A stretch of DNA of 63,997 nt, the filler included, from Asterionella formosa (lineage: Eukaryota): NCBI GenBank assembly GCA_002256025.1. It is 4 parts of 4 records of this genome, joined end to end, with 100 filler letters (N's around TTAATTAATTAA, not from the genome) between each part and the next. Parts side by side here need not be neighbours in the genome. Positions count along the whole stretch, not along the records: positions 48,103 to 63,997 come from NKIB01005219.1; 3 more parts are not named here. One strand, given 5' to 3'. Position 1 is the first letter of the stretch, and every line of letters begins with the position of its first letter. The notes under the pieces are model-generated. The model saw only the letters and a program-made list of their open reading frames with translations. It was not told where the DNA came from and did not search any database. Positions 1 to 63,997 of the stretch are shown one piece after another. Both the position numbers and the translations under genes were made by a program.

Positions 1-1553
1 GCTACGGTACTGGTACGGATGGCATGCATCGGGGAAGTCGATGTCAAGAGAGGTGATGACGTATGTGTCGGGTTGCGTGCTGCTGGCCGGCCGAAAAATT
101 CGTACTAAATCATGCGTTCAGCATAAGACAACATCATCAACGGGTCAGGCGAAACCAAATACGGGCGGTGCGTACTCCGTACATGGCACATACCGGTAAT
201 GCAATTACCGGCATCGTAAGGGCAGGTCCCAACAGCGATACCTGGTACCAGGTACCAGGTACCGTACTCTCTCTGTTCGTGTATACCAGTACACCATGTG
301 TACCGGTAGTTGCACCAATTCTTCCACCGGTAATCGGCCTCCTTGATCCAGGTCCTCAAAAGAAGCCGTCTGTAGAAGCAATATAAATTTTCTACACGAG
401 ACAATGCAGGCAACAGGTGCATCATTTAGAGTTCCACCGGTACTACCGGCATATTTAGGCGAGTATTTGTGCTTCATTTAGGGCTAGTATTGAATTTACA
501 TGAATATCGCTAGCCCACATGTTTGTTTTGCTCTAGAGGGAGTGGCATACAATTATTAAGCTCCATTGACTAAGGCATATCTATCCATCCTAATTGAAAT
601 GATAATGCAATGCCATCATTCTTCCCATGCCATTGCTCTATGAGAAGAAGCAACAACAAGAAGCGCAAATTTGTAAATGTTGCAAGAAGTACTGACATAT
701 ACTGAGTTGCAAAAATGATAATAACTGCTCTTGATCCCTCCTCCCAAAATTCGTTTCCGTTGTTTGCCATTAGGGATAAAAATGGTGTCTTTGTTGATTA
801 ATTCAATGACATGACATAAATTAATTTTATAAAATTAGTGTTGCCTAACGCTTTATCTGCAGCGATATGCACAGATACTCATCTCGGAGCAACAAAAAAT
901 GGGTTGTTGCTGGAAGCAACATACCACCCGGATGCGAGAGATTCAAAAAATTGGGCTGAGCAAAATTTTAAAAACTTTTTTATTTCTGTAAAGTCCTGCT
1001 CCATTTTTAAGCCTTCATGACGAGCAACGAAGCGCACAAAAATTAAGCTTTGGTGGTTGCTTTAGTTGTTTTCTATTTACTGGTATTCTACTGCCTGCGC
1101 CATTAAACTGCTGGTATATCAGTTTGAATGGTTTTCTAGGTCCAGTGCTGATCGTGCCGTAGTGAGGTCGCCCCAGAAATTCAGTACTCCGAGTACATGT
1201 CTACCAACGTATGTACTGGTGGTACATGCAGCAATTTCAAGAACCATCATGCATTCTTTCCCCAACCTATTATGGATGGATCACTGGATAAGCCTTGAAT
1301 TGAGTGGATGTTCTACTTTGTTCATTGCTACATCCACTCTAGGCCTTCAAATATTTTGAAGCGAGACTGATGCTGATACCTGGAGTTGCCTTATAATCAA
1401 CTGGTGTGCATGTAAATCAGCATGTAAAGGTGAGCTAGATATTGCAAATTAAGCAAAATACTAGACTAAAAAACCCTGAAAGCACATGGTAAGCTGAAAA
1501 TGTAACCACTGACCAGTATGGTCAAATTATGCAATCACGCAGATGGATGCTAT

Positions 1554-3529
1554 TTACCTCCTAGAACGAATCAAGATAAAGCCAATTGTCGCAAGGGCAG
1601 CCGCTCCAAGAATATAAGACAGCTGTGGGCTCTTCACTTTTGTCACCTCTATACTGAGATCGGCAGCAATCATCTTTGAACAAATAGGGTGGTAAAAATC
1701 CTTTTTCTTAAGAAATGTTTCTACAGCGGCGTCTTTTCCCATAGGCGACAGGAACAGCGCTCGATAAAGTGGACGAACAAATTTCATTCGACCCTGAGTT
1801 GTGATGAAATGCAGTGCAATAGGTAAAATGCTTTCGTCGCCTATTGTGAAATGAAGGTGAGAATCAAAGTTGCAATTGGATCAAATGTATAAATGAACAT
1901 GACACGACAGATATACAACGTACCGGCCGCAATCGCCAGTTGGCAATATCGATAAAGGATTTCGGAGTTCCTGCTTCCTGCAAAGCCATATGAATCATTC
2001 ATTGCCTGGATAGTGCTCAATTTCAATGGCCTTCCATCGCTCAGCAAAGTATCAAGGAAGCAGGTGATTTGGTTGCTGGACCATGTCGAAATATTAGTGC
2101 TTGGCGAGCGCAGACCATGTTCATCGACTGCCAGCCAAACCTGGGCAAGTGTCTCGGACGCTTCTGACAGAGATCGATCAAAGACTGGGATCTCTGGAGG
2201 CATGCCAGGTGCATGATACCATGCCTTCCAATCGAAATCATTTAAAACATCATTGTCTTTGAAATATTCCATGAAAAAACCCTGGAAGTCGTCAGAAGTC
2301 AACGTCATGTAGGCAAACTTCTTAACATATGCTTGGAAGAACTCTTCAAAGGCAGGTGTACCAACTCGTCGTTCGAGCGCAAAAAGAAGGTTGAATCCTT
2401 TCTCATAGGGAACGCTAGAGTAGTATTCATCCGGATCAAGGTCACCGAGCACAGGAACTAGTGATGTGAATTCATCAGGCATGACCTTGCAAGCATCAGT
2501 GAGGTCTTTATAGCCTCCAATGGCATCAAAATCCAAAAAAGCTGGATTCTTGTGAATGCGCGCCATAATCTTTCGTTGAAACCAAGTTGTCCAGCCCTCA
2601 TTCAACCAAAAGTGTTCCCATGTGGCATTGGTAATTAGATTGCCGGTCCAAGAATGCGCTTGCTCATGCGCAACGACATCAGCTAAACTGCGATCGCCCG
2701 CCAAAAGGGTAGGAGTTACAAAAGTGAGGCATGGATTCTCCATACCTCCATAGGGGAAACTGGGAGGCAAGCAGAGCAAATCATATCTTCCCCAGACGTA
2801 AGCAGTTCCAGCCAAATTTTCGGCGATTTGTAAAAAATCTTCTGTTTGGGCAAACTCGTACGCCGCTGCTTCCACCAAACTGGGTTCGCTCCAAATGGCA
2901 CAGCGGCTAGACAGATCGATTCTTTTCAAGTCTCCCACTGCCATGGCAATTAAATAAGAAGAAACCGGAACCGACTGACCCCAACAGCTAGTCTTTTCCA
3001 AATCCTTCACAATTTCTCCCTTGTCCAGGGCAGACATGACACAAGTGGCCCAGCTGGGGACTGTGATTTCTGCCGTGTACGTTACCTTGACACCCGGCCT
3101 ATCTTGACAAGGGAGCATAGTGCGAGCATGTATGGCTTGGCATTGTGTGAACAAGTAGGGGTATTTTTTGCCCGCGGTCTGCGAGGGAGGCAGCCACTGT
3201 AAGGCACTGGATTGTCGCGTGGTCTTGTAGTCGATGGAAACTGAGGTGTGCGCTCCAACAAAAATCTCTAGTTTGGCTCCCAAATGTGCCTGCTCTACGG
3301 CATGGAGCTTGTATGAGATCTTCGTTCCTTCTGAATGGACACGTTGGATAACAAGGTGCGCCGTATCCAAACACAGCGAGGTGGCATTGGGATCGTTCTT
3401 GGCAAATGTGTACTTCGCCGTTGCTTTCAGAGTCGAAGTTTTGAAATCGACCGTTGCCTTCCAATCCAAGTGTTTCACAAATATCTCAGATGGGTTTGAA
3501 AGAGATGATAGGTCTCTCTGGTTCGCCAT
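1554..3529 (-). CDS. LTA4H: Leukotriene A4 hydrolase-like M1 zinc aminopeptidase, 2 exons (3529-1924, 1840-1554), ~630 aa
   Basis: Motifs PYGGMEN, HEQAHSWTGN...WLNEG (HEXXH-X18-E), SSVPYEKG and QCQAIHAR. Removing the 83-bp GT-AG intron 1841-1923 restores the conserved C-terminal QGRMKFVRPLYR motif. Confidence 0.93.
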
Positions 3530-4351
3530 GTTGGAAGGGATAGCCAGCTTACAATTCGTCAATTACCGTAGTATTCTTCCTGTTCCGATGGGTGGATTGT
3601 TCTCAATCCATCATCCCATTAGTAATATCATGTAGTATCTCTGCGTGCTACATAGTATGTACGGGGACAGTACAAGATTCTGGAGTTCGCACTCCATCAT
3701 ATGTACCCTAGTATGATTGTCTGCTTTCGCTTCAACGTACCGGTATGCTGGGTAACGATTCTGCGGTGTTACAAGATGATACAGTGCACGAAAGCCTACC
3801 TAGACCTATCGTAAATCTAACCTAGCTACATATTGAATCTTGCTTTATAAAATTGTCATTATTTTACACATTCATATTCATAGTATCATTCGACCGTTTT
3901 AGGTCCATGATAGATGCCATTGCATATACTCCTTGAAGATAGCTAAATAGCTATGGGAACATCATTTTCTGTTATCATTTTCGGTAGACGATGGAAACCA
4001 CAAGACTAGACCAGTATTCCATGACCTTTTTTAGCTTCTTTGCCTGCTACCAACGACTCAATGTAGTAGTGATGCTTTCTCCTGCCAAGGTACCAGCTGT
4101 CTGCTGGTACTTCCTACATGTTAGTTGGCTCACGTTCATTAGGATGTCGAGTGTCATTTCTCGTTGGTTGGAGGGACGTTGGACCGATGGACAATATTAG
4201 CAGTCGAAGAGCATCCATATGACATCACAACACAAGATGTGAAATTTCAATTTGTACCGCCTATCCCCGCGCACACGGCTGCTGCTTCGCCTAGTTTTAG
4301 CTCAAGTTTGTAAAAGTCTATTCAATCTATGTAAAAATGTGGCTACGTGGT

Positions 4352-5866
4352 CTATGGAGCAACCTCAGCCTTGATAGCAACAGCCTTTTCGAAAAAGGCT
4401 AGTGCCGCATCAATTTCATCCTCGCTAACATTCAATGGGGGAACAAATCGAACAACAGTTGGTCCAGCAGGGACCAACAGCAGTCCTTGGGTCATCGCCT
4501 CGCCGACGAGCTCACCTGCAGTGCAGCCAGCTTCGGGTTGAACAACGATACCCTTCAGGAGGCCCCATCCACGAACAGAACCCAAAATTTTGGGGTACTT
4601 CTCAGCAATTTTCTCTAAACCAGCACTCAGCTGCTCACCCCTTTCGCGAACATTTGCCAATAGGTCCTTCTCACTAATTTCAGAGGCGACAGCCAAGCCA
4701 GCAGCGCATGCGAGTGGATTTCCTCCGTATGTACTAGCATGATCACCTGGTTGAAATGTATCAGCGATAGCTCCACGAGCCATCATGGCACCGATAGGCA
4801 CACCACCACCGAGCGCCTTGGCAGAAGTGAAGACATCTGGCTCTACACTCAATTGCTCATATCCCCACAGGAGTCCAGATCGTCCCATACCCACTTGAAC
4901 TTCATCGCAGATCAAAAGAGCTCCGCATTCATCCGCCAACTGACGAGCTCGCATAAAAAATAGAGGGTTGCCAGGAATGATTCCTCCTTCTCCTTGCAGA
5001 GCTTCCATCATAATGGCAGCCACACCTTGCTTACGGCCCTTCAACTTGAGGTCATTTGGGGTCTTGTTGATCTTGGCAACCATTTCCTCCAATTCTTCCA
5101 CGTTGTTATACTCGACGGAAACAAAGCCTTGCACCATTTCCCCACCGAAAGTGAAGCCCTTATGGTACTTTGGTTGTGCTGTAGCACTCAAAGCGGCCAA
5201 GGTCCGTCCATGAAAGGATTGCTTCGCGCTGATAATAAAAGGATCAGTGATTCCTCTGCTGCTGGCGTGTTTGCGAGCCAATTTGATGGCGGCTTCGTTG
5301 GCCTCAGCACCGCTGTTGCAGAAAAAGACCTTGTCAGCTACGCTATTTGCGCATAGCCACTCTGCAAGTTGCGCTTGGGCAGGAATAAAGTATAGATTGG
5401 AACAGTGGTGCACGGCGTTCATCTGGTCCACAACTGCTTTCGTCAAGGCTTCGTTGGAATGACCAAGTGCGCAAGTGGCAATACCAGAAACGAAATCGAG
5501 GTATTCCTTCCCGTCGGTTGTGAACAACTTTGTTCCCTTTCCATGCGAGACGGTCAGTGGGTAGCGACTGAGGCAAGTAAAGTAGGCATGAGAGGGTAGC
5601 AAAAGGTCGAAAAGTGAGTGTCAGCATAGCATGCCAAGAGCACACTGCACAGAAATAGAGTCCTAGATTCCTCCTTACCCATAGGTTGTCTGAATATGCT
5701 TGCCGTAAGATTCCTGGGTGTCGCCAGAACGGACTGGAGCGGAAATTTCCCTTTTCTCTATGGTTGCGTACAACGATGACGCGGACACACTTCCGAAAAC
5801 AGAAGGTGCGAAGGCCTGGCTAGAAGCGACCAACGAAAGACCGAGGAGAGCAGATGAAAACTTCAT
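4352..5866 (-). CDS. argD: Plastid-targeted acetylornithine aminotransferase (class III PLP enzyme), 2 exons (5866-5679, 5567-4352), ~467 aa
   Basis: Motifs FCNSGAEANE, SFHGRT, DEVQVGMGRSG, SAKALGGG and HASTYGGNP. Splicing intron 5568-5678 gives TYGRYP. Signal peptide plus SQAFAP cleavage motif of a bipartite plastid presequence. Confidence 0.93.
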
Positions 5867-7516
5867 TGTGTTGATTTTATGTTGATACTTGGAAGTTTCT
5901 TTGAACGGTGGGTTCGAAACTGCAAGAAAAAAGAAAGCACGGAACAAAATGAGAAGAGAAGGACGATGGCAAATCCAACGTAAAGAATCCTGCAAATACA
6001 CGTTTTGCGGATTTCGTTAGCTCCAGTACAAATACCACTGGGTACCGGTATGCTTGTTATAATTAAAAACGGGTTCTCACATATGTAGTAGAGTACCAGG
6101 GACTCAGTACGCAGGACAGTACAGGTAGCTGCTACTCGGAGTACCTTGTACACGGTACCAGTACTCAGCGAGCGGAGGCGAGGAGAGAACACACTGGCAG
6201 CTGCTACGTAGGGTACTTACTACCGGTATGGAGTTATAACGGTTCGCAACGGTACAGGAAATAAGGTACCGTACCAGTAGGCAAATAAATGGTGGTCTAC
6301 ATAATAGTCCATAAGCAAGAAGGCAAAACTGGCTAAAGGACAAAGAAGGCAGAGGCACTGCCCATGGTGAAGGGTCGACGGAGCTGGACGCGTACATAGG
6401 AGCACTAAATGTGTAAGTACATCCTGGTATCATAAAGGAACAAGCCAAATGACAAGTCAACAAAGGATGGCAATGTCTATAACAGATAGCCAGACTTTGT
6501 ACCGATAGTCTACCACTTCCTTCAAATTTTTGTCAGAATAATTTCCCCCAAGAAGCTAAGAGCAACTTGCTCTCACAGATTAGATAGCTTTTAGCTGGTA
6601 CCATCTAATGCAAGTATTCATGTGCATACTCCATATCGACAAAAGGAAACAGTGGGATCTATGCATTTTGTGTAGCATTGTAGAACCCAGCCAATAGTTC
6701 CTTTGTTCATGCTGTTCTCCTTATATATGTTGCAACTTAATTACTGATATGCGCATTCTATATAGTGGTAGGGCACTATAGACTGCTGCATGCCAGACTA
6801 GCTTCCTGGTTTGCACCAGTAGTTACAGAACCCTACTTAGTAACACCAGGTTGTCTCCTGGTAGCCTAACCAGAGGGGGAAATGCATGTTGGATGACAGC
6901 AATTCAACTCACTTACCAAAGGAATTGCATAACAAGTGCTGCAATACAATCTAGCTAGAGAAATTTTTTTAGCTGAATTCATATCATGAAGCTAAATGAA
7001 TGAAATCAAAAGGTCACAAGAGGATGAAGGAGAGGAGTACTAGTACTTCTTTTCTTTTTGTACTCGGAATAGTCAGCCACATCATACTACATACATACCG
7101 GTAGTGCCGGTAACCTACATTTATAAGGTTCTTTCTGATCTGCTTGTGGCTGGTGCGGATAGAAGCCAGGAATTTTCGTTTCGGTATCCTCATAATTCTA
7201 TACATTTGGCCATACCGGTACATATATTGCGTATCATATTATTAATTGTTATACTTGTATGTGGTATATATACATGTAAATGCTGGCGTAGAACAACTGT
7301 TTGTAATCCTACTGGTACATCGCTTGAAAAAGGAGGCTTGTTACAGTCTGTGTTCTCATTCAGCTAGACTAGCGGTATCCCATTGGGAAGATATTGTTGC
7401 TCTGTCGTCATGTTCATCTTCCTTTCCCTTCCAGGCATTTGCATCTCAAGAAAACCGCCTATAGTCACAATAATTCACTCTCCAGCAACAGAAATTCACA
7501 CATTTGAGAGCCCATC

Positions 7517-9250
7517 ATGAGTTGTTTAACACAGGAGCGTCTCGACGAAGTTGTCGACGCGTTGAAGTTGGCCATGGCCGATGAGGAAATTCGGAAGCTG
7601 AGTCAGCGAGCGATCCAAGGAAAGGTATGGCATCAACAACCTTGTGTTGCCAAGCTTTTAGGCGACCTTCGATCCGACGAGGACCGTCTTCGCAGCCGAA
7701 TTCTCGCTCAGATAAGTGAACTGGTGTATCTCTTTCACGGGGAAACATTGGATGCTACATTGGCAAGGGCTGGTGTTATGCACGACGATCGCGTCAACGC
7801 TGGTTCTTCGCTTCAAGATACGAGGCAGGCCTTTGACTTGTTCTGTTTGGATTCTAAGGAGAGGCTCTACTTGGCCCTGAAGCAATATGGATGGTTGGAA
7901 GATTTCTTTCGACGATATCCGCTGCACTTTTACGAGAACTCGTTCACGTTTGTGGACCGTATTCCCCCAAAGAAGCTCCCAATCAAGGTTAAAGTTGTTG
8001 GGCTTGGGGTGGCTGGTTCACTTGCTGTCAGTGGTCTTGCCAAACACGGAATTAGTGTTGTAGGCTATGAAAAGCGAGCTCGTTCAGGTGGAAGAGGTGT
8101 GACAAGTCGATACCAGAATGCTAGTTGGAGAGCATTTGATATTGCTGCAAAGCTTTTGGACGAGGAAGCGTACGACAAAATGAAAAGATACCAGCAACGT
8201 CTCAACGTTACGTACGACGACGGAACCACTGGTATTTTGACTTCGGACCGTGTTCAGATAATTTTGGGGAACGCTGTCGATACTGCGCTGCAATCGGCGG
8301 AACGCTATGGAGCTGAGTTCAAGTATGAGTGTTCAGACGACGATTTCTACAATGAAACTAGTGCCGACACAGGTGGTCCTGCAGAAGTTGACATTGTAGC
8401 TCTCTTTGCAGGAGCCCACACTTCCAAAATCTTTCCTGGTTTAGAGGACGAGATGGAGATTTACAGCTGGTCTGATTTAGATTCTTCCTGCAAGATGTGG
8501 CTTCGCATTAAGGAATCCGAGCAGAAAGAAGCTTACTGTACACGTGGAGGTGAGAACGGGGCCATCAATTGGCATTATACCATTTATAGTGCTCGAGATG
8601 AAATGGAAGACGTGGAACGTATCCGCGATAACCTCACCACCCAGTATAACAACACATTGAGACGTCTCAATGGAGCCGAGCCCGACCCCAAGGTGACAGC
8701 ATTATACGATGCACAAATCGCCCAGATCAACAAGATTTTGGAAGAAAAGCCTGAACGCTTCGACTACATCTTTACGAATGCTCCTGACAATAGCCACAAC
8801 CAACAAAAACGACTCGAGGCTGGAATGGACAACAGCGTAGTCATGGATGGTGGTTATACAGTTGAGATAAAGATTGCACGATACGCTACTGTCACCAAGA
8901 ACAAGTCTCCCAAGGCAGCAGCCTTGTTGAATCGCTTTTCTGCAGGGATGGTGTTGACGGGGGGTGACGCTTGTGTGCCCCCAAATCCTATGGCAGCCTA
9001 TGGAGCGACTCTTGCATGTGAAGCAGCGGACATGTTGGTCCAACTGAGTGTTGGGCAAGGGCATTTGAATGCCATTCTCATTGAATTAAACCACTATGGC
9101 AAGGAAGAGTGGGTCGAAAAAGTTAAAACCCTCAAGGACATGCTTGCCGAGTATTACGAGGCCAGGAATGCTGCTGAAACGTACTTCCAGTTTGTCCAAA
9201 CTTTAATCTGTAACCTGTACTCGCTTCCACCACAAATAACAATTGGTTAA
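7517..9250 (+). CDS. Uncharacterised FAD-dependent oxidoreductase/monooxygenase-like protein, 577 aa
   Basis: Long intronless ORF. Rossmann dinucleotide-binding motif VKVVGLGVAG...VVGYEKR and C-terminal GD motif LTGGDACVPPNPMAAYG, both typical of flavin monooxygenases. Confidence 0.7.
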   Translation: MSCLTQERLDEVVDALKLAMADEEIRKLSQRAIQGKVWHQQPCVAKLLGDLRSDEDRLRSRILAQISELVYLFHGETLDATLARAGVMHDDRVNAGSSLQDTRQAFDLFCLDSKERLYLALKQYGWLEDFFRRYPLHFYENSFTFVDRIPPKKLPIKVKVVGLGVAGSLAVSGLAKHGISVVGYEKRARSGGRGVTSRYQNASWRAFDIAAKLLDEEAYDKMKRYQQRLNVTYDDGTTGILTSDRVQIILGNAVDTALQSAERYGAEFKYECSDDDFYNETSADTGGPAEVDIVALFAGAHTSKIFPGLEDEMEIYSWSDLDSSCKMWLRIKESEQKEAYCTRGGENGAINWHYTIYSARDEMEDVERIRDNLTTQYNNTLRRLNGAEPDPKVTALYDAQIAQINKILEEKPERFDYIFTNAPDNSHNQQKRLEAGMDNSVVMDGGYTVEIKIARYATVTKNKSPKAAALLNRFSAGMVLTGGDACVPPNPMAAYGATLACEAADMLVQLSVGQGHLNAILIELNHYGKEEWVEKVKTLKDMLAEYYEARNAAETYFQFVQTLICNLYSLPPQITIG

Positions 9251-11755
9251 TTTTTTCTAAATGATTTACTGCCAATATACTTGATGTTGCGAAATAACAC
9301 GAGAAGTTGGATGTACGCAAGAGTCTTGCAAGGAGCCACGGGAAGCGTATTGTAACTATGTGTCCCAAGCTCCATAGAAGCAATGCGCGTTGTAAACGAT
9401 TGCAGGTCTACTCTCGGCTATAGAAGCCATGATGGTGTTTGCTTTCTGCTTGACAAATAGTGATGATCGTATTCTAGACATTGGTATCTACCGGTAGAAA
9501 AAATGAGCGAATCCGACAAGCCATCACTCTCTTGTTTTTCACCACGCATGAAGTCAAAATGAGTGTATATGCGAGGAGGGCTGGAAGGTCGCTTCTTAGC
9601 AATACCTAAAGTGGCGGCTCCATCAGCAAGCGTATAACTTAGTGAACACACTGCTGTCCATACAATTCAGTGTTCATGGCTCGTGACTTCCTTCTTTTTG
9701 TGCTGGTGATCTGCATACAGTGTGTGACGAAGGATTTGCTTGAGTTTCTTTGCATATGTAAATAGAGTATACGTACGTGAGAAAGAATACAGGTACAGAC
9801 GCAACTCATTCATCGAACAATAACAATAAATCAAATGCATGCTTTTCCAAAATATGATAATGGCCACAGAAATCTAGCCAGTGCATCCCTCAATGGAAGC
9901 ATATACAAAGAGTTAATCTAGCGTCAACTGGAACAGGAACAACTATCATGGATTCAGCCTGCGCCATACAAGATGGCATTGCAAACAGAATCAAATGGTT
10001 GTCCCTCCTTGTATCCATCCATGAACGCGGGGGGTTGACGACGCAACAAACGACAGCAATATAAAATATCTTTGTGGGTACAACCAAGCGCAAACAAAAA
10101 CGACGAAACGCACATCGGTTGTACCATCTTCACCCTTACCACTTACCTTCATCACTGCACGTGTGTATCTGATCTTCAGGTGGAAAGGAACATCAGAAAT
10201 AGGGTATCGGTAGCACAAGGCCTACTGGTAGTATAGTCTATCGATTACCCATTTGTACTGTCGATTTTGATGGTGTGGTTACATAACATGCCTTGGCGGT
10301 ATTCGGAGTAGCTACAAAATCTACCTGGTACCGTTACTACAGACAAATACTCCGAGTACCGGTACTGGTACCAGGTACCAGGGTACTCCACAACTGTTGG
10401 TGGTTGCTTGGTCGTGTCATCTTGTGTATCACGCCAGGCAATCTTGTGTACTGTGTCAGCCGTCTTAACGCCAAATAGTTGTATTGTATTTCAAATACGA
10501 AAACATTAGTATCACTAGAATGGAAACCAAATATTTATTTCCCCCCTTTTTCGAAGACAACAAATATACATCATATATTTATACTTTATACCAGCAGTCT
10601 CCTTGACTTGTTGTCAATGAATTCTCATCTTCATTGACAAGCAGGATGACATTGCCTGTTCAAATCTTGTTGTCTTGTTGCTTGTATGGACAACACAACT
10701 GATTTGAATTGGAAACAGGATGGCTGTTCAAAAGGAATATCATACCAGCTGAGCAATTCATGCTGTGCAACAGGCACAATAGTTGCATCAGACACAACGG
10801 GCAGCAGTGCAAGTGCCAAAACTCACAATTTCCGACTTGCTTTCCCTTGGGCTTTTGATGTTGCTGCAGCACAGTTGGATGACATGTCCCCTGTGCCTTC
10901 TTCTATGTCAGACCAATCTCCATTGATACTGACTGTCCCAGCTAAGTCAATGAAAATGATTTCATTGACCACTACGATTTGGATGGAAATGATAAAGAAT
11001 ATTAATTGATGGAAAAAAATTGTTCATTTCATTGGTGGACACATTCTTGCCACTGAACATTTGCTAGCCTGCAAGGTTGTTTTAGTCTTTCATGCTGGCT
11101 CAAAAACAAGCAAGCTTGCATCTATGAACAAAACCGCAAAAGAGATGGCTTGTCTGTTGGCATATAAGCAGGCGATTGTGCGCAGCATTAGACTCTACGC
11201 ATTTTTCGGTTGAATCCCGGAATTTATTTTGCTTGCTCCTTCAAGAAAAAGGATGAACCAATGACCTCTGAAGCACTTTACACATACAATTTGGATTCAA
11301 GGAGCATGATGAGCAAGGTGTGCTCTTATCCCTTTGTTCTTGCCAGTAAACTTTTTGTATTTATGAAGAGTGGCAAGGACTGCTTCCATGACTCATGTAA
11401 TGACATGCTGATTAAGGAATTCAGAAAGGAATTGGCCTTGAACAGTAAGTTGAGTCTCACCCCTCAGGAATCGAAAATTAGCTTTCTCCCCCATTCTAGG
11501 AATACAAGACAAGACGATGGTATTTAACATAGACAGTTTAAATTTTTTGCAGGGATCCAATTTTGCAGAGGTGCTTGGCAATGCAAACAACATTCCACTA
11601 TCTTGAGCAGCTCAAAAGCGCAAGGATCAGAAACATCTATTGTGTGGATTGCAAATCTAGGAAGATCAAGTATCAAAATACATTGAGCAAACAAAGCATG
11701 TGAGCAAAGCTAGATGCAGCAATAGCATTGAAGAAGACTGCTAATGTGTTGCGTT

Positions 11756-11801
11756 GACAGGGCCAGCTGGATGACCTAGACAGGGCCAGCTGGATGACCT
11801 A
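11756..11801. repeat. Perfect 23-bp tandem duplication
   Basis: GACAGGGCCAGCTGGATGACCTA x2. Confidence 0.9.
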
Positions 11802-13527
11802 GAGAAAACCTAAAATCTGTTGGACAGGATGAAGCCAACAATTCCTGATTCAGAATTTACTTCTAAAGAGCAAGGTGTGTTCAAAGCAATCTTCTGCAAA
11901 TAAAAAGTATCATATCTATAATATCACAGGTATCATAAGCTAACTGGCATAGAATTTTTCGCCACATGATACTTATTTCGTTATATGTATGATACATGCC
12001 TACTAGTAGTATATGGTCATGTCACGCATACATATAATAAAAAACACACCTTATAATTACCAAAACAATATCATATGATGTACATTCTTCTTTCATCATA
12101 TATATTTATCTTAACATTATGGTAAGAATACAAGTCGAAGTGACTGTTCAAAATATGGTGAAATAGATTGTAATTTTACTATAATTAGAAATCATTTCTA
12201 TTTTTCAACCTGCTATCCGCCTTTTCGCCATCATTACACTATGCCACCACCTTATCTTGTTCTTTGATTCCTGCAGAATGACTCTTTGATTCCTGCAGCA
12301 TGATGGCGACGCCTCTGGTTGACTGAGCCTTCCCCTTGCTTCCCACACTTCTCACATCGATAATAAACAAACCTACTGTTCTCACTGTCACTCAAATTTG
12401 GAAGGATTTTTTGCCAATCACTCATCTACCTTGTTCTGCTTGCCCTTACATCACTGTTCGCTCATTTCTCCTCTTATGTGTCAATTTGCTCGGTTTTATA
12501 TTTGCTTTACCATTTGTTCATTTCCATAGGTCCAACCAAAATGAGATGCGGATCCATTTACATTTCTTGTATTGATATCCTAATCGTAGTGACAATGAGA
12601 AGCATCAATTTGTCAGGTATTGTTTGCTTGTTTACACCGCAACAAATTCTTCTGATTCTGGATTGACTTACCAATTATTGATGCAATTTCTAACATTGCT
12701 GAATAATAACAAGTCAGTCCATTATCGCATAAGTAAACATCAATAAATCGTTCCACCGATGTTATTTATAACTTACAACATTGATCAGATTGCTTGTGGT
12801 GAATTTGTGCTTTGTGACAAGGACAACCAGTGCTCCATTGGAGTTTTGTGTTGGTGGGAACAAACAACAATTTGACGAAAACAAGAGTGAATTCGAGATG
12901 GGTGGTTTCATTTTAGGCTGGAATGTTTTCCTTCAAACAAGCTAGATTAAAGGCATTCACCTTGAAACTTGCTGTGGATTTCCTAATCTTGATGACAAGT
13001 GCAATTTCTCAAACTTCCACTGCCTAGCTAGTTTAGGTCAGCATTTTTGATGTGCAGATAGAACTGAGGCAGGGAAGTGCGACAGACTTCACATGGGCCA
13101 TGCCTACAACACAGAAATGCTTCCAACAAAAATCAGGGCTTCAATTTGGTGTGTGTGCATACACAGGACACAACAACAATAGTTGTTGGCACAATTGAAT
13201 TAAATTGTGAAAAATTGTATAATGTTTGCTAGATTTGAAATAAACCATGATAAGAAATAGACAATGATCTATACCATAGTAGACTGCCATATATTCACCA
13301 GAGTATTGACTACTGCAGCATGGATAACAATAGTTTACCAGCCAAAGTCCGGCCTTTGGTACATGTGTGATGTACAAGATCAAGCAAACATGTGGTGTGT
13401 ATTTGAATTCCCCTTTTCTTGATAGTACCACTATTTTGTGGGAGACACTGTAAAATCCCCATTCTTTGGTCCTGATTAAGTTCCTTTAGTGTGATTTTGT
13501 TGAGGCGAAGTCGCAACATGGTAGTAG

Positions 13528-13641
13528 TCTATGACGATCCTATCATAGTATCAGGGGATTTACTGTCTACGACGATCCTATCAAAGTATCAGGGGATTTA
13601 CTGTCTACGGCGATCCTATCATAGTATCAGGGAATTTACTG
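13528..13641. repeat. 38-bp tandem repeat, 3 copies
   Basis: TCTA(T/C)G(A/G)CGATCCTATCA(T/A)AGTATCAGGG(G/A)ATTTACTG x3, no spacers. Confidence 0.9.
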
Positions 13642-13795
13642 CAATCAGCCAGGGTACCATTAAATGCTCATAAAACAATCACATCAAACAGGTAGATGAA
13701 TACTCCAAATACAATATACGTTCGAGAATACAAAATAAACCAAGTAACTATTAATTCAAATATCCTTATCATGGTATTGATCACTCCCAGCTAGA

Positions 13796-14899
13796 TTAGT
13801 CCAAATTTAAGAGTGCTTCTATCAGCCCACACGAACATTGCAGATTGGATGATTCGTCTCCCAATCTATTTATTGATGATGAGAGAGATTGATGAATCTC
13901 TTTGAACTGTGGACGTTTCATTGGGTCTCGACTGCTGCAGCGCTCGATCAAATTATGGAGCGCAGGGGGAACATCCCTTATATTGGCAGATTCAGTAGGT
14001 TGAAGTAGCCTCAATGAACAAAGCTCCCATAAGATGAGAGCAAAGGAGAAGACATCGGCGGGTAGCCCATAATTCTCACCTAGCAAAACTTCTGGAGCCA
14101 TGTAAGGCTTGCTGCCAGTCTCACGCGTCAGCTTAACGTGTGGGTCGACGATTTCCCTTGCTAGTCCAAAATCTAAAATCTTTATGGTTCCATCCGGGCA
14201 AAATCCAAGGTTGCTTGGTTTTAAATCTCGAAAGACAATCTTATGGCTGTGAATGTAACTCATGCCATCGCAAACGCCAAAAGCAACTGTCAAAAGCCTT
14301 TGTTGTAGGGAAGGAACTCCTCTATTTCGCACGTCATCGCCCCATTCCTTGATCTTGTCTTCGAGTGTTTCTTGCATGCGCTCAAGTAACAGAAAGAAAC
14401 AATCTGGCTTTGCAAACGCCTCAGTAAGTGGTCCTTTCGTGACCCCGAAAAGCTGAATAATGTTAGCGTGGTCCAGGCAACTGAGAAACTTGGCCTCAAT
14501 AACTAGATCAATAGCTGCTATAGGGAGAGTGCGCTGATTGGAATCCAACATTTTAATAGCATATTCCACACTCGTGTCGTCGATAACGTGTGCACTGTGT
14601 ACTTTACAGAACGCGCCTGATCCCAGCATCATTCCCACTTGAATGTCGTCACGAGAATATTGAGCCACGGTTCTCTTGGACTTTGTGAGGTTGGTAAATA
14701 GATCGAAATTAACAGCGTAAGTGTCTGCTTCTAATCCACAAAGCTCGGCGAGATCAAGATCGAGAACTAATGGGGCAGGCGATGAAGTGGCACGTTTGAC
14801 TTCGGCTGTTTCGGCATCATCACTATCATGCTTCATTGTTGACAATATTGAACTGCACGTGTTATCTGAGGTGTCGCTACTGATCGCTGGAGTGTTCAT
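13796..14899 (-). CDS. Protein kinase (TKL-like, of the type expanded in diatoms), 367 aa
   Basis: LGSGAFCKV Gly-loop, YAIK, FRDLKPSN, DFGLA, YMAPE, DVFSF. Confidence 0.9.
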   Translation of the reverse strand: MNTPAISSDTSDNTCSSILSTMKHDSDDAETAEVKRATSSPAPLVLDLDLAELCGLEADTYAVNFDLFTNLTKSKRTVAQYSRDDIQVGMMLGSGAFCKVHSAHVIDDTSVEYAIKMLDSNQRTLPIAAIDLVIEAKFLSCLDHANIIQLFGVTKGPLTEAFAKPDCFFLLLERMQETLEDKIKEWGDDVRNRGVPSLQQRLLTVAFGVCDGMSYIHSHKIVFRDLKPSNLGFCPDGTIKILDFGLAREIVDPHVKLTRETGSKPYMAPEVLLGENYGLPADVFSFALILWELCSLRLLQPTESANIRDVPPALHNLIERCSSRDPMKRPQFKEIHQSLSSSINRLGDESSNLQCSCGLIEALLNLD

Positions 14900-15848
14900 T
14901 GTTGAGAACGACGGAAAGAGTCAGGAGCTAAATCGCCGCTTTCAATTCAAAACTCGTCGTTGGAAATGAGTGCACTAATAGGTAGTTGATTCCGTATTAT
15001 GCATTGGGAGTAAGAGCAATATAGACAATCATCTAATAATGTTCCGGTCTCTTCTTTTTTGCAGCGATGAGTATCGTTCCATATACGGGTGGGTCCAGTA
15101 CCATAACTGTTACAATAACTGCTTGTCAAACAACTGCAAAAGACGTGAGCGCGTGAAGAAGAAAAATCGTGAACCTCACTTTCAAGGGAGCAAAAGGAGG
15201 AGTGGAACAGCAACTAACCAAATACCTGGAATACAAGACGATGAAATTTGCGAGGTCGTACAGTTGTAGTCTTAGCTTTTCAATTGGTCTAATAATGGAC
15301 TTCGTGGTCACTGTACAATAGGTCGGACATGTCGAAATGTCATATGTACAGGAACAACTGGTCGATTGAAGAAATTCCGAGACATATGGAGACAATCATA
15401 GCGGAATGTCGCGATAAAAGAGAAAATTTGCTGTGTTTTCCTTATAGTCAAAACCGTCTTTTTCCGTAACTGCCGCAGATATCAAGAGTTTCATAAAATA
15501 TAATATTGAATACCTGGTATTCCACCGGAGTAAGATGCGGTGATTGTGCTGGAACTAAAACTTTAGCTATCTTTATCCTATATTAAATTGTTTATTTAAG
15601 CAAAATGACTGCAAATTGCAGGAGTACCTGTTACCAAGTACCCATTACTACTAGTTACCACCTACCGCACGCCAGGTACCAGTTACTACCAGGGTGCCAT
15701 TTACCAGTTACTCCAGGTGCCAGGTAGCTACCGTTACCCCGTTCTCGGATTTGTTTCTACTAGGTACCATCGTAGACTCTTACATCCAATAACTACCGTA
15801 CCATTGACTAAACCCTCCGCCAACCTATTTCTTAGGATGTACCGTATA

Positions 15849-15931
15849 CTTCATTGTCCTGGACCCCCCAATGTACACTGCCGTGACTGAATTTGACTGA
15901 TTTTACTTAAGGGGGGCCCAGGACAATGAAG
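15849..15931. repeat. 21-bp inverted repeat (1 mismatch) with 41-bp spacer
   Basis: CTTCATTGTCCTGGACCCCCC (15849-15869) vs GGGGGGCCCAGGACAATGAAG (15911-15931). Confidence 0.85.
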
Positions 15932-15966
15932 AGATTTCCCTTATAATGGACCTAAGTAAATTTCTT

Positions 15967-16066
15967 NNNNNNNNNNNNNNNNNNNNNNNNNNNNNNNNNN
16001 NNNNNNNNNNTTAATTAATTAANNNNNNNNNNNNNNNNNNNNNNNNNNNNNNNNNNNNNNNNNNNN
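15967..16066. other. Artificial scaffold linker
   Basis: 44 N + TTAATTAATTAA (stops in all six frames) + 44 N. Confidence 0.97.
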
Positions 16067-16075
16067 TCGAAACAA

Positions 16076-16415
16076 TGTTGTTTCAACTACCGTAATCGAC
16101 CGTATCGCAGGCCTTGAACCTTGTACTGTGTCAATCGAATACAGTTGATGAAATTAATAGTAACGAAGAAGTCGTCAACTTAAACTTTCACTTTACTAAT
16201 TGGATTGTTTCGAGATAATGGTCTCGAAACACTCTTATTACTCACATTGCATTTTAACATTTCCTGGCCTCTGATTGCTTTTGCTTGCGTCGTGCCTTTT
16301 ACCACGTCAGCCCAGGTACAGCTTGGTACCGGCTTTACCGTTGTACTGTTCTCTCTCGTGTCTACTATACCCTTCACTCCTGTCCTGTGGCAGTCAGCTC
16401 GCAATTTTTCCAACA
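16076..16415 (-). mobile_element. LTR of a Ty1/Copia (CoDi-like) retrotransposon, solo or 5' LTR at scaffold end
   Basis: 340 bp bounded by TGTTG...CAACA. Internal hairpin TGTTTCGAGA..TCTCGAAACA. 'TWADVVKG' pseudo-reading, which I recall from diatom Copia LTRs. No matching TSD visible. Confidence 0.6.
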
Positions 16416-17010
16416 CCAGGTACCGGTACTGTACCGTTGTTACTTAACCGGTATATTAGAAGGCGAGGTAGCTACATCCTTGTATCCGGAATCATTCCTT
16501 CGAAATCAATCTCTGTTGAAATGGCAAAAACAATTTTTCGTGCCAACAAAAACTGTATTGTTTCATATGACCTTGTTAAAATATCATGCTTTAATCGATG
16601 TAATTGTCCATTGACAGACTTACTGGGTTGTTTCAATTTATCTTTCAAAAAAGACTCCAAATATCCACCAATCAAAGAAGAGGCGATCCGATCTTCCTCA
16701 TCAGATGAAGGTAATGTTTTGTTCCATGAAATTTTGCCATTTGTAAGCCAATTTGATTTATATCATTTCACGTTGGGGACCAATCAGAATCTTAGTAACT
16801 GACATAAAGCAACCTCTTAACCCTTTCCTCTAAAAATCAATATATTTTGATGTATAATGCGGTATGAATAAACTGTCATTGATAGAAATACATAACCATA
16901 ATAGCAATGTGAAATCCTTTTGTAGAAGGTGCATGTGTTCTGAAAACATAATTCCTCCCATGGAAAAAATAAGAAATCACAGCACTGATTTTTTACAATA
17001 ATTTTCTACT

Positions 17011-17250
17011 GCCCTTTTTGTCAACAAAGGTTTGAAGAAGCACTCAAGGTTGCATGAGTGTGCTTCGAACTCGATACGACGAAAAGGGCAATTGATTTTG
17101 GTGGCAAATTTTTTTGTTTTACAATCTTTTGCCATTTTGTCAACAAATGGCTGCTTGAAGAAGCACACAAGGTTGCATGGTCACCATGTGTGTGCTTCAA
17201 ACTCGATGCAACGAAAAGGGCAATTGATTTTGTTGTTGCAAAATTTCTTT
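17011..17250. repeat. Diverged ~120-bp tandem duplication
   Basis: TTTTGTCAACAAA...TTGAAGAAGCAC.CAAGGTTGCATG...CGAAAAGGGCAATTGATTTTG occurs at ~17011 and ~17131. Confidence 0.8.
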
Positions 17251-18357
17251 TTCTTGTTTACAGCTAATTAATATATCTTCTTGTCATTGCAATCAAGAGA
17301 ATGGAAATGAGGGGTTGATTGAAAATCAATTTCCCTTCATTTCCCTGCCAATCATGGTCACATTTCAAATTTAAGCTACTAATATAAACATATGGCAAGA
17401 TTAAGTCTGAAATGTGACCACCAGGATTGACTTACAGATAAAGAAGTTGAAAATGGTGAAGTAACAATAATTTCATTTATCTTGGACTTTCAGATCTGGA
17501 ATGTATTGATGTAGAAACAGTAGTTTCATCATGATGAAGCTACAAAATTTATTTTCCAATCAATGCATTCAATTACAGGCAACTCTTAGATTTATTTCTG
17601 TAAAATAGTAGTACTCATGTCACAATGTTAACTTACTTTGAGATCAACTGCACTGTGGAAATGCGGAGCAAGAAACCCAGCCTGTTAGCAGTAGAGTAAT
17701 TGTTGCTTGAATCAGGCTCATCGTGGCAACAATCCTTTGTATTTACCTTGGCTTCCTGGTATGGTTCTTGGCAATCAATGCTGTTGAAATTCTCACAGCA
17801 TTTCAATAAGGGCTTTTGTCTTGATTTTTATTGAAGATTGATTAGTTCGGCTGAAACTAATATGCATGCAGGACGAGGCAGCACTAATAAATTTTGACAG
17901 CTTGTTATCATACATACGCACTTATCATACAGACGTACTTATCACACGCACGCACTTATCAAACGAACGGAGTACTACCGGTATACTACCAGTATACCGG
18001 TCCTAGTGCATGTTACAATTTGTATAGATAATATTTATATATATGATGCAATATAATACCGGTACATATATACACCATCCTCTATTTCTTGATCATGATC
18101 GTCAGATTTCGATCAACCATCACATCCCGAAGGCAGAATCAGACGTGATAGTCGCTACCACATTGCTGATTGCTGATTGCTTTGCTGTTCGACCTCTGCT
18201 ATTCGACTAGAAACGAGTACTTGTAGTGTCCACTTGATCATTACACAGTATATCGTATCCATCTCGTAGTTTAGTGACAGTATTACCGTTCAGAATCAAT
18301 TCACAAGCCAACCAACGCTGAACTTCACTATTCTTAGTCCCTTACCTAGTCGCTAAC

Positions 18358-18407
18358 TTCTTACCTTACCTTACCTTACCCAACTTAACCTAACCTAACC
18401 TAACCTA
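18358..18407 (+). repeat. Pentamer microsatellite (CTTAC)n/(CTAAC)n immediately upstream of the PFK-2 start codon
   Basis: cttaccttaccttaccttacccaacttaacctaacctaacctaacctag. Confidence 0.8.
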
Positions 18408-18413
18408 GCAAAA

Positions 18414-20126
18414 ATGTCACACCTCTCATCGGCGGAACCCGCGTCAACTGCTCCCCGCCACTACGACTCCCACAACAACTCCCACGGGCCTCCTGTGGAC
18501 TTCCACCATGTCGACAACCCCATGCCTCACCTGCTCAGCGAGGGAGAGAACGCGACTCCCTTGGAGGTCATCGGATCGACTGCCACGGACAAGCTCGTCA
18601 TCATCATGGTGGGCCTTCCCGCCACTGGGAAAACGCACATTGCCAAGCGCATCTGCAGATTCTTGTCCTTCTTCCACGACATTCCCGCGCAAATATTCAA
18701 CGTTGGCGACTACCGTCGACAGCTGTGTGGGGCGCAAATGCCGGCAGACTTTTACAACCCGCTCAACTCGGAGGGCTCGGCCGCTCGATTGATGGCCTGC
18801 GATGCGGCGCTGTCCGACATGATGGACTACCTCAGACAAGACGGAGTCAGAGTGGCGGCCTTTGATGCTACCAATAGCACCTTCGAGCGCCGCTCTCACG
18901 TGCTACACAAGCTCACGGAAGCAAAAATTGGATGCAAGCGCATGTTTCTAGAAAGCATTTGTGACGACGACGATTTGCTAGAGGAAAATATTCGAAAGGT
19001 CAAGTTGAGCACACCGGATTACAGAGATATGGAGCCGGAGAAGGCAATGGCGGATTTTAAGCAGCGCAGAGAGCAGTACATGTCCGTCTATCAGCCAGTG
19101 TCTGGCAAGGATGGGCCACATGTCAAGATTATCAATTCAAAAGAATTTATTGTCAACAACATTAGAGGATACCTTCCCCTCAAAGTTGTGCACTTTGTTA
19201 TGAATTTGCACACGCTTCCTCGGACCTTTTATCTCACTCGACATGGACAGTCAGAATACAATGTATTGGGCAAGATAGGTGGGGACTCCGGTCTCAGCGA
19301 AAATGGAAAGGAATATGCCCGCCGTCTGGCCAAGTTTGCCAAGGACCATATTGCCATGACAGACGAAATTTGCCCAGAGTCAGGACAATCAAAGGAACGC
19401 CCAGCCCGTCTTTGGACTTCAACTCTCCGGCGTACCAAAGAAACAGCGCATCACATTGCTCATACACCACTCATGCACACCTGGGACAATGGGGATTCGG
19501 GAGAGTGGGTGCAGTTCCGCCCAATGGCACGACGAAATTTGGATGAACTGTATGCTGGTGTTTGTGATGGGATGACATACAAAGAGATAGAACAGGTTTT
19601 TCCAGAAGAGTTTGCAAGACGTCAAGATGATAAATTGGCATATCGTTACCCAAGAGGTGAGACCACCATATTTCAATTCCCAAAAATGGCCACAGCAAAT
19701 TGTAACTCTTTCATTGTCATTTTTGCAATATACTGCAAACTTACCCACTGTTGTCACCTGTTTTACATAGGTGAATCATACATGGATGTTACCCTCCGCC
19801 TGGAACCCGTGGCCCAAGAAATGGAACGTACCCGCGAGCCAGTATTAATTGTTGCCCACCAGGGCATTCTCCGTATTTTGTATGCGTATTTCATGGGATT
19901 AGACCGCAAAGAAGCTCCTTATGTGTCAATTCCACTAAACTATGTCATTGAATTAACCCCCCATGCCTATGGATGTCATGAAAAGCGCTTTTGTCTCATG
20001 GCCAAGGAAGAAATGGAAAATGATGGACAGGATGAACCAATCACGTCCATGCCTAAAAAATATCCAAATAGCAAGGATCACGTTTACTCGCCATCAGATC
20101 CAATCATGAATGCCCCAAGTTGTTAA
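18414..20126 (+). CDS. PFKFB: Bifunctional 6-phosphofructo-2-kinase/fructose-2,6-bisphosphatase, 2 exons (18414-19656, 19771-20126), ~532 aa
   Basis: Walker A MVGLPATGKT, FDATN, and histidine-phosphatase motif TRHGQSEYN. Removing the 114-bp GT-AG intron restores RYPRGESYMD. Confidence 0.93.
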   Translation: MSHLSSAEPASTAPRHYDSHNNSHGPPVDFHHVDNPMPHLLSEGENATPLEVIGSTATDKLVIIMVGLPATGKTHIAKRICRFLSFFHDIPAQIFNVGDYRRQLCGAQMPADFYNPLNSEGSAARLMACDAALSDMMDYLRQDGVRVAAFDATNSTFERRSHVLHKLTEAKIGCKRMFLESICDDDDLLEENIRKVKLSTPDYRDMEPEKAMADFKQRREQYMSVYQPVSGKDGPHVKIINSKEFIVNNIRGYLPLKVVHFVMNLHTLPRTFYLTRHGQSEYNVLGKIGGDSGLSENGKEYARRLAKFAKDHIAMTDEICPESGQSKERPARLWTSTLRRTKETAHHIAHTPLMHTWDNGDSGEWVQFRPMARRNLDELYAGVCDGMTYKEIEQVFPEEFARRQDDKLAYRYPRGETTIFQFPKMATANCNSFIVIFAIYCKLTHCCHLFYIGESYMDVTLRLEPVAQEMERTREPVLIVAHQGILRILYAYFMGLDRKEAPYVSIPLNYVIELTPHAYGCHEKRFCLMAKEEMENDGQDEPITSMPKKYPNSKDHVYSPSDPIMNAPSC

Positions 20127-20203
20127 AAGGAAAATATCCCAATATCAAGTATCACATTTACTCTCCAACAGATCCAATCATGAATGCCCCAAGTTGTTAA
20201 AAG
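20057..20203 (+). repeat. 74-bp tandem duplication of the last codons and stop of PFK-2/FBPase-2
   Basis: AAAATATCC...CAGATCCAATCATGAATGCCCCAAGTTGTTAAAAG present twice, period 74. Confidence 0.9.
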
Positions 20204-20651
20204 ATTGTTGTTGTAGTTTCGATACCTGTGCAATGATTGGCCTCTTCGTACTATTTAAAAATTTATAGTTTCCTGAGGATTAATAGACATGATGGCTTCT
20301 GAACTAGTCCAAAATTATACAGCATGCTCTTTCTGATAGTCCTAGCAACTATCTTAGCACAACGAGGTCATCATCGCGTATTATCTGCAGCTGCACGTTT
20401 ATTGGAGGTGAGAAGAACTCTGTTAATCATATTATGGCGAAAGTATCATCATGGCTATTGTTGTAACTGGTGGCAATGGTCTTTTTGTTTGGTTCGTATT
20501 CATCATACTGACAGATAGTAGTGATTGTTGATACAAGTAGGTTGGCAAAGATATTGTGAGTGACTACCATTAGAACTATATCTTATAATAATCCTTTTTC
20601 AATCCTTCCATCAACGAAAAGACGCCGATAAAACAGCATACTGAATTCGCC

Positions 20652-21038
20652 TTACATTCCATTCTTGCGTTGAATCCACGATGCAACATGAGTTCCCCAC
20701 GCAAGTGGTCCACCGAAGGATCCGAGGACATAATACCACTTGACCCATGCGCCGGTAGCCACGGCCCCAGGTTCTTGCTGAAGCACTCCAGACTGAGCAA
20801 TCGAATATGCACATGCTCCTGCAAAGACAAGGGAAAGCATTCCCAAAAGGCCTGATGGCATTTTGGACATGATAGGTCCAAGTACCTTGGATGGTGGGTA
20901 TTCACCTTCCCAAGACATGTCTTCGGCCATGGCGAGCGAGGAAGTGGATGGCATGAATGCCGTGCGAGGAGCGATAGGAGCAAATGCACTAATGGCCGCA
21001 ACCATGAGCGAAAGAACGATGAAGGAGAGTTTGGACAT
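20652..21038 (-). CDS. psaR: Photosystem I subunit PsaR (Psa28), nuclear-encoded, plastid-targeted, 128 aa
   Basis: ISAFAP presequence. The mature sequence AEDMSWEGEYPPSKVLGPIMSKMPSGLLG...WYYVLGSFGGPLAWGTHVASWIQRKNGM matches my recollection of diatom Psa28/PsaR. Confidence 0.85.
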   Translation of the reverse strand: MSKLSFIVLSLMVAAISAFAPIAPRTAFMPSTSSLAMAEDMSWEGEYPPSKVLGPIMSKMPSGLLGMLSLVFAGACAYSIAQSGVLQQEPGAVATGAWVKWYYVLGSFGGPLAWGTHVASWIQRKNGM

Positions 21039-21915
21039 TGTTTTATAAGCGTTGTTGTTGGAAAAAGCTCAGCTGAAATCCGAAGGAGCAAAAGTTGAAA
21101 ATGGATATCGATAGTGTGAGCAAACATAATGGAAAGCTGAATTGATGATAGATGCTTGCGGCTACTAAGAAAAAAGGGCAAATGAGGTATCTGCGAGTAA
21201 GAAATCCGAAATCTGGCGCAGGCGAACTGAACCTTTGCTTCGAGATCGCCATGGTGCTTTCTCAACGAAACGACTAGTTAAAAAATCAGCAATTGTCTCT
21301 CGCTCCTCGCTACATAAAATCCTCAGACACATTCAGCAATCCTTGCTTCCTCCACTGATCTAGTGAGACTCATTATCACATCTGTCTAGCAGTTCTAGGC
21401 AACCTCCCATGGTGACTTTGAAACGCAACAACGCACCTCGCAACAAGACGATGAAGTAGCTTTGTTCGTTCGTTCGTTTACAGATTTAACACGTTGTTGG
21501 CAGATTTTTTGATCGCCTTGTACCAGGTATTCTACATACCTGAAGTTGTGTCAGTATGAGTCAACGTAGCAAGGCTTGCTCTGGACCATCCTACCTGGTA
21601 CCGGTACATATTCCAAGGGTATGTAAGGCAGTACTACATTGGATTACCAGTCCTGGCTTTTCGGTAGGTTGATGCAAATCTTTTTGCGCTCATGAGCATT
21701 GGGAGTGTGGAGAGGGAAGAACAGACAATATTTGTCTGTCTGCGGATGTAGAACGGCTCTGAGCTGCCCCTTTGAGACTGAGTCTGTCTGAATCTTGGAG
21801 TACCGACGAGGAAACAAACAAACTGCCATCATATGGAAGAGAGCGAGAAAGGCCGTGTACCAATTTTCAAATCCCAATCATCACATTACTCACAAGCCAA
21901 CACAAGAAACAAACA

Positions 21916-23666
21916 ATGACTGTCGGAGAAGTGTGGGATGCTGACCAACTGATGGGCAAGAAAGCCTATCCAGGTATTGTGCTCGATAAGGCTTGTAAGG
22001 ACCCAAAGTCGGGAGAGATAAAGCCTCAATATTGGGGCCTACCGGGATATTTGAGTCAATCGGATTACAACTGTTTCGGTGAGTCGGGTGAACGAATCTG
22101 GACTTCCAGAACTCATGCGCTTGTGTATTACATTGAATTGCGCTGCAATGGAGATGCGAGACCCTGAGGGGCACAGAGGAACCTGTATAGCCACTGTTTG
22201 TTCTCCAGAGTTTGAAAGTCTTCCACCAGCACCTTCCACCATGACTGCGTGATGGCTGATACATATGCCAATACCAGGTGCCACGTGCAAATGCCGTAGA
22301 ATGTCATTTGTGGTTTTTCGCTTCCCGCGATGTGTCATTGTGGTCGTTGCATATTACTCCACCATGATAATGGAAGCCGAGTTTATAATTTTATTTGACT
22401 TGTTATTTTATAAACTCACCCGGCTGCTTCTTTCCAATCGAAATAGAAAAATTCAAGGAACAAGTCGAACTACGTGGAGGAGCATTTCGCGATACAGTCT
22501 ATTGCTTTGGGCACGAAGAAGGCGAAGCCTGGTGTCTCCTCCGATGGTGCAGAGCTCGGAAATTCAATTTTGATGAATTGATTAAGATGGTGGAAGAGGC
22601 TACCAAGACAAGAGCCGAAGCTGCAAAGCAAGACTTTTATCCTGACCCCAAGGCAGCACTCGGATGTGACATGTCCCTTTATTTTGCCCAATATCCTCAA
22701 CTCTACAGTGGCTTCGCGAAGAACGGTGCTCCGCTTTTCATTAGCAAGCCAGGCGTTTTGAATGTGGATGCGGTGGAGCAAATCACGACGTTGGAAGGAA
22801 TCTTGGAGTTTCATTGGTTCATCATGATGCATGATTTTGGCGACCGTCTTCGCAAGCAAAAAAAAGATGATCCGAACTTCAAGAGATTTGAATGTGTTTG
22901 TGTCTTAGACTTGGACAAGCTAACGACTGCACAGCTTACAAGTCGATCTTTGGCAATCATCAAAACTCAAGCGGCTGTGGATTCTGTCTGCTTTCCAGAA
23001 ACAATGAACAAAATGCTCATCATCAATGGACCACTATTCTTCAGTGCCACTTGGAGTCTGATCAAGGGATGGCTTGATCCCCGTACTTCGTCAAAGATTG
23101 AAGTCATTTCGTCAAGAAAGTCCTGGGAAAAGCGCCTCTTGGAGTTGGTTGATGCGGACGCATTGCCAAGTGACTATGGTGGAAAAGGCCCCGATACCAG
23201 GAATACTTTGGCTGAATCACAGCCAGGTGATATGTTGAGACTTGCAACAGAAGTCATGTATGTCAGGTAAGTAATGTCAGCTTCTGGATATATCGTGGAA
23301 TATTTTACATGCATCGGCTCTGGTGTTTCTCAATTACATCATTGTCACTGCCTATACAGAGGCAGTTCATCCGCCATTACTGAGATTTCCGAAGGCGAAT
23401 TTCTGGATGTCATTATTTGGACTCGCTCCACCATTGGTGGAGTCTTCAGGGTGACTGACCAAGAGAAGAAGCTGCCAGACTGGGTCAATGACTTTGAAGT
23501 AAAGCATTGCGGAGGATCTGATGCACACGATAAGCCATCTGAATTTAAACTTACAACTAGGCGAATTGCCGGCCCTGCGAAGATCAAGGTCAAGGCTTCG
23601 TCGCTTGCCGGACGATTCACAAATAACAACTTTTTGGTCGCTTGGTGTGTGTATCCACATATGTAA
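21916..23666 (+). CDS. Sec14/CRAL-TRIO lipid-binding protein, 3 exons (21916-22078, 22447-23266, 23360-23666), ~429 aa
   Basis: Motifs LLRWCRARKF, FPETMNKMLIINGP, WSLIKGWLDPRTSSKI and LPSDYGG. GT-AG introns join the exons in frame. Confidence 0.88.
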
Positions 23667-24147
23667 ACTGATCTGTGTGGGTGTTGGAAGATGAAAAAAC
23701 ATAGAGAAACATTGAATGACTTACGATATTACTGTAATTTGACGGCAGCAATGTTTAATAATACTATAATATCAAAAGCTCAAGGAGTATGAATTCACTC
23801 GTTACAAAGTATGATGACCAACAAATTCTTAACAGCCCGAAAGAGACGGACGACAAAATGAATGAAACAACAAATTCAAAATGGCACCTTTTACAAATGA
23901 TAGACTGGTATATCTTTGTAAGAATGTTTTTTTGACGAATGCTGCTAGACCTATTGTTGAGGGATCTGTCTGATGGTAATGATAAATATCACCATTACTT
24001 TTAGTACTGCTAAAGCTTATGTTTATTTCACTATATCCAGTATGAAACACCATGAAATCGCAAAATTCAATGCCAACTGGGTACAAGTTTGTTCCATTTG
24101 TTTATCGGGCTGTCCTACTTTTTTCTCACTTCTGTTCAATCGAATCA

Positions 24148-27100
24148 TTACACAAGTTTAAATCCTAACTGAGCACCAACGTTCTCAAAAAGGGAAATAC
24201 CTGCATTCTCAAGACTTCCACTGCTTTCGATGTTCATGGCTGCTCGATGCTGCTCTTCAGGAGTCAGGCAAAGGACAGATCCCACAACAGACAGTAATGC
24301 CTTCTTTTCGGCCAAAGTTTTTGCACCGAAAAAGCTCATCATTACATTCTTCAAATACTCGAGATTCACAGAAGCGCTATTATAATTTTCGTTCCCATCA
24401 CTGCTATCAATGTTGGCTCCATTCGTTCGATGCTTGGGTGATACATCCTGATACATGGCATGCATAGGTTCTTGTGTTTTGGATCCCCGTGGATTTGAAG
24501 GGCCAAGTTTCTCGTATCTCCGTAACCGAGCCTCTGCTTCTTCCATGTGCTTACGCATCTCCTGTACAGCTTCGTACGCCTCCATCTTTTCCGATTGCGC
24601 ATCACCAAGAAGGTTGGCCAGGCGATTTATTTCTGACCGAGCTGTATTCAACTCAACTTGCTTCTCCATAGCATAAAAGAGGGGAGCACCTGCCAATTTA
24701 ACCTCAGGACTGGTCTCTTGACCAGCGCTGGTTCCGGCCTTCAGATCATTGTTGTCATGCCGATTTTGTGGCTGCTGTTCAATAGTTGTTCGAAGGATCT
24801 CCTTGAGCTCCTTGATGGCTTGGTTGGCATCCTTAAGTTCACACTGTAGCATGATAATGGTAGACTCTGTCTCAGATGTTTCAGCAGATGTGAGACTAGC
24901 CTTTCCATCTCCATCAGTTCCTACTTCGTGGTCATCGCTAACACTCAGAGACTTGGTCATGAAGGCAGCAGTAGCCTGACGGCGGAGCTCATCTCGAAGT
25001 GTTTCGACCTCTTCATACAAATCGTTCGATCGTTTCTGAAGGTCTCTAACTTCTTGTTGTAATTCAAAGGAAAGACCACGCTCCAGTTGCAGTTCTGTTT
25101 GCAAGTCGTTCAATTCAGCAGCCAATTCTTCTTTGGAGGATCTTGCACATTCTACCTCAGTATTGGATTTGAGGAGAGCTTGCTTTGCCTTGTCCAGTTC
25201 ATCCTTAGTATCTTGTGCTTTCCTGAGCAATTCACTTCGATCATCTTCCATTTCCTTAACATATTCCCGTGCCTCTTGTAACATTGCTTTTCCAGCAGCT
25301 TCAGCTTCTTTCGCACGCTGGATGGCTTCATCGGCCGCGGATCGAGCACCTTGGGATTCTATGTCTGCTTCCTCTTTTGCTTGAATAGCAGCGGCTGTTC
25401 GAGCATTTGCTGCGGACATAGAGGTTTGGGCCTTCTTTTTGTATGCTGCAAGTGCCTTCTCACCAACCATCCCACGTTCCTGAATTTTCTTGTCTGCTTC
25501 TTTCAGTTCTTCTTCCAGTTGCCTTACCTTATCCTTCAGATGATCCATCTCCTCATCTTTTTCGGTTTGGTTTCGGTCACGATCGCCCAGTTGTGACTCC
25601 AGATTTGCCATTTTGCTCCGAAGGTGTTCGTTTGTCTCAATCAACTCCTCGAGGCTCAGACCTAGTGTTCTACATTCCGCGCGGCGATCCTTCAATTCTG
25701 TTGCGACGACTTTGACTCGAGCCTTGAGTGCCCCATAGGCTTCGTCCGACCTTTCAATTTCGGAGCGAGCGGCCTTTAATTGGTCTCGAAGTTGATGGAT
25801 ATCAGCCTTGGCTACACCTTCAGATTCTCGAATTTCTTTTACCTTCTGTTCCAACAACTTTAATTCCTTCTCGCGGGCGGAGCTGACAGAACCAATCGAT
25901 TTTTCTTTTTCATTGAGAATGCTTTTCGTGCCAGTGAGCTCACGTTTCAAAGCATCAATTCTGAGCTCTAATCCCTCGTTGACTCGCATGACCTCCTGTA
26001 ATTGTTCTTCTTTCCCGCGTAGCTTTCCCATGAATCGTTCAGACAGTCCATCTCGTTCTGCGACACAAGCGTCGTGATTGAGTGAGGCTAGGGCTTCCAG
26101 TAGTTCCTGTTCGTATTTCTTCTGGATTTCTTGAATTTCCGAATGATGATAATCTTGCATGCGCTGCATCTGAATGGCATATGTATCCAACACTGAAGCA
26201 GGAATCATGTCTTGGTCGGAACCATCGGTATTCGGCTTGAAAGTTTCAAACACTGGTGCTCGGCTCAATTGAGGCACAGGTAATGATGGCTTGGAATTAA
26301 TTACTGATTCGAACATTTCTTCTTGCGCAGATGGCGCAGGCGGTTCTGTGGGATCAGAAAATGGGGAAGCCGACATCATATATCCAAAAATACTGCTTGC
26401 TACTGGAGTTGGTGATTTAAAACCGAAGAAATCTTCTTTTTGCACAGCGTCTTGGGCTGGTTGAGATGTCGGTGGCGTAACAATATCAAAAACAGCTGCT
26501 GCTATTTCCGATTTCAACTTATAATCAACGTCACCTCTGGATGGTTCGGAAGTAGCTTCCTTTTGTGTCGGTGGCGTAACAATATCAAAAACAGCTGCTG
26601 TTATTTCCAATTTCAACTTATAATCAACATCACTTCCGGATGGTTCGGAAGTAGCTTCCTTTTGTGATTTCATTGTTGAGGCAATCTCGACTTGAGATGG
26701 TTCGAAAAGCGGTGACACGATATCCTGCAATAAAGCAGCTTCCATGGTAGGCGTGGCCACTTCTTCGGATGATTCAAGTGTCTGTGGCACAATCACATCC
26801 ACTACAGTAGCTTCCATTCTTGATTCTATTGTAGGGGCCACCACTTCTTTCGATGGTTCAAATGTCGGTGGCACAACAACATCCAATACAGTAGCTTCCA
26901 TGGTAGAATCAGCATCTCCTTTGAATGGCTCAAATGCCGGTGGTGAAATAACATCAAATACATCGGCTTCCATTTTAGATGTCATTGTTGAAGCAGTCAC
27001 TTCTTCAGTTGGTTCAATCATCGGTGGCACAATAACATCCACAAATGCAACAGCTTGCGTTGTAGAATCAACTTTTTCTTCGGATTGTTCAAATGTCGTT

Positions 27101-28728
27101 GGCAGAATAACGTCCGATACATTAGTCTTCGTTTTTGATTCCACAGTAGGAGCAATACCGTCGTTGACTTCCACTTTTAGAGGGCCATGAAAGTTTTGAT
27201 GCACATCAACAGATTCGTCGCCCTCTAATTCGGAAGCAACAAGAAAGGAAACAGGTGCAGCGTCCTCTTTCAAACGATCCAATTCGGTGGTAGATTCAGT
27301 GATACCTGGTAGCACCGGCTCCGGATATTTGTGAGATACATCCAAAATATGTTCTACGAATTCCTCGGGAATAGCTGTGGGAAAGGGTGTTTCCTCCAAT
27401 TCCACTTCGTCGTCATCGTACATATCGTCGTCATCGGCATACATATCATCCATGCCATCTGACGCAATATCCTCCGTAATTTGCACTGATTCTAATTCAA
27501 CATCACCTTGCTGCTCAATCTGTGACGAAACCAGAGCGGATTCTGCAACCTCAGTAATGATCCTTGTTTTTTCGACATTCCCGATTGCAAGTAGCTCCCA
27601 ATTTTCAGATTTTTGAGATTCGATTTCTACCGCTTGCAAAGTTGGTAGTGTCACTTGAATTCCTAGATCTGGATCATCTTTATGTTGCGCTGTAGCCTCT
27701 TCCACTGACTCTCGACCAAATGAGATTGTCGACCCGGCCCTTTCCAATTCGTCGTTACAATCTGCCTTGGATGATACTCGAGCTGTTGGCTCAATGCTCG
27801 GTGCTTCAACAACCAAATCATGCGATGTACTGAATTTCGTTTCTTCCGTCGTATCTAATAACGCTGGTTCTGGAATAAAAACCAAATCTGCTTCTTCGTC
27901 TACACGTAGTTGCTCCGGAACGACGGAAACTGTTTGTATCATCTCAGCAAATGACTTATTGGGTCTGATTGCATTGTGCTCCGTGGCGGCGGATAATTTT
28001 GTTGAACTGAGATCGATATCAGGTTTCTGAGAGGCCGCAGAAGAAGTTGTATCGGCCTGACCTTCCAGTTTGTCATCAAAGTCCCAGTCATCTGGATCCC
28101 AATCATCCTGTGTCTTGTCTTTGGTTGGTTTTGGAGAAGGGTCTCTGTCTTCTTGTACCGCTATTTTTGCTGTTTCTGTCGTTGATAGGATATGCATTGC
28201 CTCATCAGGCTCAGCATCCGGATGATTTTGGGTCTTAATCTTATGAAACACAGACGAATCATTCCCGGCGCTGCTGAACAACAACACGTTGTGCTGCATA
28301 TTCCTTGGTGTTGATGACACGGTGGCTGATGGTTTTGTTGGTTCTGGTTTTGCAAATATTAGTGCATTCGGTACTTGCACGGAAATAGGAGCTGGCGGGG
28401 AATGGATATTGTCATCGTCCTCTTGCAGAGCATTCAAATTGAAAAACGAAGCCGCTGGTGCAGCCGCCGGTGCCTTTTCTTGCATGGAATCTAGATTGAA
28501 CAATCCAGCAGCACCCTGGGGTAGTGATGATGACAGTATAAATATAAATAGCAATAATAATAGAAAGGAAAAGAGTCAATACAACCATTGAACCAATGGA
28601 ATGCTTCCACAGTAGCAAAACAGAAACAAATCAGAACAACGAACGCGTGCACGCACCGACAAAGCGCTGGCTTTTCCCGCAGCTTCTTGTGCTTGCTTCG
28701 CCAAATCAGCAAAGGTGGAACCCCACAT
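24148..28728 (-). CDS. GRIP-domain golgin (long coiled coil with acidic repeat N-half), 2 exons (28728-28657, 28515-24148), ~1479 aa
   Basis: C-terminal GRIP signature VNLEYLKNVMMSF...LLSVVGSVLCLTPEE and extensive heptad coiled coil. First exon MWGSTFADLAKQAQEAAGKASALS, then a phase-0 intron 28516-28656. Confidence 0.85.
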
Positions 28729-28763
28729 GATTGGGGGACTTGCTTTCTCTTTATATTTTACGG

Positions 28764-29174
28764 NNNNNNNNNNNNNNNNNNNNNNNNNNNNNNNNNNNNN
28801 NNNNNNNNNNNNNNNNNNNNNNNNNNNNNNNNNNNNNNNNNNNNNNNNNNNNNNNNNNNNNNNNNNNNNNNNNNNNNNNNNNNNNNNNNNNNNNNNNNNN
28901 NNNNNNNNNNNNNNNNNNNNNNNNNNNNNNNNNNNNNNNNNNNNNNNNNNNNNNNNNNNNNNNNNNNNNNNNNNNNNNNNNNNNNNNNNNNNNNNNNNNN
29001 NNNNNNNNNNNNNNNNNNNNNNNNNNNNNNNNNNNNNNNNNNNNNNNNNNNNNNNNNNNNNNNNNNNNNNNNNNNNNNNNNNNNNNNNNNNNNNNNNNNN
29101 NNNNNNNNNNNNNNNNNNNNNNNNNNNNNNNNNNNNNNNNNNNNNNNNNNNNNNNNNNNNNNNNNNNNNNNNNN
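28764..29174. other. Assembly gap (N run) within scaffold, in a divergent promoter
   Basis: 411 N between the golgin and TOP6A start codons. Confidence 0.95.
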
Positions 29175-29265
29175 TGGTACCACCAGGTAGAACATTCCGT
29201 CAGCGCCGGCATAGTACTGGTACTCCCAAGGCAGCCAAGATACAGCCTCCACGACATTTTTAAAA

Positions 29266-30558
29266 ATGACATCAAGGAAGCGCCCAGCCAAAACATCCAC
29301 TGCCGGCATTCAGGGAGTCATCCCAGCCCCATCCAATCGATCGACAGCAACTGCCGTAGATGTCGATGTGGTGCTAAAAAAGTGCAGAGAGCTTCGGGCT
29401 CGACTGCGCAACGAAATGGACGTAATTGCCAACGCGAGCAAGGATGAGACCATTGTCCCGTTGCCAGAATCACTCCAATCGATTGTGGAAGTTTCCGAGC
29501 TGCAGTCCGTTCAAGTGTTGGAGGGACTGGAAGCGATTGCTGTCGAAATTGCGGAATCCGTCATGGCAAAGCAGGGATTTGCTCTGGTTATTCCATCCCG
29601 AGCTGGATCGAATCAGCTGTACATCAAAGAATGGGATCGCATTGTTCTTGGGGACAAAAAATCTGCCAGGACCTTCTTGAATGTAAAGGAGGCTAGGAAG
29701 GCAGCCATCACGCTGCGGGTCATGGAACTCATACATCAAGTATTGTCCAAGAAAATTCACATCACCAAGCGAGACTTATTCTATACCGATGTGAAACTCT
29801 TTGTGGATCAGCATGAAAGTGATGGCGTTTTGGACGACGTGGCATGTATGATTGGCTGTACAAGATCCAACTTGAACGTTGTGGCATCGGACAAGGGACT
29901 AGTCGTGGGACGGATTCAATTTACTGAAGATGGGGACTACATAGACTGCACCAAGATGGGGGTGGGTGGGAAGGCGATTCCGCCCTACATTGACAAGATT
30001 GATAATATTGTCAGTGACGCGGATTTCATTTTGCTCATTGAGAAGGAAGCAGCCTACATGAGACTTGCGGAAGACAGGTTTTATCATAAGTATCCATGCA
30101 TTGTCATTACAGCCAAAGGACAGCCGGATGTAGCGACGAGAATGTTCTTGTCGAGACTCTATTCGGAGTTGCAGATACCTGTTTTGGGATTGGTAGATAG
30201 TGATCCATACGGTCTAAAGATTTTGTCAGTCTATATGAGTGGCTCCAAGGCCATGAGCTATGATTCGAAATCACTCGCAACTCCCAATATACAGTGGCTT
30301 GGGTTACGTCCTAGTGATCTCGATAGATATAACTTACCAGAACAGTGTCGACTAGACATGACTGAGAATGATATCAAGACAGGAAAAGAACTGCTACAAG
30401 AAGACTTTATTCAAAAGAACCCAAAATGGATGAAGGAGCTGGAGTTGATGGTCAAGACGAAGAAAAAGGCAGAAATACAAGCCTTGAGTTCCTTTGGTTT
30501 CCAGTACATTACTGAAGAATACTTGCCCCGAAAACTAAAGGAAGGCGATTGGATCTAA
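29266..30558 (+). CDS. TOP6A: DNA topoisomerase VI subunit A (SPO11-3 type), 430 aa
   Basis: [15 protein letters not shown] (catalytic Tyr), LLIEKEA, TAKGQPD, TOPRIM DSDPYG and KKAEIQAL. Sequence has the plant SPO11-3/RHL2-like character rather than that of meiotic SPO11-2. Confidence 0.93.
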
Positions 30559-30815
30559 GCAAGACGTGGGCTGTGTAGCTACTTGTGATTATTACTTAAA
30601 AAGTCTACAACAGATTCCCTTTTACAAAAGTATTTTTGAAAGAATCAATGCATGTAAACTTGTCTTAGACCTTGTCATTCTACGACTCACTAGTTACGTA
30701 GAAATACTATCAATTGCAGTTTTCAATCGTTAGTTCCCTTTCAAATCTCCTATCACATGAAATGTTCAAGCACCGTCCACTAGCCTTCCCATGAAAAAAC
30801 AAAAAAGAATTGTAC

Positions 30816-31988
30816 TCATTCGTCAACGACAAATTTCTGATCTGATCGATTGATTTCCCCTTCCATTTTCTTAATGTATTTGTGCCACGTTCTGATGGCA
30901 TCATCCTCAAATGGAACAAATTCATATTCATCGTCAGTATCCACAACAGTGTCATTAATTACCCACTCCTTCGTTCGGCTCCCGCTTTTAGTAGCGGCAC
31001 TAATTTTATTATTATGCCAACAGTGCTGTTCGTTCTTCTTGAGAACTAATAATCCATGATTACCACCGTACATCTTGTCAAAATCGTCGAATGGAAGATA
31101 GTTTGGTGAAATACGACTTGCTACAGTGAGATGAACATCTCCACGAACATGAAAGTCAGTGAAGGGATTACAGGGTTCATTGCTCATCCAGGGACGCAGT
31201 GAAGCCCCCTTACCACCTCCGATTCTTTCGGGGAACGCTTTATTCCTCTGCAAAAGGTCTTTCTCAAAAAGGAACATTTGAAGATGACCCGATGATTTGT
31301 TTGTCACTGTTACTCTATAGTAACGAAGGATAGTTTCATTCCAATATCGGCGCCAATTATTCATCCTATAGTGAAAGCCACTAGTACTGGCTATGACAGG
31401 ACCAACCTTAACCTTGGTCCAGTAGGCATTGACAAAAATAGTGAGTACTATCACACAAGCCATGGATGCAATCGCAACTCCAATTTTATTTCCCAAGGAC
31501 CAGCCTCCATTGTTGGTAGCGAAATTGGCAAATAGTGCAACAGTCTCCGAACTAGAGGCCCGTACATATATAGATGGGGTATATGTTGGAGTTTCCGAAG
31601 GGGCAGAGGAGGGTACTTGATACACAAATAATTCGTCAAGATATGGGCACAGCTGCTGTACTTGTCCGGGTGGAATCGTCGCCAAGTCAATAACGTTCTC
31701 ACCATTTGTGTTTTTGACAAGAGCCAGTTCATTGAAATGGGCAATTAGTTGGACTGGCAGCTCACCAAAGATATTGTACTTTGTGACCCTATAGGTATTG
31801 GCGAATGCGATAAGTTCATTTGAAGTTAAAAGTCCGTCGATTCCAGCTGCTGCTGTCAACGATCCTAGACAGCTCGCGACCGAAAATCCATTGGTTTGGA
31901 CGCGACGTGTACCACTGCTAGCACAAGGTACGCCTTCTGCCGTGCTGCTACTGTCTCTCAAGTTGTTTGCCATTGCTACCTTTGGCAC
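30816..31988 (-). CDS. Unknown single-pass membrane protein, probably 5'-truncated at the scaffold end
   Basis: 390-aa ORF with a PSSAPSETPT stalk and the TM segment IGVAIASMACVIVLTIFVNAYW. An acceptor-like TACAG precedes the ORF just before the linker. Confidence 0.7.
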   Translation of the reverse strand: MPKVAMANNLRDSSSTAEGVPCASSGTRRVQTNGFSVASCLGSLTAAAGIDGLLTSNELIAFANTYRVTKYNIFGELPVQLIAHFNELALVKNTNGENVIDLATIPPGQVQQLCPYLDELFVYQVPSSAPSETPTYTPSIYVRASSSETVALFANFATNNGGWSLGNKIGVAIASMACVIVLTIFVNAYWTKVKVGPVIASTSGFHYRMNNWRRYWNETILRYYRVTVTNKSSGHLQMFLFEKDLLQRNKAFPERIGGGKGASLRPWMSNEPCNPFTDFHVRGDVHLTVASRISPNYLPFDDFDKMYGGNHGLLVLKKNEQHCWHNNKISAATKSGSRTKEWVINDTVVDTDDEYEFVPFEDDAIRTWHKYIKKMEGEINRSDQKFVVDE

Positions 31989-31996
31989 CTGTACTG

Positions 31997-32096
31997 NNNN
32001 NNNNNNNNNNNNNNNNNNNNNNNNNNNNNNNNNNNNNNNNTTAATTAATTAANNNNNNNNNNNNNNNNNNNNNNNNNNNNNNNNNNNNNNNNNNNN
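31997..32096. other. Artificial scaffold linker
   Basis: 44 N + TTAATTAATTAA + 44 N. Confidence 0.97.
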
Positions 32097-32565
32097 CTTT
32101 CACGCGTAGTCTGGATACTGTCCCACATGGTTTCTTTGAAAACGATTGTAAATTCATCGTGGGTTTATGGCCAGACGCTACAGAGAAGGTGGTTGAGGGC
32201 GATCTTTGCCACCTTGAATTCGATCCAGGATCATTTGTGCCATACTTCGCATCTTTCGGCTTCTTCTCTTCTCAAATTGTGAATGCCGACGACGAAATGC
32301 GTGTGCGGATAAACTCTGTTCTGGCAAAACATATGCAGACATTATCTGCTGAGATCCAACGTGTAGATCCAGTACCGGTATTGCCACTGAGGTGTTACAA
32401 AATTCCACCACGTAGTAGCTATCTGACACCACGCCACCGTCCTCAAATTCTTTCTGCCCTAAAGACACAGTGATGTCCCAGCCATCAAGACAACATCAGC
32501 CCACTCATTTTCACGTAATTGTTTCTGGGCGTTCGGCGTTCGACTGTGAAGTGTAACCTTGGACC

Positions 32566-33630
32566 ATGGAACACTCAATGCACGATACCCGTTCTGCTAA
32601 CAATATATCATGCTCTCAATCACAATGCGGAAATTATTCTTTGTTGTCGCAAATGGTGAAAGATGAGGTTGCAATGCGAAGCGCCAATGATCACGAAACC
32701 CTTTCACAGAATTCTTGCAGATGCACTCCTAATTTGATCTGGCGCGAGAAGGTGACGCAATGGTGCTATGCTGTAGTCGATCACCTCAATGAACGAAGAG
32801 ACTTAGTTTTCATCTCCATGAACATCCTCGACAGATATTCTGCGCTTCACAACAATCCGGGAACGAATGAAAGGGCCTACGAAGCCGGTGCGCTGACTGC
32901 GCTCTTCTTAGCTGTCCGCATCTCCGGAGGTAGATCACTGGCGGCCCCTGACCTTGTTCGAATGTCGAGACTTGGAATCACAATTCAAGAGATTGTGAAC
33001 GTCGGTAAGGCCATGACAGCTAGCCTTTTTTGGGACATCGGGGTTCTGACCCCCGTCGACTTTTGTAATGCCTTTACTCGCCTGCTACCGGTACCACCAA
33101 ATGATTCGTCTATCGTATCTATTCTCAATACCTGTAGATACCTTTCTGAGATTTCCGTCTGTGATATTGCTTTCTCTGGAGTCGCTGCATCAAAGATTGC
33201 ATTTGCAGCATTCCTCAATGCTGCTGGGACAGATGGCCTCTCAGGCTTGTCTCGAGAGCAGAGAACTTTGCTCTTTACTCAGATCGAAGAAACGACTGGA
33301 CTTTCGTCTGACGATGCTGATGTTGCCACACTTCGTGCAAGACTTCATTGCATCTATAGCGAAAGTCAAGGCAACAACCAAGGCGGACCTCATATTATTT
33401 TTGATTCCGAAGATGACTTTGTGAGAGCTGTTTCTGTGCCTCGCCCTGTCTGCACCAGGGTCGTTTCATGTGAGCACCTCTCGAAGACGAGGCCAATTGC
33501 TCGGTCAATCAAATGCTCTTCTTTGTCGTCCTCTACACCGGAACTGGTTCGCAACGTCAACAACAAGCGTGTCATATCCCCTTGTCATAGCGAGCATGCT
33601 TTGAAGCGCCAAAGGAGTGCCTCTTTGTAA
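32566..33630 (+). CDS. Cyclin (diatom-specific cyclin-like), 354 aa
   Basis: Cyclin box WREKVTQWCYAVVDHL...ISMNILDRY, ALTALFLAVRI, and C-terminal cyclin fold YLSEISVCD...SKIAFAAF. Confidence 0.85.
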   Translation: MEHSMHDTRSANNISCSQSQCGNYSLLSQMVKDEVAMRSANDHETLSQNSCRCTPNLIWREKVTQWCYAVVDHLNERRDLVFISMNILDRYSALHNNPGTNERAYEAGALTALFLAVRISGGRSLAAPDLVRMSRLGITIQEIVNVGKAMTASLFWDIGVLTPVDFCNAFTRLLPVPPNDSSIVSILNTCRYLSEISVCDIAFSGVAASKIAFAAFLNAAGTDGLSGLSREQRTLLFTQIEETTGLSSDDADVATLRARLHCIYSESQGNNQGGPHIIFDSEDDFVRAVSVPRPVCTRVVSCEHLSKTRPIARSIKCSSLSSSTPELVRNVNNKRVISPCHSEHALKRQRSASL

Positions 33631-34588
33631 TAATTATTTCCACTCTTCCTTCCCACTCCCCCACTCCTTGCCCACTGTAAATACAAGACATCACCAATCA
33701 TATCACTACTCCGGCATGTTCACGATGAACAGTCTGTATCCCCAATTTGTATTGCGAACAATAAATGGACATGTTTTAACCACGTTAACCACGTTTCATA
33801 TAGTTCCATTACCCCAAAGCACGCACAGCAACGCGAGCGAACTACATTTTGCATATACTCCCTTTCGGCGTATGTGTGTGCCTTACTACACAAATCTTTG
33901 ATCAAAGCGATGGAAGTCTTCACAATTCCAAGCCAATCAGTGCCGATGTCACAATTTGCTGGTTTGCAAGCAATGGTTCCGAAAACTGAGACCCTCCTAC
34001 TTTGAACAAGTCGATTTCCGAAACATTTTAACATTATAGAGATGGAAGTTATGCAATAGATCAATACATTATTTCATAATTACCCTTGTAGGGACGAGCA
34101 AAGCCCTCCCAAAGGAAGAATTACTCCGTCATGCTACAAGAGGCACACGTGATGAGAGGAAATTCATGCCTCACCCCAGGCTATCGTGGAACAGGTTGTT
34201 TTGTTGTGGCGCACAGCAATTCTCACATCAATGACACCTTCATGCGTTTACCTATATAGCAATTGGTGAATGTTCCATCTTGTAGAAGGAAAGGTGGCGC
34301 TTGGACCTAGTTTGACCTCGCCAGATGACAAATCCTGTTTGCACATAACTTGTTGTATTGTTTGTAGGAATCCCCATCACGGAACATGAAGGGTAGTTTG
34401 CAAGAATGCGTAGATGCTATACTCACGCCACTATTAAGCTCCTACGGTCATGCAAGTATTTTGTCACTATGATGATTGGATGCTTCATGCATGTTAATTT
34501 TGCCCTACATAAACCTTGCTTTGAACTGGTTTTGATGAAACATCAAGCAAATAAATGTCAAGTCACCTTTAAATGCTGCGCCCATCGC

Positions 34589-35033
34589 TTACTTCGCCAA
34601 CGAAATGTGAGGTCTATGCACTGCTGCATCACAGAATCCCATCTCTTGCAGCTGTCTATCTGTGTATCCTTGACTTCGCAGATCCTTCACTTGTGATCGT
34701 TCTGTTTCAATCATCTGCAAATCCAGTCGATTGTTTAATGAACAGAAAAGGGAGAAACGGCAAGTTAGTTCCTGCGTGACGACATTTTGTAGGCCATGCT
34801 CGAGAATGAACGGATCCTCTCTTTCTTACCTGCACTTCCCGTCCAATCTCAAATAGCAACGGCATTAAGGTAATGAAGGAAGTGGAAGCAATCACAAAGC
34901 CTACATACAGCGCCTTTTGACCAAGCCACAGGGTTTGAGTGGACAGCCATGTTCCACCCTTGGTAAAGGATACTGACGCCTTTTGGAAGAATCCCTTGAT
35001 ACCTCCGACTACTGGTTCTGATTTCTTGACCAT
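34589..35033 (-). CDS. TOM22: Putative mitochondrial import receptor Tom22, 2 exons (35033-34830, 34714-34589), 109 aa
   Basis: Central TM GFVIASTSFITLMPLLFEIGREVQ resembles the Tom22 W/F-x3-TS-x5-P-L-x6-E-x-Q pattern. The GT-AG intron 34715-34829 gives a clean second exon MIETERSQVK...SLAK*. Confidence 0.65.
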
Positions 35034-35489
35034 GGTGTGTTGTGTGTTGTGCTTTTCGACTGCAATGGCTCAGCAAATAAAAAAATTGGAATTTTAGTCC
35101 CTGGTCGTGAGCTGTTATGGTACATAATAGTCGTGAAATTGAATGATACGCATATATGTACCGGTATACCAGTGGCAGTTAGCAACCGCACAGCCTGTCC
35201 CCGGGTATACCGGTAGCTTCCCCGGGAAGGTCCGGTAAAACACGTTTTGAATTTAAGCAAAGATTAAGCTAAATGTCTCGATTACCGGACCTTCCTTGGT
35301 ACTCGGTAATTTCGGTCCGATCGAAATTATCCCCTCTAATATTATTGCTTTTCAGCCATATTATCGATATTAGCTCTGTGCTCTGTTCCATACTACCTAC
35401 GATGTGGTATAAAATACTTGTGTTCGGTAAACAGGAGAACCAGAACATCATAAGAAAGCTGTCTTTCATGCGCCGGAACTTACCACACC

Positions 35490-36680
35490 ATGGGACGACA
35501 CGACGACGATGGTAAGATCACCAACCATGAAAGTAAGGAGGAGAGACTATTGAGAAAGGCGAAGGAGTACGTAGAACGAGAAGAGCGCAAGAAGGATCGA
35601 CATAACAAGGAGGAACAATTCGGACGAGACTGCACGCGAGATAACAAGTCTCGCAAAAATCGCAGTCACGATAATCGAAGCGATCGGAAACGAAACCACA
35701 AGGATGATCGAAAGCGCTCTCGAAGAGAAATTGATAGTGACAATGATCAGCGTAAGAAGCGGAAGAAACATCAAAAGAAGGATCGGGAGCGTGAAGCGAA
35801 AAAGGGGCATTCGACGGTCAAGAAGCTGAAGATCGACAAGAACAAACTTTATCCGCTCGGCGATTTTCTCGGAACTACCCCGGTGACGCTTCTTGACAGT
35901 GATTCCGATTACTTTGCGTATCATCAACACTTGTGGGTATATCTCTATAGAGATGAAGGTATCATTTTTGGCGATTTAACGTCGGAAGAGGCCCGAGCCG
36001 CATTTCAACGATTTTGTGAAAAGTACAATGGTGGTACTTTGGAGCAAGGATATTACAAGGAAGGTACCTTACCTCAAGAAGCTTTAGATGAATGCAAGAT
36101 TACGCGGCATAAGTGGGCATTTCAGACTAGCGAGACGGAGCGCAAATCACTTCAGTTGGTTGAGGATGGGGTAAGAAAGCAAACGGAATATGATGCCGGC
36201 AACAAGGGCGAGGTTGTCGCACCAATGGCAAGACCTCCTACCCACCAAGAAGAAGATTACAAGAGTGAAAATAATAAGACAACCGAGCAACGACTGGATG
36301 AACGCCGTGCCAACCTTCGACTCCGTGACCACGTTCGCACTGTGGAAGAAGAACTCAAGGGAGGCAGTAAAGATGGGCGAGAACGTCAACGAGAAAAGAA
36401 GCAAGAAAGGGCATCCACCATTCATGCATCGGCTCGAGACAAGGAATCACAAGTGGGAGGTACCGAGCTAGATGACTCTATTTTATATGGGGGTGACGGA
36501 AGTGATTTTCAACAAGCATTGGCTCGCGAGAAGGAACGGAAGGCGCAACGACACAATACGGCAGCGGATCGGATCAAGGAACTGCAACGGAAGGAAGACG
36601 ATCGGCAAAAAGCAATGTTATTGTCATTGGGGCTTTCTAATATTCAACCCGGCCAAAAGATTAGAATTCAACCAAGGTAG
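35490..36680 (+). CDS. SCI1 (style cell-cycle inhibitor 1)-like, highly charged nuclear protein, 396 aa
   Basis: K/R/D-rich N-terminus. Core DYFAYHQHLWVYL...FGDLTSEEARAAFQRFCEKYNGGTLEQGYY resembles the SCI1 family motif. Confidence 0.65.
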   Translation: MGRHDDDGKITNHESKEERLLRKAKEYVEREERKKDRHNKEEQFGRDCTRDNKSRKNRSHDNRSDRKRNHKDDRKRSRREIDSDNDQRKKRKKHQKKDREREAKKGHSTVKKLKIDKNKLYPLGDFLGTTPVTLLDSDSDYFAYHQHLWVYLYRDEGIIFGDLTSEEARAAFQRFCEKYNGGTLEQGYYKEGTLPQEALDECKITRHKWAFQTSETERKSLQLVEDGVRKQTEYDAGNKGEVVAPMARPPTHQEEDYKSENNKTTEQRLDERRANLRLRDHVRTVEEELKGGSKDGRERQREKKQERASTIHASARDKESQVGGTELDDSILYGGDGSDFQQALAREKERKAQRHNTAADRIKELQRKEDDRQKAMLLSLGLSNIQPGQKIRIQPR

Positions 36681-37021
36681 AGTTCTCCTTTGTCACTTCC
36701 AATTTGTCGACATTCACGACAAACTTTGGATTATAAAGTAATGCAATCTTTCAACCATAAAAAAAAATTCCTTCGAGTTGTTTCTAGTTCCTTGTTCCCT
36801 TTTTTAACTAGATGGTGTTTTCCATAGCTGCACATTATAAAATATAATTATTCTTTTGCTTTCTGCTCTTCTCGTCAGAACAATTAACATGTGCTAGAGT
36901 AGTAGTGCTGCCGATGGGTTTTGCCAGCCTTCCTTCCTGGCTGGTGGCTCGAAAAACGAATTGAGGGTTCTCAAAGCAAATTGGGTATTTCATCTACAAA
37001 ATCACTGCAAAATGTATCGAA

Positions 37022-37095
37022 GCCGGCGTAGCTCAGCTGGTTAGAGCGTGGGTCTAATAAACCCAAGGTCGTGGGTTCGATCCCCACCGCTGGTA
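37022..37095 (+). tRNA. trnI: tRNA-Ile (anticodon AAT)
   Basis: Full cloverleaf: acceptor GCCGGCG/CGCTGGT, D-arm GCTC..GAGC, anticodon stem TGGGT-CTAATAA-ACCCA, T-loop GGTTCGATCC. Followed by a T6 Pol III terminator. Confidence 0.95.
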
Positions 37096-38495
37096 TCCTT
37101 TTTTGGCATCATCCATGATGAATTGAGCATAGTCGAAAGTCCGATTCATTTCAGCTGTACTCTTTCATAAATATGGGTACAGAAATTCAATTTTTCGAAG
37201 GCTTTTTCGAGGAAGCAAACATTCAACCTTACATGACTTTTGAGAATCAATCTGGGGGTGTAAGTATTTTGTACTCTGGAACCAGTTCCTACCTGCTGGC
37301 TGATATTACTTATTTTGTACACCTACAAGGAGTATTTGTGTATCTCAAAGGCATACAAATGTGAACAATTAACCTGCACAATTTTGAGCTAAGAAGTTAT
37401 GAAGGCGAAAATAATTTGGCTAGTCTAGTACAAAAACAGAGCAGCAAGGAATCCTTGGTAGTCCAGCTGCACAGGCTTCCACGTTCCCTGTCAGGAGTTG
37501 TCAGAAAAAAGCATGGTCACCATGGCAAAAAGCAATTGCTCTGGTCTGTTCACAATGATACTAGCAAACCGCTGATATCATCTTTGTCTTGATGCAGCGC
37601 AACAAAGGCAACCAAAGGGAGCAATCTAATTACAGAAAAATGAGGAAAATACAAACATGAACAGTGTTAGCACATTATGATCTCATTGCAGTGGAAATGT
37701 GATGTTACAAAAGTTGGAGACATTTGAAACAAAGCAAGCCAAGGCAAGGAAAACAGCCCACATGGTGTAAAAGGAAAAGAAAGGCCAATCACAGCAAGAA
37801 ATAACAGCAGATATAGCCTTTGCATTGATCCTCAAAGTCGACCAGGGAAACATCAAGAGTGGAAATCCAGATGACAAAATGAAAGAAAGAAGAGGCAATT
37901 ACTGGAGTCACACTGCCACATAAAGGCATCACCACAAACAGCAAATAAAGTTGAATTTCATCCTAAAAGGACCGAAAATGGCAAACACATAGAGAAATCT
38001 TCACTGATGTCATCCCATATGGTACAGTGGAATACAAGTTTATCAATCAACAAGCTACATGTCAATGTGAATGAAAGCATGCTACCACAATCCCAGATTG
38101 TGAAACCTTATGATGTAAAGGCGAGAAAAATCCAAGAGGAGTCCAACACTAAGCAAAATGTAGAATGTTCCAAGATGACCACAAGATTATCAATGGTTCA
38201 CTGGGGACTGAAGATTTGTGCCAATGTGAAGATAACAAAGTCAATAGAGGACCACGAAATAGATTCCTATACCCACATCCTGAATCATTTGAACTGACGG
38301 AAAAATGCGTTGCTAACTCCAATTGACTGTGGTAGGACCAGCATTTCGTCTGCAACAATGATTGGATTGTGGGGGTCATGCCGCCAATCATCTGTAACTA
38401 TTTTAACTTGAAAGTTAGCAAAGTTCTTCCTTTCCAGTTCTGTAATGGGTCCCTTATTCACAAAAGTGATACAAGTCACATTGATTGTAACAGGT

Positions 38496-39197
38496 TCAGA
38501 TGGATTGCTCATTTTTATCATCAGATGATTCCTCTCTCAGTTCTGACTGGTGCATATTTGGCAGTCGTGGTGGATGGTCCTCATTCTCGTCCGTATTCTT
38601 GATTTCTTGTTTCTTATTTCCTTTCTTGGCAATTGTCTTTTTATTTTTCATCGCATTATCAGCCTTGATAATATACGGCATTCGTTGTGCTGGATTCATG
38701 CTGTGCCATAGTTTTATTAACTCGTGCTTGACTTTCTTGCTCCCGAATTCTTGAGCTAAGCGGTCTCCGTGTTCTTGAGCCAACCAAAACATTGGTAGTT
38801 TCCCTCTCGTCCTGGGTATAGATGGCTTCTTAATCGAAGGTATTAGTTCGGTCCCCACGCCATTTATTATTAACAGCTGTTCGAGATAATCGACACGCTT
38901 TTGAACTTGACACATGCTTTCATAACTTTTGACGACGAGATCCGAAAGTTGTTCTTGACGTATTGACGCTTGAATCGATTCGGGAGACGCTTCGGTTAAA
39001 TTCCATGATTCAGGTTTTGCGGGAGTAGCTGAAATGCGTTCCAAGGTTGCCGCTTGTTGCAGAAACAGGTCGGAATGTTTTCGAAACATGTCAGCTGCCA
39101 AGCGAAGGAGCAAGGGAGAATGATCATGTTTGGAAAAGTAGAGCTGTTGAGAATCACGCTCGGTGTCGTCGTCCTTTTCATCAAGTTTACTGCTCAT
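38496..39197 (-). CDS. Protein with degenerate HMG-box-like domain, ~233 aa (may extend into the gap)
   Basis: PRTRGKLPMFWLAQEH...ELIKLWHSMNPAQRMPYIIKA resembles HMG-box helices (W-x2-M/L-x3-E/Q-K/R-x-PY). Confidence 0.55.
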   Translation of the reverse strand: MSSKLDEKDDDTERDSQQLYFSKHDHSPLLLRLAADMFRKHSDLFLQQAATLERISATPAKPESWNLTEASPESIQASIRQEQLSDLVVKSYESMCQVQKRVDYLEQLLIINGVGTELIPSIKKPSIPRTRGKLPMFWLAQEHGDRLAQEFGSKKVKHELIKLWHSMNPAQRMPYIIKADNAMKNKKTIAKKGNKKQEIKNTDENEDHPPRLPNMHQSELREESSDDKNEQSI

Positions 39198-39202
39198 CGT
39201 AA

Positions 39203-39951
39203 NNNNNNNNNNNNNNNNNNNNNNNNNNNNNNNNNNNNNNNNNNNNNNNNNNNNNNNNNNNNNNNNNNNNNNNNNNNNNNNNNNNNNNNNNNNNNNNNNN
39301 NNNNNNNNNNNNNNNNNNNNNNNNNNNNNNNNNNNNNNNNNNNNNNNNNNNNNNNNNNNNNNNNNNNNNNNNNNNNNNNNNNNNNNNNNNNNNNNNNNNN
39401 NNNNNNNNNNNNNNNNNNNNNNNNNNNNNNNNNNNNNNNNNNNNNNNNNNNNNNNNNNNNNNNNNNNNNNNNNNNNNNNNNNNNNNNNNNNNNNNNNNNN
39501 NNNNNNNNNNNNNNNNNNNNNNNNNNNNNNNNNNNNNNNNNNNNNNNNNNNNNNNNNNNNNNNNNNNNNNNNNNNNNNNNNNNNNNNNNNNNNNNNNNNN
39601 NNNNNNNNNNNNNNNNNNNNNNNNNNNNNNNNNNNNNNNNNNNNNNNNNNNNNNNNNNNNNNNNNNNNNNNNNNNNNNNNNNNNNNNNNNNNNNNNNNNN
39701 NNNNNNNNNNNNNNNNNNNNNNNNNNNNNNNNNNNNNNNNNNNNNNNNNNNNNNNNNNNNNNNNNNNNNNNNNNNNNNNNNNNNNNNNNNNNNNNNNNNN
39801 NNNNNNNNNNNNNNNNNNNNNNNNNNNNNNNNNNNNNNNNNNNNNNNNNNNNNNNNNNNNNNNNNNNNNNNNNNNNNNNNNNNNNNNNNNNNNNNNNNNN
39901 NNNNNNNNNNNNNNNNNNNNNNNNNNNNNNNNNNNNNNNNNNNNNNNNNNN
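39203..39951. other. Assembly gap (N run) in a divergent promoter
   Basis: N run between the HMG-like and proteasome start codons. Confidence 0.95.
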
Positions 39952-39959
39952 ATTGGACC

Positions 39960-40737
39960 ATGACGATGACAATTGAGCGCTCCGTACCTTCCTCCTCTCA
40001 CTACCCTGGCATGAAGCCAGGTGAGCTCTCTTCGGGTACAACTATTATGGCAGTTCCATTTGAAGGAGGCGTCGTCCTTGGAGCGGATTCACGTGTATCG
40101 ACTGGCACCTACATTGCCAATAGAGTCTCTGACAAGATTGCTCAGCTTTCAGAACACATCTTCTGCTGCCGATCAGGATCTGCAGCGGATACTCAGGCGT
40201 TGACAGACTATGTAAAATACTACCTGAATCAACTCAGGTGAGTGAACTGGAATTAACAAAGTGCTCAACGATCAGATTTGATTACACCCTGATGAAAGAA
40301 TTCTATCTCACTCGTTCACTTTCGTCAACAGCATCGAATCAGGGCGTCCACCACTAGTAAAGGTCGCCGCTCACTTGATGCGCAAAATGTGTTACGGAAA
40401 CAAGGATAAACTGAGTGCTGGAGTCATTGTTGCAGGATGGGACCCCGTGCATGGGGGCCAAGTCTTCAACATTCCTCTTGGAGGTTCCATGCTTCAAATG
40501 CCCTTTGCTATTGGAGGGTCGGGATCTACCTACATTTATGGATTGGTTGATAGCGATTTTAGGGAAGGCATGACAGCGCAAGAAACGCGTACCTTGGTCA
40601 AAAAGGCGATTAGTCATGCCATGGCAAGAGATGGCAGTTCTGGAGGAGTAATCAGAACAGTCGTGGTTACGCCAGAGGGAAATGATCGTGATTACACACC
40701 GGGCAATCAGCTTCCTTATGGACCAGCTGGATGGTAG
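39960..40737 (+). CDS. PSMB6: 20S proteasome subunit beta-1 (PRE3/PSMB6), 2 exons (39960-40237, 40332-40737), ~227 aa
   Basis: Propeptide cleavage [45 protein letters not shown]. Confidence 0.95.
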
Positions 40738-41192
40738 ACTCAGTGGTAGGTTGAAGCATTGCCTAAAAAGCAGAGTCGACAGCAACGAATGGAATCTTCA
40801 AAATGTAAAGCTATTTCGAACAAACAGTGTCTGTCAATTCTGTCATTGTTTTCTGCTGTCACTGAAAACTTGGACACCTTCGTGTTTGCCTAAAGTTTAT
40901 GTAACAATCATTACCTTATGAAGGGAAGGATTCAGCGTACATTTTTTTGCAATCAAAATTAATAGTATCATTTTATAACCTTGTTGTGAGTAGTGAAGTG
41001 TCCATCTTAATCCCTACCTGGGCCATTCCTGTCATTAATCAATTATGCGATCAGAGCAACAGGTCAGACCCAAACGCTCTGGTGCGAGACCCTCTGCTAA
41101 CAAAATACAGCCAAACTTACTTAGATGCTTATTAGTTTTCACAATACAAATGCTAAAGTATGAATCGACTTTGGAACAATGAATAAATGCAT

Positions 41193-42410
41193 TCAAGCAT
41201 TCGTCTGCAATTTTGTTGCCGAAGCCACCAGCATGCGTAATGTGGCTGCAGGAAGAACACCCATATCCCGTGGCACCATCAGTTGGTCCTCCAAGTTGGC
41301 CGCAACGTCTTTGGCATTCACAGACAGCTGCTTTGTAGTGTCCCCTGTGAGCAGGACAGCAATCACCTCCCGAAGTGCTTCGTCAATCTCGTTCTCACTC
41401 AAAGTCCCCAGACGTGAGACAGTGTCTGCCATGATAGAATCACGATTACGTACTATAAATTGCACGCATTCTTCTTCTGGAGTGTTTGACATCCATGGCT
41501 TGTTGTTTATGTACTGTTTCCACACCATTTTAGCATTTAGACTTTTTCGATTGGTTGGAATCACTGTCCCACGAACCGGAAGCAAGTCCACCTTTGGAAC
41601 ATCTCCGTTTTGAACAGCTTGCGAAAGGACCTTGGCCCAAGTGGCCCGATCTCCAGCTACTCGACAAGAATAGCTAGGTACCAATTCCTCCATTGCATTG
41701 TACCATTCCTTTAATGCTTCATACTCCCTCGATCGTGGCACGAGCGAGGATCCATCATGAACTAATGGTAACTGAGCAGCAAATCTTTCTAAAAAGGGTG
41801 CCCACACAACATCAGCCGCAGAAACAAAACTCCCACACAGGAAAGGACCATCGTCGTACTCCTCCAATACTTCGTCCGTTTCCTCCAAAGTCACCATGTG
41901 ATCGTTCACAGATACCAAATCACCAGTTTCTCGAAAAAGAAAGGGGGCATGAATCGACGACATTGTGTTGCGAGGAAAGACTCCTTTGAAACGTACAATG
42001 TTGCACCGTACATTGTCCACGGCTTTGGAAACCCTCCGAAACAAATCTGGGCCTTTCTGAGGAAATGTTGACTGTACACGTTCCAAAATTTCCAGAGAGT
42101 CTGTTTGTACTGTTCCGTCCGGCCATTTCAAGCGGGGTGTATTATCCTCTCCGGACGTGAGAATTGTCACATATGAAATGCCCTTGATCTCCAAGGCAAG
42201 CCATACCTGCTGTGAGTACGGACACCAACTTTGCTCGTCGCGATACAGAACAAGTGGTTCATTTTCGTTCATTTCGTGGTTGCCATCATAGAATGATTCC
42301 GGAAGCTTTTCTTTGTAAACTGGAGGTAAGGCACTCGGTAATTGAGACTCTAGTGCAGTCCACGTTGGTAGAGCGAGCGACAGCGACCAAATAAAGCTGA
42401 AGAGCGCCAT
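41193..42410 (-). CDS. Cys-type glutathione S-transferase-like protein with N-terminal signal peptide, 405 aa
   Basis: LVLYRDEQSWCPYSQQVWLALEIKGI (thioredoxin-fold CPYS), DSLEIL, and GPFLCGSFVSAADVVWAPFLERF (GST C-domain). Confidence 0.8.
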   Translation of the reverse strand: MALFSFIWSLSLALPTWTALESQLPSALPPVYKEKLPESFYDGNHEMNENEPLVLYRDEQSWCPYSQQVWLALEIKGISYVTILTSGEDNTPRLKWPDGTVQTDSLEILERVQSTFPQKGPDLFRRVSKAVDNVRCNIVRFKGVFPRNTMSSIHAPFLFRETGDLVSVNDHMVTLEETDEVLEEYDDGPFLCGSFVSAADVVWAPFLERFAAQLPLVHDGSSLVPRSREYEALKEWYNAMEELVPSYSCRVAGDRATWAKVLSQAVQNGDVPKVDLLPVRGTVIPTNRKSLNAKMVWKQYINNKPWMSNTPEEECVQFIVRNRDSIMADTVSRLGTLSENEIDEALREVIAVLLTGDTTKQLSVNAKDVAANLEDQLMVPRDMGVLPAATLRMLVASATKLQTNA

Positions 42411-42566
42411 GTGATGATGTTCATTAATTTAGTGTTAGATCGAGATTTTGTTTCGCGAAATCCACCGAGAGAAATGGACGATGTAATTTGTGCATCGGCT
42501 CGCAAAATGGTTCACAATGATAAAAAGGTCCGTTAAAACACGGTTGAAACTAGTCTGTTGGAAACA

Positions 42567-42712
42567 TACCAGTACTGGTACCTTGCATGTTGTGTGGCTG
42601 TACCGGTACTGAGAACTAGGTACCAGTACCCCCCTGATACCAGGTGCCAGGTACCAGGTACCATATCAGGGCGTACATGGTACCAGGTACCTTGTACCAG
42701 TTCCAAGGTACT
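42567..42712. promoter_or_regulatory. Dense GTAC/GGTACC/(CCAGGTA)n cluster in the GST/LRR divergent promoter
   Basis: About a dozen GTAC sites in ~150 bp. The same motif class is seen upstream of most genes in the window. A regulatory role is inferred from position only. Confidence 0.4.
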
Positions 42713-43078
42713 CCTATATGGGCTCGCTCACGATGCATTGGTGTTTGTAACAGCAAATTGCGGTCATTTTGGGTATTTGATGTGGACGGACCATCGCTCG
42801 GGATCGGGACAATAGGTAGTGAACAAACCGCCGTGCTCAGTTCTTTCCTGAATCCCATGATGCTCATTGATGGTGACGAGCAACGAGCATCAAGCATGGC
42901 GATATACGGTAGACGTTTTCTTACACACATTTTTATTTTTTAAAATTCAGAAAAATAATATAATAGAGGTCAGACTTTGCAAGAAATCCTGATTCGTTGC
43001 TTGCTTGTTGCGTTGCTTTTCCATTCGAAGGTTTTGGATACATTTTATTCTCCTTTACATAGTTCTATTGTCAACACT

Positions 43079-45201
43079 ATGCACACTTATTCAAGTGGTA
43101 AAGAAAGCAGAGATATGGAACGAACCTCTGCAATAATGGATCTGGATCCACCTTCCATCCACGACTGTTCGCAAAGAAGTGCCCTACAGCGGATGCCGAG
43201 TCACCCCGGTGATTATGTCGTAAATGAACCATATACTCATGCCTTAAATAAGCGTCATCGCCCAGATGAAGATCCTGGATCGTTGCATCCTCCTCAATTT
43301 CTTAGAGCACAAGCACCTTTGCATCTCGACGATCGACAAGCTGCACTCGAACATGTTTTGGAAGCTGAAAAAGGTGTAGTAGTCATTGATTCAAACTTCG
43401 AATATGCTCCACTGACCACTCTTACATTAGACAGATTGCTGAGTCCAGTTGGATGTTGGCCAGTCAACACACCGCAAACTAACATACCAGACACTGTAAT
43501 TGACACCCTAATTGTGGCGGTTGAAATTCACGAAGGTGAGGACAGGGAATCCAGCGAACGATTGATCTATGCAATTGAATACGATCCGAATAGCAAACCA
43601 TCTCGTTATCAGTTGCAAAGATTACATTTTTACGCGCTTGCAGTGCTATCCATTGTTGTTGCCGTGGTTATTGCCGTCTCTGTAAGCGCTCATGTGACGA
43701 AGTCAAGAATTGACCCCACTATGACCCCGACATCGAGTCCAAGCTCGGCGCAACAACACATGTTCAAGGAAGCATTTGCGAAACTTGTAGGCGATATTGT
43801 ATTTGACGAAACTACGCCTTACTATCGAGCGGCTCTCTGGATTTTTGAATCTGATCCTCTACATTTGGATTTAAGCGATTCAAATTTGATACAGAGGTTC
43901 ACCGCCGTTTTGTTTTACATGTTGACAGTGGGGAATGCAGGAATTTGGAAAACTTGCAATCCATCAAATGAAAATGAAACTAACAGTTGTACATATTTAC
44001 CCATCGCCGATTACTCTTCCGACATGGCCTTTGGAGATCCAGTTTCTGCGACGCGTTGGTTAAGTGGAACGCACGAATGCGAGTGGTTGGGTGTGACGTG
44101 TGATGAGTTCAACTCCATTCGTGAGCTTAAGTTGAGTGAGTTCTATTCATGACTTTTGGAAAGATCACGTTTCTTTGATCTAGTCGCGACTAATCTTCGT
44201 TTTCCATATCCTCTAACAATGATAGGTGCTTTAGGCATTGGAGGGACTATTCCTACGGAAATTTCCAGCCTTCTGGACCTCAAGGTGCTGCAGTTGTCAT
44301 ATAACGACCTCACCGGAACACTCCCCTCTGATTTAGTGCAAAATAAGAATTTGCTCAGGCTCGAGGTTCATTACAACTCCTTATCGGGAAGTCTACCTTT
44401 TGCTATCTTTGGAATGGGAAATCTCCAGGTCTTTAACTTCGAGAACAATGCCTTTACCGGTTCCATCCCATCTGCAATTGGAGGCATGAAGAACCTCAAA
44501 GGCCTCTTTCTGGCCGGCAATATGTTTTCCGGTCACATTCCATCGGAAATCGGACGCTGCAACGAATTGATTTTCGCTCACATAGAACGGAATCAATTTA
44601 CTGGTCAGATTCCGACCGAAATGGGGTTACTCAAGCATATGCGCGAGTTTTGGGCGGGGGAAAATTTCCTATCGGGCACCTTGCCTTCGGAAATAGGGAC
44701 AATGCTTGAGCTTGGTGAGTTTGATCAATATAATGCGCTACATTCGATCCCATCATTTATTAACTCGTCCATTACTCCTTTATTTTACTAGAATCGCTTG
44801 TACTTATGGGTGGCACAACAGCTGGGACCATCCCTGAAGAATTCTACAACGCCAGTCGCCTTCGCGATGTGGATTTGTTGGATATGAATTTGATTGGGAC
44901 AATCAGCTCGAGAGTGATGGGTCTTCAGGGCCTTCATCGATTTCGTGTCCGTGGAAACAATTTTACTGGCGAGATCCCGGTCGAATTTGCTTCCATTGCT
45001 GTCTTGGAACTGGCATGGTTTCACCTTAATGACTTTTCTGGGTCAATGCCAGCAGAAATATGCCGAATGCGAAACGATCAATTTTTGACGCAGTTAGACA
45101 CAGATTGTAGCCCTGATGAGGGCATCCCAGCCTTTGGGTGCGATTGCTGCACTGTTTGCTGTGTTCGGAAGACAGCGGTTTGCACTAAGACTTATGATTA
45201 G
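43079..45201 (+). CDS. Type II membrane leucine-rich-repeat receptor-like protein, 3 exons (43079-44135, 44226-44714, 44792-45201), ~651 aa
   Basis: TM ALAVLSIVVAVVIAVSV, LRRNT-like WLSGTHECEWLGVTC, plant-type LRRs (LxxLxLxxNxLxGxIP) and C-terminal CDCCTVCC. GT-AG introns are in frame. Confidence 0.88.
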
Positions 45202-45354
45202 ACGTTGAATTGTCGGGCGCTGAGGGATTTATGTTTCAAAACGAGAAAATATAATTTTTTACCCATTTGCAAACCTATTATAAAGTACGGATTGTTGAAA
45301 GCGACACCTCGCGATGCGTACTACTACATACTCAAATGTCTTGATACGAATATG

Positions 45355-47898
45355 CTAGTATGCTGTATTAGATGGAATGACTACCTTCTTGCCTGTTCGG
45401 TAGTAACCCAGTCCTCGTTCTCCCAATTTGAACTCGAACCCTGCCATTCTCCCAATCCACTTTGGCGAGGGTTGATAATCATCATCACCGACGTCGATAA
45501 TGTGACCATTGACATCTAATTCTACAACATCAAACTTTCTCCTGAACTTGATTGTGGCAGATGTGATGCTTAAGTCAACAGGGTTTCTCCACGGATGCAC
45601 CACTCCACCTCCGAGTAGCTTGGCTTCATCGTCACTTACAATGGGGCAGCCAATCTTGCGCAAAATCTCTTCTTCATCTTTTTCCAAAGGTAATGATCTA
45701 GTGTCTGTGTGCTTCTTGGAACTTTTCCTGTTAACAACATAAGATTGACGGGCTCCTTCTCCTAGATACGCCATAGCGTCCTCTTCATCGTCGCTTAAGG
45801 GCATTTCGCCAGCATCCATCAACTCACCAGCCAGGAGCTTTTGACGATCTGCCTCCGCTTCTTCTCTTGTCTTTGTCTCGCCATCGGCAACTTGAAGAAC
45901 GTCCAATACGTTTTCAAGCAAATCAGCATCTTCATCATCAACTGCTACCTCCGCTTCACTCTCTTGATCAACAGTGATACCCTCCTCAACCTTGACCTGT
46001 TTTGATTCTTTCAATCCATCGTTGCCTTCATCGTCTCGTTTGCGCTTCTTGTTGTCTCCAGAATCATCTACTTCTTCCTTGACGACATCTTCTACCACTG
46101 CAGCTGCAGCAGCTGCTGCCACTTCGTCGTTCTTTTTCTTCTGGATAGCAGCTGTTCTGGCTGCCATTTTCTCTTTAAGCTCTTGCAATTTTCGTAGACG
46201 TCGCTTTTCTTGTCGCTTCGGATCTGCATCTCGTATGCGACGTCGGCGTTTCATGGTCTCAACTTTTGTCGTCCCGACAGATTCGAATACTTCCTTGGGC
46301 AACTCCTTGACGTGAAATGACTTGACGACCAAGTCCATTCCCGGGATAAGTGGTTGAAATTTCGATAATTCCCATTCACGAAAATTGTTCATACTTAGTT
46401 CAACATTGAGTTGCGAACCACGCATTCGCATTGTGTCTACTTTAAAGCCCAGAAAATAAGTGATGCAATTTTCGCGTTGAGCTCTTGTAAGCAGAGCTCC
46501 CTTGTCAGCAACACAAACTTCCAATTTCTTGGGCCACAACTGAATCTTACTTAGGGGCAAGGACCTTCCCAAGAGATCACTGACAAGTTTTCGAAATCTC
46601 GATTCCACAAAACCAGCCCATGCTTGAGCATCTGCTTGTGTTGGTCCGACAATGCACAAACTCAAATAATTCGGATATGCAATAAAGAAATCACTTGGTT
46701 GAAACAATTCCCCCCAATCGAGCTGTGTTTTTGGATCAAGTTGATGTTGCCTCCACAAAGCATCAACAATTTCATGTCCCCGACAAAATTCCTCATGAAG
46801 AATTTGTAGCGTTTGCCTCGATACGGCCAGTGTACTATTCATGGCTGGGTATGCAGGTGTGATGATGGGTGCTATTTGCCGATGGGCCTGTTGTGTTGAC
46901 CACACCTGTACGCCCAGTCCCGCATCATGAGGTTTGGTCAACATGACGGGGTTGGGCCATCTCCATGATTTAAAGACTAAAAAGAATTTCCTAAGCAGCG
47001 ATGCCGGTGCATCTTCTGGGTAGAGTTGCACGCATAGTGCGACAGCGATGTTAATGTTAACTCCTCCCCAGTATCCCATTTTATTTGAGTACAAGCCTCG
47101 TGCCTTGGCCCATTTTCTGACACACCGCACGACCGCCAGAAACGTTTGGTATCGTTGCGGCGTTCCACTAACCAAGGCTGCGATCAAATTGGTGACACGA
47201 GGTCCGTTGACCGATTTTTCGGTGGCACTGTCCACTCCATCAAGAACCGAGTCGTGGTCAATGTCCAAGGTTGGCGGGACGCTGGCTGAATTCAATCTCG
47301 CAAACAACAAGTCAATATTAACTCCTTCCCAATCAAAGGTAAGAATGGGAACTGCAGCACCTTCAACGGGTACAAAGTTGGTAACATCTGGATGCGCCCG
47401 AATCCTCTCTGCCAAGGAGTGTGGATCCCTGATGCTCGGCGTGCCGTCTTCTTTTTCTTCCAATACTTCTCCAAAAAAGTCTGTTCGAGTGCACATGTTG
47501 GGAGCAACTAGAATAGTATCGATATCCGCCCCTGGCTCGTGCACCCCCAGTCGATAACTTCCCGACGTGAAAAGCTGTCCACCTGCGGCTTCCGCCACCT
47601 CTCTCGGTAGTCCTCGCTTGTGACAGACGTGCTGGATCCACTCTCGCGCGATTTGTCCCATGCGATTCAAGGCTCGTTCGCGTTTCTGAAGGCCCTGTGT
47701 CGTTTCTAGTGGCATGTTCTCGGTGGTGTAGATCTTGAGCGAGGCGTCAAATGTCAGTTCGATGGGAGATGGTGGACTGGCGTCTACCACAGGAAGTGCT
47801 GGAACGACGGTGCGACCTCCGACTTTGACGGACATGTCAATGACTTTTCGTTTGCCACTGTTGGCGACAGCAGTGGTGCTGGTGGTGCTCATGGACAT
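45355..47898 (-). CDS. PAP: Canonical poly(A) polymerase, 847 aa
   Basis: FTSGSYRLGVH..GADIDT nucleotidyltransferase motif, SVNGPRVT, WAKARGLYSNKMGYWGG, PIITPAYPAMNST, GFVESR. Confidence 0.95.
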   Translation of the reverse strand: MSMSTTSTTAVANSGKRKVIDMSVKVGGRTVVPALPVVDASPPSPIELTFDASLKIYTTENMPLETTQGLQKRERALNRMGQIAREWIQHVCHKRGLPREVAEAAGGQLFTSGSYRLGVHEPGADIDTILVAPNMCTRTDFFGEVLEEKEDGTPSIRDPHSLAERIRAHPDVTNFVPVEGAAVPILTFDWEGVNIDLLFARLNSASVPPTLDIDHDSVLDGVDSATEKSVNGPRVTNLIAALVSGTPQRYQTFLAVVRCVRKWAKARGLYSNKMGYWGGVNINIAVALCVQLYPEDAPASLLRKFFLVFKSWRWPNPVMLTKPHDAGLGVQVWSTQQAHRQIAPIITPAYPAMNSTLAVSRQTLQILHEEFCRGHEIVDALWRQHQLDPKTQLDWGELFQPSDFFIAYPNYLSLCIVGPTQADAQAWAGFVESRFRKLVSDLLGRSLPLSKIQLWPKKLEVCVADKGALLTRAQRENCITYFLGFKVDTMRMRGSQLNVELSMNNFREWELSKFQPLIPGMDLVVKSFHVKELPKEVFESVGTTKVETMKRRRRIRDADPKRQEKRRLRKLQELKEKMAARTAAIQKKKNDEVAAAAAAAVVEDVVKEEVDDSGDNKKRKRDDEGNDGLKESKQVKVEEGITVDQESEAEVAVDDEDADLLENVLDVLQVADGETKTREEAEADRQKLLAGELMDAGEMPLSDDEEDAMAYLGEGARQSYVVNRKSSKKHTDTRSLPLEKDEEEILRKIGCPIVSDDEAKLLGGGVVHPWRNPVDLSITSATIKFRRKFDVVELDVNGHIIDVGDDDYQPSPKWIGRMAGFEFKLGERGLGYYRTGKKVVIPSNTAY

Positions 47899-48002
47899 GC
47901 TTGATGGGTAGCTGTGTATGTGTATGTATACATAAATGGATGTGTGATGCTGCAGCCAGCAACAGGAGAAGTATGGCGATGTATGAGCCGAGTTTGGTGT
48001 TT

Positions 48003-48102
48003 NNNNNNNNNNNNNNNNNNNNNNNNNNNNNNNNNNNNNNNNNNNNTTAATTAATTAANNNNNNNNNNNNNNNNNNNNNNNNNNNNNNNNNNNNNNNNNN
48101 NN
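48003..48102. other. Artificial scaffold linker
   Basis: 44 N + TTAATTAATTAA + 44 N. Confidence 0.97.
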
Positions 48103-48917
48103 GGATGAGAATAATAAATGGATCGTTGTTGCTGTTGCTGTTGTTGTTGTTTATTGATGTTGTTCATGGTCCTTCTTGTTGCTTGGTTGTTGTTATATCT
48201 TGAATTCGGAGTTTACTGTATCGTAATAAGTAGAACGACGATGTGGCTGGAAATCAGTAATGGTATCAAATCCTCAGCATTCCCTTGTTCTCAATTTGCT
48301 TCGTCCCATCACCAGGCCTTGATGGGTTTACGGGCAGTACGGTGTTTCCGGTAGCAATACGGAAGTGCCAGTACATCTCATACAGGTACCAGGGTACTAC
48401 TACCAGTAAAAAACTGCATTGACCCACTGTTTTATCCCATTCGTTTGATTAATTGGACTAACACTTATCTCGCATTTCTCTTAAATTTGTTCAGAGGTTT
48501 CGATTTCATAAGGCGTTGGTACATTAGCATCCTGTTCCTAGTTAAATTGAACATATGGTTCAGAAGTTATCAACATTTATACAGACGTGAAATTCAGTTT
48601 CAATGGGTCAATGCAGTATATGAAAATTTTAACATACCTGAAAATATTTTTATATTCATGCTTGAACACAGATTATCCTGTTTGATTTTACCTAAAACCT
48701 TTTTTTGACATCAACACTTAAATATATATTGGATTGACATGAACTCGATTATTTGCTTCTCTTGTTGCACTTCTAATGTTTATTCCCTTCTTTGCTTGCA
48801 GGTACTGTTACTTAGGTACTTAGTAGTACTATAGCATCAACACTCCATGCCTGTCTGGTGTCTGGTTGTACCAGTGTACCAGCATCACTCATGCCACAGC
48901 ATCATTCTCCTCTGCTA

Positions 48918-51143
48918 TCAACATGTTTGGAAATGGCGGCGTCTGATCTCCTCTGTGATATGTATCCAGGTGATAGATTTGGTCTTGTTGTTGGAACTGG
49001 TGTGTGCATCACCTTCACGTTTGAACCAAAGGACCAATGTCTTCAGCTCAGCACAGGTATAATTGTTGGCAATCTTTCCAGTTCCTCTCAATTGCTGAAC
49101 CTTGGCTTCCATTGCAACGAATCTTTCCTTTGCTTTTTCTCCTTTTGGTTCCGGACAATTTGCTGTCGCTGTCTCCAATGAGTCTCCTGCATATATGTGC
49201 AAGTAAAGTTGGACCCAAACTTGTATTCCCAACAGCAAAGTGCAGCCCTGCAGTCATCCTTTTGTGCTGGTCAATTGCGGCTTGTGCTGTTTCCCTCCTT
49301 TTCCTTGTATTCTCATTTGCATTTGTTCCATTTCTTGCATCTTCTCTCGTGATATATTGAGCTCAGCAGGCGTCATGGTGCTACTATGGTTGTTAGCTTC
49401 ATTTCTTTGTATGCCTCCTCCATTTCGGGTCATCTGTATTTCTGGATGAAGCAGGGCATTGTAATTAAGTGGTCCTCAGCCCCGATCCAAAATCGCTTTT
49501 TGATTTGTTCGCTCACTTGCAAAACTCTGGTCCCATGGATGCGAAACAATTCCAACAACATCTGTCTTTTCAATTGCATAAGGCAAATTGTAAAGAGTCT
49601 TCTTAGTAAGAAGATCTCTCTTTGCATGTGTCAAATACATTTTGAAGCATCCGTTTTGTTTGGTGCTGTCTCCGACCTGCCAGTAACTTGTTCCATAGGG
49701 GATGCCAATGCAAACATTCCAAGGGTTGATTGGGGAATTGATATACTCCAAGAATGTAGGGTCGAAGCGACTCCCATGGCGATCAAGAATGAGAAAAGTA
49801 TAAACACCATCACTCCGGTCGAACAAACCGGATAAGTCAATTTGTTGGAGCATTGCAACTAATAGTTCCGCCGTGATTGAGCCAGATTCGGAGCAGCAGC
49901 ACATGGTTGGCATGGTGATTCCATTCAGCATACACACTGGTCCCTGGGGATAGCGTTTACCAATTCCAGAATTCGAAATCAGGTCATCATGCTCTCCATT
50001 CCATTCAGCAAAGGGGTCAAGGCCCTGCACCCACCCTGGTTCCAATTGTTTTGCTGCAAATATTTTCGCACACATCACAGGTTTGCCATCAGATGTTGTA
50101 AATCCTAACACAGTGAAGCAAATGAGCATCCTTTTGGGCACTTCATGTTTACGGCCTTGACTCTGACCCCAAAGTAAGCAACTTCTCCCCTCCGATTTGA
50201 CCATCCTTTGCTTGAGATGTATTGCTACCAACTCCATCAACAAACAGTAACTTCCCTGGATGCTTTAACATGTATTTGGTCTTCATTCCAAATGACTCCT
50301 CTTCAGTGGCGACTATGTGACCTTCTTTATTGAGCCACACCTGCTCGTCTAACTCTTCTGCAATTCCTCCCTTTACCATTTACTTGTATGTCTCGTTATA
50401 AATCAGTTCGAAGTTTGGATATGTACACCAGTCCGCCCGCTTACAATCGAATTTCACTCCCTTCTTTGCCTTAACATCGAATTTCACTCCCTTCTTTGCC
50501 TTGACTTTATGAAAATTCCTTTTCATGAAACCCCTCCAGTAACCAATTCCCAGTCCCTTTGTGTCTTCCACTCCGTCAGCATCTTGGTCTAGTTCGCAAG
50601 TTGAAGTCCTTTACGACATGTGATTGGTGACCTGATTTTCGACAGCTGATCAATTAGCTCAACAATATATGGTTCGACTTCCAACATTGGTGAGGAGGTT
50701 ACTGCTTATTTCAGCCCTCTGGGGTTGAATCGTTTTGTCCTTGATCTAACTGTTTCTTTCTTAATATCAACAGCCGGAGGAATAGCAAGCGCCTCCTTCT
50801 TCCACCTCTCAATTATGCAGGTCAGTGTGTTTTTGCCTGCTCGTTTGTATTTCTTTCTTTCTTCCTCTCTCACAATTATAAATTGTTCTGCTGAGTTCGC
50901 AATGCACTGCTTGGTCAAGTTCGCCATGGCAGTGCTAATGGCAGTTGTAATTCCCTTTGGACGACCTCCAAATGAAGTTGTGCTAGAAGTGACAATTGTA
51001 GAGGGAGCTGTAGTTAAGTCATCCATAGTAGAACTATTTTCTTTGTATTTTTCCAACACTACACCAGATAGAGAGTCTTCATCAATGTAGGAGAAACTCT
51101 CAAATTTATTAGACAGCTTTATATTTATTCCATCCATTGACAA
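48918..51143 (-). mobile_element. Degenerate pogo/Tc1-mariner-like (DDE_1-type) transposase pseudogene
   Basis: Collinear broken ORFs with LLFVDGVGSNT, FTVLGFTTSDGKPVMC, LILDRHGSRF (cf. LLDGHGSH/R) and PYGTSYWQVGDS. Multiple frameshifts and stops. Confidence 0.75.
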
Positions 51144-52894
51144 ATCAGATATTGCACTTGTTTGTGATTCATTATGCTGGAGGCTGTTGGGATTAGTTGC
51201 AGAAGATTCCGCCCTTCTCCATCATATTCACTCATTCTTATCATGCTGTATTGTCACTTCAGTTTTTCGCATCATGTGTTGCTTGAGATCCTTCATTTGA
51301 GGAAGTGGATGCATCATGACAAGGAACATGAAAGGCGTTTGCTCTTGACTTACTACCATCAATTGATTCCGCCCTTCTCTTCTAAGCCGCAAGTATCATT
51401 GTGCTTTATTATCACTTTCGTTTTCCGCGTCATCATCTGTGTCAATCCTTCAATTCAGGAGCAAAGTGTAAGCATGACAAGGAACATGAAAACAAATTTC
51501 AAATGTTTCAGCCATGAATACATGTATATATAAAGATTTGAAAGAAGTTTAATTATACAAAACATCCTGTGTATACTAATATCAATTTTGATTATACATA
51601 ATTCAAATATATACAATGCATGATGAGTTCATAGTTTTCCATGACCTGTTGAGTTTTTCAATTTTTTGTATGTCAATTCTTGTACCTACAAGTCAGTGGC
51701 TGATTTAATTAAGCCCCTTAATAAATGGGAGTAATCGCCAATTTTTCAAATGGTCGAAATCATAAATTTATGTATATAGACAAATTGACCAAAATTCATA
51801 TGGCCTACCGGTAGTACTGTATAATTGCTGGTATTTATTTCTATCATGGAAATACCACAATAGTGCAGCGGAAAACTGAATATGCTCATGTGTTTAGGAT
51901 CATTTGATCATATTTTTAAGATCAATTGATCCTGATTCTTGAAAATAAATGTTGATTGTTCATTTTCTCATCAACGACACCGTTCATCATATGATCAATA
52001 TGTTATGATCAAAGTTATAGGATAAACGAATCTAAATTCATTGATTAAAGATCATAGTTTATACCGGAGTAGTTGCTCATGCATGCAACCCCTTCCTCCC
52101 CCTGTATACAGTACGGAAGTGATAACCCCCAAGCTACCAAATTTTTATGTCTTGTAAGAATTGTCGCAGCATGCATGCATACATGACTCCTACTGGTATA
52201 TACAATGCGGAAATGATGACCACCAGACTACCAATCCTATAGGTCCTGTAGAATTATCGCAACATGGCTGCATATCTAATGAAAGGGCGGGAGGAGTCAT
52301 CCATGCACCTGTATAGTATGAAACATGGAAATGATCAAATGTAGCTAGTCTACAAAAGGAGCAGTGCATCAGCATATATGCCCTGATGTTGTTATTTTAA
52401 TTCCTATGAAATCTCTTGATCTGTTCTGCGCTTTTTCGCCACAATTGTTTTCATTGGCTGTTTCATTGGACAGCATTCGAATTGATTGTGCTTTGAACGA
52501 AGCAATGATCAAAGTCCACCCAATTGCAGAATGGTGAGTCTCACAACTAAGTATCAGCCAGTCGATTAAAATCGGACTGTCTTTTGTGCACCCTTGCTCG
52601 TTTTGTTTGTGTTTGACTTGGCAGCTGTCAGCCAAGAGCAGCCATGGCATGCCACCATCTATTGTCTATACAAGTTTCAAATGCGTTCAGCTATGATAAC
52701 TTTTGATCCCCCCCTAAATACTATCTCACCACGCACCCTTGTCATAGCTTTTTCTTTATCCTATTGCTTCACAGGCCAAGGTCACTCAATGCCTTCATCT
52801 ACAAGGAGTTCAGCCAAGCAGGTCCCCGTTGGCTGGCGTCAAGAAAACCTCAATGGCACCATAAAACAACAATCAACAGATCATGGCGGCTTTT

Positions 52895-54452
52895 CTCCAT
52901 CCTGATACCTCTTTTTATGTTCGTTCTCAGAAAATCAACATTCGCCATGACGGCATTGATCTCGTGTACATCGAATACTATGCTGGATAGAAATCGGCCT
53001 TAAATTGGTGGAGAAAGATGGTTTTGAATTTTCGTTTTTACAGCATTGATCATGATATCAGTCCACCATCACCGAAAATTTACACATCCGGATGCCTCCT
53101 TTGATCAGCATATGTTCGTTCTCAGAATATTAACATTGGCCATGACGACATTGATCTCGTTGACATCGAATTCTATGCTGGAGAGAAATCAGCCTTAAAA
53201 TGGTGAGAGGATGATGGTTTGGAATTTTTGTTGGAACAACACTGGTCATGCAGCAGTCCACAGCAAGCACCGAAATTTTACACACCCTCCTGATGACCAA
53301 TTTGATCAATATATGTTCGTTCTGAGAATATCGATATTCGAAATGACGGCAGTGAACTCGTGTACATCGAATACTTTGCTGAATAAAAATCGGCCTTTAA
53401 TTGGTATAGCAAGATGGTTCGGAATTTTTGTAACCACAGCACTGATGTTCAGTCCATAGCAAGCACCGAAATTTTACACAACATTCTGATGACCAATTCA
53501 ATTAATATATGTCTATTCTAAGAATATCGACATTCGCCATGTCGGCTTTGATATCGTGTATATCGAATGCTATTCTAGATAGAAATCAGCCTTAAAATGG
53601 TGGAGCAAGATGGTTTGGAATTTTTGTTGCCACAGCACTTACAATCAGTCCACAAGCACCGAAAATTTATTTCACATCCTGATGAACAATTTGATCAAAA
53701 TATGTTTGTTCTTAGTATATCGACATTCATTATGACGGCATTGATGTCGTGTTCATCGAATACTATGATTGATATAAACTAGAATTATATTGGTGGAGAA
53801 AGATGGATTGGAACTTTTGTTACTGATGATCTGTCCACAAGCATCCGAAAAATTATACATCCATATGTTCGTTCTGATCATATCAACATTCGACATGACT
53901 TCATTGATTTCGTGTACATCAAATACTATGCTAGATAGAAATTGGCCTTAAATTGGTTGAGAAGGGTTGTTTGGAATTTTTGTTGCTTCTGCACTAATGA
54001 TCAAGCCACAAGTTCCGAAAATTTACAAACCATCCTGATGACCAATTTGATCAATGCATGTTCGTTCTGAGCGAGCATATCGACATTCGAAATATCGGCA
54101 TTGATCTCGTGTTTATCGAATACTATGCTAGATTGAAAGTGACAATGAATTGGTAGAGAAAGATGGATTGGAATATTGGTTGTTAAAGCACTGGTCATCA
54201 GTCCACAGTAGACACCTAAAATTTACACGCCATCCTGATGCCTCCTTTGGACAATATACGTTCGTTCTGAGCATATCGACATTCGACAAGAAGCCTTTGA
54301 TTTCGGGTACATCAAATAATATATTAGATAGAAATCGGCATCAAATTTGTTGAGAAAGAAATGAATTGGAATTTAGGTTGCTACAGCACTGGTTATCAGG
54401 CCACAGCAAGCACCGAAAATTTTACGCATCCTGATGACGAATTTGATCAATA
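52895..54452. repeat. Diverged tandem array, ~197-bp unit, ~8 copies
   Basis: Anchor ATGTTCGTTCT and variants at ~52917, 53112, 53313, 53509, 53702, 53865, 54058 and 54257. Confidence 0.92.
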
Positions 54453-55791
54453 CTGACTAAGCATGGACCGCGCCAGCTTTTTCTGAAGTACAATAAACAC
54501 AAATTTAGTACAAAATTAATGTTGGCGAGGAGGACTGTCCGCGCCAGCTTTCTTAATGAAAAACAGCTGCTGGAATTAAAGGAAGAAAATATCACATTCA
54601 TGGTAAAATGAAATTATTGTTATTGTTGTCGTTTTTGTCGTCTTTTCTGCTATCATGGTTGTGTTCTCATTGTTGGTATCCCTGTCCCTGTTGTTTCTGC
54701 TGTTATTTTTCTTGTTCTTATTCTATTGTTCTTTCCTTGTGGTTACTGTGGCTGTATACCCTTCTCTTCCTTGGTGTTCCTCGCCCTGCGTTTGAACTTG
54801 AACATGCATTGTTTGATATGGAATGTGAAAAGGTCTTGTTTGTTAAAAACCAGCCATCATCTGACTCTGTGAATCTTGTTCTTCCCTTCCAGATAACAAG
54901 GACTCTGTTGTGGGCCGGTTCATCTGGAAGAAACAGGTAGGCTTTTTTTGTTTCTCCTTGTCATCACAGAAAGGATGTATCTGAAAGTTCGAGAAATATA
55001 TGGTAAGCAGTTAACATTTTGGTAAATGGAAACAGGTCTTTTGTAACATTGTTGTTGTTCTTTTTTTGTTGTTCTGCACCGTTGCTCGTTTTGCTTCGAA
55101 TTGTGTTGGGAACAATGTTTGATTGCTGTTGTAGTTTCTTTACCTCCATTTCGTTTTTGCTCTTACTTGTGCCGTTTGGAATTGGAAAAGTGGTCAGTCA
55201 TGAACTTACTCTGCAAACCTTGTTCTTTTTCTACAGAAAATCAATCTGTTTTTGGCAGGACAGGGTTGAACCTTGGGAATAGTGAAATGCGTCGTGCTAT
55301 CCTGTGTCAGGCAGGCTATCAATCATCTTTTATTCGCATTGTTGAAAGGATTCCTCTGGTGCATAGGGGACAAATATATTCATGGTAAGCAAGTGCAATG
55401 TTTTCTTGCCTTCTGCTGATATTGTTTGCTGTTGCTTGTTGTGGGCGGATCTCCTCTCCTATTCTCCTTTGTCTTTGTTCGGAATTGTTAGCGCAGGCAT
55501 TGCTTATCTGTAATGAATTAGAAGAAAGGCTTGATTGTGTGCTTGTTAATTGTTGATCACAAACTTGCTATGCAAATGCTGTTCTATGTCTACAAACAAT
55601 AAATCTGTTGAGCAAGGGATTTGTTGGGAATCAGGCGGCATGGTAAGCACAACGAGAACATTGCCTTTGTAACAATTATTTGTCCATGAACTCACTCTGC
55701 AACCGTTGTTCACTGATTGCAGACAATCAATTTGATGAAGGCTGTGTTGGACATTGGGGAACATGGTACATCTAAGCAGCAAAATACGCCA

Positions 55792-56146
55792 CTTTTCGAA
55801 ATTTCGTCTATGTATGAGTGTTAATTATGCGGTACTTCACATGCATTAATGCCACTCTTCACCTAAAAAAGATTACTTTTATCGGTTTTATGTGAAGTTT
55901 TAACTGTTTCAGGTGAAGTTTTCACAATGAATTTTGAACGCGAGACTGAATTAGTTGATGTTTCAAATAATTCATTTGACTTTTCGAAATTTCGTCTATG
56001 TACGAGTGTTAATTATGTGGTACTTCACATGCATTAATGCCACTCTTCACGTAAAAAAGATTACTTTTCACGGTTTCATGTGAAGTTTTCACAATGAATT
56101 TTGAACGGGAGACTGAATTAGTTGATGTTTCAAATAATTCATTTGA
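55792..56146. repeat. Tandem duplication (~188 + ~167 bp)
   Basis: CTTTTCGAAATTTCGTCTATGTA...GAATTAGTTGATGTTTCAAATAATTCATTTGA twice. Confidence 0.9.
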
Positions 56147-56581
56147 AAGTTCAACTAAGATCCTGCTTATTTTACTTAATGAAATAGTAAGGATATTTGT
56201 GGTGTCTAATGTCATCCATCTGAGATCAAAGTTTTACGGTTGTACACATCACATGGAGAACTCACACTTTCCGGTAAAAAAGCTCCCTCTTCCCAGTTTT
56301 CATGTTATGTAGGTTATTACCGGTACTAGGTAACTGTACTACTAGCCAGTAGTAAGCAACCCAATTTTTTTTAAGTGATTATTATTACTCAAAATCAACA
56401 CTGGTGGTATGGTAGTATTGTTTGCCAAATATGTGCCAAACAAGGTCGATTCCACTTACCAATCCAGAAGCCTAAAGCACATTAGAGACTGATAGTGATA
56501 CTTGCTTGATAAGCAAATTTTAGCTACCGGTTCTTCTTATTTTTCTCTCGCCAACACAGCACTGCAACGACAGCAAATATC

Positions 56582-58066
56582 ATGGATCTGTGTGACAATA
56601 ACGACGAGGAAAAATGTCAATTCTGTGGTAAAGGTCCTTTTAAATCAGTTCATGGTCATCACAGACACAGCCTCTTGAGTGGGCAACAATATATGATTCA
56701 ATCTCAGATTCAAGCATCGCAGACATCATCATTGGTAGCGACTTCGCCAAGAGATGGACGACACCACTCTCAAGACCCCCTTGCAAAATTCCTGAAACAA
56801 TCGCCACCAGCCATTGATTTCGTTCAAACAGTTTGTTTTGATGCTGATGACTATGATAATGGTTTATTCCTTGATAGTTTAGTAGATCATGATGCTGCTG
56901 CTATTAATAGTCCAATCATTCAGAACGGAAAAATAAACGACATTGTAAACCCTACCAACTTCCGATTTTGCCAAGAAGATCCAGGTACAGCCTACACACA
57001 AAAGGATGTTGTAAAAACGGAGCTACTTAGCATTTTACTTGGTAGCAGGTCACCATTATATCTTTATGATGCAATTCTTAAATGGAATGTCTCTTCTCAA
57101 ATGGCAGGAATGACGATTTTAGAAGCTATTCCTCAACGTCGAAACACATATCTGAAATATCTGTTTACCCGGTTTGAGATAGAAGACCAAAAGCCATGTG
57201 TTAAGGCAGTCACCCTCCACTGTGGTAGAAGTGTTGAGGTTGTTTGCTTTGATTTTCTTGTTGCAATCAAGAGATTACTTTCCAATCCCAGATTAATGCA
57301 TCCCAATAATGTTTCATTTGATTTTTCTGATCCCTGCAAGGCTCCACAACCGTCTGATGTCCTTTCAGAATTACACACCAGGAGTTGGTGGATTGACGCT
57401 CACAACTGCCTGTGCATTCAACCCAATGATTTTCTCATCCCTCTCATGTTTTTCATTGATAGAACACATACTGTAGAAAATTCTAAATTCACCATGGAGC
57501 CAGTTTTGTTTCTCTTGGGATTTTCCGTACAACTGTAAGGAACAAAGTCATTGCTTGGCGCCCCCTTGGTCTTATACCAAAACTTGATGATCAGAGTCTT
57601 GCAATGAACAAAAATATGACTGCCGACGATAGTAAGTGCAAGGATTGTCATACAATTTTGTATTGTCGGGAGTTCAAGAGACTAGAAATCTGGTGGCTTC
57701 AAGTATAATTTCAATTTCCATGGCAAACAGCATAGCATGGTGGTTGTAAAGGTACCGGTCGGGTTGGTGCTTGGCGATGCGGAAGGATTGGACAATCAGT
57801 GTGGGAAGATTAAATATTACCTGAAAAATTTTCGTCTCTGTTGGGAATGTGATTGTTCATACAACAGTTTAGATAAACCATCAATCAAATGCTCTCCAGT
57901 AGGGCAAGTGGGTTATGCTGCCCTATTAGGAATGAACAACAAAAAACTAATGGATGCTGTGTCACAACGTTTTATTACACCTTGCTGGTATGCGTTAGAT
58001 TTTGGTGGAGATCCATTGGGAATCAATGGCCATTGCCCTCCTGAAAAGTTACACTCAAATACATGA
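56582..58066 (+). mobile_element. Plavaka-type transposase pseudogene
   Basis: N-terminal C2H2-like CQFCGK...HHRH. Motifs FDFLVAIKRLLSNP, SELHTRSWW, LIPLMFFIDRTH, then after a frameshift LVLGDAEGLDNQCG, CWECDC and PPEKLH, resembling the Plavaka transposase family. Confidence 0.72.
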
Positions 58067-58209
58067 GGGAATGATGCGTTATCTCATTCTTCTGTTCTCG
58101 GTAAAGTTCGCTCGGCACTGTTACCTCTGCTCAGGTGTTGAAAAATAGAACCGCTTTTGATACATTATTCATAAAAGTGTCAAAGATGATACAGCATCAA
58201 AGCGATTGG

Positions 58210-58738
58210 GCTATTTTGACGGCTGATAACTCACACTGATCTTCCTCTACATTCAATTGACATTGCAGCAAACCCTTTCAATTCAGGAGCATTCAGATGA
58301 AATCCAGGATTGAGTATTGTTGCTTTCTGATTCTGTGTTAATGTCATATGAAAAAAGGGCTCCGTAAATCATGAGTTGTTAGTGTGCCTTGGCGTGCTGT
58401 TTGTCATGCTGCCAGCTGATGCTGTATTTCTACTGAATTATTGAATGACAATGCGAATCTTTATGTGCCAGCAGCTACCTCGACTCAAATAAAAGAACTC
58501 TGCAATACAGTTGAATGGTGAGTGTGTTTTTGTTGTGTACCTAAATGCTAGTATGGCTTGTCAGCTCACGCATTGTTGTTGACAACAGGCAGGGACAATG
58601 AGGTACGGAATGAAAGGTGTTCTGGTAAGATTACTGTGCTATTTTGACGGCTATATGAGCAACGCTACAGATAACTCACACTGATCTTCCTCTACATTCA
58701 AATGACATTGCAGCAAATCCTTTCAGTGCAGGAGCATT
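58210..58738. repeat. Dispersed ~85-100-bp direct repeat pair
   Basis: GCTATTTTGACGGCT...GATAACTCACACTGATCTTCCTCTACATTCAA..GACATTGCAGCAAA at ~58210 and ~58638. Confidence 0.85.
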
Positions 58739-58784
58739 TGCATGCCGTTCCGAATGAGCAGGCCTTATTTCATTAATGAAACTC

Positions 58785-60015
58785 TTTAATTTAGTTGAAC
58801 TACCTGCAGTAAAATAGTTGAACAACCTTCAGAAAAATAGTGGAATGGCCTTCAGATAATTAGTTGAACAACCTTGTGATAATTAGTTGAATGAACTCGA
58901 GAAAATTACGTAAACAAATTTTACATATTAAGTGAACTTTATTCTAGAATTATGTGAACGAAATTATAAGGCAATGTGAACTAAATTACAGAATGACGTG
59001 AAGTATTTCAAATAATTACTTGATGTATTTCAAATAATTACTTGATGTATTTCAAATAATTACGTGAAGGTGATGACGTAATATAGTGATGATCAGGAAT
59101 GCATGCATGATAGTACTTTGATCAAATATTTAACGTGATGTATTCAGATAATATATAGATATATTCAACTATGTATTTTGATGTATTCAACTAATTAATG
59201 TGATGCATTCAAAATCAACTAGGCTTATTTATGTGATGGTCACTTCACGTAATATGCGGCTTAGATGTAAGGAGCACAACAGAACCGAAATCATGGCTTC
59301 GCAACTTTTATTTTCTCATCAACTCACTCTGCAAATGTCGCCCTCTTTCTACAACAGACAATCAATCTGAGCAGTGAGAATGAGCAGCCGGCTCATTTGC
59401 TATGAATTGATCTACCGATAGTAGCAACAGGGACTCCTGCAAGTACAAGTAGCCAGGCAATCTTGCAAATCGTTACAGCGTCCAGCTGCAAGAATGAACA
59501 TCCATTGCTTGTCGTATTGGTTCGAGAATCACGTTCTATAAAAAGTATCAATAAAAACTATATAGCAAAGCGATTAATTTGATTGATTTTGCGATTGTAG
59601 CTAGAATTTGATTTAAACGTTGATTGGTTACACATAATTATTTGTTTGACTAGCATATATATTTGTTTAACCTTGAGGTATTAATGTGATCAAAGTAAAG
59701 ATAAAATGGGAGCGAACTAACAGAATTAATGGTTGTCAGAGTGAAGAATATTTGTGAACGGAAATGTTGCGAATTGTAGAGAAAAGCACCGTATTATAGA
59801 GATTATTACTGAACAATGTTGCCAGAAAATATTGTCAGTTGGCCCCAAAAATTATGTGGGTTTCTAAAATAATTATGGAAGTAGTCGAAACTATTTTAGT
59901 TCACTCCGTTCATATATATTGTATGATGCATCATATTTTTATGTGATGTCATACCCTTAAGTTATGTACGTAGCTAAATTCGTCATGTTGGGCCACCCAA
60001 ATAATTAATTTGGTT
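58785..60015. repeat. Degenerate ~22-bp AT-rich subterminal-type repeats (AATTA-GTTG/CGTG/TGTG-A core)
   Basis: Near-perfect GTATTTCAAATAATTACTTGAT x3 at 59003-59068, plus many degenerate copies at 58785-59230 and 59700-60015. Confidence 0.65.
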
Positions 60016-61176
60016 GATCATTTTTGACTAGCGTTTTTTTGTGGCGGCTGTACCAGTAATCGGGGTTGTAGATGTATGAATCACCTCTTTACATGACGTG
60101 TCGATATGCATACTATGTCTGTTTGTCTGACAGTACCTATCTTATCTAATTATTGTTCTTCTATATCAACTTAATCTAATCACTTTTTTTTAACAAACAC
60201 ACCTTCCAATCTCCTTTGGAGTTTTTCAGGTTGGTTATCAGACTCCCCTCCTACCTCATCTCCTTGTTCATCAACTTTTTTGATCTCCCTCGTCCCCTCC
60301 TTCATTGCAGGTTATGAGACCAAGCTATTATCTTGTAATTCTCAAGCTATTCTCTTGTAATTCTCTTGCAATTCAAATAAAATTCAACATTTCAATTCGT
60401 CAACTTGTGCGTACTACTTCGTTGTTATCTTCACTTATTTGCTCTCTATTGGATTGTGATAACTCCTTGACATTGAACTTCAAGTCAATCATCAGCTATT
60501 CTATCTATTGTTGCTGTTGAAGCGATTTATCCAATCATAGAAAGAAAAGTAACATTATGAATTTTCAATCAGCCACCATTTTCTATTTCGTTTCATGGTG
60601 CATCTAAATCACTACTGGTGACACCTCAGACGTACCTTTCTACAAGTGGATACCAGAGTAATTTTCTGTGGACAAGGTTGCTCCACATTCCTTGTTACAC
60701 TTACTTTTCTGTGGACAAGTGTGCTCCACATTTTTTCTCCTTCCAGAAATCTCTAAGACAGCTGGTGTTCTGTGAAACACACGTCGATCTGCACAGCTTC
60801 TTCACATCAACTTATACCACGTCATTTATCGTCCATCTGTGGTATAAAACATGCACGGAAGAAAAAAACCATGAATAGGGTTAGCTGTGTCAGGATGATA
60901 ATTCGCTCCGCGTGATATTTCCACGCCGGTGGAACATGAACAGGAACAGGGTTACCGGTAGTAGTGTTAGTAATGTAACTCGATGGGCCTTCTGTTTGCG
61001 CGTTGTTTCACTATCACCTGCGTGGCCGGCTGCATTAAAATGCATGTGCCCTGCTATAAAATTATCATGTACAAATTTTCGCGTGAAATGGTTGTTTTCT
61101 TGATAAATCACGCGACTACATTCAGCAATGCGAAGACGATCTTTCGTTAAAACTGACACTAGTCACACTTGTTTTC

Positions 61177-61638
61177 TTGATGCATCATGGGATTGTCGTC
61201 AACTTCAACTATATATACTCTATACATTCACATGATTACTCTTTACTTGTTGCCACAGCCCATTGCATGGTTGGCAGTATTGTTCAACAAGTGGTTGTTA
61301 ATTTTACAAGATTTGACGTGTTACAGGCCCATGATGGGTATGTTAACTTATCGAGCTTTGACAACCTAACTGTACAACAAAATGGAGGATACGTCAGGAA
61401 TATTCCCAAAGTTATTCGACACCCAGATCATGACAGTTATACAAAAGTAGATAAAATTGCTCTTGTTTTTCTAGATTCTCCAGTATTTGGGATACCACTC
61501 ATTAAGATCAATGGAAATAATACTAATGTCCCATACGATCATCAATTATTAACTATGATTGGTGCTGGTCGGACCGAATTTGAGGAATCGTTACCTACAC
61601 AACTTATGGAAGTACGCGATTTTTTGGAGGGAGAGTAG
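61177..61638 (+). pseudogene. Trypsin-like (S1) serine protease fragment
   Basis: LVATAHC (cf. TAAHC), VIRHPDH...DKIALVFL (cf. HP.Y...NDIAL) and LTMIGAGRT...LMEV. Truncated before the GDSGG serine motif. Confidence 0.6.
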
Positions 61639-62545
61639 GTTGCGTATTTACTGGGAGAACATCGGAAACCTGTTGACCACTTGCATCTGCAAGACAAACG
61701 CCACCAACACAGCATTCGCTGGATGAAGTACATCCAGCCCAGCGAGCAGTACATGATCGACGAGTGCTTGGGTCTATGAAAAATCCGCTGCAGAAATTAC
61801 AATTCTGGGCATTTTGGTTGCACCATTTGTCATCCCCACAAGTAGCCAAATCCCAAGAACAACAGAACTGGGGAACTTTGCACTGCTTGTACCACTGGTC
61901 CAGACGCGTGCATACAGATTGGCCGCAGCAAGTGTCATTGACAGTCCCTTCTGAACCGTCAGGAACAATGTTACACTGGCCCCAAAGATTTATGCACATA
62001 TTGCGATTTGTGGGAACTATCCACGATCCTGTACACTGCCGACAGTTCTGCGAACTCATGGCACACCAATCAGCGACATTCGAGGAATAGGCACAATCTT
62101 TCAAGTTATAGGAGCAACACGAAGGAGCCACTACTGGAGTCGGATTTGCAGTAGGGAGACTAGTTGGTGCAAGGGTAGGTGTTTTGGATGGAGGAAGGGC
62201 AGGTGTAGTGGTTGGTGAACGGGTAGGTGTAGTGGTTGGTGAACGGGTAGGTGTAGTGGTTGGTGCTAGGGTAGGTGTAGTGGTTGGTGGCAGGTAGGTG
62301 TAGTGGTTGGGAAAACGGATAGGTGTAGTGGTTGGCTGGGTGGTTGGCTCAGTGGTAGGTTTGCTCGTGGGCTGGGCGATAGGAAAAATAGTTGGTTGGC
62401 TCGTCGTAGGCTGGGTGGTAGGGTTGCTAGTTGGCTGGGTGGTAGGTTCGCTTGTGGGTTGAATGATAGGGTTGCTCGTAGGCTGGGTGGTAGGAACAGA
62501 GGTAGGTTCGCTTGTGGGTTGAATGGTAGGGTTTCCATTTTTCAT
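61604..62545 (-). CDS. Pro/Thr-rich mucin-like stalk plus two Cys-rich modules (one CBM1-like), 313 aa, no signal peptide
   Basis: PTxxPTxx repeats. CCSY/W..C...WC....NC..C.G.W/FI modules x2. LWGQC...CC...VC....WYKQC resembles CBM1. Confidence 0.7.
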   Translation of the reverse strand: MKNGNPTIQPTSEPTSVPTTQPTSNPIIQPTSEPTTQPTSNPTTQPTTSQPTIFPIAQPTSKPTTEPTTQPTTTPIRFPNHYTYLPPTTTPTLAPTTTPTRSPTTTPTRSPTTTPALPPSKTPTLAPTSLPTANPTPVVAPSCCSYNLKDCAYSSNVADWCAMSSQNCRQCTGSWIVPTNRNMCINLWGQCNIVPDGSEGTVNDTCCGQSVCTRLDQWYKQCKVPQFCCSWDLATCGDDKWCNQNAQNCNFCSGFFIDPSTRRSCTARWAGCTSSSECCVGGVCLADASGQQVSDVLPVNTQPTLPPKNRVLP

Positions 62546-63688
62546 TTTTTTTCATTTCTCGGTTATATACATAGATATATTTTTTACTCTTTCGTTATTG
62601 TTAGTGCGGAGTGCGAATGCATCGATTTATAAAGAGGAACAAAATGTACGGGTATGTTGTTCCGATTTATCACCTGGTACCCGGTTCCATACATGGATCT
62701 GCCGGTGCCGGAAAATTTCATGGGCCTGAAGATATAAATTTAGTGTCATGTACTACATTTTCTGCCATTCATGGCCTGTCTATGGGGTTACGCGACATAC
62801 TTTATTGAAGCCTGCGATACCTGTAGTTGTGTGATCCCGTGTGTTAAACTGGTCATCCTGGTTTTTAAGTACCGGTACGTACCTACCGGCACCGGTTGTA
62901 GAGTTTGCCACTGACAAATTTATGTGAAGGATCACGCTACGGGGCTCCCAATAACTACCGGGGTATTAGCTGTCGCTGCACGATCCGAAACCTGATTCCA
63001 GTAACGAGAAAAACGTACAAGGTACAGCTTGTAGAAAGGGGAGTACCTAAATGATAGCTTTGAGTATCCTTGTCGATTGCATATATCCACAGACAATCGT
63101 GATGTAGGTATCTGTCCAGTGTACAGTGCAGAATTTGTACGATTGGCGTCTGACAGGATCGAAAAGGTTACCGGTACTTACTGTCAATACATATTAACTT
63201 GTAAGCTCCCTTTCAAAATACTCAGCGGTACTTCGGCCATTAGCCAAAACGAGTATCGGTACATGAGAATGGTGTTCGTAGGATGACTTTTGTGAGTTTC
63301 AACGAATCTCATATGGTATCGCGGCACCGGTACGTATATCCCGGCACGCCAGGATGTCCCGTTTAACACACGGGATCACACAACTACAGGTATCGTAGGT
63401 TTCAATAAATTTATGTCGCGTAACACCATAGACAGGTCATGAATGGCAGAAAATGTAGTACATGACACTAAATTTATATCTTCAGGCCCATGAAATTATC
63501 CGGCATCGGCAGATCCATGTATGGTACCAGGTACCGGGTACCAGGTGATAAATCGGAACAACATACTGGTACATTTTGTTCCTCCTTATAAATCGATGCA
63601 TTCGCACTTCGCACTAACAATAACGAAACAGCAAAAGATATATCGATGCATATAACCGAGAAAGCAAAAAAATGAAAATTGGAAACCC
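62529..63688. repeat. Large inverted repeat: arms 62529-62861 and 63349-63688, 487-bp spacer
   Basis: The arms are highly similar reverse complements. Each includes a TTATAAA box and the first 6 codons ATGAAAA(A/T)TGGAAACCC. Confidence 0.95.
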
Positions 63689-63997
63689 GTTCATCGGCGC
63701 AGCCTTGGCATTGCTCTTGGTTCTCGCTACTGCACAGAACGAGTCGGTAGGTCCCTTATTGCACTTTATGCTTGTTAATCATTAAAGTATTATATCAAAA
63801 CAGGAAATAACATTCTTCTCGTCATTAGGGCCTGCCCGGAGTTGAAAAGCAAGTTGGAGAATGTCTCTACTGTGATGTTGGAGTCATTCATGTCATGATG
63901 GCTGATCGAGTGCCCTCATCAACTTACCGCTGTATAACTGACGAGACCCAGGAAGGTGATGGAGAATCGGAGATGGCATATTCTATGGACCTCCCGA
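63672..63997 (+). CDS. Secreted protein, 5' part only (exon 63672-63746, intron 63747-63828, exon 63829 to window end)
   Basis: Signal peptide MKIGNPFIGAALALLLVLATA. GTAGGT...TTAG intron. Exon 2 (GLPGVEKQVGECLYCDV...YSMDLP) is open to the end of the window. Confidence 0.75.

What the first reader, a model, noticed from the sequence alone, without database searches (positions are those of the whole stretch)
62529..63997. Head-to-head gene pair on an inverted duplicated promoter; the left copy looks like a microhomology-deletion derivative
Seen: two ~335-bp reverse-complement arms each carry a TATA-like box and start codon, launching MKNGNP (left, - strand) and MKIGNP (right, + strand). The right gene continues into a signal peptide, intron and second exon. 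The left gene's similarity stops exactly at AACCC and jumps into the Pro/Thr repeat, whose own units read AGC-AAC-CCT-ATC-ATT-CAA (SNPIIQ) versus the junction GGA-AAC-CCT-ACC-ATT-CAA. Inference: an inverted gene duplication was followed by a deletion between AACCC microhomologies that removed the signal peptide, intron and core domain but kept the frame. The result would be a leaderless protein of stalk plus Cys modules under a bidirectional promoter. The palindrome could also produce hairpin RNA or favour gene conversion.
Basis: partly seen in the sequence, partly recalled or inferred. Interest (0 to 1): 0.7.

Follow-up and report, generated by a model that had tools for sequence, protein, structure and literature searches.

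The report
Decaying chimeric gene beside protease gene
A secreted-protease gene of a freshwater alga sits back-to-back with an inverted copy of its own promoter, but that copy heads a scrambled, decaying patchwork of pieces from two other genes rather than a new working gene, which is ordinary genome rearrangement in a repeat-rich region.

Summary
The inverted arms are real: 62529-62861 and 63349-63688, 91% identical, around a 487-bp spacer. Two more contigs of the genome carry them with their own variants, and contigs of two other studies bridge the left junctions. The right gene is a gametolysin-like (M11) protease with signal peptide and intron. The left 313-codon ORF is a chimera: M11 promoter plus five codons, an M11-type Pro/Thr stalk, Cys modules from a different family (signal peptide-Cys-stalk-G8/CEMIP), cut off against a trypsin fragment. 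No M11 paralogue read here carries those Cys modules. Loss of about 1.7 kb (signal peptide, introns, protease domain) fits, but the shared sequence at the junction is 2 or 5 bases depending on the parent assumed. The left copy is dying: of three copies, one lost ATG, TATA and frame, one lost TATA and ATG by a second deletion. The arms show no arm-to-arm conversion. The wider point is that stalk-coding repeats swap domains in this genome: the same leader and intron also splice directly onto stalk-LRR genes. A known kind of process; low to moderate interest.

The parts
62529..62861 (-). Left arm: inverted copy of the M11 gene's proximal promoter, 5' UTR and first 17 coding bases
   Evidence: 91% to right arm; 72% to promoter of paralogue C4978 over 157 bases
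62862..63348 (.). Single-copy spacer, 487 bp; its right part is native M11 upstream DNA
   Evidence: 68-81% matches to upstream DNA of paralogues C13769, C14177, C3540, C12582
63349..63688 (+). Right arm: promoter, 5' UTR and start of the M11-like gene
62626..62633 (-). TATA-like box of left arm (mutated in C7675, deleted in C2941)
   Evidence: sequence
63586..63592 (+). TATA-like box of right arm
   Evidence: sequence
63672..63746 (+). Exon 1 of right gene: predicted signal peptide; same leader also heads stalk-LRR genes elsewhere in the genome
63747..63828 (+). Intron 1 (82 nt, GT-AG, phase 0)
   Evidence: sequence; spliced joint in RNA run X15
63829..63997 (+). Start of exon 2 of a gametolysin-like (M11) metalloprotease, cut by contig end
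   Evidence: 86-89% to paralogues whose later exons and homologues hit PF05548 above cut-off
61604..62545 (-). Left ORF, 313 codons, chimeric, no signal peptide, probable pseudogene
62529..62533 (-). 5' junction promoter/stalk; overlap 2 bases (CC) against C14177/C13769 stalks, 5 bases (AACCC) against C1322-type units
   Evidence: bridged by an X15 contig covering 62374-62643
62331..62528 (-). M11-type (type A) Pro/Thr stalk
   Evidence: 74-77% to stalks of M11 genes C14177, C13769, C1322; PF04886 weak
62120..62330 (-). G8-family-type (type B, shortened) Pro/Thr stalk, with a compensating +1/-1 indel pair near 62295-62315
61618..62119 (-). Four Cys-rich modules from the signal peptide-Cys-stalk-G8/CEMIP gene family; last conserved Cys lost (Ser)
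   Evidence: 91-94% DNA identity to C6447, C2406
61214..61615 (+). Fragment of a trypsin-like gene, abutting and truncating the Cys region
   Evidence: 95% to C2225, which holds more of the gene; PF00089
58223..61217 (.). Nest of four dispersed repeats (58223-59269, 59267-60076, 60114-60843, 60842-61217) flanking the mosaic

Best explanation
A decaying by-product of repeat- and microhomology-driven rearrangement. Likely order: (1) an M11 protease gene and a Cys-module/G8-CEMIP gene recombined in their Pro/Thr stalk-coding repeats, giving M11-stalk-Cys (inferred from two contigs that each show half of it); (2) its 3' end was cut against a trypsin gene (junction shown); (3) the gene was duplicated head-to-head around a 487-bp spacer, probably by fold-back at a break upstream of the promoter (geometry shown, mechanism inferred); (4) the left copy lost about 1.7 kb from codon 5 to the first stalk unit, removing signal peptide, introns and protease domain (junction shown, parent inferred); (5) left copies are decaying without arm-to-arm repair (shown). 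The open frame in this copy is most likely a leftover: its disulfide-type modules and stalk would have no route to the secretory pathway (established knowledge of secreted proteins).
For: Same inverted structure in C5219, C7675, C2941 with about 6.3% spacer divergence. Cys modules: 11 matches on 10 contigs; none on the 8 M11 paralogue contigs read; parent genes hit G8 and CEMIP above cut-off; the only longer database homologue found is a G8/CEMIP protein (1 of 48 candidates). C2406 = type A stalk, type B stalk, Cys, start of G8 region, and is the closest intact-looking module. C5039-C3391-C1322 join by exact 127-base overlaps; C3391 is 96% to the right exon 2 and identical to the last 49 bases of C7675; its M11 gene ends in a type A/B stalk stopping at the motif that precedes the Cys modules in the left ORF. 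Left ORF resumes at the first stalk unit of C14177/C13769. C7675 left copy: ATG lost, TATA changed, frameshift before the Cys modules, two conserved Trp lost; C2941: second deletion with 3 shared bases removes TATA and ATG. Window vs C7675 Cys region 15 nonsynonymous / 5 synonymous changes (ratio 0.77) against 0.28-0.37 among G8-linked copies. Two different trypsin/Cys junctions exist.
Against: The right gene cannot be read to its end; C3391-C1322 is one possibly collapsed assembly path and has no Cys modules. No single contig shows M11-stalk-Cys. The left stalk is only 74-77% identical to any M11 stalk found, lower than the arms. The dN/dS shift is not significant (Fisher p 0.08 and 0.18). 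The window copy keeps ATG, TATA and an open frame through a compensating indel pair, and the junction is bridged by a contig (depth 6) from a poly(A) RNA run of another study. No inverted homology above chance inside the spacer (47 of 300 shuffles reach the score).
Confidence: 0.68

Rival explanations
1. Promoter capture only: about 335 bp of M11 promoter plus five codons were copied (template switch) in inverted orientation onto a pre-existing stalk-Cys fragment; no whole gene was duplicated and nothing was deleted.
For: Arm identity 91-94% but stalk identity only 74-77% to known M11 stalks; other junctions at this locus look like templated pieces, e.g. a 100-base piece of 58719-58818 in C1322.
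Against: The left ORF resumes exactly at the first stalk unit behind the protease domain; an M11 gene with the same shortened type B stalk end lies beside the same repeat mosaic in C1322/C5329.
Confidence: 0.19
2. One reading: a new, selected leaderless stalk-Cys protein co-regulated with the protease, possibly with hairpin RNA or conversion between arms.
For: Open 313-codon frame with ATG and TATA in this copy; compensating indels; junction in a contig from an RNA library of another study; arms could pair if read through (-677 kcal/mol).
Against: 2 of 3 copies lack the start; conserved Cys lost in both full copies; 3' end is a truncation; left arms share 7 fixed differences from right arms and within-contig arm divergence (6.3%, 8.8%) is not below between-contig spacer divergence (6.3%); outward transcripts from the two arms would be alike, not complementary (sequence).
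Confidence: 0.07
3. The arms are terminal inverted repeats of a transposon, or the mosaic was gathered by a Helitron or Pack-type element.
For: Neighbourhood is packed with dispersed repeats and transposase remnants; gene-fragment mosaics occur in several contigs.
Against: Arms match only these three contigs and an M11 paralogue promoter, include coding bases, and have no matching flanks that could be a target duplication (sequence); junctions differ between copies.
Confidence: 0.04
4. Assembly artefact.
For: Fragmented short-read assembly (15,436 contigs); contig ends inside the right gene.
Against: Arms differ at 21 of 332 aligned sites; three contigs with private variants; X11 contig 62820-63132 bridges arm and spacer with 42 arm letters, X15 contig 62374-62643 bridges arm and stalk.
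Confidence: 0.02

Closest known systems
Gametolysin peptidase M11 family (Pfam PF05548)
   Same: Right gene's paralogues and homologues hit PF05548 above cut-off and show the HExxHxxGxxH zinc motif; signal peptide and Pro/Thr stalk.
   Different: Only 81 codons of the right gene lie in the window; the left ORF has none of the protease domain.
G8 / CEMIP beta-helix proteins (PF10162, PF24606)
   Same: The left ORF's Cys modules are 91-95% identical in protein to the N-terminal modules of such genes in this genome.
   Different: Left ORF lacks signal peptide, G8 and beta-helix; it is a fragment, not a member.
Fold-back inverted duplications with a single-copy spacer (PMC3907307; abstract and section 8 read)
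   Same: Head-to-head copies around an unduplicated spacer.
   Different: Spacer 487 bp (766-70,466 bp in that human set); inverted microhomology at the spacer edge and a terminal deletion could not be shown; left copy further deleted.
Chimeric yeast FLO genes made by ectopic recombination in tandem-repeat-bearing genes (PMC4293462; passages read, citing Christiaens 2012 and Verstrepen 2005, not read)
   Same: Repeat-rich stalk genes for secreted or surface proteins exchange parts.
   Different: Here exchange appears to be between unrelated families (M11, G8/CEMIP, LRR, possibly GH18-chitin-binding) in an alga, and this product is decaying.

Membership tests
M11 gametolysin-like peptidase (right gene) | PF05548 hit above curated cut-off | tested here: inconclusive
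   Window exon 2 piece (56 aa) has no hit; paralogue C13769 exon 24.2 bits vs cut-off 21; homologues P0004, P0005 54 and 52 bits. Right gene is 86-89% to these paralogues in DNA.
M11 gametolysin-like peptidase (right gene) | HExxHxxGxxH zinc-binding motif | not testable with these tools
   Beyond the contig end; present in homologues and second half seen in paralogues and C3391.
M11 gametolysin-like peptidase (right gene) | N-terminal signal peptide | tested here: met
   Hydrophobic core 2.97; no dedicated predictor was run.
G8/CEMIP protein (left ORF) | G8 domain and beta-helix | tested here: not met
   Only a weak PT hit for the left ORF; ORF ends at the trypsin junction.
CBM1 cellulose-binding module (second Cys module; resemblance recalled) | PF00734 above cut-off | tested here: not met
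   7.2 bits vs 20.6, E 6.5; no PDB sequence match at E 10.
Fold-back inverted duplication | Unduplicated spacer between inverted copies | tested here: met
   487, 474 and 486 bp in three contigs.
Fold-back inverted duplication | Inverted microhomology at the spacer edge in the ancestral sequence | tested here: inconclusive
   No unduplicated allele found; a 26-base imperfect match just inside the spacer is not above shuffles.
Fold-back inverted duplication | Adjacent terminal loss or dicentric intermediate | not testable with these tools
   Contigs too short.
Palindrome kept by arm-to-arm gene conversion | Arms of one copy closer to each other than to arms of other copies | tested here: not met
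   L7675 differs from R5219 at 23 sites and from its own right arm at 29; 7 fixed left/right differences.
Bidirectional promoter | One shared promoter firing both ways | tested here: not met
   Two separate outward copies, each with its own TATA-like box, ATGs 1,127 bases apart; activity of the left copy not tested.
Hairpin-RNA / siRNA locus | Read-through transcript across both arms and small RNAs | not testable with these tools
   Pairing potential only; runs offered were contigs, no small RNA.
MITE / TIR element | Dispersed copies, target-site duplication | tested here: not met
   7 matches on 4 contigs, all M11 promoters; flanks unlike.

The most novel reading that the evidence does not exclude
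Pro/Thr stalk-coding DNA works as a recombination hub for the secreted proteins of this alga: one promoter-leader-intron module and one stalk type are swapped among M11 proteases, LRR proteins, G8/CEMIP Cys modules and others; an earlier loss of the M11 domain that spared the signal peptide (intron acceptor landing in the stalk) founded a family of secreted stalk-LRR genes, and this locus is a failed repeat of the same event caught in several stages. Telomere-repeat tracts at four such loci suggest that breaks there are often healed by telomerase, with Asn-Pro-Thr codons (AACCCT) resembling the telomere unit.
Probability: 0.3. Interest if true: 0.55.

Novelty: new member of a known kind. Interest (0 to 1): 0.24.

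Why it matters
As a single locus it is ordinary: a pseudogenising chimera next to a protease gene. Its value is as a snapshot of how secreted-protein genes are reshuffled in an alga with several stages visible at once. If stalk-mediated swapping between unrelated families is confirmed with long reads, it would give a concrete mechanism for the fast turnover of diatom surface and secreted proteins; my searches listed no paper whose title or abstract start describes it, which is a limited check.

Tried and rejected
Extension of the right gene: C5219 ends inside exon 2; no contig continues it exactly (C3391 differs at 5 of 127 bases). Upstream of C2406: no exact continuation found, so an intact M11-G8 fusion is unproven. 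Database search for M11 fused to G8: 13 hits among 554 candidates, none with G8 (weak evidence). Residual inverted similarity inside the spacer: not above shuffles. Trypsin or M11 genes near G8 genes C6447, C5446, C11154, C175: none in the stretches fetched. CBM1 and PDB identity of Cys modules: not met; sub-threshold knottin-type Pfam hits ignored. RNA cover (contigs only, 4 of 24 listed runs laid): X15 and X19 have no contig over most of the spacer, X19 none over the left promoter, RNA contigs at 61665 show the Cys allele and loose ends at 61615 and 61624 run on into the parent trypsin and G8 genes; absence in contigs proves nothing and is not counted as evidence. X19 is from the same sample as the best DNA holder, so not independent. 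The X15 junction contig seems to continue about 50 letters further up the arm, past the TATA-like box, so it may be DNA carry-over; contigs cannot give strand, start or level. Earlier-findings look-ups near the locus and by sequence returned nothing. Paper search with four terms on chimeric adhesins returned 0. No structure prediction was run. No supplementary files were opened.

Full report
Observation. Each has a TATA-like box and an ATG (62545 on -, 63672 on +). The window is a string of separate contigs of a 68-Mb eukaryotic assembly; the finding lies at the end of C5219 (window 48103-63997), which stops inside the right gene. Gene content and earlier notes on this genome point to a freshwater diatom (inference; notes are unchecked).

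Not an artefact. The same structure is in C7675 and C2941, whose spacers differ from the window's and from each other by about 6.3%. C7675 also shares the first 383 bases and 57914-63919 with C5219, so it is probably a divergent allele with other insertions; three equidistant copies mean at least one paralogue. In other studies' data a contig of run X11 spans 62820-63132 (42 letters in the left arm) and a contig of run X15 spans 62374-62643, across the promoter/stalk junction (4 of 24 listed runs laid).

Right gene. Exon 1 (63672-63746) is a hydrophobic leader, intron 63747-63828 is GT-AG and is skipped in an RNA contig, exon 2 is 86-89% identical to four paralogues with the same leader. Paralogues and database homologues are gametolysin-like M11 metalloproteases (PF05548 above cut-off, zinc motif). 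Of 8 paralogues read downstream, 7 end in a bare Pro/Thr stalk and one is frameshifted in the stalk; none of their contigs matches the Cys modules.

Left ORF. It is a patchwork. After five codons it resumes at the first stalk unit that follows the protease domain in paralogues C14177 and C13769; about 1,705 bases would be missing. The Cys modules (61618-62119) are 91-94% identical in DNA to the N-terminal modules of a different family, signal peptide-Cys-stalk-G8-CEMIP beta-helix (C6447, 1,077-codon frame); the only longer database homologue is of that family. The ORF ends where this piece abuts a trypsin gene fragment (61214-61615, 95% to C2225); C14087 and C1098 have a different trypsin/Cys junction that keeps more trypsin and less Cys region, so the two are independent. 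Left of that lie four dispersed repeats.

Was there an M11-stalk-Cys parent? Two contigs each show half. C2406 has the M11-type stalk, the G8-type stalk, the Cys modules and the start of the G8 region, and its module is the closest intact-looking one to the window's. C5039, C3391 and C1322 join by exact 127-base overlaps; C3391 is 96% identical to the window's exon 2 and identical to the last 49 bases of C7675. This M11 gene has an M11-type then shortened G8-type stalk that stops at the motif preceding the Cys modules in the left ORF, followed by two telomere-like units and rearranged pieces of window 58719-58818, 60903-61230 and 59442-59837. So an M11 gene with this stalk lies beside the same repeat mosaic, either as the right gene's tail in a longer, eroded palindrome or as an undeleted version of the left gene. 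Against this: no contig shows the whole fusion, the path may be collapsed, and the left stalk is only 74-77% identical to any M11 stalk found, which keeps promoter-only capture alive.

Function of the left copy. In C7675 the ATG is lost, the TATA-like box changed, the frame shifts before the Cys modules and two conserved Trp are replaced; in C2941 a second deletion with three shared bases removes TATA and ATG. Both full copies lost the last conserved Cys. Window against C7675 gives 15 nonsynonymous and 5 synonymous changes (ratio 0.77) against 0.28-0.37 among G8-linked copies; not significant (p 0.08-0.18). For function: the window copy keeps ATG, TATA and frame through a +1/-1 indel pair, and the X15 junction contig (depth 6) is from a poly(A) library, though contigs give no strand or level and DNA may be in it. 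A protein with 23 Cys and a Pro/Thr stalk but no leader would not reach the compartment where such modules fold (established knowledge).

Conversion and hairpin. Left arms share 7 fixed differences from right arms; within-contig arm divergence (6.3%, 8.8%) is not below between-contig spacer divergence, and each left arm is as close or closer to R5219 as to its own right arm. No concerted evolution. The arms could pair strongly if read through, but both promoters face outward and their transcripts would share, not complement, the same 5' sequence.

Wider context. The M11 leader and intron 1 also head non-M11 genes in which the intron acceptor falls directly on an M11-type stalk: 10 such leader-stalk matches on 9 contigs plus one decayed leader. 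Of 6 of their long frames scanned, 5 are LRR proteins and one has an unnamed Cys-rich region; a GH18-chitin-binding gene carries the same stalk type. More distant M11 genes have diverged versions of the leader, so M11 is the likelier donor (inference, no tree built). Loss of the protease domain with the stalk kept has thus probably happened at least twice: once sparing the signal peptide, once, here, removing it. TTAGGG tracts lie at C13024, C12576, C3711 and, short, C1322/C5329; the three-unit pattern occurs 312 times in the genome, at contig ends and inside, so enrichment is untested.

Comparison. The geometry fits fold-back inverted duplications with a single-copy spacer (PMC3907307, abstract and section 8 read), though the diagnostic inverted microhomology could not be shown. 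Chimeras between repeat-bearing surface-protein genes are known from yeast FLO genes (PMC4293462, passages read). Frequent mitotic recombination and rearrangement in diatoms is reported (10.1101/2020.11.08.373134, abstract read). Telomeric insertions at repaired breaks are known in mammals (PMC2246262, PMC8537989, search listing only). Searches on gametolysin, G8 and domain shuffling in diatoms listed nothing on stalk-mediated swapping; only listings were seen.

Verdict. Observation confirmed; interpretation partly right. A real inverted duplication with a decaying chimeric left copy: new member of a known kind, interest 0.24.

Noticed in passing
G000 contigs C3330 (L131), C13024 (L132), C12993 (L157), C9463 (L158), C3711 (L159), C4666 (L161), C12576 (L156), C13047 (L152), C4014 (L154); leader equivalent to window 63658-63820: The M11 leader exon and intron 1 are reused by a family of secreted stalk-LRR and stalk-Cys genes, the intron acceptor falling directly on the stalk.
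   Followed up: partly
L042:903-925, L142 end, L132:6712-6760, L156 behind the stalk, L159 contig end: Telomere-repeat tracts (2 to 9 units) at rearrangement junctions or truncations of stalk-bearing genes; the stalk's Asn-Pro codons resemble the telomere unit.
   Followed up: partly
C1322 (L042), C5329 (L142), C9571 (L124) against window 57787-61230: An inversion of 58719-61230 flanked by a duplicated 100-base piece appears in two arrangements, as if flipped between short inverted repeats or forming a tail-to-tail palindrome.
   Followed up: partly
L031 (C2406) 3-1445: 481-codon open frame with M11-type stalk, Cys modules and start of the G8 region: possible intact M11-G8 or leader-stalk-G8 fusion gene; 5' end not found.
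   Followed up: partly
L131:4169-5788: Stalk-linked Cys-rich region with a CCNHDFC motif, no Pfam hit; resemblance to a phospholipase A2-type motif is recalled, not tested.
   Followed up: no
window 59267-60076 and 58223-59269: An 810-bp repeat with at least 28 copies at 90-93% identity and sharp ends, next to a 1,050-bp repeat with internal 22- and 23-bp tandem arrays; probably non-autonomous transposons.
   Followed up: no
window 56582-57538 and 49479-51221: Transposase-like remnants: weak Plavaka hit below cut-off; the second looks like a DDE transposase by eye, no Pfam hit.
   Followed up: no
L016 (C5039):822, L008 (C4978) near 7240, L050 (C12895):2304: Three more M11 copies broken in or near intron 1 and exon 2 and joined to unrelated DNA.
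   Followed up: no
window 63290-63360 and paralogue promoters: Motif AGGATGAC recurs in M11 promoters, including at the arm boundary; candidate regulatory site.
   Followed up: no
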